Assembly: GCA_023429825.1 (NCBI GenBank)
Contig: JAEZDC010000035.1
Span: 3,003-67,002, forward strand
DNA length: 64,000 bases
DNA from: Bacteroidota bacterium
GTDB taxonomy: Bacteria > Bacteroidota > Bacteroidia > Chitinophagales > Chitinophagaceae
Direction of reading: 5' to 3'
The notes below the pieces were generated by a model, which did no database searches, had not been told where the DNA came from, and worked only from the letters and a program-made list of their open reading frames with translations. How positions within the stretch are numbered: the stretch's first letter is position 1; the number at the start of each line of letters is the position of its first letter. Shown here in pieces: positions 1 to 64,000 of this stretch. Made by a program: the position numbers and the translations under genes.

Positions 1-1581
1 ACCTGTATTAAAAGCGGATCGTAAAAAGGGATTCTTTGCAAAAGCTTCTTCCAATTGAGGTAAAGTGTCAAGCGAATAAAGCTCGATGTTAGGGAACTTG
101 TAACTCCATACTGTATTATTTCTTTTGAATTCTTCACCGAGGTTAGTAATGAATGAGCGTAGCCTGAAGAATTTATTTCGATCGGTATACCCCGCACTAA
201 CATTTAAAAGGGTACGTTGCGACTCGTTTTTTCTGCTCGGCCTTACCAGTAAATGGCTTGGAAAAGCTAACGAGATACCAACTGCAGATTGGATGGTTTG
301 AAGGATGTTACTGCTATCAAAGTTTAGTTCTACTCCATTTCGTACGCCGAAGGTACCCTGTATAGCTCTTTTGAAAAGGTTACGGTTAAGCAATGAAACA
401 TTGGCACCCAATCCAAAAAAGCTTGTAGAAGATACTACGTCTGCACTTCTCGTGATCTCAAAGTCAGTTTGTACATTATACTTTTTCGCTGGCGAAAGAA
501 AGATGTGAAAGTTAACTGTATCATTCAAAAGTGAATCTCTTGTATCTACAGAGCGCCAGGCAGCTATCTGAGATAGAGAGTTGATCGTTCTGAAATAATT
601 ACTTTCCGTATAAAGCTCTCCTTTATTAACATATGTATGCCGCACCAACGGCTTCATGATGAATTTGCCTTCTTCGTACTTCATTATAAACTCCCGGTCT
701 CTTTCTATCCGGAAGTCATTTCTCAGCATGAGCGAATCAGGAATATCCCGCAGATCGTTTATTTCCGGGTAGTATATGATATCGCCTACATAATATTGCC
801 TGTATCGTGATGAATCGAATGGCGTATCTTTTACTTGCTTAGCCATTTTGATGATCACATCAGCGGTGGGGTTATTCTTTCTTCTTTCTAAAGCTTCATT
901 GATCTTCCGGGTAAATTCACCCGGATCAAGATAAACCGTATCAAATAAGCCTTCCGTAGTATCAACATGCGCCACGAGGTCTTCACGGCTTATTTTATAA
1001 TATCCATTCTCTCTATACCACGCTACCAACCTATCGAGTTCGGTGGCGATGAGTTGCCGCGTAAAGGGTTCTCCTTTTCTCAGAAGCGTTTGCGTAGGGG
1101 CCTGCAAAGTATACTTCTGAAGTAAAGTATCTGCAAGATCAAATCCAAAAGAATCAATGGTAAGGCGCTTACCAGGATTGATCAACATTACAGGTGTTAT
1201 TCTTAGCGAATCATCCTTTTCTGCAGCGATTGAATCACGTAATTCAGCATTGTAATATCCCTGCGAATTGAGATATGAGTTCATGAACACTCTTGTACGC
1301 TGCAAATTTGTGGTATCAAAACGCTGTGGATCTTTTATTTTCGTAATCACACCAAACTGCCGTACACGTTTCGCTTTTAAACTATCATCCCAGTAATCGT
1401 TTAAATCCGATTCCAGCCTTTTTTTCTCATCTTTGGAAATATCACCCTGCAGGATGATCTTATTATTGAAAACAAATTTTCCTTCCGATGCATTTTTTAC
1501 AACAGTGCAGGAAGCTAACATACAAGCAAACCCAACTATCAGCAGTATAAGTTGAAATGGGGGCTTGCAGTTGAAAATCAT
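1..1581 (-). CDS. Omp85-superfamily outer-membrane protein (BamA/TamA-like, TamL-type lipoprotein), N-terminal 527 aa; C-terminus lies beyond the left edge
   Basis: Absent from the ORF track because it is open to the window edge. My own minus-strand translation from the ATG (complement of 1579-1581) gives MIFNCKPPFQLILLIVGFACMLASC... (signal peptide plus lipobox Cys). It has POTRA-like GYYNA/ENGYYK segments, then a barrel-like ..GLGANVSLLNRNLFKRAIQG.. stretch. The frame stays open to position 1. Confidence 0.55.
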   Translation of the reverse strand, partial: MIFNCKPPFQLILLIVGFACMLASCTVVKNASEGKFVFNNKIILQGDISKDEKKRLESDLNDYWDDSLKAKRVRQFGVITKIKDPQRFDTTNLQRTRVFMNSYLNSQGYYNAELRDSIAAEKDDSLRITPVMLINPGKRLTIDSFGFDLADTLLQKYTLQAPTQTLLRKGEPFTRQLIATELDRLVAWYRENGYYKISREDLVAHVDTTEGLFDTVYLDPGEFTRKINEALERRKNNPTADVIIKMAKQVKDTPFDSSRYRQYYVGDIIYYPEINDLRDIPDSLMLRNDFRIERDREFIMKYEEGKFIMKPLVRHTYVNKGELYTESNYFRTINSLSQIAAWRSVDTRDSLLNDTVNFHIFLSPAKKYNVQTDFEITRSADVVSSTSFFGLGANVSLLNRNLFKRAIQGTFGVRNGVELNFDSSNILQTIQSAVGISLAFPSHLLVRPSRKNESQRTLLNVSAGYTDRNKFFRLRSFITNLGEEFKRNNTVWSYKFPNIELYSLDTLPQLEEAFAKNPFLRSAFNTG

Positions 1582-1586
1582 AGACT

Positions 1587-2309
1587 ATGCTTAGTAAGAA
1601 TGAGGCCAAATATATCCAAAGTTTATACCACAAAAAAACAAGGAATGAAGAGGGCTTGTTTATAGCAGAAGGCCCTAAGATCATTGAAGAGATTGCTTCA
1701 TCTGATTTTATAATAAAGAAGTTATATGCAACAGATCATTGGATGAAGCCGACCAATGTATCGGCAGAAGTAATACGCATTAGTGAAGAAGAACTGAACA
1801 AAATATCAAACCTGCAAACTGCCAATGAAGTATTAGCTATTGTTGAACAAAAAAAGCTTTCATCTGCGCCTGCATTTCCGAACACATTAACATTATTACT
1901 GGATAACATACAAGACCCAGGAAACCTTGGAACGATCATTCGTATAGCAGATTGGTTTGGCATTGAACAGGTGATTGCCAGTAACGACACGGTTGAATTG
2001 TACAACCCCAAAGTGATTCAAAGCACCATGGGTTCTTTTGTACGAGTGCAAGTTTGGTACGAAGCGACGGAACATTTACTACGCAGCATTTCGGTTCCTG
2101 TTTATGGTGCTTTATTGGATGGAGAAAATGTATTGGGTATGAGAAATATCAAGGAAGGAATATTGGTTATCGGGAATGAATCTAAAGGGATCAGTGATGC
2201 AATTAAAAAGTTTGTCACTCATCCTGTTACCATTCCAAGAAAAGGTGGCGCTGAGTCGTTGAATGCTGCAATAGCCACCGGCATCATTCTTTCACATTTT
2301 ACTTCCTAA
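1587..2309 (+). CDS. TrmH/SpoU-family RNA 2'-O-methyltransferase
   Basis: 240-aa ORF with SpoU motifs NIQDPGNLGTIIRIADWFG, VIGNESKGIS and ESLNAAIATGIIL. Confidence 0.85.
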   Translation: MLSKNEAKYIQSLYHKKTRNEEGLFIAEGPKIIEEIASSDFIIKKLYATDHWMKPTNVSAEVIRISEEELNKISNLQTANEVLAIVEQKKLSSAPAFPNTLTLLLDNIQDPGNLGTIIRIADWFGIEQVIASNDTVELYNPKVIQSTMGSFVRVQVWYEATEHLLRSISVPVYGALLDGENVLGMRNIKEGILVIGNESKGISDAIKKFVTHPVTIPRKGGAESLNAAIATGIILSHFTS

Positions 2310-2330
2310 CCACCATTTATCATAAAGCTT

Positions 2331-2358
2331 CAGCAAGTAGTTTCTAAAAAACTTGCTG
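2331..2358 (+). terminator. possible hairpin terminator after the TrmH gene
   Basis: cagcaagt (2331-2338) pairs with acttgctg (2351-2358) across a 12-nt loop. The T-tract is weak. Confidence 0.4.
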
Positions 2359-2393
2359 ATTGCTTACTTTCACCCTTGCAAAAAAAAAGCTAC

Positions 2394-4568
2394 ATGAGAA
2401 TAATTTCTTTATTGATCAGCATTTGTGTGTTTTCTTTTACCAGTGCTCAACAGATCCGATGGGATAAAGATGGTTCTACATACTACCGGGTCGAGGGCGG
2501 TGAGATCATTGAGTATAGTTTGCCTGCTAACACAAGGTCTGTTTTAGTTTCTAAACCAAGCATCACTCCTAAAAATTCAAAAGAAGCTTTGGCTTTTGAG
2601 AATTACATTTTTTCTGCTGATGGCAACAAACTTCTGTTATTCACCAATACAGAGAAGGTCTGGCGGTATAATACAAGAGGAGATTACTGGCTTTACGATC
2701 TCAGCAGTAAATCTCTGATCAAACAGTTAGGTAAAGGAAGACCTGAGTCGTCGATGATGTTTGCAAAATTTTCTCCTGATGGAAAGAAGGTAGCTTATGT
2801 ATCGCAATACAATTTATTTGTTGAGGACCTGGCTTCGGGTAAGATCACTCAGTTAACGCAGGGCGGACATCGCAAACTGATCAACGGAACATTTGATTGG
2901 GCTTACGAGGAAGAATTTTTCTGTAGAGATGGTTTCAGGTGGAGCCCTGACGGAAAAAATATCGCTTACTGGCAAATCGATGCAAGAAAGGTAAAAGATC
3001 ACATGATGATCAATAATACAGATTCGATTTATCCTTCTGTTATTCCGGTTGAATATCCTGTTGCAGGAGAATTACCTTCTCCCTTTAAAATAGGTATTGT
3101 GAATATAAACTCTGCAAAGACCAACTGGATGAACATCCCTTATGATGCAAAACTTGGCTCTTATGCACCCAGAATGGAATGGGCTGACAGCAAAGAGATC
3201 ATATTGCAACACCTAAACAGGAAGCAAAACGAGAGCAGGATCATGCTTGCAGATATCGTCTCAGGCAAAGCCAGAACTATTTACGAAGAGAAGGATGCAG
3301 CATGGATCGATATATTACCGCTATGGGATGCAGACTATTATAACGGTGGATGGGACTGGATCAATAACGGAAAAGAATTCATCTGGGCAAGCGAGAAAGA
3401 TGGATGGAGGCACTTATACCGTGTAACTAAAGACGGTAAAGAAACACTTATTACCAAAGGCAATTATGATGTGATGGATATTTCCACGATCGATGAAAAG
3501 AATAATTACATCTACTTTTTTGCCTCACCGGATAATGCCACCCAAAAATATCTGTATAGAACAAAACTGGATGGTAGTGGAGCTCCTGAAAGAGTCTCTC
3601 CGGCTAATCAAAACGGAACGCACTCATATAATGTGTCGCCTACAGCAGCATTTGCATCGCATAGCTTTACAAATCATTACACACCTACGGCGAGAGAGTG
3701 GGTCTCATTGCCTGATCATAAAGCTTTACTAGGACAAAACCCTGTTAACGATGCGATCGCCAAAGCAGACAAGTCAAAAGTAAATGTGCAGTTTTTTAAG
3801 ATAACCACTGCAGAAGGAGTGGAGATGGATGCATGGGTGAACAAGCCTGCTGATTTAGATTCTACTAAAAAATATCCTGTTGTATTTTATGTGTACACAG
3901 AACCCTGGGGACAGGAAGTAAAAGATCAATACGGCATTGCCAACAATTTTTTATACAAAGGCAATATGAGCCGCGATGGGTATTTCTACATTGCTATTGA
4001 TAACCGAGGTACGCCTGTTCCTAAAGGAAGAGAGTGGCGTAAATCAGTTTACCGGAAGATCGGGCTCGTTAATATCAAAGACCAGGCGATGGCTGCGAAA
4101 GAGGTTTTGAAATGGAATTTCATCGATACCTCAAGAGTAGCTGTATGGGGATGGAGCGGTGGTGGCTCAGCTACATTGAACCTGATGTTCCAGTATCCTG
4201 AGATCTATAAAACCGGCATTTCAGTTGCAGCAGTTGCCAATCAACTCACGTATGATAACATTTACCAGGAGCGCTACATGGGTTTGCCACAGGAGAACCG
4301 GGAAGATTTTCTCGCAGGATCACCACTCACTTATGCGAAGAACTTAAGAGGTAACCTACTGTACATTCACGGAACAGGTGATGACAATGTACATTACAAT
4401 AATGCTGAAATGCTGTTGAATGAACTGATCAAACACAACAAGCAATTCCAATACATGCCTTATCCAAATAGAACGCATAGCATTTCAGAAGGAGAGGGCA
4501 CTTTCCAGCATCTTTCAACTTTGTATACCAACTATTTAAAAATGTATTGTCCGCCGGGAGGCAGATGA
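2394..4568 (+). CDS. dipeptidyl-peptidase IV family serine peptidase (S9B), secreted
   Basis: The ORF begins at a TTG (2376); I prefer ATG 2394 (MRIISLLISICVFSFTSAQ signal peptide). It has a beta-propeller N-terminal part, a GWSGGG nucleophile elbow, and GTGDDNVH and NRTHSI (Asp/His of the triad). Confidence 0.85.
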   Translation: MRIISLLISICVFSFTSAQQIRWDKDGSTYYRVEGGEIIEYSLPANTRSVLVSKPSITPKNSKEALAFENYIFSADGNKLLLFTNTEKVWRYNTRGDYWLYDLSSKSLIKQLGKGRPESSMMFAKFSPDGKKVAYVSQYNLFVEDLASGKITQLTQGGHRKLINGTFDWAYEEEFFCRDGFRWSPDGKNIAYWQIDARKVKDHMMINNTDSIYPSVIPVEYPVAGELPSPFKIGIVNINSAKTNWMNIPYDAKLGSYAPRMEWADSKEIILQHLNRKQNESRIMLADIVSGKARTIYEEKDAAWIDILPLWDADYYNGGWDWINNGKEFIWASEKDGWRHLYRVTKDGKETLITKGNYDVMDISTIDEKNNYIYFFASPDNATQKYLYRTKLDGSGAPERVSPANQNGTHSYNVSPTAAFASHSFTNHYTPTAREWVSLPDHKALLGQNPVNDAIAKADKSKVNVQFFKITTAEGVEMDAWVNKPADLDSTKKYPVVFYVYTEPWGQEVKDQYGIANNFLYKGNMSRDGYFYIAIDNRGTPVPKGREWRKSVYRKIGLVNIKDQAMAAKEVLKWNFIDTSRVAVWGWSGGGSATLNLMFQYPEIYKTGISVAAVANQLTYDNIYQERYMGLPQENREDFLAGSPLTYAKNLRGNLLYIHGTGDDNVHYNNAEMLLNELIKHNKQFQYMPYPNRTHSISEGEGTFQHLSTLYTNYLKMYCPPGGR

Positions 4569-4582
4569 TCAATTGTGTAAAT

Positions 4583-4617
4583 AAAAAGAGCAGTGATGAA
4601 TTCACTGCTCTTTTTTT
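4583..4617. terminator. bidirectional intrinsic terminator between convergent genes
   Basis: A perfect 10-bp stem, agagcagtga (4587-4596) with tcactgctct (4602-4611), has a 5-nt loop. An A-run lies upstream and a T-run downstream. Confidence 0.8.
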
Positions 4618-4630
4618 ATAGAGTGTGTTT

Positions 4631-5035
4631 TTATACCGGCTCCCTGGTCAGGTGTACTTTCGTCATTTGCAGGTATGCATTCTGTAGCTGATGCACATAG
4701 TGTATGTCGGGATTGTGCCTGCGGTCTTCCCTGTACCACATATCCAGGTGTGAAAAATCATCTTTGCTTGGGATCACTAAACGGAAAGAAGCTTTCTTAT
4801 ACTTTACACTTCCGTCTTCGCCTTCTTCCTTAGTGAAATTCAGTTTGCGTAATGTTTCATCATTTAATGGGATAGGATGCAAATGCTCCGGTGAGAACCA
4901 GAACTCCTGTACATCGGTCTCAACGCAAACCTGTTTGTCTTCGTTATTCAATCGTGTTACTTCTCCTTCCCACATCTTCCCTTCAAACTCACCCATTAGG
5001 TAATCACCTACTTTAATGTCACTGAATTTGATCAT
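4631..5035 (-). CDS. hypothetical protein (134 aa)
   Basis: Clean ORF with normal amino-acid composition. It is flanked by a terminator and an intergenic spacer. I recognise no family. Confidence 0.55.
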   Translation of the reverse strand: MIKFSDIKVGDYLMGEFEGKMWEGEVTRLNNEDKQVCVETDVQEFWFSPEHLHPIPLNDETLRKLNFTKEEGEDGSVKYKKASFRLVIPSKDDFSHLDMWYREDRRHNPDIHYVHQLQNAYLQMTKVHLTREPV

Positions 5036-5102
5036 ATGGCTTTTTTGTTTTTTGGTAAGAGATAAAGAACTGTTCTAAAGCTAAGGAAAAAATCTAACTA
5101 TG

Positions 5103-5183
5103 AATCGTCAAGTGTAAATCGCGAATCAAGCTATAGTTTCCCGCCTCCAACCTCCAACCTCCAATCTACCGCCTCCAGCCTCA
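5103..5183. repeat. phase-locked degenerate heptamer array (about 12 units) abutting the hmgA stop codon
   Basis: Units read aatcgtc aagtgta aatcgcg aatcaag ... Three perfect cctccaa units follow (5144-5164), then tctaccg and cctccag. The array runs into tta (the hmgA stop, 5184-5186). Confidence 0.7.
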
Positions 5184-6341
5184 TTACTCAGCCCAACTCA
5201 TCACGTACCCCTCGTTCTCTATCTCCAATGCTGCAACTGTTAACTGTAAAGGATGAAAAGTATCCACCATCACCGCCAGTTCTTTTGTTTCTGTTTTGCC
5301 AATGCTCTTTTCGACAGCACCAGGATGTGGCCCATGCGGGATCCCTGCAGGATGTAATGTGATCATTCCCCGTGTAACATTCTTCCTGCTCATGAAATCA
5401 CCATCCACATAATACAACACCTCGTCGCTGTCTATATTGCTATGATTGTAAGGAGCCGGAATTGCCTGCGGATGATAATCATACAGCCTCGGCACAAAAC
5501 TGCACACTACGAAATTGTGTGCATCAAATGTCTGATGAACAGGTGGCGGTTGATGTACTCTACCGGTTATCGGTTCAAAATCATGAATGCTGAAGGCAAA
5601 AGGATAACAACACCCATCCCAGCCAACCACATCAAAAGGATGATGGCCGTAATGAATACCATACTGTATTCCTTTCTTTTTCGTCTTTATCAGGAAATCA
5701 CCTTTCTCGTCCATAGTAATTAAATTCTGTGGCGGACGAATATCTCTTTCACAATAAGGTGAATGCTCCAGCAGTTGCCCGTATTTACTCAGGTATCTTT
5801 TTGGAAAACGAATAGGACTAAAAGATTCTACAATGAACAACCTGTTATCCGCTGTAGCGAAATCAATTTGATAGATCGTTCCTCTTGGTATCACCAGGTA
5901 ATCTCCATAACTAAAACTCAGATCGCCGTACATTGTTTTCAGCACGCCATTTCCTTCATGCACAAAGATCATCTCATCAGCATCGGCATTTTTATAGAAG
6001 TATCCTTCCATGCTTTTTTGAGGTGCTGCTAATATTATATGGCAATCATTATTAACCAGCACTGCTTTTCGGCTTTGCAGGTAATCCTGTTCAGGCTTTA
6101 CCTTAAAACCCTCCAGGCTCCTGTGCTTGAGCATTCGTTCTTCCGCAACTTTGGGCATCACGTTTACAGGTTCATCTGTACCAATGATAGCAGTAGGCGG
6201 ATGCACATGATACAGTATAGAATAATCGTTACTGAATCCTTCAGTAGAAAATAATTGCTCTGAGTACAGGCCGCCATCCTTTTTTCTGAATTGTGTATGG
6301 CGCTTATGCGGAATGCTTCCCAGTTTATGATAGTAAGGCAT
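5184..6341 (-). CDS. hmgA: homogentisate 1,2-dioxygenase
   Basis: 385-aa ORF. The N-terminus MPYYHKLGSIPHKRHTQF, the cupin-like core and the overall length are typical of Bacteroidota HmgA. Confidence 0.88.
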   Translation of the reverse strand: MPYYHKLGSIPHKRHTQFRKKDGGLYSEQLFSTEGFSNDYSILYHVHPPTAIIGTDEPVNVMPKVAEERMLKHRSLEGFKVKPEQDYLQSRKAVLVNNDCHIILAAPQKSMEGYFYKNADADEMIFVHEGNGVLKTMYGDLSFSYGDYLVIPRGTIYQIDFATADNRLFIVESFSPIRFPKRYLSKYGQLLEHSPYCERDIRPPQNLITMDEKGDFLIKTKKKGIQYGIHYGHHPFDVVGWDGCCYPFAFSIHDFEPITGRVHQPPPVHQTFDAHNFVVCSFVPRLYDYHPQAIPAPYNHSNIDSDEVLYYVDGDFMSRKNVTRGMITLHPAGIPHGPHPGAVEKSIGKTETKELAVMVDTFHPLQLTVAALEIENEGYVMSWAE

Positions 6342-6348
6342 GGTTGTA

Positions 6349-6383
6349 AATTAATAGTGGAGAATTAACAATTAATAATTGAG
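6349..6383. repeat. heptamer array just upstream of the hmgA start
   Basis: Five contiguous 7-nt units: aattaat agtggag aattaac aattaat aattgag. Confidence 0.6.
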
Positions 6384-6419
6384 GTATAGTACCCAACTTT
6401 TGAATTACTATGACGCTTC

Positions 6420-6439
6420 GTTGTGTCACTCACTTGTAC
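6420..6439 (+). repeat. REP-like intergenic element, copy 1 (core gttgtgtcactcacttgtac)
   Basis: It matches five other intergenic copies, at 38592, 45426, 48657, 51590 and 57455. Confidence 0.65.
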
Positions 6440-6610
6440 GCTTTGTTCTTTACTGAGCAACCCAACAACAGTTCTTTATCTGACAGACAATTGTAACGTC
6501 ATCAGCAGGAACACATACTTCCATCGCCGTTTATCAATCCAGTAAGTGAAGTTTCGTTTAAAGGTCATAAGTTGCCTTTGATACACGAATTTACTTCTAA
6601 ATCTTTTATT

Positions 6611-7024
6611 ATGGCTAAAAGCAAATTGATAGCAGCAGTAATGGCATTATTTCTTTCATTCACCCTTTTTGCCCAGGATGATGAGAAAGGTGTAAAAGCT
6701 TGTTTAGAAAACTATATGAGTGGAGAAGGCGATAGGGTAGAGAGGGCTTTTCATCCCTCAGCAGCAATGAAGTACATCGACGTACAGAGTGGAGAATTTA
6801 AAGATGTGCCTATTGCTGAATACATCGCAAGGGTAAAAGCAAACACCAGTAAAAATGAAAGAAAGATCGAGATCATTTCTTTGAATGTAGAAGGCACTGC
6901 AGCTCAGGCGAAGATCAAAATCGATAACGGGAAACAAATATTATACGACTACATGAACCTACTTAAAGTAAACGGCGAATGGAAGATCGTTAGCAAGATA
7001 TTCTCGAGAAAGAATAAAGACTAA
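6611..7024 (+). CDS. secreted NTF2-like (SnoaL/lumazine-binding-like) small protein
   Basis: The ORF opens at TTG 6572; I prefer ATG 6611 (MAKSKLIAAVMALFLSFTLFAQ signal peptide). Size and the ..NGEWKIVSKIF C-terminus fit the NTF2-like fold family. Confidence 0.55.
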   Translation: MAKSKLIAAVMALFLSFTLFAQDDEKGVKACLENYMSGEGDRVERAFHPSAAMKYIDVQSGEFKDVPIAEYIARVKANTSKNERKIEIISLNVEGTAAQAKIKIDNGKQILYDYMNLLKVNGEWKIVSKIFSRKNKD

Positions 7025-7027
7025 AAG

Positions 7028-7050
7028 AAAAGCCTCCGATCGGAGGCTTT
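7028..7050. terminator. bidirectional intrinsic terminator
   Basis: aaagcctccgatcggaggcttt forms a perfect palindromic GC stem flanked by AAA and TTT. It lies between convergent genes. Confidence 0.8.
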
Positions 7051-7057
7051 AATATTT

Positions 7058-7525
7058 TTAGTGCATTCCCGGTAACCATGGCCTTGCAATACCCTCTCTG
7101 AACGGCCAAGGAATTGTGATGAGTAATATGAGCAGCGCAACGAAGAAATACAACAAACTTCTTTTATGTTTCTTATCGTCAGGGATCAATTTCTTAGCTT
7201 GTCCTTTCCCGATCGTTATCAAAATAATAGCGATCAACATACCGGCAGGATGTTCTACAGCCCAGAAGCGGTAGACGCTGTCCTTCATCACCGCACCAAA
7301 ACCATTATTGCTGATGAGTTCATATCCCCACGGGCCAGCAAACCATTGATATAACCCGATGAGCAGCGTAATATGCGCCGAGATCATCAAGAACAATCCC
7401 AGTTTTCTATCACCAGAAGTGAATGGTTTATTCAAAGCCGTGATGTGACGAAGAATATTCACTAAAAGCAATATCAATATTACCCAGCGAAGAAAATTGT
7501 GCGTATGCAATAAGCCCTGGTACAT
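7058..7525 (-). CDS. integral membrane protein (about 4 TM helices), function unknown
   Basis: 155-aa ORF with four long hydrophobic segments (for example WVILILLLVNIL, LGLFLMISAHITLLIGL, MLIAIILITIG, YFFVALLILLITI). Confidence 0.6.
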   Translation of the reverse strand: MYQGLLHTHNFLRWVILILLLVNILRHITALNKPFTSGDRKLGLFLMISAHITLLIGLYQWFAGPWGYELISNNGFGAVMKDSVYRFWAVEHPAGMLIAIILITIGKGQAKKLIPDDKKHKRSLLYFFVALLILLITIPWPFREGIARPWLPGMH

Positions 7526-7555
7526 AGTTATTTTTTTGGTTGGCTATAAAGATAA

Positions 7556-8656
7556 CTACTCAACCCAATCTGCAATAAATAAATTGGTATCTCTGGTTCC
7601 GCCGTTGTTGCGGTTAGAAGCGAAGATGATCTTCTTACCATCGGGACTGAACATAGGAAATGCATCAAAGCCTTTATCACGGCTTATTTTTTCCAACCCG
7701 CTTCCATCAAGATTGATCAGGTACATGTTGAAAGGAAAACCTCTTTTGTATTCATGATTGCTGCAGAAAATAATTCTCTTACTGTCAGGTGTAAAATTCG
7801 GAGCCCAGTTAGCTTGTCCTAAACGAGTTACCTGTTGCACATTACTTCCATCCGCATTTGCTACGAATACTTCCATGTTGGTAGGTGCCACAAAACCTTG
7901 CGCAAGCAGATCTTTATAATCTTTTATTTCAGCTTCTGTCTTAGGACGGCTCGCTCTCCAAACGATCTTCTTACCATCAGGGCTGAACCATGCACCGCCA
8001 TCGTAACCTAACTCATTGGTCACTTGCGTTTCTTTACCAGTAACCAAATTCATTACGTACAATTCAAGATCACCGCTCTTATCACTGCAATAGATCATTT
8101 GCTTTCCATCAGGCGAAAGCGTAGCCTCCGCGTCGTATCCCTTTGCATTAGTTAATTGCCTAACGATCTTTCCATCCAGGTCAGCCATAAAGATGTCATA
8201 GGTATTATACAACGGCCATATATATCGATTGCCCAGTTTAGCTCTGTCTGGCAACGGCGGGCAAGTATCCGCACCTAAATGCGTTGATGCATAGATCACA
8301 TGCTTTCCATCTTTTGTAAAAAAAGCACAGGTTGTTCTTCCCTTGCCTGTACTCACCATCTTAGGAACAAATATTTCTTTAGGACGGTATGGTAGTTTGC
8401 CAATAAATATCTGGTCGCAATTGATGCCTTGTTTAGGATTTGTTTTTTGGTAAACGATCGACTTGCCATCAAAACTGAAATAAGCTTCCGCATTATCTCC
8501 ACCAAACGTTAGTTGCTGAATATTCTTGAAATGTTTTTCATCAGGGTAATGAAGCGTATCCTCAAAAACATACTCATCATATCCTTTTTTAAATGATGAT
8601 AATCCCAGCATTAGTATTGTTACCGGTATCGACAGTAACAAAAAGCCTTTCTTCAT
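7556..8656 (-). CDS. TolB-like / PD40 (WD40-like) beta-propeller repeat protein, secreted
   Basis: Repeated ..SPDGK.I.F.S.. PD40 motifs occur at least five times (FSFDGKSIVY, FTKDGKHVIY, LSPDGKQMIY, FSPDGKKIVW, FSPDGKKIIF). A signal peptide starts at MKKGFLLLSIPV (ATG 8656; an alternative ATG is at 8674). Confidence 0.8.
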   Translation of the reverse strand: MKKGFLLLSIPVTILMLGLSSFKKGYDEYVFEDTLHYPDEKHFKNIQQLTFGGDNAEAYFSFDGKSIVYQKTNPKQGINCDQIFIGKLPYRPKEIFVPKMVSTGKGRTTCAFFTKDGKHVIYASTHLGADTCPPLPDRAKLGNRYIWPLYNTYDIFMADLDGKIVRQLTNAKGYDAEATLSPDGKQMIYCSDKSGDLELYVMNLVTGKETQVTNELGYDGGAWFSPDGKKIVWRASRPKTEAEIKDYKDLLAQGFVAPTNMEVFVANADGSNVQQVTRLGQANWAPNFTPDSKRIIFCSNHEYKRGFPFNMYLINLDGSGLEKISRDKGFDAFPMFSPDGKKIIFASNRNNGGTRDTNLFIADWVE

Positions 8657-8745
8657 GAAGTGAAATTTTCGCAAAAGTATTGGTTATGCAGTGCTCCGGC
8701 GTCAGAAAATAGTCAGTTTGAAGAGCAGGCCTGTATTTTTGCCTT

Positions 8746-9558
8746 ATGAAACAGTTGTTCGCAGCGATATGCATTTTAGTAACACTATTTTCCTGTAAAG
8801 ACAAGAGTGATGAGACCCGGAAAACACCGGGGGAAAGTGAGTTACCTGCTAACGTGAGAAGCCTTATGGAAAGAGTGAAAGCTCACCCGGACAGTATCAC
8901 CTATCGCCTGCAACTGGTAGAGGCCCTGGACAGCTTGAAGATGTACAATGAAGCGCTGGCTAATATGGATACTGTCATTCGCAAGGATAGCATCAACAAC
9001 GCTTATTGGTTTCGAAAGGCACAGCTTGAAGAAAGTGTGAAAGACACAACTGCTGCAATTAATTCATATCTCAAATCTATCAGCATCTATCCTGCGGTGG
9101 ATGCGCAGTTATACCTGGCCAACCTGTTAGCTGAAAGGAAAGATGAGCGGAGTTTGCTTATAGTGAATAATGTATCTCGAAGTATGTTTGACAGCAGGAC
9201 GCTGGCCGAATGTGATTTCATTGCCGGGATATACCATGCCCGCACGAAGAATTATAAAATGGCTGATGATCTTTTCGACAGGTGTATTAAAAATGATAGA
9301 AAGTTCATGGAAGCCTATGTTGAAAAAGGATTATTGCTCATGGACCAAAACAGAACGCCTGAGGCGATGATCGTTTTCCATTTGGCCACAACCGTTGAAC
9401 CCACCTATGCAGATGCATGGTATTATGAGGGTAAATGCCTGGAGCGTTTAGGGAAAGTAAAAGAAGCGATCCAACGTTACGAAGAGAGCCTGAAGTATGA
9501 TCCGCAACTACAGGAAGCGAAAGATGCTTTATCTAAATTGAGATCACAGCAGGGGTAG
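8746..9558 (+). CDS. TPR-repeat lipoprotein
   Basis: Signal peptide with lipobox (LVTLFSC). TPR-like repeats include AWYYEGKCLERLGKVKEAIQRYEESLKYDP. Confidence 0.75.
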   Translation: MKQLFAAICILVTLFSCKDKSDETRKTPGESELPANVRSLMERVKAHPDSITYRLQLVEALDSLKMYNEALANMDTVIRKDSINNAYWFRKAQLEESVKDTTAAINSYLKSISIYPAVDAQLYLANLLAERKDERSLLIVNNVSRSMFDSRTLAECDFIAGIYHARTKNYKMADDLFDRCIKNDRKFMEAYVEKGLLLMDQNRTPEAMIVFHLATTVEPTYADAWYYEGKCLERLGKVKEAIQRYEESLKYDPQLQEAKDALSKLRSQQG

Positions 9559-9569
9559 TTGAGGACAAT

Positions 9570-9681
9570 AGGCGGCAGGCGGTCGGCTATAGGCAGGTGG
9601 TTGTGATGTTAGTCACTATCGACTATCAACTATAACCTGCAACCTGTATCTTGCAACCTTTAATCGTTAACTCCATCTACC
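9570..9681. repeat. drifting heptamer tandem array (16 units) ending exactly at the rpe ATG
   Basis: Units read aggcggc aggcggt cggctat aggcagg tggttgt gatgtta gtcacta tcgacta tcaacta taacctg caacctg tatcttg caacctt taatcgt taactcc atctacc, followed directly by ATG at 9682. Confidence 0.7.
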
Positions 9682-10329
9682 ATGCCCATCATCGCTCCAT
9701 CATTATTAAGTGCTGATTTTCTGAATTTGAAAAGAGATTGCAACATGCTGAATGAAAGCCAGGCAGACTGGTTTCATTTAGATGTAATGGATGGAAGATT
9801 TGTGCCTAACCTGAGTTTTGGATTGCCTGTGATAGAACATATAAGGAAAGCCACCAAAAAAGTTTGCGATGTACACCTGATGATCCTTGAGCCGGAGAGG
9901 TATGCAGAAGCTTTTAAAAATGCAGGAGCAGATGTACTCACTGTTCATATCGAGGCTTGTACACATTTGCATAGGAATGTGCAGCAAATAAAGAGTTTGG
10001 GAATGAAGGCCGGCGTGGCACTCAATCCGCATACACCAGTAAGCCAGTTAAGCGATATTCTTCATGATATCGATCTCGTTTGTTTGATGAGTGTGAACCC
10101 CGGGTTCGGCGGACAAAAGTTTATCGAGTTCACTTTGGAGAAAACAAAGCAATTACGAAAAATGATCTCTGATAAAGGACTAAATGTTCATATCGAAATT
10201 GATGGGGGAGTTACGGTTGAAAATGCACCTGCTATTCTCTCGGCTGGCGCCGACGTGCTGGTGGCAGGCAATACCGTATTTAAATCCACAGATCCTACAG
10301 CCACCATAGCCAAATTGAAGGCGCTTTAA
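9682..10329 (+). CDS. rpe: ribulose-phosphate 3-epimerase
   Basis: 215 aa. MPIIAPSLLSADF..HLDVMDGRFVPN..MSVNPGFGGQKF..IEIDGG are hallmark Rpe motifs. Confidence 0.92.
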   Translation: MPIIAPSLLSADFLNLKRDCNMLNESQADWFHLDVMDGRFVPNLSFGLPVIEHIRKATKKVCDVHLMILEPERYAEAFKNAGADVLTVHIEACTHLHRNVQQIKSLGMKAGVALNPHTPVSQLSDILHDIDLVCLMSVNPGFGGQKFIEFTLEKTKQLRKMISDKGLNVHIEIDGGVTVENAPAILSAGADVLVAGNTVFKSTDPTATIAKLKAL

Positions 10330-10392
10330 TCTCTTATATGTTTAAAACTTGTTGTAGGACGGCACAAGTCGTCCAAATTTGCATTGAAACAC

Positions 10393-10605
10393 CTGAAGTG
10401 CGTATAGAAATATGCGAAGAGCGCATAAAATAATGCGAAGTGTGCAAGAAACCATGCTAAACTCGCATGATAATGGCTGAAGGGCGTTTGGCAATAGTCG
10501 AAGTGCGTACAGAAACAGTCAAAGAGTAAATGGAAATGGTCAAAGCATGCATGAAACCAGTTGAATCAAGCACGACAACAGGCAAAGGGCGCATGAAAGG
10601 TGGAG
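10393..10605 (+). repeat. degenerate tandem array with an exact 21-bp period, 10 units
   Basis: The GAAG/AAAG anchor falls at 10395, 10416, 10437, 10458, 10479, 10500, 10521, 10542, 10563 and 10584, so every step is exactly 21 nt. A typical unit is tcGAAGtGCGtAcaGAAAcag. Stops occur in all frames. Confidence 0.75.
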
Positions 10606-10621
10606 CTGGGAACTTATAGAT

Positions 10622-10650
10622 AAAAAAAACCCCTCCAGGAGGAGGGGTTT
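10622..10650 (-). terminator. intrinsic terminator of the T9SS cargo gene
   Basis: aacccctcc (10628-10636) pairs with ggaggggtt (10641-10649) across a 4-nt loop. An A8 run on the plus strand is the T-run on the minus strand. Confidence 0.8.
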
Positions 10651-10671
10651 CAACTTATTGATCAAAAAAGC

Positions 10672-11982
10672 TTATTGTTTTACAAACTGCTTAGTTGTTT
10701 TTACACCATTGCTTTCAAATACCGCCATATAAGAACCAGGAGTAAGTTTGGTAGCACTGATAGTAGTCTGGATAGATTCTTCAGCCACATTCACCATTAA
10801 CACCTGCTTACCGGTAAGATCAAGAATTCTTACTACGGCACCCTTTTCACCTTTTCCATGTTGAATGGTGAGGCTGGTAGTCACAGGGTTTGGAAATACA
10901 TTAATTACTACAGATGATTTATTAGTTACAGGAACCACATCGCTGTATTTGAATGCACCATCTTTATCCATCATCTTCAAACGATAGTATCCAACACCTG
11001 GTAAAGGTTTAGCATCGCTGAAAGAATATGTATTGCTTGTTGCAGCTTTTGCATCCACATTGCCGATACTGCTGAATGATTGTCCGTTAGCGCTTCTTTC
11101 AACAGAGAATCCTTTTACGTTTACTTCGTTGGTTGTTGTCCATTCAACACCTACTGAACCTTTTGATAGGGCGGCTTTGAAAGAAGTGAGAGATAAAGGG
11201 AGAGGAGCATTAGTCCAACCCGTACCAGCTCTTACGCCATCTAATTGAGCTGTGGGTGACCCGGAAGCATCTTGTCTAAAAATAACAGAGGCAATAGAAG
11301 TGGGTTCAGTGGAAGATGTCCAGTTTGTATTGGTAATATTAGGACTTGGTTCTGTTGTAGTGAGAGTAGGATTTATAAACAATGCAACTTCATCATTAGC
11401 GCTCCCGGCTATAAATGTATATTTCAAAACAACAAGATGCGTCGTATTAATTGGCAGTTCTGTTGTAGAATAATTAACAGTTGATGCCGAACCGTTTCTT
11501 AAACCCAACACAAAAGTACCTGCTGTAACTCCCTGTCTAATTACTAAACGCCCAATGTAAGATGTACTGGTTGAGGTTGGTGCAAAAGCTGCTAGATATG
11601 TTCCAGCAGCATCACCACCTGCAGCTACTAACCCGCTAGTTGTAGTTACATTAATCAAAAAAGAAAAATATACACTACCACTTGTTTGGCTAGCAAACGA
11701 TCTTCTAACATCTTCACCGGCTCCACTTGTAATCTCAATTTTATTTGTTCCTGCGGAAGCTCCGCCATATCCAGAATAAGTCAATCCACCAGATGTAACG
11801 GATATATAAGGTGCATTTCCAGAGACGTAAGTCCATATACCTCCGCTCACATTAGCTCCTGTATTATTACCTGCGGTTAATTGACCGGTTGTATAATTGA
11901 AATCCTCTGAGAACAAATCAAGTCCCTGAGCATTTGCAAAAGAGACAGAAATAATAGCAATCAGTGTAAAAATTTTCTTCAT
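10672..11982 (-). CDS. secreted protein with T9SS type-A C-terminal sorting domain
   Basis: Signal peptide MKKIFTLIAIISVSFANAQ (ATG 11982; the ORF opens at 12003). The C-terminal ..VFPNPVTTSLTIQ..ILDLTGKQV..PGSYMAVFESNG..KQFVKQ is a Por_Secre_tail-type CTD. Confidence 0.75.
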   Translation of the reverse strand: MKKIFTLIAIISVSFANAQGLDLFSEDFNYTTGQLTAGNNTGANVSGGIWTYVSGNAPYISVTSGGLTYSGYGGASAGTNKIEITSGAGEDVRRSFASQTSGSVYFSFLINVTTTSGLVAAGGDAAGTYLAAFAPTSTSTSYIGRLVIRQGVTAGTFVLGLRNGSASTVNYSTTELPINTTHLVVLKYTFIAGSANDEVALFINPTLTTTEPSPNITNTNWTSSTEPTSIASVIFRQDASGSPTAQLDGVRAGTGWTNAPLPLSLTSFKAALSKGSVGVEWTTTNEVNVKGFSVERSANGQSFSSIGNVDAKAATSNTYSFSDAKPLPGVGYYRLKMMDKDGAFKYSDVVPVTNKSSVVINVFPNPVTTSLTIQHGKGEKGAVVRILDLTGKQVLMVNVAEESIQTTISATKLTPGSYMAVFESNGVKTTKQFVKQ

Positions 11983-12099
11983 AATTTCTAGTTTACTCTG
12001 CAAATATTACGTTTTTAACCTGATTTAAACATTGACGCAAATTTTTTAATACAGAGTTTTTTTAAATGCAATTAGTATTTTGAGCGCCAATAGGTTTTC

Positions 12100-14592
12100 A
12101 TGCGACTTTTTATACTGCTTTTTCTTTTCCCTTTCTTCTCTTTAGCTCAGAAAACGGCTTCCGTTTCAGGCGTTGTGCTCAATGAAGACGACCGACCTGT
12201 GGTTGGAGTGAATATCGTTTTGTTGGGAAAAGGATTGATATCCACTACGAACGATTCGGGTTTTTTTCAAATAACCGTTCCTTCTAATAAAAGCATTGCG
12301 CTGGTCTTTTCTTTTGCGGGGTTGAGCACCGTGCAAAAGAATATGTATCTCCAGCAGGGAGAATCGGAAAGTATAACGGTGAAGATGAAGCCTTTTTCCG
12401 GCGAGTTGGAAGAAGTGACCGTGAAAGATCAACGGGATAGACGAGAGGTAGGGAGGGTAACGATCGATCCAACTAAAACGGAAGTAAATCCTGCACCGAT
12501 CACAGGGATTGAGCAACTCATTAAAATATTTGTTGGAAGCAATAATGAACTCACCTCGCAATATTCTGTTCGTGGCGGCAGCTATGATGAGAACCTGATC
12601 TATGTGAACGATTTTGAAGTATTTCGTCCATACCTGGTTAGAAACGGTCAGCAGGAAGGGTTGAGCTTTATTAATCCTGATCTCACCAGCGGTGTGAAAT
12701 TCTATAACGGGGGCTTCCAGGCGAAATATGGTGATAAGCTTAGTTCTGTATTGGACATCACTTATCGCAAGCCGGTAAAGTTTGGCGGATCATTGCATCT
12801 GGGTATACTCGAACAGGCTGTGCATCTTGAAGGAACTTCATCTAACAAAAGATTTACTTACCTGTTGGGTTTAAGAAACAGAAGCAATAGAAACTTACTT
12901 AGCAGCCAGGAAACAAAAGGAAACTATATTCCATCGTCGAGTGACTTACAGGGTTTGCTTACGTATCAATTGAATAAGAAATGGCAGGTTGAATTACTTG
13001 CTAATGTTTCTCAAACAAAATTCACTTTGTTCCCTGAAGAGAGCAAACTTTCTTCTGCTGTGTTTTCTCCATTATTCACCGCTAATCTTGCAATGGATAT
13101 TTATTTTGAAGGGCAGGAGCGAGATCAATACCAGACAAACTTTATCGGGTTATCAGCCATCAACGCTGTTACAAAAGACCTGAAGCTGAAATGGATGCTA
13201 AGCCGGTTTTCTAATAATGAGGAAGAGAATATAGATATAACAGGAGCCTATCTTTTTGGTGAGCGGGATTTTGATCGCAACCAGGCTAGCTATGGATTGA
13301 TTGTAAATCCATTGGGTGCAGGTGTATTTCAAAACTATGCAAGAAACAGGTTGAATATAGATGTATGGAATGCATCGCATAAAGGCAGCCTGGATAAAGG
13401 AAATCACTTCCTGCAATGGGGGCAAAGTTTTGAGCGCCAAATCATCACTGATAAACTGCATGAATGGGAATACAATGACTCAGCAGGTTATTCACTTCCA
13501 TATAATCCTTCTTTTCTTGCATTGCACAAAACTCTAAATGGTAAGGCTGATATTGAAGCAACCCGTTTAACCGGTTATTTCCAGGATAACATTCAGTTCA
13601 GGGATTCGTCTGATTTTATTTTACAGGCGGGGCTTCGGTATAATTACAATACACTCAACAAAGAATTTTTGCTTTCACCCCGAATTGGGGTTTCATTCAT
13701 TCCTAAGAAATGGAAAAGAGATGTAGTGGTTAAAACTGCGGCAGGATTATACCATCAACCTCCTTTTTACAGAGAGATGAGAAGATATGATGGAACGATC
13801 AATACTCAACTTAAGTCGCAGAAAAGTTTCCAGGCCAGTGCAGGACTCGATTATAATTTTAAAATGTTAGGAAGGCCGGCAAGAATACAAACAGAAGCTT
13901 ATTACAAATCGATGAGTGATGTTGTGCCGTATGATGTAGACAATGTGCGCCTCAGGTATTTTGGTGAGAATGCAGCAAAGGCATACGCCACAGGTATAGA
14001 GGCGAGATTATTTGGCGAGTTTGTTCCTGACGCAGAAAGCTGGATCAGCATTGGTTTTATGAAAACAAAAGAAGACCTTGAAGGGGATCATTACTATCGT
14101 TATAAGAATGCTGCCGGTGACTTCATTGATGCAAGCAGTACGGATAAAATACCTGCAGACAGTGTTCGCTTTGACGTTGGCGCTGTTCGCCGTCCAACAG
14201 ATCGCATGATCACTTTTGGAATGTTCTTCCAGGATTATCTCAGTACCAATAAAAATTTCCGCGTATATCTTAATACTTTGTATGGCAGCAATCTCCCTTA
14301 CAACATTCCAGGAAATGCACGTTACAGGAATGCGCTTGTAATTGATCCTTACATCAGAGTTGATCTTGGCTTAAGTGCTTTATTACTTGATCCTGACAAA
14401 GGGAACCGCAGAAGCCATTCACCATTCAGAAATTTCAAAAGCATCTGGGCCAGCCTGGAAATATTCAATCTTATTGATCGCCCTAATACAATTAGTTACC
14501 TGATGGTGAAGGATTTTTCGAATAATGTATTTACAATGCCCAATCGTTTAACGCCACGGCTTTTGAATCTGAAACTCGTAGCGAAGTGGTAG
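12100..14592 (+). CDS. TonB-dependent receptor with carboxypeptidase-regulatory-like N-terminal domain
   Basis: 830 aa with a signal peptide. It has SVSGVVLNEDDRPVVGVNIVL (CarbopepD_reg-like), a plug region, a beta-barrel-type sequence and a C-terminal aromatic residue (..LVAKW). Confidence 0.78.
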   Translation: MRLFILLFLFPFFSLAQKTASVSGVVLNEDDRPVVGVNIVLLGKGLISTTNDSGFFQITVPSNKSIALVFSFAGLSTVQKNMYLQQGESESITVKMKPFSGELEEVTVKDQRDRREVGRVTIDPTKTEVNPAPITGIEQLIKIFVGSNNELTSQYSVRGGSYDENLIYVNDFEVFRPYLVRNGQQEGLSFINPDLTSGVKFYNGGFQAKYGDKLSSVLDITYRKPVKFGGSLHLGILEQAVHLEGTSSNKRFTYLLGLRNRSNRNLLSSQETKGNYIPSSSDLQGLLTYQLNKKWQVELLANVSQTKFTLFPEESKLSSAVFSPLFTANLAMDIYFEGQERDQYQTNFIGLSAINAVTKDLKLKWMLSRFSNNEEENIDITGAYLFGERDFDRNQASYGLIVNPLGAGVFQNYARNRLNIDVWNASHKGSLDKGNHFLQWGQSFERQIITDKLHEWEYNDSAGYSLPYNPSFLALHKTLNGKADIEATRLTGYFQDNIQFRDSSDFILQAGLRYNYNTLNKEFLLSPRIGVSFIPKKWKRDVVVKTAAGLYHQPPFYREMRRYDGTINTQLKSQKSFQASAGLDYNFKMLGRPARIQTEAYYKSMSDVVPYDVDNVRLRYFGENAAKAYATGIEARLFGEFVPDAESWISIGFMKTKEDLEGDHYYRYKNAAGDFIDASSTDKIPADSVRFDVGAVRRPTDRMITFGMFFQDYLSTNKNFRVYLNTLYGSNLPYNIPGNARYRNALVIDPYIRVDLGLSALLLDPDKGNRRSHSPFRNFKSIWASLEIFNLIDRPNTISYLMVKDFSNNVFTMPNRLTPRLLNLKLVAKW

Positions 14593-14607
14593 GTTCTTAC
14601 CGAACGA

Positions 14608-15489
14608 TCAATTCATGATATCCTTCACATTCCTATTTATTGTTTCAGCAAGGCGTTGCATAGGCAGGTCGTTAGAATCTTTTCCAAAAGGTTCTTCAAT
14701 TTCTTCAGCGATCAGTTCAAGACTGGCCAATACATAGAAGATAAAAGCAACTACGGGGATAGCTATTAAACCTAACGATATCACTAACCCAAAAGGTAGT
14801 GTGATCACATAGAGGAATATGAACTTTTTAATAAAAGCACTGTATGAATAGGGGATTGGCGTATTCTTGATCCGTTCACAGGCGCCACAGATATCCAACA
14901 GTGATTTCAATTCTTCGTTTAAAATGATCAATTGATCTCCGGTGATCTTTTGATCTCTGTAAAGCAGGTTTACTTTCGTGAACAATAAACCTGCAACCTG
15001 GTTAGGTATATGTTTATTTCTATCGAAATTGGGGATCTCAGGATGCGGCGCTTCATCTAACGACCATTTTGTTTCTTCTGATTGTAAATGAGCTTTCAGT
15101 GCAAATGCAAATTCGGGTATGATCTGTTTAAAGAATCTTCTTTCTTTATCATCATCATTATCCAGGATCGCATTTAATTTAATTGCGAGGTTTCTACTGT
15201 TGTTCACCAACGACCCCCATAACTTTCTTCCTTCCCACCACCTGTCATACGCAGTGTTGGTTCTAAAAACGAGTAACATCGAAATAGCAAATCCTAACAA
15301 ACTGTGCAGTATGGTTATGTTCTTTGCATGGCTGCTATCTCCCCATTTTAAATACCTGGTTTCGAGGTAATGAACGCCCCAGGTATAGAAACATATAAAG
15401 ACGATCAATGGCAACAATTTCCTGAACGTATCTGCCTTGTGAAAATTGAAAATGAAGAGAAACCAGTCTTTGGGGTTATAGCTGATCAT
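14608..15489 (-). CDS. bestrophin-family (UPF0187/YneE) ion channel
   Basis: 293 aa. TM helices plus the ..FRTNTAYDRWWEGRKLWG.. motif are typical of bacterial bestrophin homologues. Confidence 0.78.
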   Translation of the reverse strand: MISYNPKDWFLFIFNFHKADTFRKLLPLIVFICFYTWGVHYLETRYLKWGDSSHAKNITILHSLLGFAISMLLVFRTNTAYDRWWEGRKLWGSLVNNSRNLAIKLNAILDNDDDKERRFFKQIIPEFAFALKAHLQSEETKWSLDEAPHPEIPNFDRNKHIPNQVAGLLFTKVNLLYRDQKITGDQLIILNEELKSLLDICGACERIKNTPIPYSYSAFIKKFIFLYVITLPFGLVISLGLIAIPVVAFIFYVLASLELIAEEIEEPFGKDSNDLPMQRLAETINRNVKDIMN

Positions 15490-15518
15490 GTGTGCAAAGT
15501 AATATCATACAATCGCTT

Positions 15519-16379
15519 TCAGGAAAACCTGTTTAAAATATTCCTGACACTATGTTGATAATGTCCTCCGAATAATATTAAATGCACCAGCAACGGGTAT
15601 AATTGAGTGAGGGGAATTCTTTCTTTCCATCTTTTCTGAAGTGGATAAGCCTCATTGTAAAAATCGTAAAAGCTATTATCAAAGCCGCCGAAGAGTAATG
15701 TCATTCCAATATCCATCTCCCTATGTCCGTAGTAAACAGCAGGATCATAGATCACTGCTTTCCCTTCGTTATTCACCATGAAATTCCCACTCCATAAATC
15801 CCCATGCAATAGGGAAGAAGGTTCTTCAGGAAAAAGTTCATTGAATTTGTTGCAAATAATTTCTGCCAGCTTAATGTCTTTGCTTTCGCACTTCTGTTGA
15901 TCAAATGCGATTCGCATTAACGGTAGTACTCGCTGTGCTGCGTAAAATTCACTCCAGGTACTGTGCGGCTTATTCCGCTGAGGTAATGAGCCAATGTAGT
16001 TGTCTTCTTGAAGTCCGAATACTTCGTTAGTGTTTTTATGCAATGATGCTAATTCAAAAGCAAATTGTTTCCAGAAGCCGGGACTAACATTCCCTTTCGC
16101 AATACATTCCATCACCAAGTAAATATTCTCTTCAAAATTTCCATGGATCAAAGGCTTTGGAAGTAGGATACTATCTGCTGATCTAAGCAAATGTAATCCA
16201 TTGAACTCCTTTTCAAACATGTCTGCTTTGGTCTTTCTATTAACTTTTACAAAGAGCGAATCTTTATTAGTATCAATGATGTAAGTTTCATTAATATCTC
16301 CACCATATACCTGTTTAATGGTTCTGAATTCGTATTCAGGAAATCGATTTTGAAGATGTACTGACAAAGCCTTGTCCAT
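15519..16379 (-). CDS. fructosamine/ketosamine kinase family protein
   Basis: 286 aa. It has ..GGDINETY.., ..LLHGDLWSGNFM.. and ..IYDPAVYYGHREMD.. kinase motifs. Confidence 0.85.
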   Translation of the reverse strand: MDKALSVHLQNRFPEYEFRTIKQVYGGDINETYIIDTNKDSLFVKVNRKTKADMFEKEFNGLHLLRSADSILLPKPLIHGNFEENIYLVMECIAKGNVSPGFWKQFAFELASLHKNTNEVFGLQEDNYIGSLPQRNKPHSTWSEFYAAQRVLPLMRIAFDQQKCESKDIKLAEIICNKFNELFPEEPSSLLHGDLWSGNFMVNNEGKAVIYDPAVYYGHREMDIGMTLLFGGFDNSFYDFYNEAYPLQKRWKERIPLTQLYPLLVHLILFGGHYQHSVRNILNRFS

Positions 16380-16401
16380 AAAGTGAAATTAGTATCCAGA
16401 T

Positions 16402-16427
16402 AAAAAAAGCCCCGTAAATAGGGGCTT
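16402..16427 (-). terminator. intrinsic terminator after the free HMA gene
   Basis: aagcccc (16407-16413) pairs with ggggctt (16421-16427). A plus-strand A7 run gives the minus-strand T-run. Confidence 0.75.
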
Positions 16428-16432
16428 AATGT

Positions 16433-16789
16433 TTATTGTTTGGCTTCAACTTTTTTTCTTTCATATTTACAGCATCCATGAAGTTTATTGTACACTTCAT
16501 CAGGCGCAGTAAACTTTTCCGTATCATGTCCTACTGAAGCTACTTTCTTTTGAATAGCTTCAATATTTGTTTTAGCAGCATCATACTTAACTAAAAGGAT
16601 CTGTGTTTCAGAATCCCAACTAGCATTGGTTACACCGGCCAGCTTTGCAGCTTTTTCAATCCTGTTTTGGCACATACCGCAGTTGCCGTAAACTTTAATG
16701 CTGTCTGTTTTTTCTTGTGCGAATGTGTTAATGCTGATCATTGCAAAAAATACCAGCATTGCAGATTTGAATGTTTTCATATTTTTCAT
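16433..16789 (-). CDS. secreted heavy-metal-associated (HMA-like) domain protein
   Basis: 118 aa with a signal peptide. It has a CGMCQNRIEKA metal-binding-like CxxC, a GHDTE motif and a C-terminal CC pair. It is a paralogue of the N-terminal domain of the adjacent receptor. Confidence 0.75.
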   Translation of the reverse strand: MKNMKTFKSAMLVFFAMISINTFAQEKTDSIKVYGNCGMCQNRIEKAAKLAGVTNASWDSETQILLVKYDAAKTNIEAIQKKVASVGHDTEKFTAPDEVYNKLHGCCKYERKKVEAKQ

Positions 16790-16798
16790 TTATAATTT

Positions 16799-19336
16799 TT
16801 ATTTGATCTTAAATCTGAATCCCGCATAGATCAATCTTCCGCTTACCGGCCCCCATATCATCGCAGCATCAAAGTGCTGGCTGAAAGGTTGATCAGGTGA
16901 AAGGATCGCATGTTCCTGCATATAGTTGGTAAGATTTTCTCCGCCAAGATAAAGTTCCAGGTTTTTGTTTTTACCAAGTTCTTTACTCACCTGTGCATTC
17001 ATTGTAACATAATCGGGTGATGTAGTTGGAAATGCAGGGTGCCCAGGGCTATTGATCGTTACCGGAACTCGTTTGTTACCGATATAATTTACTGTATAAT
17101 CAAATTTCCATCCTGATATTTCATATCCAAGATTAGCGAATGCTCTATGTGCTGCAGTGAATGGCTTCTGCAATAGCACGTTGTTATATGTCTGCTTTAC
17201 ATCAAACCAACGATAGGCAAGTCTTACGTCAAGATTCTTTACCGGCGTTGTATTCAACTCAGCCTGTAAACTATTCGAATAAGATTTACCCTGTAGATTA
17301 TAGAACTTTAAAAAATGAGGTGTTTCAAGATCAACTACTACCTGGTTTGTAAAATCATTCCGGAAAAAATCAATAGCAAAGCTTGCTTCTCTTCCAAATA
17401 ATTTGAGTTTTTGATCAATAGTTATTCCTTTATTCCACGCAATTTCAGGATCCAATCCATAAGCTTTTCCAGCAGATGCATTAACAATGCTGATATTTCT
17501 AGCACTCACCATTGTACCCATATTCTCTGCAAAGATGTTAGCCGTTCTTTGCCCACGACCTGCACTTAAACGAATGGTGGTTCCCGAAACAGGTTCATAG
17601 CGAACATGCAATCTGGGAGTGGCGAACCAACCGAAGAGATTGTTATGATCAGCACGAATACCTGCGATCAGGTTGAATTTCTCATTCATCGTATAGGTGT
17701 ATTCGAAGAATGCACCCGGAACAATTTCATTTCGTTTGAAGTTCTGAGTTTTATATTGTTCATTATACGTATCTGCGATAAAACTTATTCCTGCTCTGTA
17801 CTTATGATCTGTGGTACCGATGATATCCTGGAATATGAGATTAGAATAAAAGTTCTTTTGTCTTGCGTTATAAGTGGTCAAGCCAAAATAACTGTCTTGT
17901 TTGTGATCAAATGCAGACAACTGCAATCCGATACTTCTAAACTTTTTACCGGGAAACAAATAGCCGATCTTTGCAAAAGCTTCATAGCGATCTGTATTAA
18001 TTCCAAGTCCATAATGTTGGGTGGTAAGTTTATGATCTTCTGTAAAATCAACTTCACCGCCAACTCTTCTGTCTGTCAGGAGTTTTATTCCAAACTGGCT
18101 TTCTAGTCCTGATGTACTTTGATAATTCCAGCGGTTAACTAAACTAAATTGATTTCCTGTTGGGAGATCCCTGAAACCATCATGGTTCTGATCTGCTTTG
18201 GTATACTGAAAATTATCGTGAAGCAATAAGGCGGAAGACCAATTATCATCCAGCTGTTTAGTAAGATTGAGATTAATATCCGTTCTACCCATATTGTTTA
18301 CATATCCATTCGCAAAAAGGCGTTCACTGTTCTCTGGCTTTTTCAATTCCACGTTTATTTGTCCGGCTATACTTTCAAATCCATTAACAACAGAACCGGT
18401 TCCTTTACTCAACTGCATGCTTTCAATCCAGGGGCCTGCAACACTGTTTAACCCGAGTGGTGTAGCAATACCACGAGGACCGGGAAGATTTTCAATCGTT
18501 AACTGCGTGTAGTTACCGGATAAACCGAGTAACTGAATCTGCTTCGCACCTGTAACTGCGTCGCTGTAAGAAACATCAACAGAAGGATTGGTCTCAAAAC
18601 TCTCGCTGAGGTTACAACACGCAGCCTTAAGTAGCTCCTTTGAGGTAATGTTCATAGTACGAACTGCACTTTGTGTATTAACGAACGTGGATCTTCTTTG
18701 TCTTGACTTAACAGTAACATTAGCAAGTTGACCGTTAGGTGCCAGAACAATCTGTAATTCGTTATTACCGGATGTTTCAATTGTATCCTGCCTGAAGCCT
18801 GTATAACTGATGAGAAGTTTAGTTATGCCTTCAACAGGTGGAATGGAAAATGAGCCGTGTATATTCGTTACAGTACCTTTTGAAGTACCTAACCACAATA
18901 TGCTAGCTCCAGAAAGAGGAAGGAAATTACCTTTCTTATCTTCTGAAAGCACTACACCGTTAACGTTTCCATCTTCTATGTGATCTTCTTCAGTTTTAGT
19001 TCCACCGCGGTATAAGCAGCATTCAGGCAAAGCTTTATACACTTCATCATTAGCTTTCTTCAATTCCGTATCATGGCCTATTTCTGCCATTTTAGAATGA
19101 ATATCCTCAGCCTTTAATAATGCAGGATCGTAAGTAACGGTGAGGGTTTTGGTCTTAAGATCCCACCTAGCAGCAGATATCCCTTTTATCTTAATTGATT
19201 TTTCGATTCTTGTTTTGCACATACCACATTCACCCTCAACTTTCAAACGAATGGTGGTATCTGTTTGTGCAAATGCCGGCTGCGTGATGCAGATAATTAT
19301 TATAGCCAGCAATGTTTTAAATGTATTCATGTTCAT
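16799..19336 (-). CDS. TonB-dependent receptor with N-terminal HMA-like domain and carboxypeptidase-regulatory-like domain
   Basis: 845 aa. After the signal peptide comes LKVEGECGMCKTRIEKS..GHDTE..PECC. Then follow GNVNGVVLSED.., a plug, and a barrel ending ..YAGFRFKIK. Confidence 0.8.
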   Translation of the reverse strand: MNMNTFKTLLAIIIICITQPAFAQTDTTIRLKVEGECGMCKTRIEKSIKIKGISAARWDLKTKTLTVTYDPALLKAEDIHSKMAEIGHDTELKKANDEVYKALPECCLYRGGTKTEEDHIEDGNVNGVVLSEDKKGNFLPLSGASILWLGTSKGTVTNIHGSFSIPPVEGITKLLISYTGFRQDTIETSGNNELQIVLAPNGQLANVTVKSRQRRSTFVNTQSAVRTMNITSKELLKAACCNLSESFETNPSVDVSYSDAVTGAKQIQLLGLSGNYTQLTIENLPGPRGIATPLGLNSVAGPWIESMQLSKGTGSVVNGFESIAGQINVELKKPENSERLFANGYVNNMGRTDINLNLTKQLDDNWSSALLLHDNFQYTKADQNHDGFRDLPTGNQFSLVNRWNYQSTSGLESQFGIKLLTDRRVGGEVDFTEDHKLTTQHYGLGINTDRYEAFAKIGYLFPGKKFRSIGLQLSAFDHKQDSYFGLTTYNARQKNFYSNLIFQDIIGTTDHKYRAGISFIADTYNEQYKTQNFKRNEIVPGAFFEYTYTMNEKFNLIAGIRADHNNLFGWFATPRLHVRYEPVSGTTIRLSAGRGQRTANIFAENMGTMVSARNISIVNASAGKAYGLDPEIAWNKGITIDQKLKLFGREASFAIDFFRNDFTNQVVVDLETPHFLKFYNLQGKSYSNSLQAELNTTPVKNLDVRLAYRWFDVKQTYNNVLLQKPFTAAHRAFANLGYEISGWKFDYTVNYIGNKRVPVTINSPGHPAFPTTSPDYVTMNAQVSKELGKNKNLELYLGGENLTNYMQEHAILSPDQPFSQHFDAAMIWGPVSGRLIYAGFRFKIK

Positions 19337-19380
19337 GTATTGGTATTAGGGATAAGATGTCTTCTTTACGAAGCATCCTA

Positions 19381-19758
19381 CTAATTCCTGAATACACAAT
19401 TCAATATGAAGATCTTTTTTGAAAGGGGTGGAGCGTTTGCATTTACCGGGAAGAATGCAATGCGTTCTGTAGAGAAAGATTTTAATGGCACAAACACTGC
19501 CGGAGCAATATACAAAGCCTGCAAAGAGGAGAATGCAAATTGAGCAAGCTTGTATTCTTTATCGGCCTTATTCTCGAGAACTTTTGTTTTGCAACAAGAC
19601 TTAGTGTCTTCCTGTTTGGTATTACAGCATTTTTTGTGAGTTGTTGATGCAATGCTGGCATTCTTCAGCTTTCCGCAGCAGTAATGTAGTTGTACTGTGA
19701 TTCCCAGAGCTGAGAACGCATACATTCCTAATACCAATATGATTGTGAGCTGCTTCAC
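19381..19758 (-). CDS. small Cys-rich membrane/secreted protein, HYC_CC_PP-like
   Basis: 125 aa with a signal/TM segment, then LHYCCGK, multiple CC pairs (KCCNTK, SCCKTK) and ..NAPPLS.. By recollection this matches the family name HYC_CC_PP, which is often found next to HMA-TonB receptors. Confidence 0.55.
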   Translation of the reverse strand: MKQLTIILVLGMYAFSALGITVQLHYCCGKLKNASIASTTHKKCCNTKQEDTKSCCKTKVLENKADKEYKLAQFAFSSLQALYIAPAVFVPLKSFSTERIAFFPVNANAPPLSKKIFILNCVFRN

Positions 19759-19892
19759 CGGTGCAAAAATAAACTAATGTTTGGTATTCATGTAAATTCA
19801 GACTTATCATTATACGACCCCTCCCGGAGTTATATCTTCCTTAACAAATGACTTTGAGATAGTAAAGGGTTATTTTGCCCTAAAAACAAACA

Positions 19893-20462
19893 ATGGCTGA
19901 ATATAAATTAGATGAAACGTTTGAGCAGGTAGATTTTAACGGAATAGTATTTCCAAAAGGAGATTATGAAGGCTGCAGTTTCATTAAATGCAACATTGCA
20001 AATGCAGATCTAAGCAATATAAACTTCACTGAATGCAGATTTATAAATTGTGATGTAAGCTCAGCCAAACTGCTCAACACAACTTTGAACGACGTGCAAT
20101 TTCAAGGTTGTAAAATGCTGGGGCTACACTTCGATGGCTGTAATGAGTTTGTCTTTTCTATCAGAATGGAAGAATGCGTATTGAATCTTTCGTCTTTTTA
20201 TAAGCGAAAGATGAAAAAGATGCTATTTAAAAAATGCAGTATGCACGAGGTGGATCTTACAGAAACAGATCTAAGTGCCGCTGTATTTGAAGATTGCGAT
20301 CTTAAAGGAGCCATATTTGAAAATACGATCCTGGAAAAAGCAGATCTTAGAAGAGCGATCAACTACACGATTGATCCCCTCACCAATAAAATAAAGAAAG
20401 CCAGGTTCTCTGTTCCGGCCGTTACAGGCTTGTTATACAAACATGATATCGATATAAGCTAA
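19893..20462 (+). CDS. pentapeptide-repeat protein
   Basis: 189 aa with repeated A(D/N)LxX quintets (NIANADLSNINFTECRFINCDVSSAKLLNTTLNDV..). Confidence 0.85.
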   Translation: MAEYKLDETFEQVDFNGIVFPKGDYEGCSFIKCNIANADLSNINFTECRFINCDVSSAKLLNTTLNDVQFQGCKMLGLHFDGCNEFVFSIRMEECVLNLSSFYKRKMKKMLFKKCSMHEVDLTETDLSAAVFEDCDLKGAIFENTILEKADLRRAINYTIDPLTNKIKKARFSVPAVTGLLYKHDIDIS

Positions 20463-20469
20463 AGCAAAA

Positions 20470-20492
20470 AGCATGAGCTCTCACTCATGCTT
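20470..20492 (+). terminator. probable terminator of the pentapeptide gene
   Basis: agcatgag pairs with ctcatgct (8 bp) across a 6-nt loop. The T-tract is short. Confidence 0.5.
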
Positions 20493-20833
20493 CCTGAATT
20501 ATCTGCATCAATTGGGGTTGCCGTTAAAACGACACAATGCAGCGCAATCATAGGGTTTTACACCAGCATAGGTACGGATTCAGCATTCAATAGGGTAGAA
20601 TCAGTTATAGGGTATGTATATTTCGTAAACAGGGTATGTATATCGTTCCGTAATTCGAGTGCAAGATGGCTCTAATTCCCCTCTCTACATATTAAATACT
20701 ACTACATATAGATTAAATCTACACTTATAACAATGCTTATAAATTAAAGGCATATAAAAGAACGAATCCCAGGTATTGACTATCAACGTATGTGCAGTTC
20801 GACCTCTTCTACCTTAAAACTATCCTGTAACAC

Positions 20834-21065
20834 TTAGACGGGCTGGTGTTGCTGTTAGGAAGCTTAGTGTACTGCTTCGAAAGGTTAGAGAACTGCAAGA
20901 AAGGAGAGCGATGGTCTTCGAAAGGTTAGTGTAAATCTGCGTAGGGCTAGGTACTGCTTAGAAACGTTAGTCTACTGCTTTGAAAGTTAAGTGTCCCTTT
21001 TCACTGGCTTAGTGTTGGTCTTAGACAGGTAAGTCCTGCTCTTAGATGGCTTTGTGCGTCTTCGA
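20834..21065 (-). repeat. about 21-bp periodic degenerate array (about 11 units), inverse orientation of the 10.4-kb array
   Basis: Two interleaved series of TTAG/TTCG-like anchors each step by about 21 nt (occasionally 20 or 22). They fall at 20834, 20855, 20876, 20917, 20958, 20979, 21021 and 21042, and at 20864, 20885, 20926, 20947, 20967, 20987, 21009 and 21030. The unit gcTTAGtgtactgcTTCGaaag has reverse complement ctttCGAAgcagTACActaagc, which resembles tCGAAgtgcgTACAgaaacag. Confidence 0.65.
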
Positions 21066-21255
21066 TTTCATGTTTTGCTTCGCTGAAGCACCCATCTGAT
21101 CAGATTTCTGCCGTCCGGACCTTGGCTATTTAGCCTCAAAAACCGGTTTTGTCCCGCCAAAGAGCATGTTCGTGTAACGTTTTTCGATAAGCTTTTGAGG
21201 CCAAATACGTTTGCACTGTCATTAACAAATCACATCACACTAAAAAATAACTGTT

Positions 21256-23700
21256 ATGAAATTGTTCTTACTCTTGTTGGCAAACCTGGTAGTGTTCTGG
21301 GCAACCGCACAGGTGAGCGGGTCAATCAAGGATGCAGAAGGTAAACCCGTGAGCGGCGTAACCATCAGCCTGTTAAATGATTCTGCAGTAGTAAAACTAT
21401 CTGCCACAAAAGAAAACGGGACTTATTCATTTTCCGGCATCAAATCCGGAACATATAAGTTGAGTGCATCGCACGTTGGATTTACACCATTTATGTCTGC
21501 CCCTTTCACTGTAGATGGATCAGATGTTTCAGTTCCTGAGATCAAACTTGTAAAAGCCGTATCTAATGTACAGGGTGTAACTGTTACTGCACGTAAACCT
21601 ATCATTGAAATGAAGGCCGATAAAACGATCTTAAATGTTGAAGGTACTATCAATGCAATTGGCAGCGATGCATTGGAGTTACTTCGTAAAAGCCCGGGTG
21701 TACAGGTAGATAAAGACGATAACCTCAGCATCAGTGGTAAAAACGGCGTACAGGTATATATAGATGGAAAACCAACGCCATTAGCAGGAGCTGATCTTGC
21801 CAACTACTTAAAGACAATGCAGAGTTCACAGATAGAAGCGATAGAGATCATTACCAATCCTTCTGCTAAATATGAAGCTGCAGGTAATGCGGGTATCATC
21901 AATATCAAATTGAAGAAGAACAAAAACTTTGGTACTAACGGAAGTGTGAATGCAGGATGGAATGTAGGTACTTACGCGAAGTATAACGCAGGTGTTTCTT
22001 TGAATCATCGCGATAAGAATGTGAACATATATGGTAATTACAATCAGAACAGGAGTAAGAATGAAAGTGGAATGAATATACACCGTACTTTACTTGATAC
22101 GATTTTCAACCAGAAGGGGAATATAGTTTTCAACAATGTCGCTCATAATTTTAAAGGAGGTCTCGATATTACGTTGAACAAGCGTTCATCTATCGGTGCA
22201 ACTGTCAACGGCAATTTTGCTCAGCCAAGAGTATCTAACTATAGCAGAACCCCGATCACTTATAAGCCTACTAATACTGTGAACAGGATATTAGTGGCTG
22301 ATAATAGAAATGCATCTGAGAGAGAGAACCTTAACCTTAACCTGAATTATAACATCACTGGCAGTAAGGGGAGTAATCTCACGTTGAATGTGGATCATGG
22401 TTATTATAAGATAGATAACGATCAATACCAGCCGAATATATACTATGATGCTACAGAACAAAATAAATTGAGCTCAGTAGCTTACCAGATGATAACACCA
22501 ACCAGGATCAACATCTCGTCTTTCAAATATGATTATGAAAGAGACCTGTGGAAAGGGAAGATCAGCTGGGGTGGGAAATCTGCTTACATCAAAACTGATA
22601 ACGATTTCCAACGTTATGATCTATTGACAACCGGAAAGCAATTGGATAAGGACAGGAGCAATCGGTTTAAATATAAGGAGCAGATCCATGCCAACTATCT
22701 CAACTATAACAGGGCGTTCAAAGGTGGAATGTTCCAAGTGGGTGTGAGAGTTGAAAATACGACAACAGAGGGTACATCTACAGGATTAAAGAATACTGGT
22801 GGAGTATACACACCTTCAGCTTCATCATTCAAGAGGGAGTACACAGATGTGTTCCCTAGCGCAGCGATCACTTTGAACAAAAATCCAATGAAGCAATGGA
22901 GCTTCACTTATAGCAGGAGAATAGACAGGCCAGCTTACCAGGATCTGAATCCATTCGAATTCAAATTAGATGAGTACACTTTCCAGAAAGGTAACACTGA
23001 GCTTCGCCCGCAGTATACCAATAGCTTTGGAATCACACATACCTATAAGTATAAACTTAACGTAACAGCTAACTATAGCCATGTGAAAGATATCTTCACA
23101 CAATTGATCGATACAACAGAAAGGTCTAAATCATTTGTAACGAGAAAGAACCTGGCAACACAGGATGTGATCAGCCTTAATATTAGCTACCCTGTTATGT
23201 ATAAATCATTCACTTCTTTCATCAACCTGAACACCAACTACTCGATGTACAATGCGAATTTTGGAGCAGGACGTACAGTTGATGTGAATGCATTTGCTTT
23301 AGGCATATTTGCTCAGAACAGCTATAAGTTCGGTAAGACGAAAGCATGGACAGCAGAAATGACTACAATGTTCTCTGCACCTACTGTAATGATGGGAACG
23401 TTTAAAACGAAAGCAATGGGTGGTGTAGACCTGGGCATGCAAAAGCAGGTAATGAAAGGAAAGGGTACAATCAAGGCATCAGTGAGTGATGTTTTCAAAA
23501 CAATGCGTTTTAAAGCAACTACTGACTTTGCCGGCCAAAAAACAAATATTGTTTCTAATTGGGAAAGCCGTCAGCTAAAGCTAAGCTTCAACTGGAGATT
23601 TGGTAACAACCAGGTGAAAGCTGCAAAGCAAAAGGCGAGTGGTGCAGAAGATGAGAATAAAAGGGCGCAAGGCGGTGGCGGAATGGGAATAGGACAATAA
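21256..23700 (+). CDS. outer-membrane beta-barrel family protein (TonB-receptor-like, CarbopepD_reg N-terminus)
   Basis: 814 aa with a signal peptide. It has QVSGSIKDAEGKPVSGVTISL, a plug-like region and a long barrel. The Gly-rich tail is unusual. Confidence 0.78.
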   Translation: MKLFLLLLANLVVFWATAQVSGSIKDAEGKPVSGVTISLLNDSAVVKLSATKENGTYSFSGIKSGTYKLSASHVGFTPFMSAPFTVDGSDVSVPEIKLVKAVSNVQGVTVTARKPIIEMKADKTILNVEGTINAIGSDALELLRKSPGVQVDKDDNLSISGKNGVQVYIDGKPTPLAGADLANYLKTMQSSQIEAIEIITNPSAKYEAAGNAGIINIKLKKNKNFGTNGSVNAGWNVGTYAKYNAGVSLNHRDKNVNIYGNYNQNRSKNESGMNIHRTLLDTIFNQKGNIVFNNVAHNFKGGLDITLNKRSSIGATVNGNFAQPRVSNYSRTPITYKPTNTVNRILVADNRNASERENLNLNLNYNITGSKGSNLTLNVDHGYYKIDNDQYQPNIYYDATEQNKLSSVAYQMITPTRINISSFKYDYERDLWKGKISWGGKSAYIKTDNDFQRYDLLTTGKQLDKDRSNRFKYKEQIHANYLNYNRAFKGGMFQVGVRVENTTTEGTSTGLKNTGGVYTPSASSFKREYTDVFPSAAITLNKNPMKQWSFTYSRRIDRPAYQDLNPFEFKLDEYTFQKGNTELRPQYTNSFGITHTYKYKLNVTANYSHVKDIFTQLIDTTERSKSFVTRKNLATQDVISLNISYPVMYKSFTSFINLNTNYSMYNANFGAGRTVDVNAFALGIFAQNSYKFGKTKAWTAEMTTMFSAPTVMMGTFKTKAMGGVDLGMQKQVMKGKGTIKASVSDVFKTMRFKATTDFAGQKTNIVSNWESRQLKLSFNWRFGNNQVKAAKQKASGAEDENKRAQGGGGMGIGQ

Positions 23701-23716
23701 CATACCTACAATTAGT

Positions 23717-23752
23717 TCCCGGTGTTGTATATTCAGCACCGGGATATTTTAT
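23717..23752 (+). terminator. intrinsic terminator after the OMP gene
   Basis: tcccggtg (23717-23724) pairs with caccggga (23737-23744), followed by tattttatt. Confidence 0.6.
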
Positions 23753-23769
23753 TAATACATTTGGTATCT

Positions 23770-24855
23770 ATGAATCTTGTGAAAACTAAAAGACGATTTG
23801 CATTCTGGAAAGTGTTTTGGGTAGTGCTGGCTTTGTATATCGTGCTTTCTTTTATCGGCATTGTGATGTATTGGATGTCTCCTGCCAGTGAGAAGATCAG
23901 TATCCATAAATATATGCAAGGCTATTGGTGGGTGGAGCAGTGTGTAGCGTTTCTGTTCATAGTGGGTTATTATTATTTCACGTTAAATACTTTCTATAGT
24001 TTATTTAAGAACCGTTCAAATGCTATTGAGTTTGTAAAAGCCTGTTCGGTTATAGTGCTGGTATTAGTGGCTTATTATATTTTTTCATACAAAGTCTTTC
24101 CCGAAGTAGGGGAAATGAATAAAAAGTTGACGATACTGGCCGCCATCTTCGCATACTCACTTGCAACTGTCTTTTATTTAGGAGTATCATTACTCATTTC
24201 ATATTTCACTTACCTGCGTGATGAGAAAAAGCATCAGAAAGTTTTGGAAGAACAAAAGATGCAATTGGAAGTGGAAAAATCTGCAGCCAATTTCAACTTT
24301 TTAAAAGCCCAGATCAATCCTCATTTCCTGCATAATACTTTGAACTTCCTGTATGCAAAATCACTTCCATATTCAGAAGAGTTATCCGAGGGTATTCTTA
24401 CTTTAAGCGATATCATGCGATATGCACTAAGTGAGGGTAATGCAAAGGATGGAAAAGCCTTTTTGAAAGATGAGATCGAGCATGTGCGGAATGTGATAAA
24501 GATCAACCAGCTTAGATTCAGCAATAAGTTGAATGTGCAATTTGATGTTGAAGGTGTAGTGAACGGAAGAACTATCATCCCTTTTGTGTTGATCACATTG
24601 GTTGAGAATTCCTTTAAACACGGTGATCTCAAGAATACAGAATACCCGATCGAGATAAAAGTGAAAGTTGCAGGCAACCGTTTCTATTTCTTTTGCAGGA
24701 ACAGGAAAAAAGGCGGACCTAAAGAATTGTCAACCGGTATCGGCTTAGATAATATCAGGAAACGATTAGAGCTGGCTTATGGAAAAGATTTTGAGTTCAA
24801 TGTGAAGGATGAAGCTGAATTTTATACAACTGAACTAATCATTATTACTCCATGA
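23770..24855 (+). CDS. LytS/YehU-type sensor histidine kinase (multi-TM)
   Basis: I prefer the start at ATG 23770, which lies after the terminator. It has 5-6 TM helices, the H-box LKAQINPHFLHNTLNFLY, and a GHKL-type C-terminus (LVENSFKHG..GIGLDNIRKRL). Confidence 0.85.
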   Translation: MNLVKTKRRFAFWKVFWVVLALYIVLSFIGIVMYWMSPASEKISIHKYMQGYWWVEQCVAFLFIVGYYYFTLNTFYSLFKNRSNAIEFVKACSVIVLVLVAYYIFSYKVFPEVGEMNKKLTILAAIFAYSLATVFYLGVSLLISYFTYLRDEKKHQKVLEEQKMQLEVEKSAANFNFLKAQINPHFLHNTLNFLYAKSLPYSEELSEGILTLSDIMRYALSEGNAKDGKAFLKDEIEHVRNVIKINQLRFSNKLNVQFDVEGVVNGRTIIPFVLITLVENSFKHGDLKNTEYPIEIKVKVAGNRFYFFCRNRKKGGPKELSTGIGLDNIRKRLELAYGKDFEFNVKDEAEFYTTELIIITP

Positions 24856-25574
24856 TGAATTGCATTATAGTAGACGATGAGCAACACGCGATTGATATCC
24901 TCGCTCATTATGTGAAGCAAGTGCCATATTTAAACTTGCTGGGCACTTCTACTAATCCAATTGAAGCTTTGCAACTGGTAACTACAAATAAGGTTGACCT
25001 TGTATTCCTTGACATTCATATGCCTGAACTTTCAGGTATAGATTTTATCAAAGCGATCAATGGTAAAGCTAAAGTGATCCTTACAACTGCATACAGCGAA
25101 TTTGCATTGGAGAGTTATGAATTAGATGTGATAGATTATTTACTAAAGCCTATTCGCCTTCCAAGATTTTTACAAGCTGTGCAAAAAGCAGTAGCACAAA
25201 CCGAATCGCCTGCTCCAACAAATCAACCTGTAGAATCAGATGATGATTACATCTTTGTTAAGACGGAAGCTAAGGGAAAGTTCCTCAAGATCAACCTGGC
25301 AGATATCGATTATATAGAAGGGATGAAGAACTACGTTGCTATCTACCAGGGAGGCCAGAAAACTTTGGTTTATACCAGTATGAAAGAGTTGGAAGACCGT
25401 TTACCAAAGAGCCTGTTTGTCCGGATACATAAGTCTTTTATTATTCCTTTTCAAAAGATCACAGGCATAGAAGGTAACAGGGTACACATAAAAGGTATAA
25501 GTGCAGAGATCTTAATAGGAGAGAGTTACAAAGCTGAAGTGATGGAACTGGTGAAGAATAAAATGATACAGTGA
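24852..25574 (+). CDS. LytTR-family response regulator
   Basis: It has a receiver domain (IIVDDE..VFLDIHMPELSG..) and a LytTR DNA-binding domain (..IDYIEGMKNYV..RIHKSFII). An ATGA overlap with the kinase stop suggests translational coupling. Confidence 0.9.
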   Translation: MMNCIIVDDEQHAIDILAHYVKQVPYLNLLGTSTNPIEALQLVTTNKVDLVFLDIHMPELSGIDFIKAINGKAKVILTTAYSEFALESYELDVIDYLLKPIRLPRFLQAVQKAVAQTESPAPTNQPVESDDDYIFVKTEAKGKFLKINLADIDYIEGMKNYVAIYQGGQKTLVYTSMKELEDRLPKSLFVRIHKSFIIPFQKITGIEGNRVHIKGISAEILIGESYKAEVMELVKNKMIQ

Positions 25575-26318
25575 TCAGGCCGACTTTGTAATCATATTTT
25601 TTTTCTGGTGCTCTAAGATGTTTAAGTCTAGAGTTTTTTTAAATTTCCTCTGTAATTCAAACAGGAACACATTCAGTATTACCAGTTCAAATCCATAAAA
25701 GATATCTTCTACAGGAATAGTTACTATACGGATTCCCAGGTTCTCATTATCATTATACATAACTACAGGAGCTTCCAAGCCGGTGCCTGTCAATAGTCCA
25801 TTCACAATAAAGAACGGTATCAATAAAACTGCATACACTGTGAGTAACTGGCTGAACCAGTTCACCTTTACCACAAACTTCATCAAGAGGCAAAGTACAG
25901 CAGTACTGATAAAGGTGTAGCTGGTGTATAGCCTGTCGTAATACCATATTCCTACCACCAGTAAAACTGATGAGAGCACAACGCAGCTTATGGTCTCTAA
26001 CCGATCATTCCATTTTAAGTTGTAAAACTTATTTAATGAATAATAAGTAAACACACAAGAGAAGGGAATACAGGTAAAAAACAATATCTCTTCGATAGGT
26101 AAGCCAACTACGCGCCATCCTACGGTATAATTTTCATTGAAGCTCCACACACCTAAGCTGGTGAAATACGCATCCCAACATATAAATACTAAGGCAACTG
26201 CAGCATTGGCAATAAAGAATTGCACCCACCATTTATTAAATTTTATTTTGGGATGAAAAGAAAAGATCAGTGGAATGATCACTGTAAAGAAATCAATTAG
26301 CAGGTAGGTGTACTTCAT
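25575..26318 (-). CDS. lycopene cyclase domain protein (fused CrtYc/CrtYd type)
   Basis: 247-aa polytopic membrane protein. It has two PxE(E/D) cyclase motifs (GLPIEEILFF and TIPVEDIFYGF) and sits at the end of the crt operon. Confidence 0.7.
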   Translation of the reverse strand: MKYTYLLIDFFTVIIPLIFSFHPKIKFNKWWVQFFIANAAVALVFICWDAYFTSLGVWSFNENYTVGWRVVGLPIEEILFFTCIPFSCVFTYYSLNKFYNLKWNDRLETISCVVLSSVLLVVGIWYYDRLYTSYTFISTAVLCLLMKFVVKVNWFSQLLTVYAVLLIPFFIVNGLLTGTGLEAPVVMYNDNENLGIRIVTIPVEDIFYGFELVILNVFLFELQRKFKKTLDLNILEHQKKNMITKSA

Positions 26319-26319
26319 T

Positions 26320-26781
26320 TTATTTCTTCTGCTCTTTAAAGTATTTCAATGGTACCCACAGCATGCCAAAGCATTCTCCCTGTTCTTTACTTAAATGTTT
26401 GTGATGCATTTTATGAGCACGCCTGATCGCTCTCAGATAAGCATTATTACTGTTTCGGAAAAGTTTAAAACGTTGATGAATGAAGATGTCGTGAACAAGA
26501 AAGTAAGCCATGCCATACAAAGTAATTCCTGCGCCGATCCAAAATAGAAAGTTGTAATCGGCCTGCAACCCAAAAAATAAACACACGATACCAGGTATAG
26601 CGAATATTAGAAAGAAAAAATCATTGTGTTCTAAAAAATGCGATGATTCTTTCTTATGATGGTCTTTGTGTAATATCCATAACAAACCATGCATGATATA
26701 TTTATGGGTGAACCAGGCCACCGCTTCCATACCAACAAATGCAGTTAATAACCAGGCTGCATTGATCATAATTGTTTGCAT
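26320..26781 (-). CDS. crtZ: beta-carotene hydroxylase
   Basis: 153 aa with His boxes HKYIMHG, LHKDHH, HDIFIHQRF and HKMHHKH. The size and crt context fit. Confidence 0.8.
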   Translation of the reverse strand: MQTIMINAAWLLTAFVGMEAVAWFTHKYIMHGLLWILHKDHHKKESSHFLEHNDFFFLIFAIPGIVCLFFGLQADYNFLFWIGAGITLYGMAYFLVHDIFIHQRFKLFRNSNNAYLRAIRRAHKMHHKHLSKEQGECFGMLWVPLKYFKEQKK

Positions 26782-26793
26782 AGAATATTTAGT

Positions 26794-27240
26794 TTAGAGA
26801 ACAGCCCGGATCATATCAGCTAATTCTTTATCTGCTATGTTTTTGAGGTTGTTCGTTAAAAATCTTTTATCTGAATCAATATCTTTTTTGTATCCAAGAA
26901 ATGAAGGCGTATTCATCTGTACGGCTAATCTTAAATACCGAAGTTCCGCATTACCTGTATCTTTTGCTATGGCACTCTCTAATATGGTCCTTCCTTTCTT
27001 AAAAAATGACAGTTTATTGATAGGATTGAAAGCATACTTTGCCATTATCATCGTAGCGCAGCCCTTATATCCATACAACAAGGGTTGCGATGTACTGCTC
27101 GTTTCAAGAAGTTTAAGCAGATCTTTACAATACATCTCCTTTTGTGGCGCTTTCTTATACATTTCTCTAACCTTTGCAAGGTGTGGATCCGTTCCTCCAA
27201 CGGCAGTAATGAATAATATGAGCAGCACTAATATCTTCAT
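26794..27240 (-). CDS. hypothetical secreted protein embedded in the crt operon
   Basis: 148 aa with a signal peptide (MKILVLLILFITAVGG). It is helical and Lys-rich, and I recognise no family. A 4-nt overlap with the crtB stop implies co-translation with the operon. Confidence 0.6.
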   Translation of the reverse strand: MKILVLLILFITAVGGTDPHLAKVREMYKKAPQKEMYCKDLLKLLETSSTSQPLLYGYKGCATMIMAKYAFNPINKLSFFKKGRTILESAIAKDTGNAELRYLRLAVQMNTPSFLGYKKDIDSDKRFLTNNLKNIADKELADMIRAVL

Positions 27241-28073
27241 ATAACTCTCATCTTATAGTCTACAAGGCTATTTAGCATCAATCCAAATTTTCTGCCATTG
27301 CTTATCCTGATACGATTGTTCATCACCTCGTTTGAGTGAAGTTTCCTGATCTTCCTGAATAATGACTTGTAGTAAACAAAAGCAAGGTAAACACCTTTTT
27401 TGGATGATGGCGGCAGTTGTTTTATTCCTTCTAAGGCATAGCTTAAGTTTTCTTCTATGTCATGTTCAATTTCTCTTTTGGCTGCACAATTAAATTGCTC
27501 CCAGCTTACTCCCGGAAAATAAACCCTTCCTAAAATATGATAGTCGTGTTTCATATCTCGCAGGAAATTTATTTTCTGGAAAGCAGCACCTAATTTCATG
27601 GCAGAGGGTTTTAGTTGATCGTACATCTGCATATCTCCATTGGTAAAAACATGCAGGCACATTAATCCAACGACTTCTGCAGAACCTAAAATGTACTCTT
27701 CATACCTGGAGGTATTATACTTAACCTTTTCTAGATCCATTTCCATGCTTTTTAGAAACGTGTCGATCAATGCAGGATCAATATTATATTGATGAACTGC
27801 TTCCTGGAAAGCGTTGAGAATTGGATTGCAAGATATCCTGTGTTCAATAGCTTCAAATGTATCCCGGCGCATATTCTGCATCAGTTGGGCTTTATCGTAA
27901 CCATGAAAGCTATCCACTATCTCATCGGCTAATCGTACAAAACCATAAATCGCATACACAGCTTTTCTTAGTGAAGGGCTTAAAAAATAAATTCCCCACG
28001 AAAAGCTGGTACTGTAAGTCTTCGTAGTGAGCTTACATACTTTAGCTGATACCTCGTCAAATAATAGCTTCAT
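27237..28073 (-). CDS. crtB: phytoene synthase
   Basis: It has the Asp-rich motifs YGFVRLADEIVD and NFLRDMKHD. I chose the start at ATG 28073 (MKLLFDEV..); the ORF's longer N-terminus would overlap crtI by about 90 nt. Confidence 0.85.
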   Translation of the reverse strand: MKLLFDEVSAKVCKLTTKTYSTSFSWGIYFLSPSLRKAVYAIYGFVRLADEIVDSFHGYDKAQLMQNMRRDTFEAIEHRISCNPILNAFQEAVHQYNIDPALIDTFLKSMEMDLEKVKYNTSRYEEYILGSAEVVGLMCLHVFTNGDMQMYDQLKPSAMKLGAAFQKINFLRDMKHDYHILGRVYFPGVSWEQFNCAAKREIEHDIEENLSYALEGIKQLPPSSKKGVYLAFVYYKSLFRKIRKLHSNEVMNNRIRISNGRKFGLMLNSLVDYKMRVI

Positions 28074-29550
28074 GTACTGTGCTTTTAATATAATGGTGCA
28101 TTTGTTTGGCGGCAATATTTCCGGAGATGAGCGCGGGTGGAACACCTGGGCCCGGTACGGTCAACTGCCCCGCATACACTATGTTCTTTATTTTTTTATT
28201 GATGATCTTAGGCTTCAGAATAGCAGTTTGCCTGAGCGTATTCGCAAGACCATATGCGTTTCCATTATAGGCATTGTAATCATTGATAAAATCAGAAACG
28301 CAATAACTCTTTTTGAAATCAATATGTGCTGCAAGGTCTTCTTCACCGGTAAGTTTCTCAAGCCTCGCTAACATTATACGGAAATACTTTTCCCGCGTTG
28401 CTTCGTTGTCATCCAGGCCAGGCGCAATAGGCATGAGAAAGAATAGGTTTTCGTGGCCTATAGGTGCTACAGTTGCATCAGTTTGAGAAGGGCAACATAT
28501 ATAGAACAACGGCTTAGAAGGCCATTGTGGATGTTTGTATATTTCCTTGGAATGTTCAAATAAACTTTCTTCAAAAAATAAAGTGTGGTGGTTGATCTTT
28601 ATCCGTTTGTTCAACCCTACGTAATAGATAAGGCAGGAAGGAGCGAAGGTCTTTTTCTGCCAATATTCTTCTGTGTAATTTCTTTGTTCAGAGGAAAGCA
28701 GCTTCGATTCGATATGATGATAATCTGCAGCAGCAACAATGCCGTCGAACAGATATTCTTCTTCATCAACAACCAATCCTTGTGCTTTGTTGTTTTTAAC
28801 GACGATCTTAGATACAGTAGTCCCATAATTAAATTTTACTCCCTGTTGTTCAGCGATCTTTACCATTGAGCTGATCACCTTACCAAAGCCACCTTTAGGA
28901 TACCATGTTCCAAGTTTTAAACCGGCATAGTTCATCAGGCTATACAAGGCTGGTGTTTCTGAGGGCATAGCCCCCAGAAATAACACGGGAAACTCCATTA
29001 ATGCTGTTAGCTTAGGGTTACTGAAATACTTATTTATGTGGTTTGTAAATGATGTGAATACCTGTAAACGGAAAATGTTTGATAGAACACCTCTGTTAAC
29101 GAATTCCCGCATTGAAAGGCATGGCTTGTACACAAGATCACGGATACCTACTTCATATTTCACTTTAGCTTCCTGCATAAAGTGGTCAAGCTGTAAAGCA
29201 CTTCCCGGCTCAATGGATTCGAACAAATTCCGTAATGATGCATAATCTGCAGGAATACTGATACGTTCATTGTTATCGTAAACCACAGTAAACGCAGGAT
29301 CTAAAAGCTGAAGATCATACAGATCTTTTGTGCAATAACCGAAATCACTAAAGAACTTTTCAAACACGTCTGGCATCCAGTACCAACTGGGGCCCATATC
29401 AAATAGGTAACCTTTTTCTGTAAAGGTTCTTGCTCTGCCCCCTGGCGAATCATTTTTCTCAAAGACTTCCACATCATGGCCCTGCTTTGCTAAATAGCAA
29501 GCTGCACTCAATCCCGAAAAACCGCTTCCGATAACACCTATTTTAGCCAT
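28057..29550 (-). CDS. crtI: phytoene desaturase
   Basis: 497 aa. It has an N-terminal FAD fold (IGVIGSGFSGLSAACYLAKQGHDVEVFEKNDSPGGRA) and a C-terminal ..YAGQLTVPGPGVPPALISG motif. Confidence 0.9.
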   Translation of the reverse strand: MAKIGVIGSGFSGLSAACYLAKQGHDVEVFEKNDSPGGRARTFTEKGYLFDMGPSWYWMPDVFEKFFSDFGYCTKDLYDLQLLDPAFTVVYDNNERISIPADYASLRNLFESIEPGSALQLDHFMQEAKVKYEVGIRDLVYKPCLSMREFVNRGVLSNIFRLQVFTSFTNHINKYFSNPKLTALMEFPVLFLGAMPSETPALYSLMNYAGLKLGTWYPKGGFGKVISSMVKIAEQQGVKFNYGTTVSKIVVKNNKAQGLVVDEEEYLFDGIVAAADYHHIESKLLSSEQRNYTEEYWQKKTFAPSCLIYYVGLNKRIKINHHTLFFEESLFEHSKEIYKHPQWPSKPLFYICCPSQTDATVAPIGHENLFFLMPIAPGLDDNEATREKYFRIMLARLEKLTGEEDLAAHIDFKKSYCVSDFINDYNAYNGNAYGLANTLRQTAILKPKIINKKIKNIVYAGQLTVPGPGVPPALISGNIAAKQMHHYIKSTVHEAII

Positions 29551-29573
29551 GTTTAAAAACTATTTTACCAAAA

Positions 29574-30455
29574 TTAAACATCCATATTCTGCTCAAGTTC
29601 TTCTATTGAACTGATGATCTGAATGTTGCCGGGAACCTTCAGATCAGCGACAACTGATTGGTTAGCTGCAATAAAGATTTTTTTTTGGGGGAATGTATAT
29701 TTTAGTGAACCCAGGTATTCCTGTTGTTGCTGTTTGGTGTAATTATTTACGAAAAAGGTTATAAGGTGAGTGGCACGCGTTTCTTTTACTGCGTCTGCAA
29801 GAGATCGTTGGGGGACATTACTCCCTAAATAGATAACCTTATGGCCTGCGGACCTTATAAGATATGAGGCGAAGAGCAAACCGATTTCGTGGAACTCATC
29901 TTCTGGAAGAAAGCACACCCAGGTTTGTTTTGTATTTGAAGATGCAGATAAAGCATCGATAGCGGTGAATATTTTCTGCCTGAACAGGTTCGAGATAAAA
30001 TGTTCTTTCGCAGGGGGAATTGTATTGGCAGACCAGAGTATTCCTATTCGCTGTAATACAGGATATATGATTTGCTTATAAGTGCCTGTAATTGTAAAGC
30101 GTAACAGGCAATGAGAAAATACCTTCTCAAATGATACTTCATCAAAACTAAGTGCTGCTGAAACAAGTTGCGTGATATAGTAATCATATGCTTCAGATGT
30201 TTGTTTATCCGATTCAGATCGCATAAGCTTAAACAGATGCTCATCTTTCATTACACATAGATCAGAAATCCTGTAACCGGCAGTTGAAAGTGTGACGATA
30301 TTTAATAACCTTCGTAATTGCTGATCATCGTAATACCTGGTATTGCCTTCTGACCGATATGGTGTTAACGCATTATAGCGTTGCTCCCAAATGCGGATGG
30401 TATGGGCCTTAACCCCCGAGAATTGAGCAAGCTGCGAAATGCTGAAATTATTCAT
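29574..30455 (-). CDS. MerR-family regulator with B12-binding domain (CarH/LitR-type light-responsive repressor)
   Basis: It has a MerR HTH (FSISQLAQFSGVKAHTIRIWEQRY), a Wx9EH motif (W-SANTIPPAK-EH) and an ExHxxG cobalamin-ligand motif (EFHEIG). It is the first gene of the crt operon. Confidence 0.8.
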   Translation of the reverse strand: MNNFSISQLAQFSGVKAHTIRIWEQRYNALTPYRSEGNTRYYDDQQLRRLLNIVTLSTAGYRISDLCVMKDEHLFKLMRSESDKQTSEAYDYYITQLVSAALSFDEVSFEKVFSHCLLRFTITGTYKQIIYPVLQRIGILWSANTIPPAKEHFISNLFRQKIFTAIDALSASSNTKQTWVCFLPEDEFHEIGLLFASYLIRSAGHKVIYLGSNVPQRSLADAVKETRATHLITFFVNNYTKQQQQEYLGSLKYTFPQKKIFIAANQSVVADLKVPGNIQIISSIEELEQNMDV

Positions 30456-30465
30456 GTTTAAAAAA

Positions 30466-30473
30466 CAAATGTA
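30466..30473 (-). promoter_or_regulatory. Bacteroidota -7 promoter box (TAcaTTTG) for the carH-crt operon
   Basis: An exact TAnnTTTG match on the minus strand lies about 10 nt upstream of the ATG. It sits inside the inverted repeat gtttaaa (30456-30462) / tttaaac (30478-30484). Confidence 0.4.
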
Positions 30474-30527
30474 TATATTTAAACAATCAATTCACTTCAT
30501 TCTAAAGATTAAATTTTATTTTTATTC

Positions 30528-31313
30528 ATGTACAGTCTTCCGGATATATCAAGCCCGATCAACTTTCTTATAACTTCTGCAATAATATTCATGGTTGTGG
30601 TGGGGAGGTATTTCCTGGTAGCAGGGCTGTTTTATGTGGCTTTTTATATATGGCAACCTCGAAAATGGCAATCAAGAAAGATCAGCGCAAGGGAACATAG
30701 CAGTAAACAATTGCAAACAGAGATAGGATGGAGTATGATCACAGCTTTTATATTCGCTCTCACAGGTGCGTTGGCTGTTCTATTGTGGCAGATGGGTTGG
30801 TTGAAAGTATATATTAATGTTACAGACTATTCAATATGGTGGATGCCTGCGAGTTTTTTTATTGCTATGATACTTCACGAAACTTATTATTATTGGCTGC
30901 ACCGGTGGATGCACATGCCAAAGGTTTTCAGGTTACTGCACAAAGTGCATCATGATAGCAACATCACTTCGCCCTGGACGGCGTTTTCTTTTCACCCGTT
31001 TGAAGGTGTGCTCCAGGCAATTTTTTTACCTGCATTACTATTGATCCTTCCTATGCATTTGTATGTATTGATCCTACAACTTACTTTAATGACTTTCAGC
31101 AGTGTGATCAATCACCTCGATATTGAGATCTATCCTAAAAAATTCAATCGCCATTTTATTGGACGTTGGCTGATCGGCGCCACACATCATTCACTTCATC
31201 ACAAACAGTTCAGGTATAACTATGGATTGTATTTCACTTTCTGGGATAAGTGGAAACGTACAGAGAGTCCTCTTTATAACGACACATTCGAGTCAAAAAC
31301 GAATGCAGAATAA
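30528..31313 (+). CDS. fatty-acid hydroxylase / sterol desaturase superfamily membrane protein (candidate carotenoid-modifying enzyme)
   Basis: 261 aa with His boxes HETYYYWLHRWMH, HKVHH and HHSLHH. It is divergent from the carH-crt operon. Confidence 0.72.
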   Translation: MYSLPDISSPINFLITSAIIFMVVVGRYFLVAGLFYVAFYIWQPRKWQSRKISAREHSSKQLQTEIGWSMITAFIFALTGALAVLLWQMGWLKVYINVTDYSIWWMPASFFIAMILHETYYYWLHRWMHMPKVFRLLHKVHHDSNITSPWTAFSFHPFEGVLQAIFLPALLLILPMHLYVLILQLTLMTFSSVINHLDIEIYPKKFNRHFIGRWLIGATHHSLHHKQFRYNYGLYFTFWDKWKRTESPLYNDTFESKTNAE

Positions 31314-31334
31314 GATCATTGATCGGGGCTATTG

Positions 31335-31679
31335 CTAACTCTGCCTCAGTTCTGTTATAAATTCTTTGATCGATCTCATCTGTTCCGGTGATAATTTTTT
31401 TAGTTCTTCGGATAGATTTAACTCAACTGCCCGCAGCTTTTGCAATGGATGATCTTCTGATACGGCAATATCATCTTCCGGCACCCATTTAAACAGGTCG
31501 TCAATCGTACAATGCAGAGCCAGGCAAAGTTTTTCCAGGTGTTTTGTATGGATCTTATCAATTAGGCCATTTACCAACCGGCTGGCAGTGTGATGCGCAA
31601 TACCATGCTTCATCAGATAAGCGGTGTGGCGCTCTATTCCTTTATTGAACATGAGTTGCTGAAGGTTGAGTTTGAGCAT
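31335..31679 (-). CDS. XRE-family helix-turn-helix transcriptional regulator
   Basis: 114 aa. The N-terminal 60 aa resemble a Cro/C1-type HTH (..HTAYLMKHGIAHHTASRLVNG..LEKLCLALHCTIDDLF). Confidence 0.65.
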   Translation of the reverse strand: MLKLNLQQLMFNKGIERHTAYLMKHGIAHHTASRLVNGLIDKIHTKHLEKLCLALHCTIDDLFKWVPEDDIAVSEDHPLQKLRAVELNLSEELKKLSPEQMRSIKEFITELRQS

Positions 31680-31872
31680 ATAGGGTTATTTTGTTTGAAA
31701 GATTGCGATGTGTGCAATAACTATTTTAAAGAACGTACTAAACTGCAGAATGTGTATATAGAAGCTGCTAAAGCAAGCATTAAATATTCAGCGTTGAGCA
31801 TGTAAATAATTAATGTGAGCACCATATCAATTAAAGGGTGTTTATTTTATGTCAATGCGGGAATTAAAACTG

Positions 31873-31980
31873 CTAAAGGGTAAATAAAAAGCTTCGAAGC
31901 GTGCACAAAACATAGGGAAGTGTGCATAACCTGAACCAATGCAGGCACAGAGAAACGCAAGTAGGGTATAAGAAGGGGCA
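31873..31980 (+). repeat. 21-bp periodic degenerate array (about 5 units), same family and orientation as 10393-10605
   Basis: Anchors fall at 31875 (aaag), 31896 (gaag), 31917 (gaag), 31938 and 31959, each 21 nt apart. Units include cttcGAAGcGTGCAcaaaacat and agGGAAGtGTGCAtaacc. Confidence 0.55.
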
Positions 31981-32009
31981 AAAATAAACGGGATTTAGTA
32001 ACCTTGCAG

Positions 32010-32771
32010 ATGAACAAGATCGTACTGATTACCGGGGCTACATCCGGTTTTGGAAAAGCTACCGCTGAAAAATTTGCATCTCACAAATGGAATTGTATTG
32101 TAACAGGTAGAAGATCGGAACGCCTGCATGAGCTGGCAGAGGAGTTAAGAAGCAAGTATGATGTGAGGGTATTATCACTTGTATTCGATGTTCGTGATAA
32201 AGCGGAGGTGTTCACGCAACTGGGTAACCTTCCTGCTGAATGGAAAGATGTTGATATACTTGTAAACAATGCGGGTCTTGCGCTGGGCCGTGATAGTTTT
32301 GAAAATGCGAGCATTGAAGATTGGGATACGATGTTCGATACGAACGTAAAAGGACTGTACTACGTTACAAAAGCAGTTTTACCCAATATGATTGAAAGGA
32401 AGCAGGGACATATCATCAATCTTGGATCAACTGCTGCGAAGGAAGTGTACAAAGATGGAAATGGATACTGTGCCAGCAAGCATGCGGTGGATGCTTTTAG
32501 TAAAGCGATGCGAACTGATCTGCTGCCATACAGTATAAAAGTTACCAATGTTAATCCTGGTGCTGCTGAAACAGAATTTTCTATAGTGCGTTTTAAAGGT
32601 GATGAAGCAAAAGCGAAAGCTGCATACAATGGATATACACCACTATATGCTGAAGATGTGGCAGATACTATTTATTACTGTGCTACTTTGCCTGCTCATG
32701 TATGTATCAATGATCTTGTAATGACCTGCACTGCACAGGCAAATAATTTTTATTTCCATAAAGAAGTATAA
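32010..32771 (+). CDS. SDR-family NAD(P)-dependent oxidoreductase (YdfG-like)
   Basis: It has a TGATSGFG cofactor motif, an NNAG motif and a YCASKHA catalytic YxxxK. The start is at ATG 32010. Confidence 0.88.
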   Translation: MNKIVLITGATSGFGKATAEKFASHKWNCIVTGRRSERLHELAEELRSKYDVRVLSLVFDVRDKAEVFTQLGNLPAEWKDVDILVNNAGLALGRDSFENASIEDWDTMFDTNVKGLYYVTKAVLPNMIERKQGHIINLGSTAAKEVYKDGNGYCASKHAVDAFSKAMRTDLLPYSIKVTNVNPGAAETEFSIVRFKGDEAKAKAAYNGYTPLYAEDVADTIYYCATLPAHVCINDLVMTCTAQANNFYFHKEV

Positions 32772-32790
32772 AACATCACATTGTTAAACT

Positions 32791-32826
32791 AAAATTCCAA
32801 ACTCAAAAGAGTTTGGAATTTTTTTA
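32791..32826. terminator. bidirectional intrinsic terminator
   Basis: A perfect 12-bp stem, aattccaaactc with gagtttggaatt, has a 4-nt loop and is followed by a T7 run. It lies between convergent genes. Confidence 0.85.
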
Positions 32827-32840
32827 TTGAAGAAAGTAGA

Positions 32841-35459
32841 TCATCTTATCAACACAATCGTCCCTTTCCTCGTTACTTTATTACCTGAATAATCTATGGC
32901 TTGTGCAGAATATACAAATGTGCCTGAAGGTTGATCGATACCGCTGAGTTTTCCATTCCATCCCTGGCCGATCACACTGGTCTGATATACCAGTTGTCCC
33001 CAACGGTTGTAAATGCGGAAGTAATCAAGCTGCTGCATACCGACCAATATCGGTTTTAAGTTATCATTCTTACCATCATTGTTAGGAGTAAAACCTGAAG
33101 GAACGAATATCTCAGGGCCCGTTTTGAAGACTTTCACTTTAATATCATCTGTATCAAAACAACCGTTCGCATCGCTGGCTCTTACAACATATGTAACGCT
33201 GTCATAGCTTGCATTCAACGTCACGATTGGATTAGGAATGGTAGAACTGCTCATTCCAAATGTCGGAGACCATAAATAGTTTGTCGCACCAGTTGCATTC
33301 AATTGTAATGGTTGATTAGCTACTACGATGGTATCATTTCCTGCGAAAGCATGTATTTCAGGAATCACGGTAACTGTAACAGTATCGGATTTTGGTAAAG
33401 GACAAATTCCCTGGCTGTATGCAGTGAAAATATAATTAGTAGTTGCTGTGGGTGCTGCCTGCGGGGTTAGTGAAGTAGAATTGATGAGTGTGCTCACCGG
33501 CGACCAGGTGAATGATGTACCCGTATAGTTGGCGTTGAGTGTGACACGGTCACCGAAACAGATCGTTTCATCATCTCCTGCATTTGCAATTGGATATGGA
33601 GCAGTACGGATAAGAATTGAATCTCTTGCCTGGCATTTACCCAAATTTGCTGTGACATAATATCGAATACTATCGAGTAAAGGAGAAGCCTTAGGATACT
33701 TCACCGTAGTACTGCTTAAACCCGTTGCCGGCGTCCATATATAACTCAATGCATGACTGGTGGTGTTGAGGATAATACTATCCGTTCGGCAGATACCCGT
33801 ATCCTGGCCAAGTTCTACTGCAATGAAATCAAGTACGTTGACGGTGATCGTATCCTGTTTGATACATCCATTCTCATTTAATGTAACGATGTATTGCGTT
33901 GTATCTTTTGGATATACCAAAGGCGTAGCGGTGTTAGGATTAATGATATTGTAATTCGGCGTCCAGGTGAAGATGCCGTTGCCCTGGCCAATCAGTTGTA
34001 AAGTATCGATGCTGCAAATGAGCGTATCCCTGAATGGCAGATTGAGTATTGGATTATCTCTGACAGTTACAGGCTTTATTAAAGTATCGATACAACCTTT
34101 GCTATTAGTAACGATTAGTTGAACGTTCATTATGCCAGAGCTGGGATATTGATATGATGGATTCTTTACGAGGCTTGTGTCAGCATTCGTAGTAAGATCA
34201 CCGAAGTTCCATTTCCACGTATCTACAATACCATAAGCGGTAACGGTTGCATCTGTGAATTGGAAAGGGCTTTGAAAGCATGCACCTGAAACGTTGAAGT
34301 TGGGGGTGAAGCCGGGGTAAACAGACATGACCGTGGTTGCTGAATCCTGGCATGCGCCTGTAGTAACGGTCAGTTTTATCGTAAATCTTCCTGTATCGGA
34401 GAACGTGTGTGTTGGGGCAGGCTGTGTTGAAGTATTGTTTGCGCCGCTACCCGGATCGCCGAAATTCCATAAGTAACCTGTTATTCCTGAAGAACTGGAT
34501 TCGTTTTGAAAATTCCACGAAAAACCATCACAGGTAATATATGAAGGAGCTAATTCTGCAGCGGTAGATGTACAATCTCCAACCTTGATGATAAAATCTT
34601 TTCTATGCTCATTTATTTTCACGCCGTTTCTCCACTCTTCAACTGTAACGCAAATCACATAACGATTCGGTGCCGCAGGTGCAATACCACTGATGATACC
34701 CGTTTGTGAATTGATCGTTACTCCGGGGCCTAAAGGTTGTGTTCCGCTATAAGGATTCAGATATGTTAAGATGGGTAAAGATAGAGTAGGAGGTGGTGGT
34801 GGATTTGGATTGGCATTGGTTCCGGTAGTGCCGTCATAAGCAGGTGAAAAATAATACACCAATGAATCGCCATTTGCATCAGTAGCGCTAAAGTCTAATG
34901 TAAACGAAGTGTTTTTACAAATCGTGGAAGTATCTCTTGTTACAAATTGTGGGCTGCTATTCTGCCCCGTTGGAAGTGAAGTCGTTCCTGGTATCTTGGT
35001 TACAAAGGTAGCTCCAACAAAAGTGCCGGTAACATTTTCCAATGTGGTTCTTGTATAACGTATCCATGATAAAGTGTATCCATCCGCGCTATTTGGCAGA
35101 TCAATCGTTCCGGTAAAAGTTCCGATCTGATAACACAGGCTCACGAAGGGATTTAAGCAGGGATTTGCACCATTCGTATTTTGAATAGTTGCAATAGGAC
35201 CTGACAAGGGCAGTGAAAGTGTGGTAAAAAGATTTAAACCAGCGCTATGATAAATTCCGATGTTAACTGTTTCAGCGCTTAACGCCTGACCCACAGATTC
35301 ACATTCTCTGAAAAGCCTCATTGTAATAGTATACTTGCTGGTATTAGGGGCAACGCCTGGTCCCTGGTAAGTATATGTTAACTCACCCGCGGCGATGTGC
35401 GTGGCATAAGAAGATAAGGTGATGCAGATCAATGTAGCAATCAGTACAATTCTTTTCAT
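32841..35459 (-). CDS. large adhesin-like protein with PKD-like repeats and T9SS type-B (gliding-motility-associated) C-terminal domain
   Basis: Signal peptide MKRIVLIATLICITLSSYA (ATG 35459). It has PKD-like WNFGD motifs. The C-terminus FVPSGFTPNNDGKNDNLKP..YNRWGQLVY..GWNG is the type-B CTD signature. Confidence 0.8.
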   Translation of the reverse strand: MKRIVLIATLICITLSSYATHIAAGELTYTYQGPGVAPNTSKYTITMRLFRECESVGQALSAETVNIGIYHSAGLNLFTTLSLPLSGPIATIQNTNGANPCLNPFVSLCYQIGTFTGTIDLPNSADGYTLSWIRYTRTTLENVTGTFVGATFVTKIPGTTSLPTGQNSSPQFVTRDTSTICKNTSFTLDFSATDANGDSLVYYFSPAYDGTTGTNANPNPPPPPTLSLPILTYLNPYSGTQPLGPGVTINSQTGIISGIAPAAPNRYVICVTVEEWRNGVKINEHRKDFIIKVGDCTSTAAELAPSYITCDGFSWNFQNESSSSGITGYLWNFGDPGSGANNTSTQPAPTHTFSDTGRFTIKLTVTTGACQDSATTVMSVYPGFTPNFNVSGACFQSPFQFTDATVTAYGIVDTWKWNFGDLTTNADTSLVKNPSYQYPSSGIMNVQLIVTNSKGCIDTLIKPVTVRDNPILNLPFRDTLICSIDTLQLIGQGNGIFTWTPNYNIINPNTATPLVYPKDTTQYIVTLNENGCIKQDTITVNVLDFIAVELGQDTGICRTDSIILNTTSHALSYIWTPATGLSSTTVKYPKASPLLDSIRYYVTANLGKCQARDSILIRTAPYPIANAGDDETICFGDRVTLNANYTGTSFTWSPVSTLINSTSLTPQAAPTATTNYIFTAYSQGICPLPKSDTVTVTVIPEIHAFAGNDTIVVANQPLQLNATGATNYLWSPTFGMSSSTIPNPIVTLNASYDSVTYVVRASDANGCFDTDDIKVKVFKTGPEIFVPSGFTPNNDGKNDNLKPILVGMQQLDYFRIYNRWGQLVYQTSVIGQGWNGKLSGIDQPSGTFVYSAQAIDYSGNKVTRKGTIVLIR

Positions 35460-35609
35460 GTAATCTATCCTTTCAGCAGGGTATTGAATAAGGCGTGAAT
35501 GTACTAAGTTCCCTAATCCATTCACAATCATTTAACGGCTTTACAACACTTGATTAAGAGTGAGATAAAGTACAATTCGCTGCCTTGTGTAAGCAGAAAG
35601 ATAAATGAA

Positions 35610-36785
35610 TTACTTATCTGTGACTTCTACAATGAGGAATTTCAGGTAGTTAGTGTTTTCCATGCCCCAAACGATCGGGTGATCACTGCTTTGTGTATTA
35701 AAGATTACCTGCCTGAGTTTTTTGCGGGCATCTTTGGCTGCCATCTCTATGATCTCTAAAAATAATTCAGGTTGTACCAGGTTAGTACAGCTGCTGGTGA
35801 CAAGAAAGCCACCGTTCTTTAATAACCTCATTCCCCGCAGGTTGATCTCTTTGTACCCTGTGATCGCTTTTTGAATATTCTCCCTGCTTTTTGTAAATGC
35901 CGGAGGGTCAAGCATCACCACATCATATTTCCTTCCTTCCTTCACCCAAAGCTTTAAAACATCAAAGGCATTCATTGCTTCAAACTTCACAACGTTTTCA
36001 AGGCTATTCAATGCAGCGTTGCGATTAGCCTGCGCTACTGCATTCTCCGAGATATCCAAACCAAGCACAGACTTAGCTCCATAGTGTGCAGCATGAATCT
36101 CGAATGTGCCGGTATAGGTGAATGCACCCAATACATCCGCACCTTTCACTATATGCTGAATAGCCCTGCGATTGTCTTGTTGATCGAGAAAATAACCTGT
36201 CTTTTGGCCGTTCTCAATATCCACATGAAACTTCAAACCATTTTCATTGATGATAATATTCGTGTCGAAAGGTTCTGATAAAAAAGCCTTTTGTTGCGGC
36301 AAGCCTTCCAGTTCTCTTACAGGCACATCGTTTCTTTCATAGATGCCTTTAGGATTGAATATCTGCTGTAGTGCTTTTACAATGGCAGGCTTCCAGATAT
36401 CTATCCCGTAGGCTAGTGTTTGTATAACAAAGTAGTCGTTGAACTTATCGATGATGAGCGCAGGCATTTGATCTGCTTCACCAAAGATCAGCCTGCAATT
36501 TTCTATATAGCCGAGTTTTTGACGGTACTGCCAGGCCTGTAATATCCTGTTGTAAAAGAATTGTTCTTTGATATCTTCTTTACTTCTCGTAAGTAAACGA
36601 ACGATGATCTGTGATTTCGGATTGATGTAACCTCTGCCGCAAAATTTTTCATCTGCATAAAACACATCCACGATCTCCCCGGCGGTTATCTCGCCATCTA
36701 TCTTATTTACTTCGTTGGCAAATATCCAGGGATGTCCGTTTGCTATTCTGGGTGCAATTTTTTTCTTTAGATACACTTTCGTCAT
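35610..36785 (-). CDS. class I SAM-dependent rRNA (cytosine-C5) methyltransferase, RlmI-like with PUA domain
   Basis: The start is at ATG 36785 (MTKVYLKKKIAPRIANGHPWIF..). It has the SAM-MTase motifs VLGAFTYTGTF and DVVMLDPPAF. Confidence 0.8.
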   Translation of the reverse strand: MTKVYLKKKIAPRIANGHPWIFANEVNKIDGEITAGEIVDVFYADEKFCGRGYINPKSQIIVRLLTRSKEDIKEQFFYNRILQAWQYRQKLGYIENCRLIFGEADQMPALIIDKFNDYFVIQTLAYGIDIWKPAIVKALQQIFNPKGIYERNDVPVRELEGLPQQKAFLSEPFDTNIIINENGLKFHVDIENGQKTGYFLDQQDNRRAIQHIVKGADVLGAFTYTGTFEIHAAHYGAKSVLGLDISENAVAQANRNAALNSLENVVKFEAMNAFDVLKLWVKEGRKYDVVMLDPPAFTKSRENIQKAITGYKEINLRGMRLLKNGGFLVTSSCTNLVQPELFLEIIEMAAKDARKKLRQVIFNTQSSDHPIVWGMENTNYLKFLIVEVTDK

Positions 36786-36807
36786 GGTGCAAAGATAATT
36801 GTGCGTA

Positions 36808-37206
36808 TTAGTTGAACTGAACAGGGATCTTGCCGAGAAAAGCAAACACAGCAATAATGATGAGTACTACAGCAGTGAACGTTAGTATAGTGGGTGTAAC
36901 CTTTGTCCATTTGCTGTTGATATAATATTTATTCGGCTCTGCGGGATCGTACACCAATGTAACCTGTTGACCTTTCTTAAAAATGCCGCCTGGATAACTC
37001 GTATTGGATCGTGCGGTTATCCATTCGTTTTGTAGCGTTAAAAATCTTACTACAGGATATAATCTTCTTCCATCATCTTCAAAGTCAAATATCACACCAT
37101 CTGCAGGTAAACCATTTTGAAATGCTTTGCTTAAACGGTTACCTACAATTCTTGCGAGTATCAATGTGCCTATACCACCTAGTAAAAGAATAAATCCTGT
37201 TATCAT
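36808..37206 (-). CDS. DUF3592-like membrane protein
   Basis: 132 aa with N- and C-terminal TM helices flanking a small beta domain (..YPVVRF..V.YDP..P). Confidence 0.6.
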   Translation of the reverse strand: MITGFILLLGGIGTLILARIVGNRLSKAFQNGLPADGVIFDFEDDGRRLYPVVRFLTLQNEWITARSNTSYPGGIFKKGQQVTLVYDPAEPNKYYINSKWTKVTPTILTFTAVVLIIIAVFAFLGKIPVQFN

Positions 37207-38465
37207 TTAAATATTACTTGAACAGTATCTGTTGTTTCCTGCTGCAATAGTAATTGTTTTCCCTGCATCATTTTATCAAGAAGTTCTTTATTAAAATGAC
37301 GGATAGTAAGCAGGCTCAATCCTTTTTCTACATCCACATCAAATATTTCTGCGGCATAAGAAGCTAGCTGGTTGATCTTGTCACTCCTGTCATCTAAACA
37401 TAACTGTACGCTGATCGCTCCTGTCTGAATAAGATTGGGCTTGAACTTTAGCTGGGCGAATATCTCGTACAATCGGCTCATTGGCTTTTCACCCACGAAA
37501 GAAAAATCCTGGCTGTGCAGATGCATCAACACCTGGTTTTGTTTGATGACCACGATAGGGGGCAGGTTCTTTATTTTTTTATTAGCGATAGTTGTACCCG
37601 GTAAAGAAGGATCTACAAAACATTTTACATGCAATGGAATGTTCTTATTCTGCAACGGCTTGATCGTTTTTGGATGTATTACCTGGGCACCATAGTATGC
37701 CATTTCGATCACTTCATTAAAGCTGAGTTCACTAATAAATGTAGCTTCAGGAAACTCTTTGGGATCGGCGCTCATTACACCTTCTACATCTTTCCAGATA
37801 GTTAAACTTTCTGCATTTAATAAGTTGGCAAAAATTGCCGCGGTGTAATCACTTCCTTCCCGGCCCAGGGTGGTGCTTTCATTCTCGTCCGTAGAGCCGA
37901 TAAATCCCTGAGTAAGATAAATATTGGATGACGGGTTGCTGTCAGATATTAGATGCTGAATGCGCTCCGAGGTATAATTCCAATCAACAGTAGCATCTCT
38001 GAAATTATCGTCTGTACGAATGATATCTCTTACATCCAACCATTGATTGGTCACATTAACTTCATTAAGGTAATGACTAACGATCGCTGTACTTAGTAAT
38101 TCACCCACACATACCACCTGGTCGTAGTAATAATCAAATTCTCTTTGTGGCTTATCATGTAATAACCATTCTACTTCCGTGAAAAAATCATTCAGTTGCG
38201 TGTAGCATTGGTTATAGTTTTTTACAAGAAGATATTTTGCTGTTGTGAGATGCTGATCTCTTATGGTATGAAATAGGGATATCGCCTGTTCTTTATTGCC
38301 TGCATAAAAAGCTTCGGCCACTTTTTCCAAAGCATTCGTGGTTTTACCCATGGCTGAGATGATCACTACCAGATGCTCATTGCTGTAATTCTGAAGAATA
38401 GAAGCTACATTTTTGATCCTGTCTACACTGTTTACGCTGGCCCCGCCGAATTTGAAAACTTTCAT
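37203..38465 (-). CDS. lysC: aspartate kinase
   Basis: 420 aa with MKVFKFGGASV.., ..ISAMGKTTN.., ..LGREGSDYTAA.. and a C-terminal ACT-like region. Confidence 0.9.
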   Translation of the reverse strand: MKVFKFGGASVNSVDRIKNVASILQNYSNEHLVVIISAMGKTTNALEKVAEAFYAGNKEQAISLFHTIRDQHLTTAKYLLVKNYNQCYTQLNDFFTEVEWLLHDKPQREFDYYYDQVVCVGELLSTAIVSHYLNEVNVTNQWLDVRDIIRTDDNFRDATVDWNYTSERIQHLISDSNPSSNIYLTQGFIGSTDENESTTLGREGSDYTAAIFANLLNAESLTIWKDVEGVMSADPKEFPEATFISELSFNEVIEMAYYGAQVIHPKTIKPLQNKNIPLHVKCFVDPSLPGTTIANKKIKNLPPIVVIKQNQVLMHLHSQDFSFVGEKPMSRLYEIFAQLKFKPNLIQTGAISVQLCLDDRSDKINQLASYAAEIFDVDVEKGLSLLTIRHFNKELLDKMMQGKQLLLQQETTDTVQVIFK

Positions 38466-38591
38466 ATTGATGAATGGTCAATGGTGATTGGTGAATGCGG
38501 TTGCAAAAGTCGGGCAAAAATGTTGATACAAGGGCGTAAAGAAATAAAGTCGCAAAGGCGTTGAATGGGAATTGGTGCTATGGTTGCAAAA

Positions 38592-38611
38592 GTACAAGAG
38601 TGCGACGCAAC
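38592..38611 (-). repeat. REP-like intergenic element, copy 2 (reverse orientation)
   Basis: gtacaagagtgcgacgcaac is the reverse complement of gttgcgtcgcactcttgtac. Confidence 0.65.
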
Positions 38612-38692
38612 AGGAGTTGAATAGCGAGATGAAGCTGGCTACATCAAAAATTCATTTCTATATTCGCAGTGTATTAAACTAAATCTTGCTAT

Positions 38693-39721
38693 ATGGTTAA
38701 CAGGAAGGTGCTGACTTTAGATGAATTTACTATCCAACAATTGAGGGATTTTCCACAAGCTACTGGTGAGTTGAGTAGTTTGCTCAGGGATATTGGCCTT
38801 GCTGCGAAACGGGTGAATGTAGAGGTGAATAAGGCCGGTTTGGTTGATATTTTAGGCGATGCAGGCACTATGAATGTACAGGGGGAAGAGGTGAAGAAAC
38901 TGGATGTGTTTGCCAATAACCAATTCATGGGTGTACTCCAGCATGGTATTAGTTGTGCAGGAATTGGAAGTGAAGAACTGGATGATATCGTGGTGTTTGA
39001 TGATCCTGTAAGTAATAACAGTAAGTACGTATGTTTATTTGATCCGTTGGATGGAAGCGGCAATATTGATGTGAATGTTTCTATAGGAACGATCTTCAGT
39101 ATTTACCGTCGTGTAAGTGAATTAGGTAAGCCTTGTACTAAAGAAGATTTTCTACAACCTGGCATTAAACAGGTGGCTGCCGGTTACGTTATATATGGTT
39201 CGTCAACAATGCTTGTATATGCAACAAGGAGAGGAGTGAATGGTTTTACATTGGATCAATCCATTGGTGAATTTTGTTTGAGCAATGCAGATATGAAATG
39301 CCCTGAGAAAGGAAAGATATATTCTGTTAATCATGGTAACTTCTTCCAGTATGATAAGCCGGTGCAGAAGTACATCGATAACTGCCAACGTAAGACAAAA
39401 GCCGATGGAGGTCCGTACAGTCAACGCTATATCGGTAGTATGGTGGCAGATGTGCACCGCAACCTGTTGAAGGGCGGCATCTTCATGTACCCGGGTACAA
39501 CTGATAAGCCTAAGGGAAAATTAAGGTTGCTGTATGAATGTAATCCTTTTGCGTTCATTGTAGAAGTTGCGGGAGGCAAAGCCACTAATGGAAAGCAACG
39601 CATATTGGAAATTCAGCCTACAGAGCTTCACCAAAGAACGCCGTTATTCATTGGCAGCAAGCTGATGATGGAAGACCTTGAGGTTTTGTTAAATGAACAG
39701 CCTGCAGCAGCAGGGGTATGA
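38693..39721 (+). CDS. fbp: fructose-1,6-bisphosphatase, class 1
   Basis: 342 aa with ..[22 protein letters not shown].. and ..[23 protein letters not shown].. motifs. Confidence 0.92.
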
Positions 39722-39757
39722 TTTTTGGCTGATATTGCAGCAAACATTGATCTACCT

Positions 39758-40249
39758 ATGAAGAATATGCTGTTCCTCGCCGTTGCTGTTTTTGGAATCA
39801 GTCTTACTTCATGCTCACAATTCATTCCTGCGAAAAAAGTTGATTCAGCCAACACGAATGTGAATGCTAACGCATCAGCATTTGAGATGGATGTTTTGGC
39901 TGAGATCAATAAATACAGGGCATCAAAAAAGCTTTCACCACTATCGATGAATAAGGCTGTGTTGGACGAAGCGAGGAAACACAGCGCCGATATGGCTTCT
40001 AAAGCAGTAGCGTTTGGTCATGATGGATTTAGTCAGCGTTCGCAACGGTTATCCCAGAAGCTGAGTTATATCCGCAATGTAGGAGAGAATGTAGCCTACG
40101 GCCAGGTATCTGCAAAAGAAGTGGTAGAAGACTGGCTCACAAGCCCTGGCCATAAGAAGAACATAGAAGGAAATTTTACAGAAACAGGTATTGGCATTGC
40201 CCGTAATTCCAAAGGTGTTATATATTACACCCAAATCTTTATACGGTGA
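39758..40249 (+). CDS. CAP/SCP/PR1-like domain lipoprotein
   Basis: Start at ATG 39758 (MKNMLFLAVAVFGISLTSC lipobox). It has ..HS.DMA....FGH.. and ..GENVAYG...A.EVVEDWLTSPGHKKNI.. CAP motifs. Confidence 0.75.
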   Translation: MKNMLFLAVAVFGISLTSCSQFIPAKKVDSANTNVNANASAFEMDVLAEINKYRASKKLSPLSMNKAVLDEARKHSADMASKAVAFGHDGFSQRSQRLSQKLSYIRNVGENVAYGQVSAKEVVEDWLTSPGHKKNIEGNFTETGIGIARNSKGVIYYTQIFIR

Positions 40250-40764
40250 CCAAGAAACTGGTTTTCAGCATCCTGATCTTAACATTAATCTTATTCTTTG
40301 CAAACAATACATCTGCCCAGGTAAATCCTAATAAGGCGTTTTATTATAACCCGAAGGGCGTTACTTACGTGCCGCCTCTTTCAAAAGCTTCTATCATCTA
40401 CGATGGTAAACTCATTACCGGTAAAAAGCAGATAAGTAATTTATTCAGCTACCTGAACAATGAACAGTTAAATCAATTCTTCACCCGCTATAAAAAGAAT
40501 AAGAATGCAGCAAATGTTTTCTGGTTGGTAGGATTCGGGCTCAGTGTTTATTCCATTGCCGACAGGGTTTCCAATTCAGATAGAAAATTCAACTGGTATA
40601 CATTCGGTGGCGGATTGGTTTGTTCTGCCGGTAGCAGTTATTTCAATGCCAGGGCAAATCAACATTTGCTGAATGCTGCGATCGTATATGACAAGGCAAT
40701 GAAAAAGACCGGTTTTATTCAGCCCAAACAAAACATCACTATCTCTCTTCCCTTAACAAAATAA
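40246..40764 (+). CDS. hypothetical secreted/membrane protein
   Basis: 172 aa. A GTG start overlaps the CAP stop (GTGA). It has a signal peptide plus two hydrophobic segments. Confidence 0.5.
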   Translation: MTKKLVFSILILTLILFFANNTSAQVNPNKAFYYNPKGVTYVPPLSKASIIYDGKLITGKKQISNLFSYLNNEQLNQFFTRYKKNKNAANVFWLVGFGLSVYSIADRVSNSDRKFNWYTFGGGLVCSAGSSYFNARANQHLLNAAIVYDKAMKKTGFIQPKQNITISLPLTK

Positions 40765-40767
40765 TGC

Positions 40768-41529
40768 ATGGCAAAGACGATCATCCAGGTAAATAATCTT
40801 CATAAAAAATATGGAGATTTTGAAGCAGTAAAGGGAATCAGCTTCGAGGTGTATGAAGGAGAGATATTTGGTTTACTTGGACCGAATGGCGCAGGGAAAT
40901 CAACAACGCTGGAAATAATTGAAACACTCAGAACAAAAACCAGTGGAGAAGTGATGGTTGATGGGATCAATTTAGATAGATCACCACAGGAGATAAAGAA
41001 GATCATTGGTGTGCAGTTGCAGACATCGGGTTATTATCCCGGGCTGAATTTGATTGAACTGGTTAGTTTATTTGCCGGGTTATATAATGAGAAAGTCGAT
41101 CCTTACGAATTGCTGGATAGTGTTCAGTTGAGGGATAAGGCCAAATCCAAATTCAAGGAATTGAGTGGTGGTCAAAAGCAGCGCTTCTCTATTGCCACCA
41201 CACTCATTAATAAACCAAAGATCATTTTCCTGGACGAACCTACTACCGGGTTAGATCCGCAGGCAAGAAGAAATTTATGGGAATTGATCAAGGACATTCG
41301 TTCTAAAGGAACTACCGTTATCATTACCACGCATTACATGGATGAAGCTGAAGTGCTATGCGACAGAGTTGCCATAGTCGACAGCGGAAAGATCATTGCT
41401 TTAGATTCTCCTGATAAATTGATAGACGACCTTGTAGCTGCCGGATTTGAAAAGCCTAAAGAAGTTAAGCAGGCGAATCTTGAAGATGTGTTCATCAATC
41501 TAACGGGGCACTCGTTACGGGAGGAGTAA
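40768..41529 (+). CDS. ABC transporter ATP-binding protein
   Basis: It has Walker A GPNGAGKST, the signature LSGGQKQR and Walker B IIFLDEPTTGLD. No permease gene is adjacent. Confidence 0.88.
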   Translation: MAKTIIQVNNLHKKYGDFEAVKGISFEVYEGEIFGLLGPNGAGKSTTLEIIETLRTKTSGEVMVDGINLDRSPQEIKKIIGVQLQTSGYYPGLNLIELVSLFAGLYNEKVDPYELLDSVQLRDKAKSKFKELSGGQKQRFSIATTLINKPKIIFLDEPTTGLDPQARRNLWELIKDIRSKGTTVIITTHYMDEAEVLCDRVAIVDSGKIIALDSPDKLIDDLVAAGFEKPKEVKQANLEDVFINLTGHSLREE

Positions 41530-41612
41530 CTGATATTGTTGCGATGCGATCATCTGATCTATTCCCGGTTATTCAAAACATTTAAGTTTGGTCTATACTA
41601 AAATAAACTGCG

Positions 41613-42137
41613 ATGACAGACCTACGTTATCCTATTGGTAAATTCGAAGAGCAGCCTTTCTCAACCGAACAAAAGAAAAAATGGTTAGCTGATATAAAAT
41701 TCCTGCCACAGGAGTTAGAGAATGCTGTATTAAATCTTGATGAAGCACAACTTAACACTCCATATCGTGATGGTGGCTGGAAGGTAAAGCAGGTGGTGCA
41801 TCATGTAGCAGATAGTCATATGAATGCTTTTATCCGGTTTAAGCTGGGGCTTACAGAAGACAATCCTACAATAAAACCATATGATGAGAACGAATGGGTA
41901 AAGTTTGAAGATGTAGAAAATCTTCCTGTTAATGTATCGCTTACAATTTTACATCCGCTTCATTTACGCATGTATACTTTCCTGCAGCATGTTACTGATG
42001 AGCAATGGCAACGTACCATTTTTCATCCTGAGCATCAAAAACAAATGACACTTTGGTATTTGCTTGGTAATTATGCATGGCACGGCAGGCATCATACTGC
42101 TCATATAACATCTTTAAGAGAAAGAAATAAATGGTAA
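41613..42137 (+). CDS. DinB/YfiT-family putative metal-dependent hydrolase
   Basis: 174 aa. A His triad (HHVADSH .. HP.H .. HGRHH) on a four-helix scaffold is typical of YfiT/BstA-like proteins. Confidence 0.78.
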   Translation: MTDLRYPIGKFEEQPFSTEQKKKWLADIKFLPQELENAVLNLDEAQLNTPYRDGGWKVKQVVHHVADSHMNAFIRFKLGLTEDNPTIKPYDENEWVKFEDVENLPVNVSLTILHPLHLRMYTFLQHVTDEQWQRTIFHPEHQKQMTLWYLLGNYAWHGRHHTAHITSLRERNKW

Positions 42138-42700
42138 TGGCAAAAGACCTGAAATGGAAATTGATCAGTTCACAATATTTGATAAGAGACAGTTGGCTTA
42201 CTGCAAGAAAGGACACTTGTGAGAGGCCGGATGGGAAGATCGTTGATCCCTATTATGTGCTGGAATATCCTGATTGGGTTTGTACACTTGGTATTACAGA
42301 AGATAATAAGGTTGTTCTTATCCGTCAATACCGCCATGCAATAGGAGAGGTGTGCTGGGAAATACCCGGTGGATGTGTGGATCCTTCAGATAACAATTTT
42401 GAAGATGCCGCATTGAGAGAATTGCAGGAAGAAACGGGGTATACATTCAATGAAATATATTCTCTTGGTACTACTATTCCTAATCCTGCTGCAACAAATA
42501 ACATGATGCATTTGTTCATTGCGAAGGGTGGCGTAAAAAGCCACAAACAGAATTTAGACAAGAATGAGGATATCGAAGTGGCATTGGTGAGTATAGATGA
42601 GTTGATCAAAATGTTGGATAATGAGGAGATCAATGAGGCATTACACATCACCTGCATCTATAGAGCATTGAGGTTTCTTGGCAAAATGGAAGTACACTGA
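42137..42700 (+). CDS. NUDIX hydrolase
   Basis: It has the Nudix box GGCVDPSDNNFEDAALRELQEETGY. The start is ATG 42137, with an alternative at 42131. Confidence 0.85.
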   Translation: MAKDLKWKLISSQYLIRDSWLTARKDTCERPDGKIVDPYYVLEYPDWVCTLGITEDNKVVLIRQYRHAIGEVCWEIPGGCVDPSDNNFEDAALRELQEETGYTFNEIYSLGTTIPNPAATNNMMHLFIAKGGVKSHKQNLDKNEDIEVALVSIDELIKMLDNEEINEALHITCIYRALRFLGKMEVH

Positions 42701-43984
42701 TCATCTTTTCACTTCAGCTACCAGGAACACACTCCCGCAGACGAGGATAAGATCATTTGTTGATGCATGCGTTAATGCATCGTTCAGGGCAGCATCAACA
42801 TCCATAAAACAGTTTCCCTTTAAACCAATAGCCTTTGCTTTTTCCTGTAAGCTCACCTCATCCAACGCCCTTGGTATCTGTGCTTTCGTAAAATAATAAG
42901 ACGCATGCTTGGGTAACAGGTGTAAAACAGCGTCCACTTCTTTATCCTTCACCATCCCGATCACCATATGCAACTTATTATACCTGGTATATTCCAGCTG
43001 TGCTGCTAATTGCTTCACCCCATCTACATTATGAGCCACATCAAGCACTACTTTGGGATGTTGTTGTATCACCTCCCATCTGCCGTGCAGACCAGTTAGT
43101 TTTTTTACATGCTGTAATGCATGATCAATATGTCCAGGTTCAATCTTCCACTGGTGTATTTGAAGCTGGTGAATTGCTTCCAATACACTTAAGAGATTTT
43201 TTGTTTGATAAATGCCTCCGAGATCGAGTTTGTATGTATGCTTTTGATTTTTTTCTGCAACAGTGATCTTGATATGGTCGTTCTCAAAACTCCACTCATC
43301 CACATATCTTTTTTGATCTGCAAAAACAATCGGTGCTGATCTGAGTGACGCCTGCTTCGCAAAGATTGGTTGGATGTTCTCGGCAGTTTCTCCAATCACT
43401 ACCGGAACTTTTTCTTTGATGATCCCGGCTTTTTCAAATGCGATCTCCTCCAGTGTGTTACCGAGTAAATTCATATGATCCCAGCCAATATTAGTGATTA
43501 CGCTCAGTACAGGCGAGATGATATTAGTACTATCCAATCTTCCGCCTAAGCCTGTCTCTACAACAGCTATATCTACCTTCTGCTGAGCAAAATAGTCAAA
43601 GGCCATAGCTACGGTGATCTCGAAGAAAGAAGGTTCTATCTCATGGATCAAATGCTGAATGCGCTGCACAAAATCAACCACGAAATCCTGCTCGCACATC
43701 TTTCCATCCACTTTAATTCTTTCCCGGAAGTCGTAAAGGTGAGGAGAGGTGTACAACCCGGTTTTATATCCTGCAGTTTGTAAGATGGCAGCCAGCATAT
43801 GACTTGTTGAGCCTTTGCCATTGGTTCCGGCAATATGAACGCTTTTGAATGTATTCTGCGGATTGCCTAAGGCTTCACATAGTTTAATGGTATTGGTAAG
43901 GTCTTTCTTTATGGCTGCAGCGCCGATACGGCTGAACATAGGGAGTTTGGTAAAAAGATAGTCAACCGTTTGAGGGTAGGTCAT
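42701..43984 (-). CDS. folC: bifunctional folylpolyglutamate synthase / dihydrofolate synthase
   Basis: 427 aa with the P-loop HIAGTNGKGST and Mur-ligase-family central and C-terminal domains. Confidence 0.9.
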   Translation of the reverse strand: MTYPQTVDYLFTKLPMFSRIGAAAIKKDLTNTIKLCEALGNPQNTFKSVHIAGTNGKGSTSHMLAAILQTAGYKTGLYTSPHLYDFRERIKVDGKMCEQDFVVDFVQRIQHLIHEIEPSFFEITVAMAFDYFAQQKVDIAVVETGLGGRLDSTNIISPVLSVITNIGWDHMNLLGNTLEEIAFEKAGIIKEKVPVVIGETAENIQPIFAKQASLRSAPIVFADQKRYVDEWSFENDHIKITVAEKNQKHTYKLDLGGIYQTKNLLSVLEAIHQLQIHQWKIEPGHIDHALQHVKKLTGLHGRWEVIQQHPKVVLDVAHNVDGVKQLAAQLEYTRYNKLHMVIGMVKDKEVDAVLHLLPKHASYYFTKAQIPRALDEVSLQEKAKAIGLKGNCFMDVDAALNDALTHASTNDLILVCGSVFLVAEVKR

Positions 43985-44064
43985 ACTGCAAAAATAAGCG
44001 GAACAACATCTATAAAGAAGGATGTTAAGGTGTGGCTGGGGGCATGGTTTGCTCTGGGTTTACT

Positions 44065-44111
44065 CTGCGCCGTATCTGCTTCGGCATAGCGCTACAGCAG
44101 ATACGGCGCAG
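44065..44111. repeat. perfect 15-bp inverted repeat with 17-nt loop
   Basis: ctgcgccgtatctgc (44065-44079) and gcagatacggcgcag (44097-44111) are exact reverse complements. The repeat lies in the folC upstream spacer. Confidence 0.8.
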
Positions 44112-44113
44112 AC

Positions 44114-44200
44114 CCCTATCAAATCCGAATCAAACCCTAGCCAAAGTCCCTATAACATCCCTATAAAAACCCTATAAGGTCCCTATAACGTCCATATATC
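44114..44200. repeat. about 11-bp phased CCCTAT(A) array (8 units)
   Basis: ccctat/ccgaat/ccctag/ccctat x4/ccatat start at 44114, 44125, 44135, 44148, 44159, 44170, 44181 and 44192. Confidence 0.7.
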
Positions 44201-44342
44201 TTCTTTCGAGTAGTTGTAATGCTGCGTTGTTTGTGGAGGTAAAGCGTTTAGACGCCTATTATGGATTGGCTATGGCTGTATCTTAAGACAATATTTGAAA
44301 TGTATTCATTGCATTGTGGATAAAAACTAAAGTGTAGCCCAC

Positions 44343-44368
44343 AAAAAAAGCCAGGCAAAAGCCCGGCT
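44343..44368 (-). terminator. probable terminator of the TonB-like gene
   Basis: agccaggc pairs with gcccggct in 7 of 8 positions across a 4-nt loop. A plus-strand A7 run gives the minus-strand T-run. Confidence 0.55.
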
Positions 44369-44389
44369 TCTACATTAGATACTTGCTAA

Positions 44390-45283
44390 CTATCCTTTAA
44401 GTTGAAAATTAAATACGATGGTACCTTGTTGATCACTTGAATTGCTTGCATTAAACCTTAACTGCCGAGCTTTTCTTAACGCGATAGATCTAACATTGGC
44501 ATTAGTAGTGGTGGTTCCTCTTGGGTTAACCACAGCGGTGGTTACACTTCCATTGGCATCTACAACAATATCCACTGCAACCTTTGCATTTTCATTGAAA
44601 TCATCCTCAAAAGAAGGCAGTTTTGCAATCCTCCTTCCATCTAATCCACTTCTTACATATACACCACTATTACCTCTTGGACCATTACCGGTGTAACTAT
44701 CGGAATTAGGATTACCACCCGGCTTGCCCTGGTCGCCGTTACCACCGGCTATCCCTTGATTACCTCCTTTATAATAGCTATCGGTGGAGCCATTCCCTCC
44801 TGTGCCTTTTCCGTCAGGAGATGTTTTACCCGTAAATACTGCTTTGGGTTTTGGTGGAGCAGGAGTCGGGATCACAGCAGGTTTTGTCACCACTGTTTTC
44901 TTTACTTCAGTATTATCATTCGGCTTTTTGATCTCCGTTTTTGTTTCTGTTTTTTTCACTACAGGTACATCTTCTGCTTCATTATCCTCACCTTTTACAT
45001 CTTCCTGTGTATCATTGGCAGGAGTGGCAGGTGTAGAAGCCTGGTCATCTTGCGGAGCCGGATCTCCCGGCAACAAAGGTTGATCTGTTCCCAATCCTGT
45101 TTCGTCTATACCCAAATTCACTTCAATACCTTCTTCTACTCTCACAGGTGCTATGGTTGGTAAAGTAAGTGAAGCAAAAAAGAAAAAGATGGCAAGCAGG
45201 GCGCATACAATTGCTGTGTAGGTTCCGGCCTTCATGTTCTTTTGTGTTTCAAATGCCTTGTCCATAATTGCGTATTGTGCCAT
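44390..45283 (-). CDS. TonB-like energy transducer (N-terminal anchor, Pro-rich linker, C-terminal TonB-type domain)
   Basis: 297 aa. It has a TM anchor (TAIVCALLAIFFFFASL), a Pro/Lys/Thr-rich spacer, a Gly-rich segment, and C-terminal ..AKVAVDIVVDANGSV..A.R.A..LRF. Confidence 0.62.
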   Translation of the reverse strand: MAQYAIMDKAFETQKNMKAGTYTAIVCALLAIFFFFASLTLPTIAPVRVEEGIEVNLGIDETGLGTDQPLLPGDPAPQDDQASTPATPANDTQEDVKGEDNEAEDVPVVKKTETKTEIKKPNDNTEVKKTVVTKPAVIPTPAPPKPKAVFTGKTSPDGKGTGGNGSTDSYYKGGNQGIAGGNGDQGKPGGNPNSDSYTGNGPRGNSGVYVRSGLDGRRIAKLPSFEDDFNENAKVAVDIVVDANGSVTTAVVNPRGTTTTNANVRSIALRKARQLRFNASNSSDQQGTIVFNFQLKG

Positions 45284-45425
45284 AGCAAAATATATTATTT
45301 GTACTAACGATGTGTGAGATGTGCAAATTACATAGGTGCTTATGTAGGTTTTGTTAATTATGTGAATAACTCTGAATGTTTAGGGAATGTTTGTGGAGCC
45401 AGCAGCAACACGCTATTAGACTCCC

Positions 45426-45445
45426 GTAGCATCGCACACTTCAGT
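45426..45445 (+). repeat. REP-like intergenic element, copy 3 (more diverged)
   Basis: cgctattagactcccgtagcatcgcacacttcagt aligns with agctattaaactcccgttgcgtcgcacacttgtgc at 57440-57474. Confidence 0.5.
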
Positions 45446-45451
45446 GTATTA

Positions 45452-45482
45452 ACAAAAATGGGCAGGTGAAAAACCTGCCCAT
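45452..45482 (-). terminator. intrinsic terminator of the sigma/anti-sigma-protease operon
   Basis: A perfect 10-bp stem, atgggcaggt with acctgcccat, has a 5-nt loop. A plus-strand A-run gives the minus-strand T-run. Confidence 0.75.
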
Positions 45483-45507
45483 CGTTCATTTATAAAATAC
45501 AGTATAA

Positions 45508-46605
45508 TTAGAATGCTTTTACCTGGTAAACGTAATCTTCCAGTTGCTTGATCTGGTTCACCCTGTCTTTACCTTTTAGGCTGGAAGCGGTAGAGAGTTT
45601 TATCTTCTCAATAGCCGTATCAGATTTTTTCACTTCATCAATAAAGCGATAAAGCGCTTTATTTTTCACCGCAAATACAACACCTATTGCCTGTGTTTGT
45701 CTTGTGCTTAATACACCGATAATCTCTCCATTCTTATTTAAAACAGGACCCCCAGAGTTACCCGGATTGGCACTCAAACTCATTTGGTAAGTGAGCGTAT
45801 CTCCATCAAAACCAGTTCTTGCACTTAGGTACCCCATATTGTAAACGATCTCATTCTTTGGATAACCGAGCGTATAGATCTCTTCACCAAGATCGGCAGA
45901 AGTTCGTTTGAAACTATAAGGTAAGGTTGATTGTGTTTTAAAATCTTCGTCTTCTATCTTAAGAACTGCCAGGTCTTTAGAGTCATCCTTAGCAAGGATC
46001 CTTGCTTTAAATTCCTGGCCTTTACTATTCACTACCACGACAGAAGAAAAGTTTCTGAGTACATGCGCATTGGTGATAAGATAACCTTTACCATCGATCA
46101 TAAAACCCGAACCATCTGTTGTTTGAGTGATCTCAACCGGTATTTTGGACCTTTTTACTTCGTTATTGATCGCATCTGTCTTACGTTTCAGGTTATTCAC
46201 CTCCCTGTTCAATTCCTGTAAAGCCCTTTGATTGGGAGCAGGAGCGATCAGTAATGCGATCACGCTGATCACTAACGCTATAACGCCGCCAACACTTGCT
46301 GCGATGGCCGTAACCCTTTTATATCTTTTCCAGAGCTGAATGATCTTAGCTTTTGTCGTAGGAGTAGGGTCTTCGCTGATCTCACCATTCTCAACAAGTG
46401 TATTATGAGCCTCATGCAGCTGGTGCTTAAGGTTACGGTGAGCCGAGTAAGTATCCATCTGCTGGAGGAACATGCTATGCTCCACCACCATTTGGTCTAC
46501 TTCCGGAGTAGTCTTGCGAAGGTTCTCGAAATACTCACGCTCTTCACGGCTCATCTTGCCGCTGAGGTAGTTTTCGATCGCTTCTAAAAGTAAAATATCA
46601 TCCAT
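45508..46605 (-). CDS. membrane-anchored trypsin-like (S1C) serine protease with N-terminal anti-sigma-like domain
   Basis: The start at ATG 46605 lies 4 nt after the sigma-factor stop. It has a cytoplasmic helical N-domain, a TM helix (VTAIAASVGGVIALVISVIALLIAPA), a coiled coil, and then the His/Asp/Ser triad motifs ITNAHVL, KDLAVLKI and GNSGGPVLN. Confidence 0.75.
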   Translation of the reverse strand: MDDILLLEAIENYLSGKMSREEREYFENLRKTTPEVDQMVVEHSMFLQQMDTYSAHRNLKHQLHEAHNTLVENGEISEDPTPTTKAKIIQLWKRYKRVTAIAASVGGVIALVISVIALLIAPAPNQRALQELNREVNNLKRKTDAINNEVKRSKIPVEITQTTDGSGFMIDGKGYLITNAHVLRNFSSVVVVNSKGQEFKARILAKDDSKDLAVLKIEDEDFKTQSTLPYSFKRTSADLGEEIYTLGYPKNEIVYNMGYLSARTGFDGDTLTYQMSLSANPGNSGGPVLNKNGEIIGVLSTRQTQAIGVVFAVKNKALYRFIDEVKKSDTAIEKIKLSTASSLKGKDRVNQIKQLEDYVYQVKAF

Positions 46606-46609
46606 ATAA

Positions 46610-47179
46610 TTATTCTCCAATATTAAACTGTGCAAAGAACAACTTCTTCAATCTCATCAGGCACTTATACTTCTGGTTCTTTGCGTTATCAGCATTGGTG
46701 TACTTAAACTCTTTTGCTATCTGCTGCATATCTTTTTTCTGCAGGTAATACGCTTCCAAAAGACTTTTGCAGGGTTCGCCGAGGCTGTTTAAGGCTCTGT
46801 CCATGATGGCGTATTCTGCATTTTTCCGTTCATGCTCGTCAATATCCTCTTCTACAGCCACCGTTTCCTTCATCCCTTCTACCTGTGGTAAATATCTTCC
46901 TAACTGCTGTAATCTTTTGAGCCACAAACGCCTGCAGATAGAATAGATATAGGTCTGGATCTTACAGGTGAGCACAAATGATTCGCTTTGAGCTTTTTCG
47001 TACAGTGCTATCATGGCTTCCTGGAAGATGTCTTTCGCTTCATCTAAAGAGCCATTGTTATTGGTAATGAACACTAAAACAACGCTGAAGTTCTCTTTAT
47101 AGATCGTTTCTATGGCCTTACTGTCATTGTTTGCCAGCCCCTTCAGTAATAGTTGTTCGTTGATCTCAGCTTTCACCAA
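46610..47179 (-). CDS. ECF-type sigma-70 family RNA polymerase sigma factor
   Basis: 189 aa. It has region 2-like ..FQEAMIALYEK.. and a region 4 HTH ..DMQQIAKEFKYTNADNAKNQKYKCLMRLK. Confidence 0.82.
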   Translation of the reverse strand: MVKAEINEQLLLKGLANNDSKAIETIYKENFSVVLVFITNNNGSLDEAKDIFQEAMIALYEKAQSESFVLTCKIQTYIYSICRRLWLKRLQQLGRYLPQVEGMKETVAVEEDIDEHERKNAEYAIMDRALNSLGEPCKSLLEAYYLQKKDMQQIAKEFKYTNADNAKNQKYKCLMRLKKLFFAQFNIGE

Positions 47180-47321
47180 TCTGTTTTTAATACGGTCATG
47201 TAGAAAAAGTAACCCAAAGAACCGCTAAAAATCTTTTTTAAAAAAGTTCTGTTTCGCCGGGTTACCTTTTATAACCGTATGGTATTAACGTAAAATTCAC
47301 TCACAAAAACAACATTGTACA

Positions 47322-47513
47322 ATGAAAAAGTTATTTGCAATCTTAGCAGTTGCTGGTGTTATGGCAGCTTGCAACAGCGGTGATGATGCTGCTACAACTG
47401 ACACAACAACTACTACAGTTGACACAACTACAGTTCCAGCTACAGTTGATACATCTGCTGCTACTGTAGATACTTCAGCTGCAACTTCAGCTGATACAAC
47501 TACAACTAAGTAA
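47322..47513 (+). CDS. tiny Thr/Asp-rich lipoprotein (63 aa)
   Basis: It has MKKLFAILAVAGVMAAC (signal plus lipobox), then a low-complexity T/D/A tail with a duplicated ATVDTSA. Its own terminator follows. Confidence 0.55.
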   Translation: MKKLFAILAVAGVMAACNSGDDAATTDTTTTTVDTTTVPATVDTSAATVDTSAATSADTTTTK

Positions 47514-47592
47514 TTGATTGAAGCACTTCGAAAAGTAGCTTGCCATCGAAGTAGCTTATACAAATTTTTCATATGGCAAGCAATCGTTAGAG

Positions 47593-47621
47593 GCCGTTCC
47601 GTTTCCACGGAAGGGCTTTTT
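47593..47621 (+). terminator. terminator after the tiny lipoprotein gene
   Basis: gcc-g-ttccgt pairs with acggaa-g-ggc (one mismatch) across loop ttcc, followed by ttttt. Confidence 0.6.
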
Positions 47622-47660
47622 CTTTGAAATATGTTCGATAACCTTTATTTTCGATGTAGA

Positions 47661-47711
47661 ATGAAACATAACAGCAAATATTATTATTGGTATTATTTCA
47701 ACAGGAAATAG
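47661..47711 (+). CDS. aromatic-rich leader peptide MKHNSKYYYWYYFNRK* (26 aa if started at ATG 47631: MFDNLYFRCRMKHNSKYYYWYYFNRK*)
   Basis: My own codon-by-codon translation. Seven consecutive aromatic codons lie at 47679-47699 (tat tat tat tgg tat tat ttc). The stop tag is at 47709-47711. It lies between a terminator and the tyrA start. Confidence 0.6.
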   Translation: MKHNSKYYYWYYFNRK

Positions 47712-47752
47712 CCGGGGTAGTATTTGCATGAACCATAACCAATTACTTATAC

Positions 47753-47786
47753 AAGATCCCGGCAACCAGCCGGGATCTTTGTTTTA
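47753..47786 (+). terminator. attenuator terminator 11 nt upstream of the tyrA start
   Basis: A perfect 11-bp stem, aagatcccggc (47753-47763) with gccgggatctt (47769-47779), has a 5-nt loop and is followed by tgtttta. An alternative pairing joins gccggggt (47711-47718) to atcccggc (47756-47763). Confidence 0.7.
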
Positions 47787-47796
47787 ATACCTGATT

Positions 47797-48639
47797 ATGA
47801 CTGTAGGAATTATCGGTACGGGTATGATGGGTGGAAGCTTTGCCTGGCTCATTAGCGAAAAGCAACCCTCATGGAATATTATCGGCTTCGACCGTTCGGC
47901 TGAACATGCGCAAAAGGCGTTGGAAGTTGGGTTTATTGATGAAGCGCTTTCAATGGAAGAATTGATCAGAAGAAGTGACCTGGTGATCATTACCATACCG
48001 GTAAATCATATCGTGGGTTTACTGCCCATCATAATGAATAAGATCAATGAAAGGCAGGTGGTGATGGATATCGGTTCTACCAAAGAGGAGATCGTAAACG
48101 CGATAAAAGATCATCCTAAAAGAAAACGGTTTGTTGCAACGCACCCTATGTGGGGAACGGAATACAGCGGGCCGGAGAATGCAGTAAAGGGCGCTTTCAA
48201 AGGAAGAGTAGCTGTTATCTGTAACAGAGATGAAAGTGATGCGGATGCGATTGAACTTGTGGAGAGCCTGTATAATCTTGTACCGATGCAGAAAGTGTAT
48301 ATGGAAGCGCATGAACATGATATACATGCTGCGTATGTAAGCCACATCAGTCATATTGCTTCGTACGCTTTGGCATTAACTGTGTTGGAAAAGGAAAGAG
48401 AAGAAGATAAAATATTCCAGTTGGCAGGTGGCGGTTTTGAAAGCACGGTGCGTTTGGCGAAGAGTAATCCAGCCATGTGGGTGCCGATCTTTATGCAGAA
48501 TAAAGAAAACGTGTTGGATGTATTGAATGAGCATATATCGCAGTTGCGCAAATTCAAAGCATGTTTGGAGAAAGAAAATTTTGAATACCTGCAAGAATTG
48601 ATAGAAGGGGCAAATAAGATCAAACGGATCATTAAATGA
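47797..48639 (+). CDS. tyrA: prephenate dehydrogenase
   Basis: 280 aa. It has an NAD fold (VGIIGTGMMGGSFA) and ..HPMWGTEYSGP.. and ..HD...A.VSH.SH.. motifs. Confidence 0.87.
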   Translation: MTVGIIGTGMMGGSFAWLISEKQPSWNIIGFDRSAEHAQKALEVGFIDEALSMEELIRRSDLVIITIPVNHIVGLLPIIMNKINERQVVMDIGSTKEEIVNAIKDHPKRKRFVATHPMWGTEYSGPENAVKGAFKGRVAVICNRDESDADAIELVESLYNLVPMQKVYMEAHEHDIHAAYVSHISHIASYALALTVLEKEREEDKIFQLAGGGFESTVRLAKSNPAMWVPIFMQNKENVLDVLNEHISQLRKFKACLEKENFEYLQELIEGANKIKRIIK

Positions 48640-48656
48640 TGATAATAGTTCAGAAA

Positions 48657-48676
48657 GTACAAGTGAGTGACACAAC
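48657..48676 (-). repeat. REP-like intergenic element, copy 4 (reverse orientation)
   Basis: gtacaagtgagtgacacaac is the reverse complement of gttgtgtcactcacttgtac, identical to the core of copy 1. Confidence 0.7.
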
Positions 48677-48748
48677 AGGCGATGCTATGAAAGACTAAAG
48701 CCGGTCTCATTATAACATTCAAAAACCATATAAGGCAATGAATTAAAG

Positions 48749-48756
48749 TACATTTG
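48749..48756 (+). promoter_or_regulatory. Bacteroidota -7 promoter box (TAcaTTTG) for the DEAD-box helicase gene
   Basis: An exact TAnnTTTG match ends 17 nt upstream of ATG 48773. Confidence 0.4.
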
Positions 48757-48772
48757 CCGCAAATTAGAATTG

Positions 48773-50443
48773 ATGACAACATTCAGTGAAGTAGGGTTAG
48801 ATGAAAGATTAGTGAAAGCAACAGATGCTTTGGGATTTGTGAACCCGAGCCCGATACAGGAGAAAGCTATTCCTGTGCTTTTAAGCGGAACAAAAGATTT
48901 TGTGGGGCTTGCTCAAACCGGAACCGGTAAAACCGCAGCGTTCGGGTTGCCGTTATTGCAGTTAATGGATACGAAGCAACGTTTTCCGCAAGCATTGGTT
49001 ATATGTCCTACCAGAGAATTGTGCATGCAAATAGTAAACGATATTGAACAATTCAAAAAGTTCATACCGGGCATGCATGTAGTTGCTGTGTATGGTGGTG
49101 CATCTATCAGCACACAAGTTCGGGATATCAGGAAAGGGGTGCAGATAATCGTAGCTACTCCCGGACGCTTGATCGACCTTATTGAACGTAAAGCGATCAA
49201 CCTCGAAGAGATAAAGTATGTAGTGTTAGATGAAGCCGACGAAATGCTGAACATGGGCTTCCAGGAAGATATTGAATTTATTCTCCAAAATACACCGAAA
49301 AGGGAAGCCACCTGGCTATTCAGTGCAACGATGCCGCCTGAGATCAGGCGAGTGAGTAAACGGTACATGAAACAACCTTTCGAGGTGACCGTTGGAAAGG
49401 CAAATACAGGAAGTAAGAATATCGATCACCAGTATTATGTGATACAGGCGCAGCATCGCTATGAAGCATTGAAGCGATTGATCGATTTCAACCCCGGTAT
49501 CTACGGGATCATCTTTACCAGAACAAAGCTTGACGCACAAGATATTTCTGAAAAACTTACAAGGGAAGGATACGACATTGATGCATTGCATGGAGATCTA
49601 ACGCAGGGGCAAAGAGATAAAGTAATGAGCGCTTTTAGAGAAAGAACATTGCAATTGCTAATCGCAACAGATGTAGCAGCAAGAGGTATCGACGTAAAAG
49701 AAATCACCCATGTGATCAACTATGAATTGCCTGATGATGTTGAAGTGTATACGCATCGAAGTGGAAGAACAGGTCGTGCAGGAAGCACTGGTATATGTAT
49801 GAGTCTTGTGCATGCAAGAGAGACATATAAGCTGCGTACCATCGAGAAAATGGTGCAGCAGCCATTTCACAAACTGGAGATTCCCAGCGGTAAAGATGTT
49901 TGCCGTAAACAGTTCTTCTTTTTCATGGACAAACTGTTGCAAACAGATATCTCTCATGGTGACTACGAAACATATTTACCAATGCTGCAGGAGAAGTTCG
50001 CAGATGTAAGTAAAGAGGAAGTATTGCAAAGAGTAGCTGCGTTAGAGTTTGACAGGTTCCTGAAATATTATGAGAACTCTGGTGATTTGAATGTCAGAGA
50101 TCAAAAAAGAGATAAAAGAGATGCTTCGGGAAATAGCAGGGATCGTGATCGCAGTGAAAGAAGAGATGGGAGAGGAGATAATCGTCGTCAGTCGAATGGC
50201 AATTTCAGTCGTTTGTTTGTGAACCTTGGAACAAAAGATGGTTTTTATAAAGCGAGTTTCCTTCAGTTCATTTTGGATATGAGCGATCTTAAAAAAGATG
50301 TACTTGGAAGGATCGATATGAAAGAAATGAATAGCTGGATAGAGATCGATGCCAAAGCTGCAAAACAAATGATCAGATCACTTGATGGTAAAAATTTTAA
50401 GGGAAGGAAGATCAGGATGAATGATGCGGACAGCAGGAGGTAA
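48773..50443 (+). CDS. deaD: DEAD-box ATP-dependent RNA helicase (DeaD/CsdA-like, DbpA-type C-terminal RNA-binding domain)
   Basis: It has the motifs AQTGTGKT, PTRELC, DEAD, SAT and HRSGRTGRAG. It has a basic RD-rich linker and a C-terminal ..IDMKEMNSWIEID..LDGKNFKGRKI. Confidence 0.9.
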   Translation: MTTFSEVGLDERLVKATDALGFVNPSPIQEKAIPVLLSGTKDFVGLAQTGTGKTAAFGLPLLQLMDTKQRFPQALVICPTRELCMQIVNDIEQFKKFIPGMHVVAVYGGASISTQVRDIRKGVQIIVATPGRLIDLIERKAINLEEIKYVVLDEADEMLNMGFQEDIEFILQNTPKREATWLFSATMPPEIRRVSKRYMKQPFEVTVGKANTGSKNIDHQYYVIQAQHRYEALKRLIDFNPGIYGIIFTRTKLDAQDISEKLTREGYDIDALHGDLTQGQRDKVMSAFRERTLQLLIATDVAARGIDVKEITHVINYELPDDVEVYTHRSGRTGRAGSTGICMSLVHARETYKLRTIEKMVQQPFHKLEIPSGKDVCRKQFFFFMDKLLQTDISHGDYETYLPMLQEKFADVSKEEVLQRVAALEFDRFLKYYENSGDLNVRDQKRDKRDASGNSRDRDRSERRDGRGDNRRQSNGNFSRLFVNLGTKDGFYKASFLQFILDMSDLKKDVLGRIDMKEMNSWIEIDAKAAKQMIRSLDGKNFKGRKIRMNDADSRR

Positions 50444-50474
50444 TTAGCGAATTAGCAAATGAGACAATTAGCAA

Positions 50475-51560
50475 ATGGAGGCAACATCAACACAACAGGA
50501 AAAATTGACTACAGTTTGGAATAAACGACCGCTCATAATCAGCGGGCCGTGTTCAGCTGAAACAGAAGAACAGGTTTTAGAAACAGCGCTGCGGTTGAAA
50601 GGCACTGGTAGGGTGGACATGCTCAGAGCCGGGATATGGAAACCCAGGACCCGCCCCGGAAGTTTCGAAGGAGTAGGAGCGAAGGGTTTGAACTGGTTAA
50701 TGAGTGCAAAAAAGCAAACTGGCTTACCTACAACCGTTGAAGTGGCTACAGGCAAGCAGGTAGAAGATGCATTACATTTTGATGTAGATGTATTATGGAT
50801 CGGGGCTCGAACTACAGTGAATCCTTTTAGTGTGCAGGAAGTTGCCGATGCATTAAGAGGTGTAAATGTGCCGGTGCTTATCAAAAACCCCATCAACCCC
50901 GATCTTGAATTGTGGACGGGTGCTGTAGAACGTGTTGCAAAAGCGGGTATCGAAAACATTGGGCTTATCCATCGTGGCTTTAGTTCATATGGTAACACAG
51001 AATATCGCAATGCACCCATGTGGCACCTGGCGATTGAGATGAAAAGAAGAAACCCGGGTATGATGCTGATCTGTGATCCTTCACATATCAGTGGCAGAAG
51101 AGATATATTATTAGATGTTTCGCAAAAGAGCATCGATCTTGATTATGATGGATTGATGATCGAATCACATATTGATCCGGACAATGCATGGAGTGATGCG
51201 AAGCAACAGATCACTCCTGAAACATTAGCAAAACTATTAGATCAAATCCAGTGGAGAGTAGAGACCATAGATGAGAAAGCATTCGTGGTGGCGCTGGAAC
51301 GACTGAGAGACCAGATCAATCATGTAGATGATGAGTTATTGCAACTGCTTGGTCAACGAATGAAAATTGCTGACAAAATCGGAGAATATAAAAAAGCGAA
51401 CAGCATCACCATTTTGCAAACGAGTCGCTGGAATGAGATATTAGAAAGAGCAATGGCAAAGGGAGAGAAGTTGGGCTTAAGTAAAGAATTCATTGTAAAA
51501 TATTTTGATGCCGTGCATATGGAAAGCATCAATCATCAGAATAAAATAATGAATAGTTAG
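50475..51560 (+). CDS. bifunctional 3-deoxy-7-phosphoheptulonate (DAHP) synthase / chorismate mutase
   Basis: 361 aa. It has a type I-beta DAHPS core (..ISGPCSAE..GIWKPRT..CDPSHI..) and a C-terminal AroQ chorismate mutase (LERLRDQINHVDDELLQLLGQRMKIADKIGEYKK). Confidence 0.87.
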   Translation: MEATSTQQEKLTTVWNKRPLIISGPCSAETEEQVLETALRLKGTGRVDMLRAGIWKPRTRPGSFEGVGAKGLNWLMSAKKQTGLPTTVEVATGKQVEDALHFDVDVLWIGARTTVNPFSVQEVADALRGVNVPVLIKNPINPDLELWTGAVERVAKAGIENIGLIHRGFSSYGNTEYRNAPMWHLAIEMKRRNPGMMLICDPSHISGRRDILLDVSQKSIDLDYDGLMIESHIDPDNAWSDAKQQITPETLAKLLDQIQWRVETIDEKAFVVALERLRDQINHVDDELLQLLGQRMKIADKIGEYKKANSITILQTSRWNEILERAMAKGEKLGLSKEFIVKYFDAVHMESINHQNKIMNS

Positions 51561-51589
51561 CCTGGCTTTCGGTGCATATGGCATCGTCT

Positions 51590-51609
51590 GTTGCGTCGCA
51601 CACTTGTAC
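51590..51609 (+). repeat. REP-like intergenic element, copy 5
   Basis: gttgcgtcgcacacttgtac lies between the DAHPS-CM stop and the aroB ATG. Confidence 0.7.
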
Positions 51610-51628
51610 GTTCAGAACAATATTGAGC

Positions 51629-52651
51629 ATGACCAAACTAACATACAAATTTTCAACTGCATCAACTGACTTCTACTTCAACAGTAGTTTCTCACTACTG
51701 AAAAAGCGTATCGATCAAAAGAATACAGTTCTTGTTACAGATGAAAATGTTTTCAATGCACACAAGTACAAATTCAAGAACTGGAATACCATAATTCTCA
51801 AACCAGGCGAGCAATATAAGATCCAGCAAACCGCAGATGCAGTTATCGATCAATTAATAGAATTTGAAGCAGACAGAAAAACGATGCTGGTTGGTATAGG
51901 TGGTGGTGTGATCACTGATATCACTGGTTATGTCGCTTCAATATACATGCGTGGAATTCAATTTGGTTTTGTACCAACTACATTATTAGCGATGGTGGAT
52001 GCCAGCATTGGCGGGAAGAATGGAATTGATGTAGGAGAATATAAGAATATGGTGGGCACTATCAAACAACCTTCATTCATCTTACACGATCATAGTTTGC
52101 TTTCATCATTACCGGTTCGGGAATGGCAAAATGGATTTGCAGAGATCATTAAACATGCCTGCATAAAAGATGCGGCTATGTTCAAAGCGCTTGAAGTAAA
52201 TTCTATTAATCAGTATAGAAAGAAAAAACAGTTACAAGCTGAGCTTGTGAAACAAAATGCGTTGATCAAATTAAAAACAGTTCAGAAGGATGAGTTTGAA
52301 CAAGGTGAGAGAAAGCTGTTGAATTTTGGTCATTCGCTTGGGCATGCATTGGAAACACAATATGAGCTTTCGCATGGACAGGCGATCAGTATTGGAATGA
52401 CCTATGCTGCTGAAATATCAGCTAAACTTTTAAACTTTAGAGATACAGAAAGACTTACTTCCATTCTCGAACAATATGGACTTCCAACCTACGCGTCATT
52501 CAATGCGAGGAAAGTATTTGATGTGTTGAAGATGGATAAGAAAAGAGAGAAAAAAGACATCAATTATATTTTGCTGGACAAGATCGGTAAGGCGAAGATC
52601 CAATCAATTCCTTTGAAGCAATTGCAACAATTAATAGGAGGTTTGCAATGA
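51629..52651 (+). CDS. aroB: 3-dehydroquinate synthase
   Basis: I prefer the start at ATG 51629 (MTKLTYKF); upstream ORF codons cover the REP-like element. It has the motifs GGGVITDITGY, ..DASIGGKNG.. and ..NFGHSLGHALE. Confidence 0.87.
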   Translation: MTKLTYKFSTASTDFYFNSSFSLLKKRIDQKNTVLVTDENVFNAHKYKFKNWNTIILKPGEQYKIQQTADAVIDQLIEFEADRKTMLVGIGGGVITDITGYVASIYMRGIQFGFVPTTLLAMVDASIGGKNGIDVGEYKNMVGTIKQPSFILHDHSLLSSLPVREWQNGFAEIIKHACIKDAAMFKALEVNSINQYRKKKQLQAELVKQNALIKLKTVQKDEFEQGERKLLNFGHSLGHALETQYELSHGQAISIGMTYAAEISAKLLNFRDTERLTSILEQYGLPTYASFNARKVFDVLKMDKKREKKDINYILLDKIGKAKIQSIPLKQLQQLIGGLQ

Positions 52652-53988
52652 TCGTGTTGGTGCAACCTTCAATAATTTCAGGGGCACTTCATGCACCGGC
52701 ATCTAAGAGTGCAATGCAACGAGTTTGCGCTGCAGCAGTGATACGAAAAGGACAAACGATCATTCATAATCCCGGCAATTCTAATGATGATAAAGCAGCA
52801 TTGAATGTTATTCAACAGCTGGGAGCAAATGTGGACGAAGTAAGTGGAAAGCTGATAGTGAGTAGTAAAGGCGTATATCCAATTTCAAACACCCTGCATT
52901 GTGGTGAAAGTGGATTAGGCATAAGAATGTTCACACCACTTGCAGCATTAAGCAATAGAGAAATCGCAATTCGCGGTGAAGGCAGCCTCGTTACTCGTCC
53001 AATGAATTTCTTTGATGAGGTGCTGCCTAAACTTGGTGTGTTTATGAGATCAAATGGAGGTAAGCTGCCGCTAATTATCAAAGGGCCATTGCAACCAAGG
53101 ACCATCACTGTTGACGGATCATTGAGTTCTCAGTTTCTTACGGGATTGCTGATGGCTTTTTCTGCTGCCAATGCTTCAGATGTGTCTATTCATGTAACTG
53201 ATCTTAAGAGCAAACCATACATTGACCTCACATTACAGGTGATCAAAGATCTCGGAATGAAATTACCGCAGAATAAAAATTATAGTGAGTTCTATTTTGA
53301 CAATTCTGCTATTCATTCATTTTCAACTATCGACTACACTGTTGAAGGTGATTGGAGTGGGGGTGCTTTTCTTTTAGTAGCAGGTGCTATCGCAGGAAAT
53401 GTTACTGTAAAATGTTTATTAAACATATCAAGACAGGCAGATAAAAGAATAGTGGATGCATTGCTGGATGCAGGTGTAGATGTTACTGTGCGGGAGGATC
53501 AGGTTGAAGTGAAACGAAAAGATCTGCAATCGTTTGAGTTCGATGCAACAGATTGTCCCGACTTGTTTCCACCATTAGTAGCACTAGCAGCTAACTGCAA
53601 AGGCATATCCAGACTAAGAGGTTTAAGAAGATTGAAGCACAAAGAAAGTGACAGGGGAGTAACGCTGCAGGAAGAATTCAATAAACTGAGTACACGCATT
53701 GATCTGGATGGAGATGAAATGATCGTCTACGGCAATGAAAAGATATTCGTCAAGAATCATACACTCAATTCTCATCACGATCACAGAATAGCGATGGCGT
53801 GTGCAGTAGCGTGTTTAAATGCAGATTTTGAAGTGGAGATAAGGAATGCCGATGCAGTAAAAAAATCCTACCCTGATTTCTGGGATCATTTGAAGCAATT
53901 AAAAGCTGGTATATCTTTAAAGCCATTTACTAATGATAGTACATATGACCTCACCCCTAACCCCTCTCCGAAGAAGAGAGGAAGGTAG
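52648..53988 (+). CDS. aroA: 3-phosphoshikimate 1-carboxyvinyltransferase (EPSP synthase) with repeat-derived C-terminal tail
   Basis: An ATGA overlap joins it to aroB. It has ..PASKSAMQR.., ..LHCGESGLGIRMF.. and ..KESDR.. motifs. The last 14 codons (DLTPNPSPKKRGR*) are encoded by the solo repeat copy. Confidence 0.9.
   Translation: MIVLVQPSIISGALHAPASKSAMQRVCAAAVIRKGQTIIHNPGNSNDDKAALNVIQQLGANVDEVSGKLIVSSKGVYPISNTLHCGESGLGIRMFTPLAALSNREIAIRGEGSLVTRPMNFFDEVLPKLGVFMRSNGGKLPLIIKGPLQPRTITVDGSLSSQFLTGLLMAFSAANASDVSIHVTDLKSKPYIDLTLQVIKDLGMKLPQNKNYSEFYFDNSAIHSFSTIDYTVEGDWSGGAFLLVAGAIAGNVTVKCLLNISRQADKRIVDALLDAGVDVTVREDQVEVKRKDLQSFEFDATDCPDLFPPLVALAANCKGISRLRGLRRLKHKESDRGVTLQEEFNKLSTRIDLDGDEMIVYGNEKIFVKNHTLNSHHDHRIAMACAVACLNADFEVEIRNADAVKKSYPDFWDHLKQLKAGISLKPFTNDSTYDLTPNPSPKKRGR
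53947..53988 (+). repeat. solo copy of the DUF559-cassette terminal repeat
   Basis: gaCCTCACCCCTAACCCCTCTCCGAAGaAGAGaGG.. matches 54473-54513 almost base for base. It contains the aroA stop codon (tag, 53986-53988). Confidence 0.75.
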
Positions 53989-54037
53989 AAACGAGAGGCG
54001 GTGTTATTAAAAAGATTTAACCATATAATTTTTACAA

Positions 54038-55564
54038 GTGAACAGTTTCGGCCGAATATTTCGCATCCACATCTTTGGAGAATCACATGGTGAATGTGCA
54101 GGTGTGACTATTGATGGTTGTCCTGCTGGATTACAGTTGTCTGCTGAAGATTTTATTGCAGATTTAGAAAGGAGAAAAGGAGGTCAAAAAAAAGGAACAA
54201 CACCAAGACAGGAAGAAGACCTTCCCATCTTTAAGTCCGGAATATTCAATGATAAAACAACCGGGGCTCCGATAACGATCCTGTTTGAAAACAAAAATGT
54301 TCGTTCTGCTGATTATGAAAAGCAGAGAGATTATCCTCGACCTGGACATGCAGATTTTGTAGCACATGAAAAGTTTGGTGGGTATGAAGATTATCGCGGC
54401 AGCGGGCATTTCAGCGGGAGGTTGACTGTTGGATTGGTAGCGGCTGGGGTGATTGCGAAGAAACTTTTAAAGAACCTCACCCCTAACCCCTCTCCGAAGG
54501 AGAGGGGAATGAGATCCCATTCACCTTTTGGTTACATTACCTCTACACCTGATTCCTATTATCTTTTAAAAGAATTCGCAAAGCAAAACAGGCATAGCCC
54601 CACTGAAGCAGAAGATAAATTGTGGCAATTACTTCGTAACAGAAAGGTTGAAGATGCAAAATTCCGGAGACAACATCCTGTAGCGGGTTTTATTCCTGAC
54701 TTTGTGTGTCTTGAAAAGAAGCTGATCATTGAAATTGATGGCGGATATCATTCACAAGAAGATCAAAAGAAATACGATAATGCCAGAACCGAATGGTTGA
54801 AAGAGCACAACTATCAATTATTACGATTTACCAATGAGGATATCTTAATCCATGAAGAAAAAAGTGTGGATGAGATAAGAAAAGCTTTAAAGAACTTCAC
54901 CCCTAATCCCTCTTCAAAGGAGAGGGAAACGCTTGAAGGATTACCAGACACTGTTTCAAAAACGAGTGCCACCTCTCCCTCTCCCTTGGAGAGGGAGTCG
55001 GAGGGTGAGGTCAACATACAAGCAAATATCTTAGAAATAGGAGGTGAGCAGGATTTAGATAAAGGCCTTCAAAAAGCTATCGATGCCAAAGATTCTATCG
55101 GTGGAATAATAGAATGCAAAGCGTCTGGTTTACCAACAGGCCTAGGTGAACCATTCTTCGATTCAGTAGAATCTCTTATAGCACATATTGTATTTGCTAT
55201 ACCTGCAGTAAGAGGAATTGAATTCGGTACCGGCTTCGCTGCTGCGAAAATGTTTGGCAGTGAACATAATGATGCAATTGTCGATGAAAGTGGTTCCACT
55301 CAAACCAATCATGCCGGCGGAATAGTAGGAGGTATCACCAATGGAAATGAATTGGTATTTCGTGTTGCTATCAAGCCTACTTCATCTACACCTAAACCTC
55401 AGCAAAGTCTCAACTGGAATACAGGTGTTGTTGAAGAGTTCTCTATAAAAGGCCGACATGATCTATGTATCGCTTTGCGGGTACCTGTGATTCTTGAAGC
55501 AGTAACGGCAATTGTATTGGCAGATCTTATGTTAATGGGACAAAGAATACCTAGAATATTATGA
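54038..55564 (+). CDS. aroC: chorismate synthase interrupted in frame by a 179-codon DUF559 cassette
   Basis: GTG start (MNSFGRIFRIHIFGESHG). The AroC motifs are split. RPGHADF and GSGHFSGR lie before codon 146. DSIGG, GLGEPFFD, AVRGIEFGTGF and KGRHDLC lie after codon 324. The ORF is a continuous 508 aa. Confidence 0.85.
   Translation: MNSFGRIFRIHIFGESHGECAGVTIDGCPAGLQLSAEDFIADLERRKGGQKKGTTPRQEEDLPIFKSGIFNDKTTGAPITILFENKNVRSADYEKQRDYPRPGHADFVAHEKFGGYEDYRGSGHFSGRLTVGLVAAGVIAKKLLKNLTPNPSPKERGMRSHSPFGYITSTPDSYYLLKEFAKQNRHSPTEAEDKLWQLLRNRKVEDAKFRRQHPVAGFIPDFVCLEKKLIIEIDGGYHSQEDQKKYDNARTEWLKEHNYQLLRFTNEDILIHEEKSVDEIRKALKNFTPNPSSKERETLEGLPDTVSKTSATSPSPLERESEGEVNIQANILEIGGEQDLDKGLQKAIDAKDSIGGIIECKASGLPTGLGEPFFDSVESLIAHIVFAIPAVRGIEFGTGFAAAKMFGSEHNDAIVDESGSTQTNHAGGIVGGITNGNELVFRVAIKPTSSTPKPQQSLNWNTGVVEEFSIKGRHDLCIALRVPVILEAVTAIVLADLMLMGQRIPRIL
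54473..55012 (+). mobile_element. TIR-bounded DUF559 (Vsr/restriction-endonuclease-like) cassette, about 540 bp
   Basis: The left repeat (54473-54513) carries the hairpin cccctctcc-gaa-ggagagggg (54487-54507). An internal direct copy lies at 54893-54931. The right inverted copy (54968-55012) carries the hairpin ctccctctcc-ctt-ggagagggag (54975-54997). The internal ORF from ATG 54509 has the DUF559 signature (LWQLLRNRK..KFRRQHPV..FIPDFVC..LIIEIDGGYH..LRFTNEDI). Boundaries are good to a few nt only. Confidence 0.6.
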
Positions 55565-55869
55565 TCATCTACCACATCACTTATGCAACAGACTGGGAGC
55601 TGGGGTTAACGCAAGGTTTTTACACAGCCCCCTCTTTACAGGCAGAAGGGTTTATCCATTGCAGCCTGGATAACCAGGTACAAGGTGTATTGGAAAGATA
55701 TTATGCAGGCGAAACCAATCTAGTAAAGCTTGTCATCGATACAGATAAATTAGATCATCAGCCAAAATTTGAATTAGCTCCTTCTGTAAACGAAGACTTC
55801 CCTCATATTTATGGCCCGATCAATTTAAATGCAGTAACAGAAGCGGTGCATTTGGATAAGGGAGAATAA
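55561..55869 (+). CDS. DUF952-family protein
   Basis: 102 aa with ..EGFIHCS......V.......L..ID...L......E......FPHIYGPIN, typical of DUF952. An ATGA overlap joins it to aroC. Confidence 0.78.
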   Translation: MIIYHITYATDWELGLTQGFYTAPSLQAEGFIHCSLDNQVQGVLERYYAGETNLVKLVIDTDKLDHQPKFELAPSVNEDFPHIYGPINLNAVTEAVHLDKGE

Positions 55870-55920
55870 AAAAGGATCACGGTTACCCGCAATCCTCTCT
55901 CTATAAACTTCATATTAAGA

Positions 55921-57330
55921 TCAAATATCTATCGCCTCGCCATATGCCGCAGCAGTAGCCTCCTTCAATCCTTCACTCATCGTAGGATGCGGATGCACGG
56001 CATTCAATATTTCGTGAGCTGTAGTCTCTAACTTCCTTGCAACCACCGCTTCAGCAATCATCTCTGTTACATTATTCCCGATCATATGACAGCCTAAGAA
56101 CTCGCCATACTTCGCATCGTATACCACCTTTACAAAACCTTCTGTTGCACCTGATGCACTCGCTTTACCACTCGCCATGAAAGGAAACTTACCCACTTTT
56201 ACTTCATAGCCTGCATCTTTAGCAGCCTTCTCTGTCATACCCACACTGGCGATCTCCGGTGAGCAATATGTACAGCCAGGAATATTTCCAAAATCCATCG
56301 CTTCAGGCATGTGATGAAATTTCTTTTCATTATATCCCATATGCTCTGCTGCAAGAATACCTTCTTTCGCAGCCTTATGTGCCAATGCATGATTTGGAAC
56401 ACAATCCCCGATTGCATAAATACCCTGCACAGAAGTCTGGCAGTATTTATCGATAACGATCTTTCCTTTTTCAGTCTTTACACCTAATTGCTCCAGACCT
56501 AAGTCTTCAATATTAGAGACTACACCTACAGCGCTCAATACGATATCCGCCTCCAGTGTAACCATGCTACCATCCTGCTTCTTTACATAAGCTTTCACCC
56601 CATCACCGCTCTTTTCCACTTTCTCAACAGATGCATTGGTCATGATCTCCATGCCCTGCTTTTTGTATTGCTTCTCGAGTTCTTTGGATATCTCTTCATC
56701 TTCTACCGGAACGATCCTCGGCATAAACTCAACGATCGTCACTTTTGTTCCCATGCTATTGTAGAAATACGCGAATTCAACACCTATCGCACCACTACCC
56801 ACAATGATCATACTCTTAGGCTGCTGTGGTAATACCATCGCTTCCCTGTAACCGATGATGCTTTTACCATCTATCGGAAGATTAGGCAATTGTCTTGCTC
56901 TACCACCTGTCGCCAAAACAATATATTTCGCTTCAACAGTTTGTTTGCTTCCATCGGCAGCAGTTACCTCTACTTGTCCTTTAGCCTTCAGCCTCCCATA
57001 ACCCATGATCACATCGATCTTATTCTTCTTCATCAGGAACTGAACACCTTTGCTCATTTTATCTGCCACACCACGACTACGTTTGATCACTGCCCCAAAA
57101 TCTGCCTGCGCCCCACTGATATTGATACCATAGTTACTGCCATGCTTTGCATATTCGTACACCTGGGCGCTCTTCAACAACGCTTTAGTAGGAATACAAC
57201 CCCAGTTCAAGCAGATACCACCAAGACTTTCTTTTTCAATGATAGCCACTTTAAAACCCAGCTGTGAAGCACGAATAGCCGCAGGATACCCTCCAGGACC
57301 ACTACCTATAACAATTACGTCGTAAGCCAT
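55921..57330 (-). CDS. lpdA: dihydrolipoyl dehydrogenase
   Basis: 469 aa. It has the FAD fold VIVIGSGPGGY, the redox disulfide GGICLNWGCIPTK, the NAD fold IIVGSGAIGVE and a C-terminal HPHPTMSE. Confidence 0.92.
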   Translation of the reverse strand: MAYDVIVIGSGPGGYPAAIRASQLGFKVAIIEKESLGGICLNWGCIPTKALLKSAQVYEYAKHGSNYGINISGAQADFGAVIKRSRGVADKMSKGVQFLMKKNKIDVIMGYGRLKAKGQVEVTAADGSKQTVEAKYIVLATGGRARQLPNLPIDGKSIIGYREAMVLPQQPKSMIIVGSGAIGVEFAYFYNSMGTKVTIVEFMPRIVPVEDEEISKELEKQYKKQGMEIMTNASVEKVEKSGDGVKAYVKKQDGSMVTLEADIVLSAVGVVSNIEDLGLEQLGVKTEKGKIVIDKYCQTSVQGIYAIGDCVPNHALAHKAAKEGILAAEHMGYNEKKFHHMPEAMDFGNIPGCTYCSPEIASVGMTEKAAKDAGYEVKVGKFPFMASGKASASGATEGFVKVVYDAKYGEFLGCHMIGNNVTEMIAEAVVARKLETTAHEILNAVHPHPTMSEGLKEATAAAYGEAIDI

Positions 57331-57454
57331 TGTATTTTATTAGTTAATTAGATAATACTTGTTACGTAAGAAGCTGCGAAAATACTCGCAAAAGCGCAAA
57401 TAGAAAAAAGTGGATTTATTATGTAGCCAGCTGTATAATAGCTATTAAACTCCC

Positions 57455-57474
57455 GTTGCGTCGCACACTTGTGC
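57455..57474 (+). repeat. REP-like intergenic element, copy 6
   Basis: gttgcgtcgcacacttgtgc, with the upstream flank agctattaaactccc shared with copies 2 and 3. Confidence 0.7.
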
Positions 57475-57491
57475 TGCCGGATATGTATCAA

Positions 57492-57525
57492 CAAAAAAGG
57501 TTTCCAACCTTAAAGGTTGAAAACC
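57492..57525 (-). terminator. intrinsic terminator of the large T9SS/PHP gene
   Basis: ggtttccaacct pairs with aggttgaaaacc in 11 of 12 positions. A plus-strand A6 run gives the minus-strand T-run. Confidence 0.6.
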
Positions 57526-57589
57526 TATATCAAAATTTACGTCTATCATCTACCGCCTTGCGCTTTCTCATCACGGCCTCCATCTTCAC

Positions 57590-60500
57590 CTACTGCTTCA
57601 CAAACTTCTGCACTATTCTCTCTTCACCCACCTTCACAATCACATAATATTCTCCAGCAGCTAATGCAGCAGCATTGATCTGTTTGATCTGTGATCCATT
57701 CAACAAACTTATCATCTCCGCTTTAATGATCTTACCAAACATATCTGTGATATTCAACTGGGCCTTCGCAGTTTCAGTAGTGCTGATCTTAAGGTTCAGT
57801 ACATTCTTAACCGGGTTTGGATAGACAGTAATACTGTTTGTACCCAAAGGCTTCAGATTCACCATTATAATAGAAGAATATGTTGTCTTTCCGTCTTTAT
57901 CTACCTGTTGTAAGCGATAATAATTGTATCCAACGTTTGGCTTCTTATCAATGAGATCGTAAACATTTTGACCCGCAACATTCTTAGCATCTACCGTAGC
58001 AATGCCGGAGAAGTTAACGCCATCTGCAGATCGCTCAACAATAAATGATTTAGTATTCACTTCATTGGTAGTGATCCATTGCAAACCGGTGGTTCTTTCA
58101 TTGGTAAGATTTCCTTTGAATGATAAGAACGTAAGTGGCACCGGGTTAGTGTTTCTTGTATACCATATAGGAGAGGTGATCACATAACCACCACTCATAC
58201 TGATCTCCGCATAATAGTACGCAGTATTACCTACAGCCAATGTATTGTCAGTAAAGTTGAAAGTGTTGGTATTGGTTAAGGAATCCAGTACAACAGGAGT
58301 CAGGCCACTTGCGGGTGTACCATAATATATCCTGATAGTGGCAGTAGCTGATGGGTTATCCGGATCTGTTACATTAATGCTGATGGCAGGCGCTGTTGTT
58401 CCTGAAGTGATACTTCCCATCACCTGGTTGTTGATCGTGAAATTTACTTTGGTATTACAATCATGTGTTGAATAGAAGCTGCGATTCTTTATCGCATGTA
58501 AAAGATTATTCTGAGTTAAAGAAGACGCAACCACCGCTGTCCTGGAATAAGTTGATCTTCCGAAGTTAGTATAGTGCGTATCATGATCGATATTCGGACC
58601 CACATGATAACCTCTGCTCAATAACTTTTTATAATAGCTATAATGTCCAAGGCGGGTAGGGGCATCATTATAAGTTGTATTCGTACTAAATGCGGGACCG
58701 CTTTCAATAGCCACACCCACGATAGCGCTGTCCACCGTTGCTCTCCATGCCATATTTGCAATATTGCCGAAGTCGCTGTTATCAGGATGTGCTAACATAG
58801 CAAATGCATTTCCACCCAGGTCGTTGAGGGTTTTAAATAATCCTGTCGTACCCGTAGTTAGAGGAGTTCCTGTATAATCACCTTTAGCTACATAGATGTC
58901 GTAGTTACCTGTTTCCCATCCGATCAATTGATTTACGCCATACACCAAAGCATGCCCGCCATTACTGATCGTTCCCCATTCCATTCCATATAAAGCAACG
59001 AAGTTAGAAACCGTAGCTGCATTAGCCTGGTTCACACCCATTGCGTAACTGGCTAATGCCATTCCTGCCTCTGCGTGATTATGTTCAGAAATGCCCAGGT
59101 AGTCCATGCACAAAGAATTCTTCGCGTAAGCATAATCATCTGCAGGCGTTAAAGCGGTATTGTCTTTATTGCCATCGCTATATGATGAGTGTGCATGCAG
59201 GTTACCAAAATAATAATTTCTTAAAGCAGCGGCTGCTGTAGTGGCATTTCCCTGCAAAGGAGAAGTTGTTAAGTATTTCGGGCCACCGGTACACTGATCT
59301 TTCTTAGCAAACACGAAGAAATAATAAGTATTGGCGGCAGAGAGGCCTGTTACAATGAATCCTGTTGGTGAGCTGTTGCTTACAACCGTTGCATTTCCCA
59401 ATGTGCTGCCCGCAGTGTAATTGACGCCATCCTGGGGCGTATTACTGAGTGTTGATGAAGTACTATACAAAACCAAATATGCATCGGCATCACTTGAAGC
59501 AGTGAAATATCCATTCACCGCATTATTAGACGGCGAAAGATTCAGTGCGGTTGGTTGTGTTGTTGGGGTGGTGCATGCAGGAACAATGGTAGTAGCCGCA
59601 CTTGATGTTAAAGGCGATGTCGTTTGATAAGCAGGACCACCACTGCAATTATCTTCATTCACCGCATACACAAAAAAGTAATAAGTGGTACCCGGGGTTA
59701 AGTTATTTGCATTGAAACTGTTCAAAACAGTTTTTGTAACAACAGTTCCTCCACCCAGGGTGCTATTAGCAGAGTAGTTATTACCATTTACAGGTTGTGA
59801 GCTTAGGGAAGAATTAGTACTTCGAACAACTAAATAATGATCTGCATTAGTAGAAGGAGAAGCCGTGAACGTTCCTCTTATACTGGAGGTAGTGATATTA
59901 CTAAACACCAGGTTTGTTGGTTGTTGTGCAGGGGCAGTGCACGGTGCATTTGAGCTTAATGTGGTAGAAGTTCCTGCAAGTGGACTGGTTGTATTATACA
60001 AAGGACCACCGCTACACATATGGTTCATTGCATAGATGAAATAGTTATAGGTAGTGGAAGGACTTAAAGAAGAATGCGTAAAACCGGTACTGTTACCAAA
60101 CGCTATCACCGTACCATCGCCCAAATTATCCCCTGCGCTGTAACTGGTTCCGTTCACAGGTAAAGAGCTCAAGGTATTATTAGTAGTGGCTACAACAAGA
60201 TATCCTTGTGAAGCAGGGCTAGCTGCAGTGAAATTTCCACTGATACTGCTGTAAGCAGGTGTGAGTGAAAGGTTAGTTGCTTGTGCACTAGGTGTAGCAC
60301 ATGCCGTAGAAGAAACTGCAGTCACCTTGATATTATCTAGCGATAACTTAGGCCTGTTACCGGTTGTTCCGCCGGTACCATTGTATAAATAAAAACGGAT
60401 CTGTGCTGTTGGGCTGTTATTGAATGATGCAGGAAGCTGAACAAAGTTCACATGACCTGAAGTAGGGGCGTTGTTCGTAAAGTTCAACACTGCTGCGCCT

Positions 60501-60997
60501 GTCAACTCTGTAAAGGTAGCCCCATCTGTAGAGGTGTATACTTTTAAAGATGATTTACGATTACCCGTGAGGTTATTGATACTTGCCCAGTCAAAGCTTA
60601 ACGTACCTGCATTCAGGCCGCTGAAGTTTACGAAGAAGTCCATCGCAATAGCGTTACTGTTATCGGCAGTTCCTGTGATAAGTAATGTCATTGCAGTACC
60701 GCCTGAGTAAATTCCGCTACTACTGCCACCATTTTGAAAAACGGTAGTGGAATGGCTGAGTCTTTTACCATCAGGTACTGTTCCTATAGCTACCGGATCG
60801 TTACCACGCCAGGCGGCAGCGCCTGTACCTGCTGAAAATGTTCCATTGGCAGGAGAGGCACTGAACGTCCAGTTAGCGTAATCTGCGAATGTTTCTGTAT
60901 AGGTGTAATTGGGCTGGGCTGACATATTCACAGCAGTTTGGGCAGAGCCTGTTTGAATGATCAATAATGCCCCAAAAAACGCAAGCAATCCTTTCAT
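57590..60997 (-). CDS. T9SS-secreted multidomain protein: N-terminal lectin-like domain, 3 tandem Fn3-like repeats, PHP-family metallophosphoesterase domain, T9SS type-A CTD
   Basis: Signal peptide MKGLLAFFGALLIIQTGSAQ (ATG 60997). Three repeats of about 115 aa (C[AT][TA]P..QPTNL..YLVV.S....S..P.NG..Y....LG....V......F....L.P.T.Y.F.VYA.N..CSGGP.Y) span about 59240-60301. It has the PHP motifs NLHAHSSYSDG and ISEHNH. The CTD reads ITVYPNPVKNVLNL..GEYYVIVK..QKFVKQ. Confidence 0.8.
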   Translation of the reverse strand: MKGLLAFFGALLIIQTGSAQTAVNMSAQPNYTYTETFADYANWTFSASPANGTFSAGTGAAAWRGNDPVAIGTVPDGKRLSHSTTVFQNGGSSSGIYSGGTAMTLLITGTADNSNAIAMDFFVNFSGLNAGTLSFDWASINNLTGNRKSSLKVYTSTDGATFTELTGAAVLNFTNNAPTSGHVNFVQLPASFNNSPTAQIRFYLYNGTGGTTGNRPKLSLDNIKVTAVSSTACATPSAQATNLSLTPAYSSISGNFTAASPASQGYLVVATTNNTLSSLPVNGTSYSAGDNLGDGTVIAFGNSTGFTHSSLSPSTTYNYFIYAMNHMCSGGPLYNTTSPLAGTSTTLSSNAPCTAPAQQPTNLVFSNITTSSIRGTFTASPSTNADHYLVVRSTNSSLSSQPVNGNNYSANSTLGGGTVVTKTVLNSFNANNLTPGTTYYFFVYAVNEDNCSGGPAYQTTSPLTSSAATTIVPACTTPTTQPTALNLSPSNNAVNGYFTASSDADAYLVLYSTSSTLSNTPQDGVNYTAGSTLGNATVVSNSSPTGFIVTGLSAANTYYFFVFAKKDQCTGGPKYLTTSPLQGNATTAAAALRNYYFGNLHAHSSYSDGNKDNTALTPADDYAYAKNSLCMDYLGISEHNHAEAGMALASYAMGVNQANAATVSNFVALYGMEWGTISNGGHALVYGVNQLIGWETGNYDIYVAKGDYTGTPLTTGTTGLFKTLNDLGGNAFAMLAHPDNSDFGNIANMAWRATVDSAIVGVAIESGPAFSTNTTYNDAPTRLGHYSYYKKLLSRGYHVGPNIDHDTHYTNFGRSTYSRTAVVASSLTQNNLLHAIKNRSFYSTHDCNTKVNFTINNQVMGSITSGTTAPAISINVTDPDNPSATATIRIYYGTPASGLTPVVLDSLTNTNTFNFTDNTLAVGNTAYYYAEISMSGGYVITSPIWYTRNTNPVPLTFLSFKGNLTNERTTGLQWITTNEVNTKSFIVERSADGVNFSGIATVDAKNVAGQNVYDLIDKKPNVGYNYYRLQQVDKDGKTTYSSIIMVNLKPLGTNSITVYPNPVKNVLNLKISTTETAKAQLNITDMFGKIIKAEMISLLNGSQIKQINAAALAAGEYYVIVKVGEERIVQKFVKQ

Positions 60998-61731
60998 TGA
61001 TGGTAGGTTTTGGAAACGGCAAATGTCGTTCAAAATCGACAGGTGAAACATTAAAAGCAAATGAAATAGCGCAGCTAATTAATAGGAAAACAACAAAGAA
61101 GGCGAAACTTGAGAGTTTGATGATAGTTTGAAAGTTGAAAAACACCTTGTTTTATTACGGAAGCTACGTTCAATGAGCTTAGCAATCTGCATTGGTCGTT
61201 AAAGCGATTGGTAATAGAAGTCGGTTCTCGGAATTAATTCAATTAGTAAATAAAATCGGCTTTTCCGTTCACAAAAGTCATTTCTCATAGAAGTGCTGGT
61301 ACTACCACAAGCAATGATCAGTGGCTATCAAGCAAATCAAAATAGCGTCTCCACGTACGAGGAAATCAAATATGGAATTGTGCAGCTAACTCATCGTAGC
61401 GAGTGGCGTGCTTAAGCTGCACATTGTTCATTACTAAAACATCTGTCCAGTTCTCTTTGTAGTTTATTGATCCTTTGTCTGCTCTTCCTTGCTTCAAGAA
61501 GACTTTTATTGATTCGAACTGCCTGAAAGTAATTTGTGTTCTCTGTTGATATCTGGTCTTGCAATAGCTGGATTGCAGGATTAACGTTGCCATTCTGCTG
61601 ATTCATAATTCATCGTTTATACTTGAAGATATCCTCCATAAGCGAACATCGTGCCCAAGTCCCTGGCGAAGAATAACGATCTTAATAGTGATTTGATCAT
61701 ATTCCTGCACGATGAATGCTAAAATATTTAG

Positions 61732-61739
61732 TATATTTG
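61732..61739 (+). promoter_or_regulatory. Bacteroidota -7 promoter box (TAtaTTTG) for the radical-SAM operon
   Basis: An exact TAnnTTTG match ends 10 nt upstream of ATG 61749. Confidence 0.4.
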
Positions 61740-61748
61740 TGCTTATAT

Positions 61749-63005
61749 ATGAATGCTGACCGTATCCATGAAAAACTTTCCATCCTTGCCGATGCCGCGA
61801 AGTACGATGTATCCTGTGCGTCCAGCGGAAGCAAACGGGAAAATCAAAACAAAGGCCTGGGGAATGCATCTAATGGCATCTGCCACGCATATACAGAAGA
61901 TGGCAGGTGTGTGTCATTACTAAAGATCCTCCTGACCAATCATTGCATCTTCGATTGTGCGTATTGCGTCAGCCGTAAAAGCAATGATATCAAACGTGCC
62001 GCTTTTACCGTACAGGAGGTGGTCGATCTCACCATCAATTTTTACCGAAGAAATTATATTGAAGGGTTATTCCTCAGCTCGGGCATTTTTAAGAACGCAG
62101 ATTATACCATGGAGCGATTAGTTCTCATTGCTAAGAAACTCCGTACAGAATATAAGTTCAACGGTTATATCCACCTGAAAGCCATTCCGGGCGCAAGTGA
62201 GGAATTACTTAAAGAGGCCGGATTGTATGCAGACAGGCTGAGTGTTAACATTGAAATGCCTACCGAGCAAAGTCTGAAGCTATTAGCGCCGGACAAAAGC
62301 CAGAAGGAGGTGTTTCAGCCGATGAAATATTTAAAGCAAGCTATCATTCAACATAAAGAAGAACAAAATGTTTTTAAGAGAGCTCCCATGTTTGCACCTG
62401 CAGGTCAAAGCACGCAAATGGTGATAGGAGCGACGCCTGAAACGGATCTCCAGATACTGTTCATGTCACATTTCTTCTACCAAAAGATGCGTTTGAAAAG
62501 AGTGTACTATTCAGGGTACGTGCCTATCAGCACAGATAACAGGTTGCCAGCGATCGGCACTCCTGTTCCTATGGTGAGAGAAAACCGTCTTTACCAGGCA
62601 GACTGGCTGATGCGGTTCTATGGCTTTAGGGTAGATGAAATCGTTTCTCCTGATCAACCGTTACTGGATATGGATATCGATCCTAAATTCAGCTGGGCTT
62701 TGCGTAATCTTCATCTTTTTCCAATAGATATCAATAGGGCAGACCTTCAATTGATCAAAAGAGTGCCCGGAATAGGAGTGCAGACAGCCAATAAAATAGT
62801 AGCGGCAAGAACGTACCAGTTACTTAATTGGGAGCATCTCAGAAAGATCGGCATCAGTCTTACCAAAGCCCGGTATTTCATCACATGCAATAGCCGGTAT
62901 TTCGAAAGGAGAGACCTGCAGCCAATGCAGATCAGGCAACAGGTACTTTCATCTGGTCGCAGTAAGTATCAGCCCAATTTCTCACCACAGCTCAACTTGT
63001 TTTAA
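61749..63005 (+). CDS. putative DNA modification/repair radical SAM protein (TIGR03916-like)
   Basis: Start at ATG 61749 (MNADRIHEKLSILADAAKYDVSCASSG). It has the CxxxCxxC cluster motif CIFDCAYC and a C-terminal helix-hairpin-helix-like ..IKRVPGIGVQTANKIVAAR. Confidence 0.83.
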   Translation: MNADRIHEKLSILADAAKYDVSCASSGSKRENQNKGLGNASNGICHAYTEDGRCVSLLKILLTNHCIFDCAYCVSRKSNDIKRAAFTVQEVVDLTINFYRRNYIEGLFLSSGIFKNADYTMERLVLIAKKLRTEYKFNGYIHLKAIPGASEELLKEAGLYADRLSVNIEMPTEQSLKLLAPDKSQKEVFQPMKYLKQAIIQHKEEQNVFKRAPMFAPAGQSTQMVIGATPETDLQILFMSHFFYQKMRLKRVYYSGYVPISTDNRLPAIGTPVPMVRENRLYQADWLMRFYGFRVDEIVSPDQPLLDMDIDPKFSWALRNLHLFPIDINRADLQLIKRVPGIGVQTANKIVAARTYQLLNWEHLRKIGISLTKARYFITCNSRYFERRDLQPMQIRQQVLSSGRSKYQPNFSPQLNLF

Positions 63006-63770
63006 ATGGTTACGCTTGTTTATGATGGTACTTTCGACGGGTGGCTAACCGCCGTATTTGAGGTGTATGAGTACAAATTCAGAGATCCACTGATCGTTAC
63101 AGAAGCAAGGTTTCAGCCCAATGTATTCGCTGCTAAACACGGTGTAATTACCAGCGATGAGAAAGCAGAAAGGGTTTGGAAAAGCCTTAAGCAAAAGATG
63201 AGTCATAACGCACAAAATCAACTATACCATTCATTTCTGTGTGAAGAAGAGGGATTTGAAAACACCCTTTTGCATTATGTTCAATATACCTTTTCTGCCA
63301 ATAGAACTGTTGAACATGATTACAGCCATCGTGCCGTTCTCCAGGTAAAACAAACAGCCCATAAAGTGCACAGGGAGAGGCATAGGATGGAGGCTTTTAT
63401 CCGGTTTCAACTCACCCAAGACCAATTATATTATGCTGTAATTCAACCCGATTATAATGTATTGCCTCTGCTGGAAACACATTTTAGAAAACGCTATGCC
63501 GATCAGAAATGGATGATCTATGATGTACATCGCAAGTATGGTTTGTTTTATGATCTCCGGAGTGTAACCCAGGTCTCTGTTAGTTTCAATGAAGGAGATG
63601 GAATGGATATCTCGGCTTCGTACGATGAAAATGAACCTTTATATCAATCTCTTTGGCAACAATACTTTCAATCCGTAAACATCCAGGCCCGTAAGAACAT
63701 GAAACTACACATCAAGCATATGCCTAAGCGATATTGGAAATATCTTACAGAAAAAAAGCCTGTCCCTTGA
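63006..63770 (+). CDS. TIGR03915/DUF4130-family putative DNA repair protein (partner of the radical SAM protein)
   Basis: 254 aa with MVTLVYDGTFDGWLTAVFEVYE.. and ..MEAFIRF... The start abuts the radical-SAM stop (taaATG), the conserved gene pair. Confidence 0.8.
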   Translation: MVTLVYDGTFDGWLTAVFEVYEYKFRDPLIVTEARFQPNVFAAKHGVITSDEKAERVWKSLKQKMSHNAQNQLYHSFLCEEEGFENTLLHYVQYTFSANRTVEHDYSHRAVLQVKQTAHKVHRERHRMEAFIRFQLTQDQLYYAVIQPDYNVLPLLETHFRKRYADQKWMIYDVHRKYGLFYDLRSVTQVSVSFNEGDGMDISASYDENEPLYQSLWQQYFQSVNIQARKNMKLHIKHMPKRYWKYLTEKKPVP

Positions 63771-63784
63771 AGAAACAGGCCTTT
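63757..63784. terminator. possible bidirectional hairpin
   Basis: gcctgt (63758-63763) pairs with acaggc (63775-63780) across an 11-nt loop. It is flanked by A7 and ttt, and it overlaps the stop of the upstream gene. Confidence 0.4.
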
Positions 63785-63800
63785 AATAACGCATTTATCT

Positions 63801-64000
63801 TATTTCCCTTCAGGAAAAGATAAGTTACCATCACTCTGCGCTTCATCAGCATCTTTTTGCAGGTTATGCTGCATATTGGTCAGCCTGTCGCCGTCGTTAT
63901 CGGCGCTTTGTGCGGCCGCACCTTCCTGGGGATTTCTTGATCCGTCTTCATACGGTGAAGATGGACCTAACTGGTTTGCTTTCTCGCTTTCCGTCCTTTG
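63801..64000 (-). CDS. C-terminal fragment of a hydrophilic hypothetical protein (N-terminus beyond the right edge)
   Basis: My own minus-strand translation is open to the window edge: ..QRTESEKANQLGPSSPYEDGSRNPQEGAAAQSADNDGDRLTNMQHNLQKDADEAQSDGNLSFPEGK*. It is low-complexity and I recognise no family. Confidence 0.3.

Follow-up and report, generated by a model that had tools for sequence, protein, structure and literature searches.

The window, that is the whole 64-kb stretch of DNA analysed here, carries on its forward strand an aroC ORF (54038..55564) of 508 aa, in which Pfam recognises Chorismate_synt in two stretches (E 1e-109). The criterion for a chorismate synthase is met with both NF003793 (359 bits, cutoff 321) and TIGR00033 (347 bits, cutoff 212). 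The two halves are collinear with uninterrupted orthologues, and orthologues with an empty site align over the junction. They are separated by a cassette (54473-55012) of 540 nt, or 180 codons, which is in phase at both junctions, contains no stop and has neither a start nor a stop codon of its own. A preliminary description had proposed an in-frame DUF559 block inside aroC without any stop, delimited by inverted hairpin-bearing ends. The first point is borne out by the ORF, the Pfam match and the phase of the 540 nt, and the second by a right end that is the inverted counterpart of the left one and by the perfect hairpins. The features of the locus are the following.

52648..53988, + strand: aroA (EPSP synthase) ORF, whose last 13 codons (DLTPNPSPKKRGR) are a solo cassette end
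53948..53985, + strand: solo left-type end made of an outer arm and a hairpin in decay, which matches the aroC left end over about 26-27 identical nt
54038..54472, + strand: aroC N-terminal part, aa 1-145, last helix ..VIAKKLLK
54473..54509, + strand: left terminal inverted repeat, with arm CCTCACCCC (54475-54483), spacer TAA and hairpin CCCCTCTCC-GAA-GGAGAGGGG (54487-54507)
54510..54568, + strand: cassette N-terminal linker and lead-in helix (MRSHSPFGYITSTPDSYYLLKEF), pLDDT <50 at aa 149-174
54569..54889, + strand: DUF559 nuclease-fold domain (Vsr-like PD-(D/E)XK), aa 178-284
54893..54929, + strand: extra left-type end copy within the cassette, degenerate (FTPNPSSKERE) and lineage-specific, with a host-junction mimic just before it
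54930..54967, + strand: spacer from the extra end copy to the right end (TLEGLPDTVSKTSA), pLDDT <50 at aa 289-323
54968..55012, - strand: right terminal inverted repeat, with hairpin CTCCCTCTCC-CTT-GGAGAGGGAG (54975-54997) and outer arm GGGTGAGGTC (55003-55012)
55013..55564, + strand: aroC C-terminal part, aa 326-508, opening with the strand NIQANILEIGGE

In an AlphaFold2 model of the 508-aa fusion (23 sequences), the insert lies after helix 124-146 and before strand 326-334, and its linkers are of low confidence. With a mean pLDDT of 62.6, the model is of moderate quality only, sufficient for this placement but too weak for fold searching. Independent initiation at the internal ATG 54509 was considered and rejected, since this ATG is not conserved in orthologues.

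The encoded domain and the cassette ends

DUF559 is detected by Pfam in the 508-aa AroC (E 1e-32) and in the excised 180-aa block alone (E 2e-33). With 112-115 bits for a cutoff of 20.6 and an alignment to profile positions 4-108 of 109, membership of the family (PF04480) is met. The window copy displays the motifs FRRQH, D-F-x-C and E-x-D-G-x-x-H, its core residues being R210, R211, Q212, H213, D221, E232, D234 and H238. These core residues are retained in 124-129 of the 129 aroC-borne copies, and the core motif residues checked overall in 121-129; the dN/dS of the core is 0.041 and 0.083, and codon comparisons thereby place the core under strong purifying selection. Matches were also obtained with PDB 3HRL from N. 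gonorrhoeae (E 3e-20) and with PRK09767, the E. coli YcjD family (E 7e-25). These free-standing proteins carry the same domain as the cassette but, unlike it, are encoded by genes of their own, complete with start and stop codons, and no function is known for them. The Vsr model TIGR00632 gives 16.3 bits for a cutoff of 97.85 (E 0.009), so that membership of the Vsr mismatch endonucleases is not met; as far as profile matches can tell, the likeness of DUF559 to Vsr is at fold level only. A known defence system finds no support either, PADLOC giving only a weak DpdF match.

Each cassette end consists of an outer C-rich arm and a 9-10 bp hairpin. When translated in aroC, the left terminal inverted repeat reads as NLTPNPSPKERG and the right one as TSPSPLERESEGEV. 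The two hairpins (54487-54507, 9 bp, folding z-score -3.4; 54975-54997, 10 bp, folding z-score -2.4) are perfect and are the sole C-run/G-run hairpins within genes across the window. Another hairpin, at 10627-10650, is an intergenic terminator without relation to the cassette ends. The motif CTCACCCCTAACCCCTCTCC is found at 53950, at 54476 and, with 3 mismatches, at 54896, none being expected in shuffles. Two additional repeat copies had been pointed out in the preliminary description, and each needs qualification. The third copy does exist at 54893-54929, although it is degenerate, lineage-specific and missing in the closest orthologue. The upstream solo copy is present too but is not free-standing, as it forms the final 13 codons of aroA; orthologous aroA genes end at about ..VSLxxKxKFHE and directly adjoin aroC.

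The ends are the best-conserved DNA of the aroC locus, their arms being 96% identical (15 loci) vs 46% at host third positions. Depending on the allele, the left end is read as LTPNPSPKERG, TSPQTPLQRRG or RPHPKHLP, orthologues and aroA remnants using two frames other than that of the window's aroC, and three or four reading frames are used for the right end. The dS of the linkers (0.07-0.13) is lower than that of the host (0.36-1.6), with a linker dN/dS of 0.45-0.86, and compensatory changes affect the hairpin stems of L005 and L001. To the extent that allele comparison can establish it, the ends are constrained at the DNA level, irrespective of frame. The end repeat is rare: a scan of about 620 kb of Chitinophagaceae DNA revealed only the aroC and aroA sites, which suggests that present-day activity of the cassette may be low. 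None of the aroC, CinA and MiaB-like junctions shows a visible target-site duplication, the resolution of this search being limited by the closest empty/filled pairs, which are only ~83-85% identical.

Alleles of aroC and copies in other genes

The aroC alleles of Chitinophagaceae comprise at least 129 filled sites, 56 clean empty sites and 12 remnant or variable ones. On the host tree these states are intermixed, with about 18 changes from one state to another. The empty site that was to be sought by alignment with relatives is provided by these 56 alleles. An ancestral domain would have been indicated if all related taxa carried the segment without flanking repeats; instead, the relatives that carry it also have the repeats and many others lack the segment, so that the proposal is not refuted. 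Judging from these alleles, the cassette in aroC is neither a private oddity nor an ancestral domain. In Chitinophagaceae, the insertion is not recent but old, and it is widespread, which the preliminary description had not foreseen. No clean gain was found among the compared aroC pairs that are >97% identical, and the nearest clean-empty/filled pairs differ by 5% at the protein level. Distances among host genes correlate positively with those among inserts (r = 0.65), which implies that inheritance is mostly vertical. Losses take several forms: in comparison with L081, L077 has undergone a 450-bp in-frame deletion in a DNA background that is 98.5% identical, in the aroC of L013 a perfect 51-bp palindrome stands alone, and L011 retains both ends without the core, owing to an internal deletion.

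Replacements are also seen. The aroC flanks of P0013 and P0072 are mostly 90-100% identical (60-nt windows) vs only ~60-82% for their cassettes, whose synonymous sites are saturated and whose left ends are in different frames (Fisher p = 2e-22). Compensating indels of 11+1 nt hold both cassette junctions in phase. L164 and L165 show the reverse pattern, with a dS of 0.44 for the cassette and 1.59 for the host (p = 2e-6). Cassettes have been swapped among near-identical aroC genes, as these sequence divergences demonstrate, and the cassette fulfils one criterion of a homing endonuclease gene (site-specific presence/absence and horizontal replacement at one conserved site), cleavage of the empty allele by its nuclease being only proposed. 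Movement between genes is illustrated by the 531-bp cassettes of L114 (in CinA) and L117 (in a MiaB-like gene), which are 82% identical without gaps, lie between unrelated flanks and lose all homology exactly at the cassette ends. This pair meets the criterion of an inverted-repeat transposon or MITE as a discrete TIR unit at unrelated loci; that of a target-site duplication is not met.

At E<=1e-3, 21,623 cluster representatives match DUF559. Among the 149 nearest ones, 38 are flanked on both sides by 80 aa or more of host sequence. Of the 80 metagenome loci from one other DUF559 subfamily, 65 lie in frame within host genes (MetH, MetRS, LeuRS, IleRS, IcmF/MeaB, RecG, CinA and others). The metagenome loci share ends of the same hairpin type as those of the aroC cassette, with flanking inverted repeats and hairpins (79 loci) strongly enriched over controls (p = 2e-25 and 2e-36). 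Some free-standing DUF559 genes (L120, L162, L170 and L171) also have hairpin-type flanks. Overall, DUF559 cassettes occur in >15 unrelated host proteins without functional link, and further copies of the repeat/DUF559 combination, whose absence elsewhere would have counted against the preliminary proposal, prove abundant in other loci. Only 3 matches of the other DUF559 subfamily surveyed were found among 2.9 million viral contigs; phages are therefore not an obvious main vehicle. On the strength of these surveys, the aroC cassette exemplifies a very large phenomenon across many housekeeping genes, which had likewise not been foreseen.

Interpretation and alternative explanations

The preliminary description had seen here a small selfish TIR-bounded element with DUF559 as its sole cargo, synthesised as an internal fusion within AroC, and this is supported by the comparative data (alleles, ends, swaps and cross-gene copies). 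We interpret the cassette as a selfish, non-splicing, in-frame nuclease cassette, with a probability of roughly two in three. Comparative evidence alone demonstrates its discreteness, the DNA-level constraint on its ends, the purifying selection on its core, its gain, loss and replacement, and its presence in many host genes; that it acts as a nuclease, on which substrate, and by what chemistry it moves are inferred. The cassette would occupy a surface loop of chorismate synthase that is permissive and varies naturally in length, use the transcription and translation of the host gene, and remain as an extra domain in the mature protein, without RNA or protein splicing. Its ends would encode flexible linkers rich in Pro, Ser and Gly; as their C-runs and G-runs are nearly stop-free in all frames, the same DNA could serve both as element end and as protein linker. 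The inferred nuclease activity of DUF559 would be maintained by selection. Spread may rely on homing, the nuclease cutting empty alleles into which the cassette is copied through repair, or on transposition/resolution, the nuclease cutting its own hairpin or cruciform ends. Once in an essential gene, the cassette would not be easily lost, as no deletion survives unless it is in frame, and its decay would yield internal deletions, solo palindromes and short scars. Besides the missing target-site duplication, the mostly vertical inheritance, the lack of a clean gain, the rarity of the end repeat and the moderate structural model, two points weigh against this selfish cassette: no nuclease activity or target shown for a DUF559 protein was found in the literature, and strong purifying selection is equally compatible with a domesticated domain. 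A broader proposal, to which we give even odds, is that DUF559 would form an unrecognised superfamily of mobile elements, taking a third route beside introns and inteins into essential genes, with ends acting as nuclease substrate and as frame-independent Pro/Gly linkers and with a nuclease, either structure-specific for hairpins or junctions or of the homing kind, moving the cassette.

It is conceivable, if rather unlikely, that the short palindromic end element is the primary mobile unit, as in Rickettsia, and DUF559 a passenger that homes into palindromes or is mobilised in trans. Rickettsia palindromic elements, reportedly described by Ogata et al. in 2000, are said to lie in frame in protein-coding genes, where translation turns them into surface segments that the protein tolerates. 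That study is cited in PMC1779305. In L013, the 51-bp palindrome that stands alone, and in aroA the solo ends, resemble these elements in behaviour only. In-frame solo palindromes or ends without DUF559 do occur in aroC (L013, L012) and in aroA (L076, L009 and the 3' end of aroA in the window). Extra ends or nested small palindromes also arise apart from the core (54893-54929 in the window, L005, L006, L007, L009), and in L009 the solo copy of aroA has a lineage-specific nested palindrome in common with the cassette end of aroC. However, the repeat is confined to DUF559 sites or their immediate neighbourhood in the ~620 kb scanned, several solo forms (L077 compared with L081; L011) demonstrably derive by deletion, and the homology between L114 and L117 spans the entire 531 bp, not the ends alone. 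Furthermore, Rickettsia palindromic elements are gene-less, whereas the cassette ends bracket a conserved nuclease domain.

There is little to recommend the view that DUF559 is a domesticated, host-beneficial module, such as a repair or defence nuclease on abundant enzymes, that is vertically inherited and flanked by relic repeats. The purifying selection on the core with near-universal retention of its motif residues, the positive correlation between host and insert distances and the wide retention in Chitinophagaceae would all fit. Relic repeats would nevertheless not remain 96% identical across differing frames, many close relatives dispense with the insert, deletions of recent date are viable, cassettes are swapped and reside in >15 unrelated host proteins, and the PADLOC result (DpdF, weak) lends no help.

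A role of the inverted ends in programmed inversion or excision, as a DNA switch for aroC and other genes, is very improbable. The cassette does have inverted repeats at both flanks, and 'DUF559 domain-containing protein' is enriched among predicted programmed-inversion targets, with an odds ratio of 14 (PMC9881135). Its antisense strand nevertheless contains stops, with ORFs of only 56 and 67 aa, so that inversion would merely truncate an essential enzyme; moreover, the cassette has no recombinase gene and lies in sense orientation in all 129 alleles and in 65 of the 80 other loci.

Removal before the mature enzyme, as an intein, an intron or through translational bypass, is scarcely credible: the insert is in frame, in conserved housekeeping genes and carries a nuclease, as inteins do, and its ends could pair and join the junctions, yet there is no Hint/intein Pfam match, and the junctions (KN|LTPNP and GEV|NIQ, variable among alleles) lack the Cys/Ser/Thr or His-Asn residues, so that intein criteria are not met. 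A phase held by 11+1 nt indels would not be needed for RNA-level removal, and an Rfam scan of 53800-55700 gave only chance-level matches far below gathering scores, with no intron or ribozyme. An assembly artefact, no better supported, is countered by the same structure in >129 independent assemblies.

Relation to known elements and significance

The proposed selfish cassette resembles inteins with homing endonucleases, which are also selfish and in frame in conserved housekeeping proteins (aminoacyl-tRNA synthetases, helicases, metabolic enzymes), and which share with it host-gene expression, a nuclease cargo, site-specific presence/absence and decay to remnants. It differs from them by the lack of a Hint domain and of splice-junction residues, which would leave the insert in the mature protein, by its inverted hairpin-bearing DNA ends, and by its nuclease, DUF559 instead of LAGLIDADG or HNH. 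REP/RAYT and IS200/IS605 elements have short GC-rich end hairpins on one strand, produce no target-site duplication and depend on HUH tyrosine transposases. The cassette is comparable in its short GC-rich end hairpins and in the absence of a target-site duplication but has true inverted repeats, and its sole protein is a PD-(D/E)XK-type domain. The criterion of an HUH (Y1) transposase is not met at the cassette, which encodes only DUF559 (trans-acting enzymes being outside the scope).

Vsr, DUF559, 3HRL and 3R3P have been grouped together (PMC3424549). Vsr-like (EDxHD) homing endonucleases, for example I-Bth0305I, and the 'fractured genes' family (PMC2677866; PMC3424549) belong to the same structural superfamily as DUF559 and provide a precedent for this fold as a homing nuclease. 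However, these enzymes are lodged in group I introns, within inteins or between the halves of split inteins, and DUF559 is a separate family. The ShiLan domain, according to the part of the source available (PMC11855218), is inserted in a DNA methylase of an actinophage. Like the cassette, it does not splice, leaves the host frame free of stops and behaves like a homing element, and it is thought to be tolerated as a loop. Its HNH nuclease is read in another frame and has a start and a stop codon of its own, whereas the nuclease of the cassette is the in-frame insert itself. ShiLan resides in a phage; the DUF559 cassette is found in housekeeping genes of cells, on a much larger scale. Hairpin-bearing inverted ends do not figure in what this part of the source describes (PMC11855218). 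In the literature consulted on DUF559/PF04480, Vsr homing, palindromic in-frame elements and endonuclease-domain insertions, the arrangement was not found described.

If this interpretation is true, it would give a biological role to DUF559, a family of >20,000 cluster representatives without known function. It would also add a further route of persistence for selfish nuclease genes, as a translated and tolerated domain without splicing machinery. Such cassettes would account for many oddly long housekeeping proteins of Bacteroidota now annotated as plain enzymes (AroC, MetH, MetRS, LeuRS, IleRS, RecG, CinA, IcmF). For protein engineering, they would amount to a collection, assembled by nature, of loops that accept insertions and of linkers working in any frame, and the filled, empty and scarred alleles of a single gene would offer a tractable system for PD-(D/E)XK homing or transposition.

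The DUF559 cassette of aroC

In the window, the chorismate synthase gene aroC contains a discrete unit bounded by inverted repeats, whose length is a multiple of three and which has no stop codon. Such cassettes lie in sense orientation in tolerant loops and are read through from the start codon of the host gene.

Features of the aroC region
53948-53985: solo left-type end (no DUF559 core), forming the last 13 codons of aroA, the EPSP synthase gene
54038..55564, + strand: aroC ORF, 508 aa
54473-55012: cassette, 540 nt = 180 codons, phase kept at both junctions
aa 178-284 of the aroC ORF: complete DUF559 domain (Pfam)
54893-54929: third end copy, degenerate, inside the cassette

The preliminary description had recognised chorismate synthase sequence on either side of a complete DUF559 domain, in phase at both junctions and flanked by inverted end copies with perfect 9-10 bp hairpins, and all of this is borne out. 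Pfam matches chorismate synthase as two separated stretches in the ORF, the NCBIfam aroC equivalog models still pass their cutoffs despite the insert and the excised 180-aa block by itself matches DUF559 at E 2e-33. The left end reads AA-CCTCACCCC-TAA-CCCCTCTCC-GAA-GGAGAGGGG and the right end, its mirror image, CTCCCTCTCC-CTT-GGAGAGGGAG-TCGGA-GGGTGAGGTC. The left-end 20-mer occurs three times in the window (once with 3 mismatches) and never in shuffles, and the two perfect hairpins (9 and 10 bp) are the only C-run/G-run hairpins within genes in the 64 kb. The hairpin AAACCCCTCC-AGGA-GGAGGGGTTT at 10627-10650, between convergent genes, was rejected as a cassette end; it looks like an ordinary bidirectional terminator unrelated to these ends.

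The third copy reported inside the cassette exists but is degenerate, and it is absent from the closest orthologue. Ahead of it stands AAAGCTTTAAAGAAC, a mimic of the host junction AAACTTTTAAAGAAC; this mimic and the copy combined make up a 49-nt direct repeat (54881-54929, 86% identity), which could be a junction duplication or a second, decayed insertion. The solo copy reported upstream is also present, as part of a coding sequence: the aroA C-terminus reads ..STY followed by DLTPNPSPKKRGR and the stop codon (53948-53988). It shares about 26-27 identical nt with the aroC left end, which suggests that it was copied recently. This solo end widens the aroA-aroC gap to 49 nt, where orthologues overlap or abut (gap of -8 to +3 nt). 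A 102-aa ORF downstream (55561-55869) has a 4-nt overlap with the aroC stop; in related loci DUF952 occupies the corresponding position, and the order aroA-aroC-DUF952 is kept in several relatives.

The DUF559 core is under purifying selection, with dN/dS of 0.041 and 0.083 in two close pairs (0.019 and 0.045 for the host gene). Residues R210, R211, Q212, H213, D221, E232, D234 and H238 are retained in 124-129 of the 129 filled alleles, and the remaining core positions checked in 121-129. Nuclease activity is inferred. The only solved relative found by sequence is the Neisseria "endonuclease-like protein" (PDB 3HRL, E 3e-20); Vsr, DUF559, 3HRL and the homing enzyme 3R3P are classed in one PD-(D/E)XK group (PMC3424549). 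The core is not Vsr itself: with the Vsr model it reaches 16 bits, where the cutoff is 98.

Filled, empty and scarred alleles at one site

A protein search found at least 120 clusters with identical architecture (65-79% identical), from Chitinophagaceae or Chitinophagales, and among species-representative genomes that were scanned, 10 loci proved to be filled and 70 lacked the DUF559 core. The empty site sought among aroC orthologues is common: a combined alignment of 197 genes holds 129 filled alleles, 56 clean-empty ones and 12 with short or unrelated loop sequence. The cassette sits in the loop that joins ..AKKLL to the strand ..ILEIGGE, and the length of this loop varies naturally among empty alleles. 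Structure prediction, which the preliminary description had proposed for locating the insert, places it between helix 124-146 and strand 326-334 with both linkers at low confidence; this model fits insertion in a tolerant loop. On a host tree built by neighbour joining, filled and empty alleles are interleaved, with about 18 changes by parsimony, a rough count given that the tree rests on 320 aa.

Five alleles are decay intermediates at the exact cassette site. L013 (Foetidibacter luteolus) carries an in-frame solo 51-bp perfect palindrome (fold z-score -6.4), L011 has lost the core and retains both ends and the last helix, and cassette fragments remain in L012, L064 and L077. The last differs from the filled locus L081 (98.5% DNA identity) by a 450-bp in-frame deletion, which begins within the left end, reaches as far as the right hairpin's 3' arm and is a recent, viable cassette loss. 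No clean gain was seen in any compared pair more than 97% identical, and the loci compared, about 7 kb each, give no per-genome copy number. The cassette is neither private to the window genome nor a fixed ancestral domain; the latter had been named as a possible refutation.

In L169 (730-1230, compared with L080), a fourth frame (..GEGIGVRS) is used for the right end, which takes the place of about 7 host codons where the beta-strand begins. Junction positions therefore differ between alleles, through either independent insertions or later remodelling.

Several other explanations were rejected. Translation as an independent gene from the internal ATG 54509, envisaged in the preliminary description, is excluded, as this codon is not conserved in orthologues. 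Removal before translation is contradicted by compensating indels that hold both junctions in phase. An intein is ruled out by the lack of a Hint/intein domain (Pfam) and of splice-junction residues, and a known RNA element by the lack of an Rfam intron or ribozyme. An artefact is dismissed since more than 129 independent assemblies agree.

Movement of the cassette and conservation of its ends as DNA

Host and insert distances are correlated (r = 0.65; Mantel test, 0/300 permutations as high as observed), so inheritance is mostly vertical, the insert evolving about twice as fast as its host. Nevertheless, the cassette moves relative to the host gene, by a chemistry that is only inferred, as shown by sharp exceptions in both directions. 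The aroC parts of the alleles P0013 and P0072 are about 98% identical as protein (DNA mostly 90-100% per 60-nt window), whereas DNA identity is only about 60-82% between the left junction and a point shortly ahead of the right end. Their left ends are in different frames, an 11+1-nt indel pair restoring phase, and core synonymous sites are saturated versus a host dS of 0.27 (p = 2e-22); this cassette is older than the host divergence. For L164 and L165, cassette dS is 0.44 versus 1.59 for the host gene (p = 2e-6), and the cassette is much younger. At least two cassette lineages, told apart by left-end frame and a conserved extra ..TTGCTCAAA segment, occupy the aroC site, and both are present in both aroC subtypes. 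Furthermore, L114 (CinA) and L117 (MiaB-like radical-SAM enzyme) carry cassettes of exactly 531 bp, 82% identical without gaps, whose homology begins and ends at the cassette ends; flanks are at the random level (38-45% identity). No target-site duplication is visible at the aroC, CinA or MiaB-like junctions examined.

At the ends, constraint acts on the DNA and not on the peptide it encodes. Left-end DNA, nearly invariant across orthologues, is read as LTPNPSPKERG or, shifted by one base, TSPQTPLQRRG, with a third frame (RPHPKHLP) in a solo copy within aroA of L009. The right hairpin is translated in three frames (SPSPLERELEGEV, SPLLWRGVGGEV and ALSIGEGLGEV), besides the fourth reading GIGVRS of L169.

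Mean pairwise identity among 15 loci (all positions; third codon positions)
Host aroC: 73%; 46%
DUF559 core: 65%; 45%
Left end, 33 nt: 89%; not applicable
Left end, three arms only: 96%; not applicable

The linkers that the ends encode show very low dS in two close pairs (0.13 and 0.07, versus 1.59 and 0.36 for the host), with high dN/dS (0.45 and 0.86). Compensatory stem changes occur in L005 (T:A to C:G) and L001.

Solo left-end remnants also lie in frame in aroA of L076 (2150-2215) and L009 (1520-1610), between SAA and VSI of a loop, reading TSPQTPFQGRGAFEASN in L076 and, in the third frame, RPHPKHLPISIGTEGEGLL in L009. The L009 aroA copy and the left-hand end of the aroC cassette in that locus, 1.9 kb apart, have in common a nested palindrome, CCCGATA(T/G)CTATCGGG; this points to copying or gene conversion between ends inside a single genome. 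Small palindromes lie between outer arm and hairpin at both ends in L007 (3360-3430, about 4290-4360) and at the left end in L009 (3449-3510), and the CCTCAC terminus is triplicated in L006 (3430-3470). Additional small insertions or duplications seem to arise preferentially at cassette ends.

DUF559 insertions in other genes and a putative mechanism

The window cassette is a single instance of a widespread phenomenon. When the 180-aa block served as query in an exhaustive profile search, 21,623 cluster representatives matched, and 38 of the 149 nearest have at least 80 aa of another protein on each side. Their hosts include CinA, class I aminoacyl-tRNA synthetases, LeuRS, SpoIIE-type phosphatases, a glycosyltransferase, DNA methylases, HsdS and Lhr helicase. 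Peptide motifs in the flanks suggest that ends of the aroC type are present in further hosts as well: P0136, apparently MetH, has LTPNPSPKERG and a ..GGEV right end, and P0128 and P0176, in LeuRS, have similar right ends, their left ends lying beyond the contig edge.

A different DUF559 subfamily was sampled at 80 metagenome loci: 65 are embedded in a long open frame that extends for at least 90 aa on either side, 8 lie near the C-terminus and 3 near the N-terminus of the host protein, and 4 are free-standing. This sample is biased toward one subfamily; family-wide, many DUF559 members are free-standing. Hosts confirmed by Pfam or junction motifs are MetH, MetRS, LeuRS, IleRS, IcmF/MeaB, an epimerase, DegT aminotransferase, RecG, adenine deaminase, CinA and the MiaB-like enzyme. 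In the B12-dependent methionine synthase MetH (L084-L147), cassettes occupy three distinct positions, one ahead of the B12-binding domain, one within the AdoMet activation domain and a third seen in L133. Flanks have the same architecture with other sequences, e.g., GCCCCCCCACCCCCCGAAGGGGGG on one side, mirrored on the opposite side. Their inverted-repeat scores average 11.7 versus 7.0 in control windows (p = 2e-25), and their hairpin stems 6.3-6.6 bp versus 4.8 bp (p = 2e-36). Free-standing copies in L120 and L162 also have hairpin-type flanks, as do L170 and L171 in high-GC DNA, which extends the association beyond Bacteroidota. In these two viral contigs (L170:2036-2866, L171:1412-2866), DUF559 stands between the hairpin-type peptides ..LPLPHTVGERAGVRG.. 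and ..PSPRPSPPLRGGEG... Phages were rejected as the obvious main vehicle, since viral contigs contain hardly any members of the second subfamily.

The C- and G-runs in the cassette's ends would almost never give stops and would encode Pro/Ser/Gly-rich linkers in any frame, so that insertion would need only the right orientation and phase. The host enzyme would stay intact with the nuclease domain hanging off its surface, and the nuclease, whose activity and substrate are also inferred, would be kept active by selection and promote spread. One candidate route is homing, in which empty alleles would be cut and repaired from a filled copy; repeated occupation and replacement at one site fits it. 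Another is structure-specific cutting at the cassette's own ends: outer arms could pair together while each hairpin folds, giving a junction-like structure, and, speculatively, resolution across both hairpins would leave a solo palindrome exactly as in L013. Persistence is most likely helped by position, as an essential gene tolerates only in-frame deletions, which also accounts for the scars.

A literature search across 8 million full texts brought up no account of DUF559 acting as a mobile in-frame cassette, and the preliminary description was not aware of one either; one screen lists DUF559 proteins, without comment, as enriched among genes with intragenic inverted repeats (PMC9881135). The closest precedents include inteins, Rickettsia palindromic elements, Vsr-like homing enzymes (PMC2677866) and the ShiLan insertion in a phage methylase. 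The last of these is non-splicing and frame-tolerated, and its HNH nuclease gene lies out of frame (PMC11855218). The chance is substantial that DUF559 cassettes will come to be seen as a class of their own when their mechanism has been worked out.
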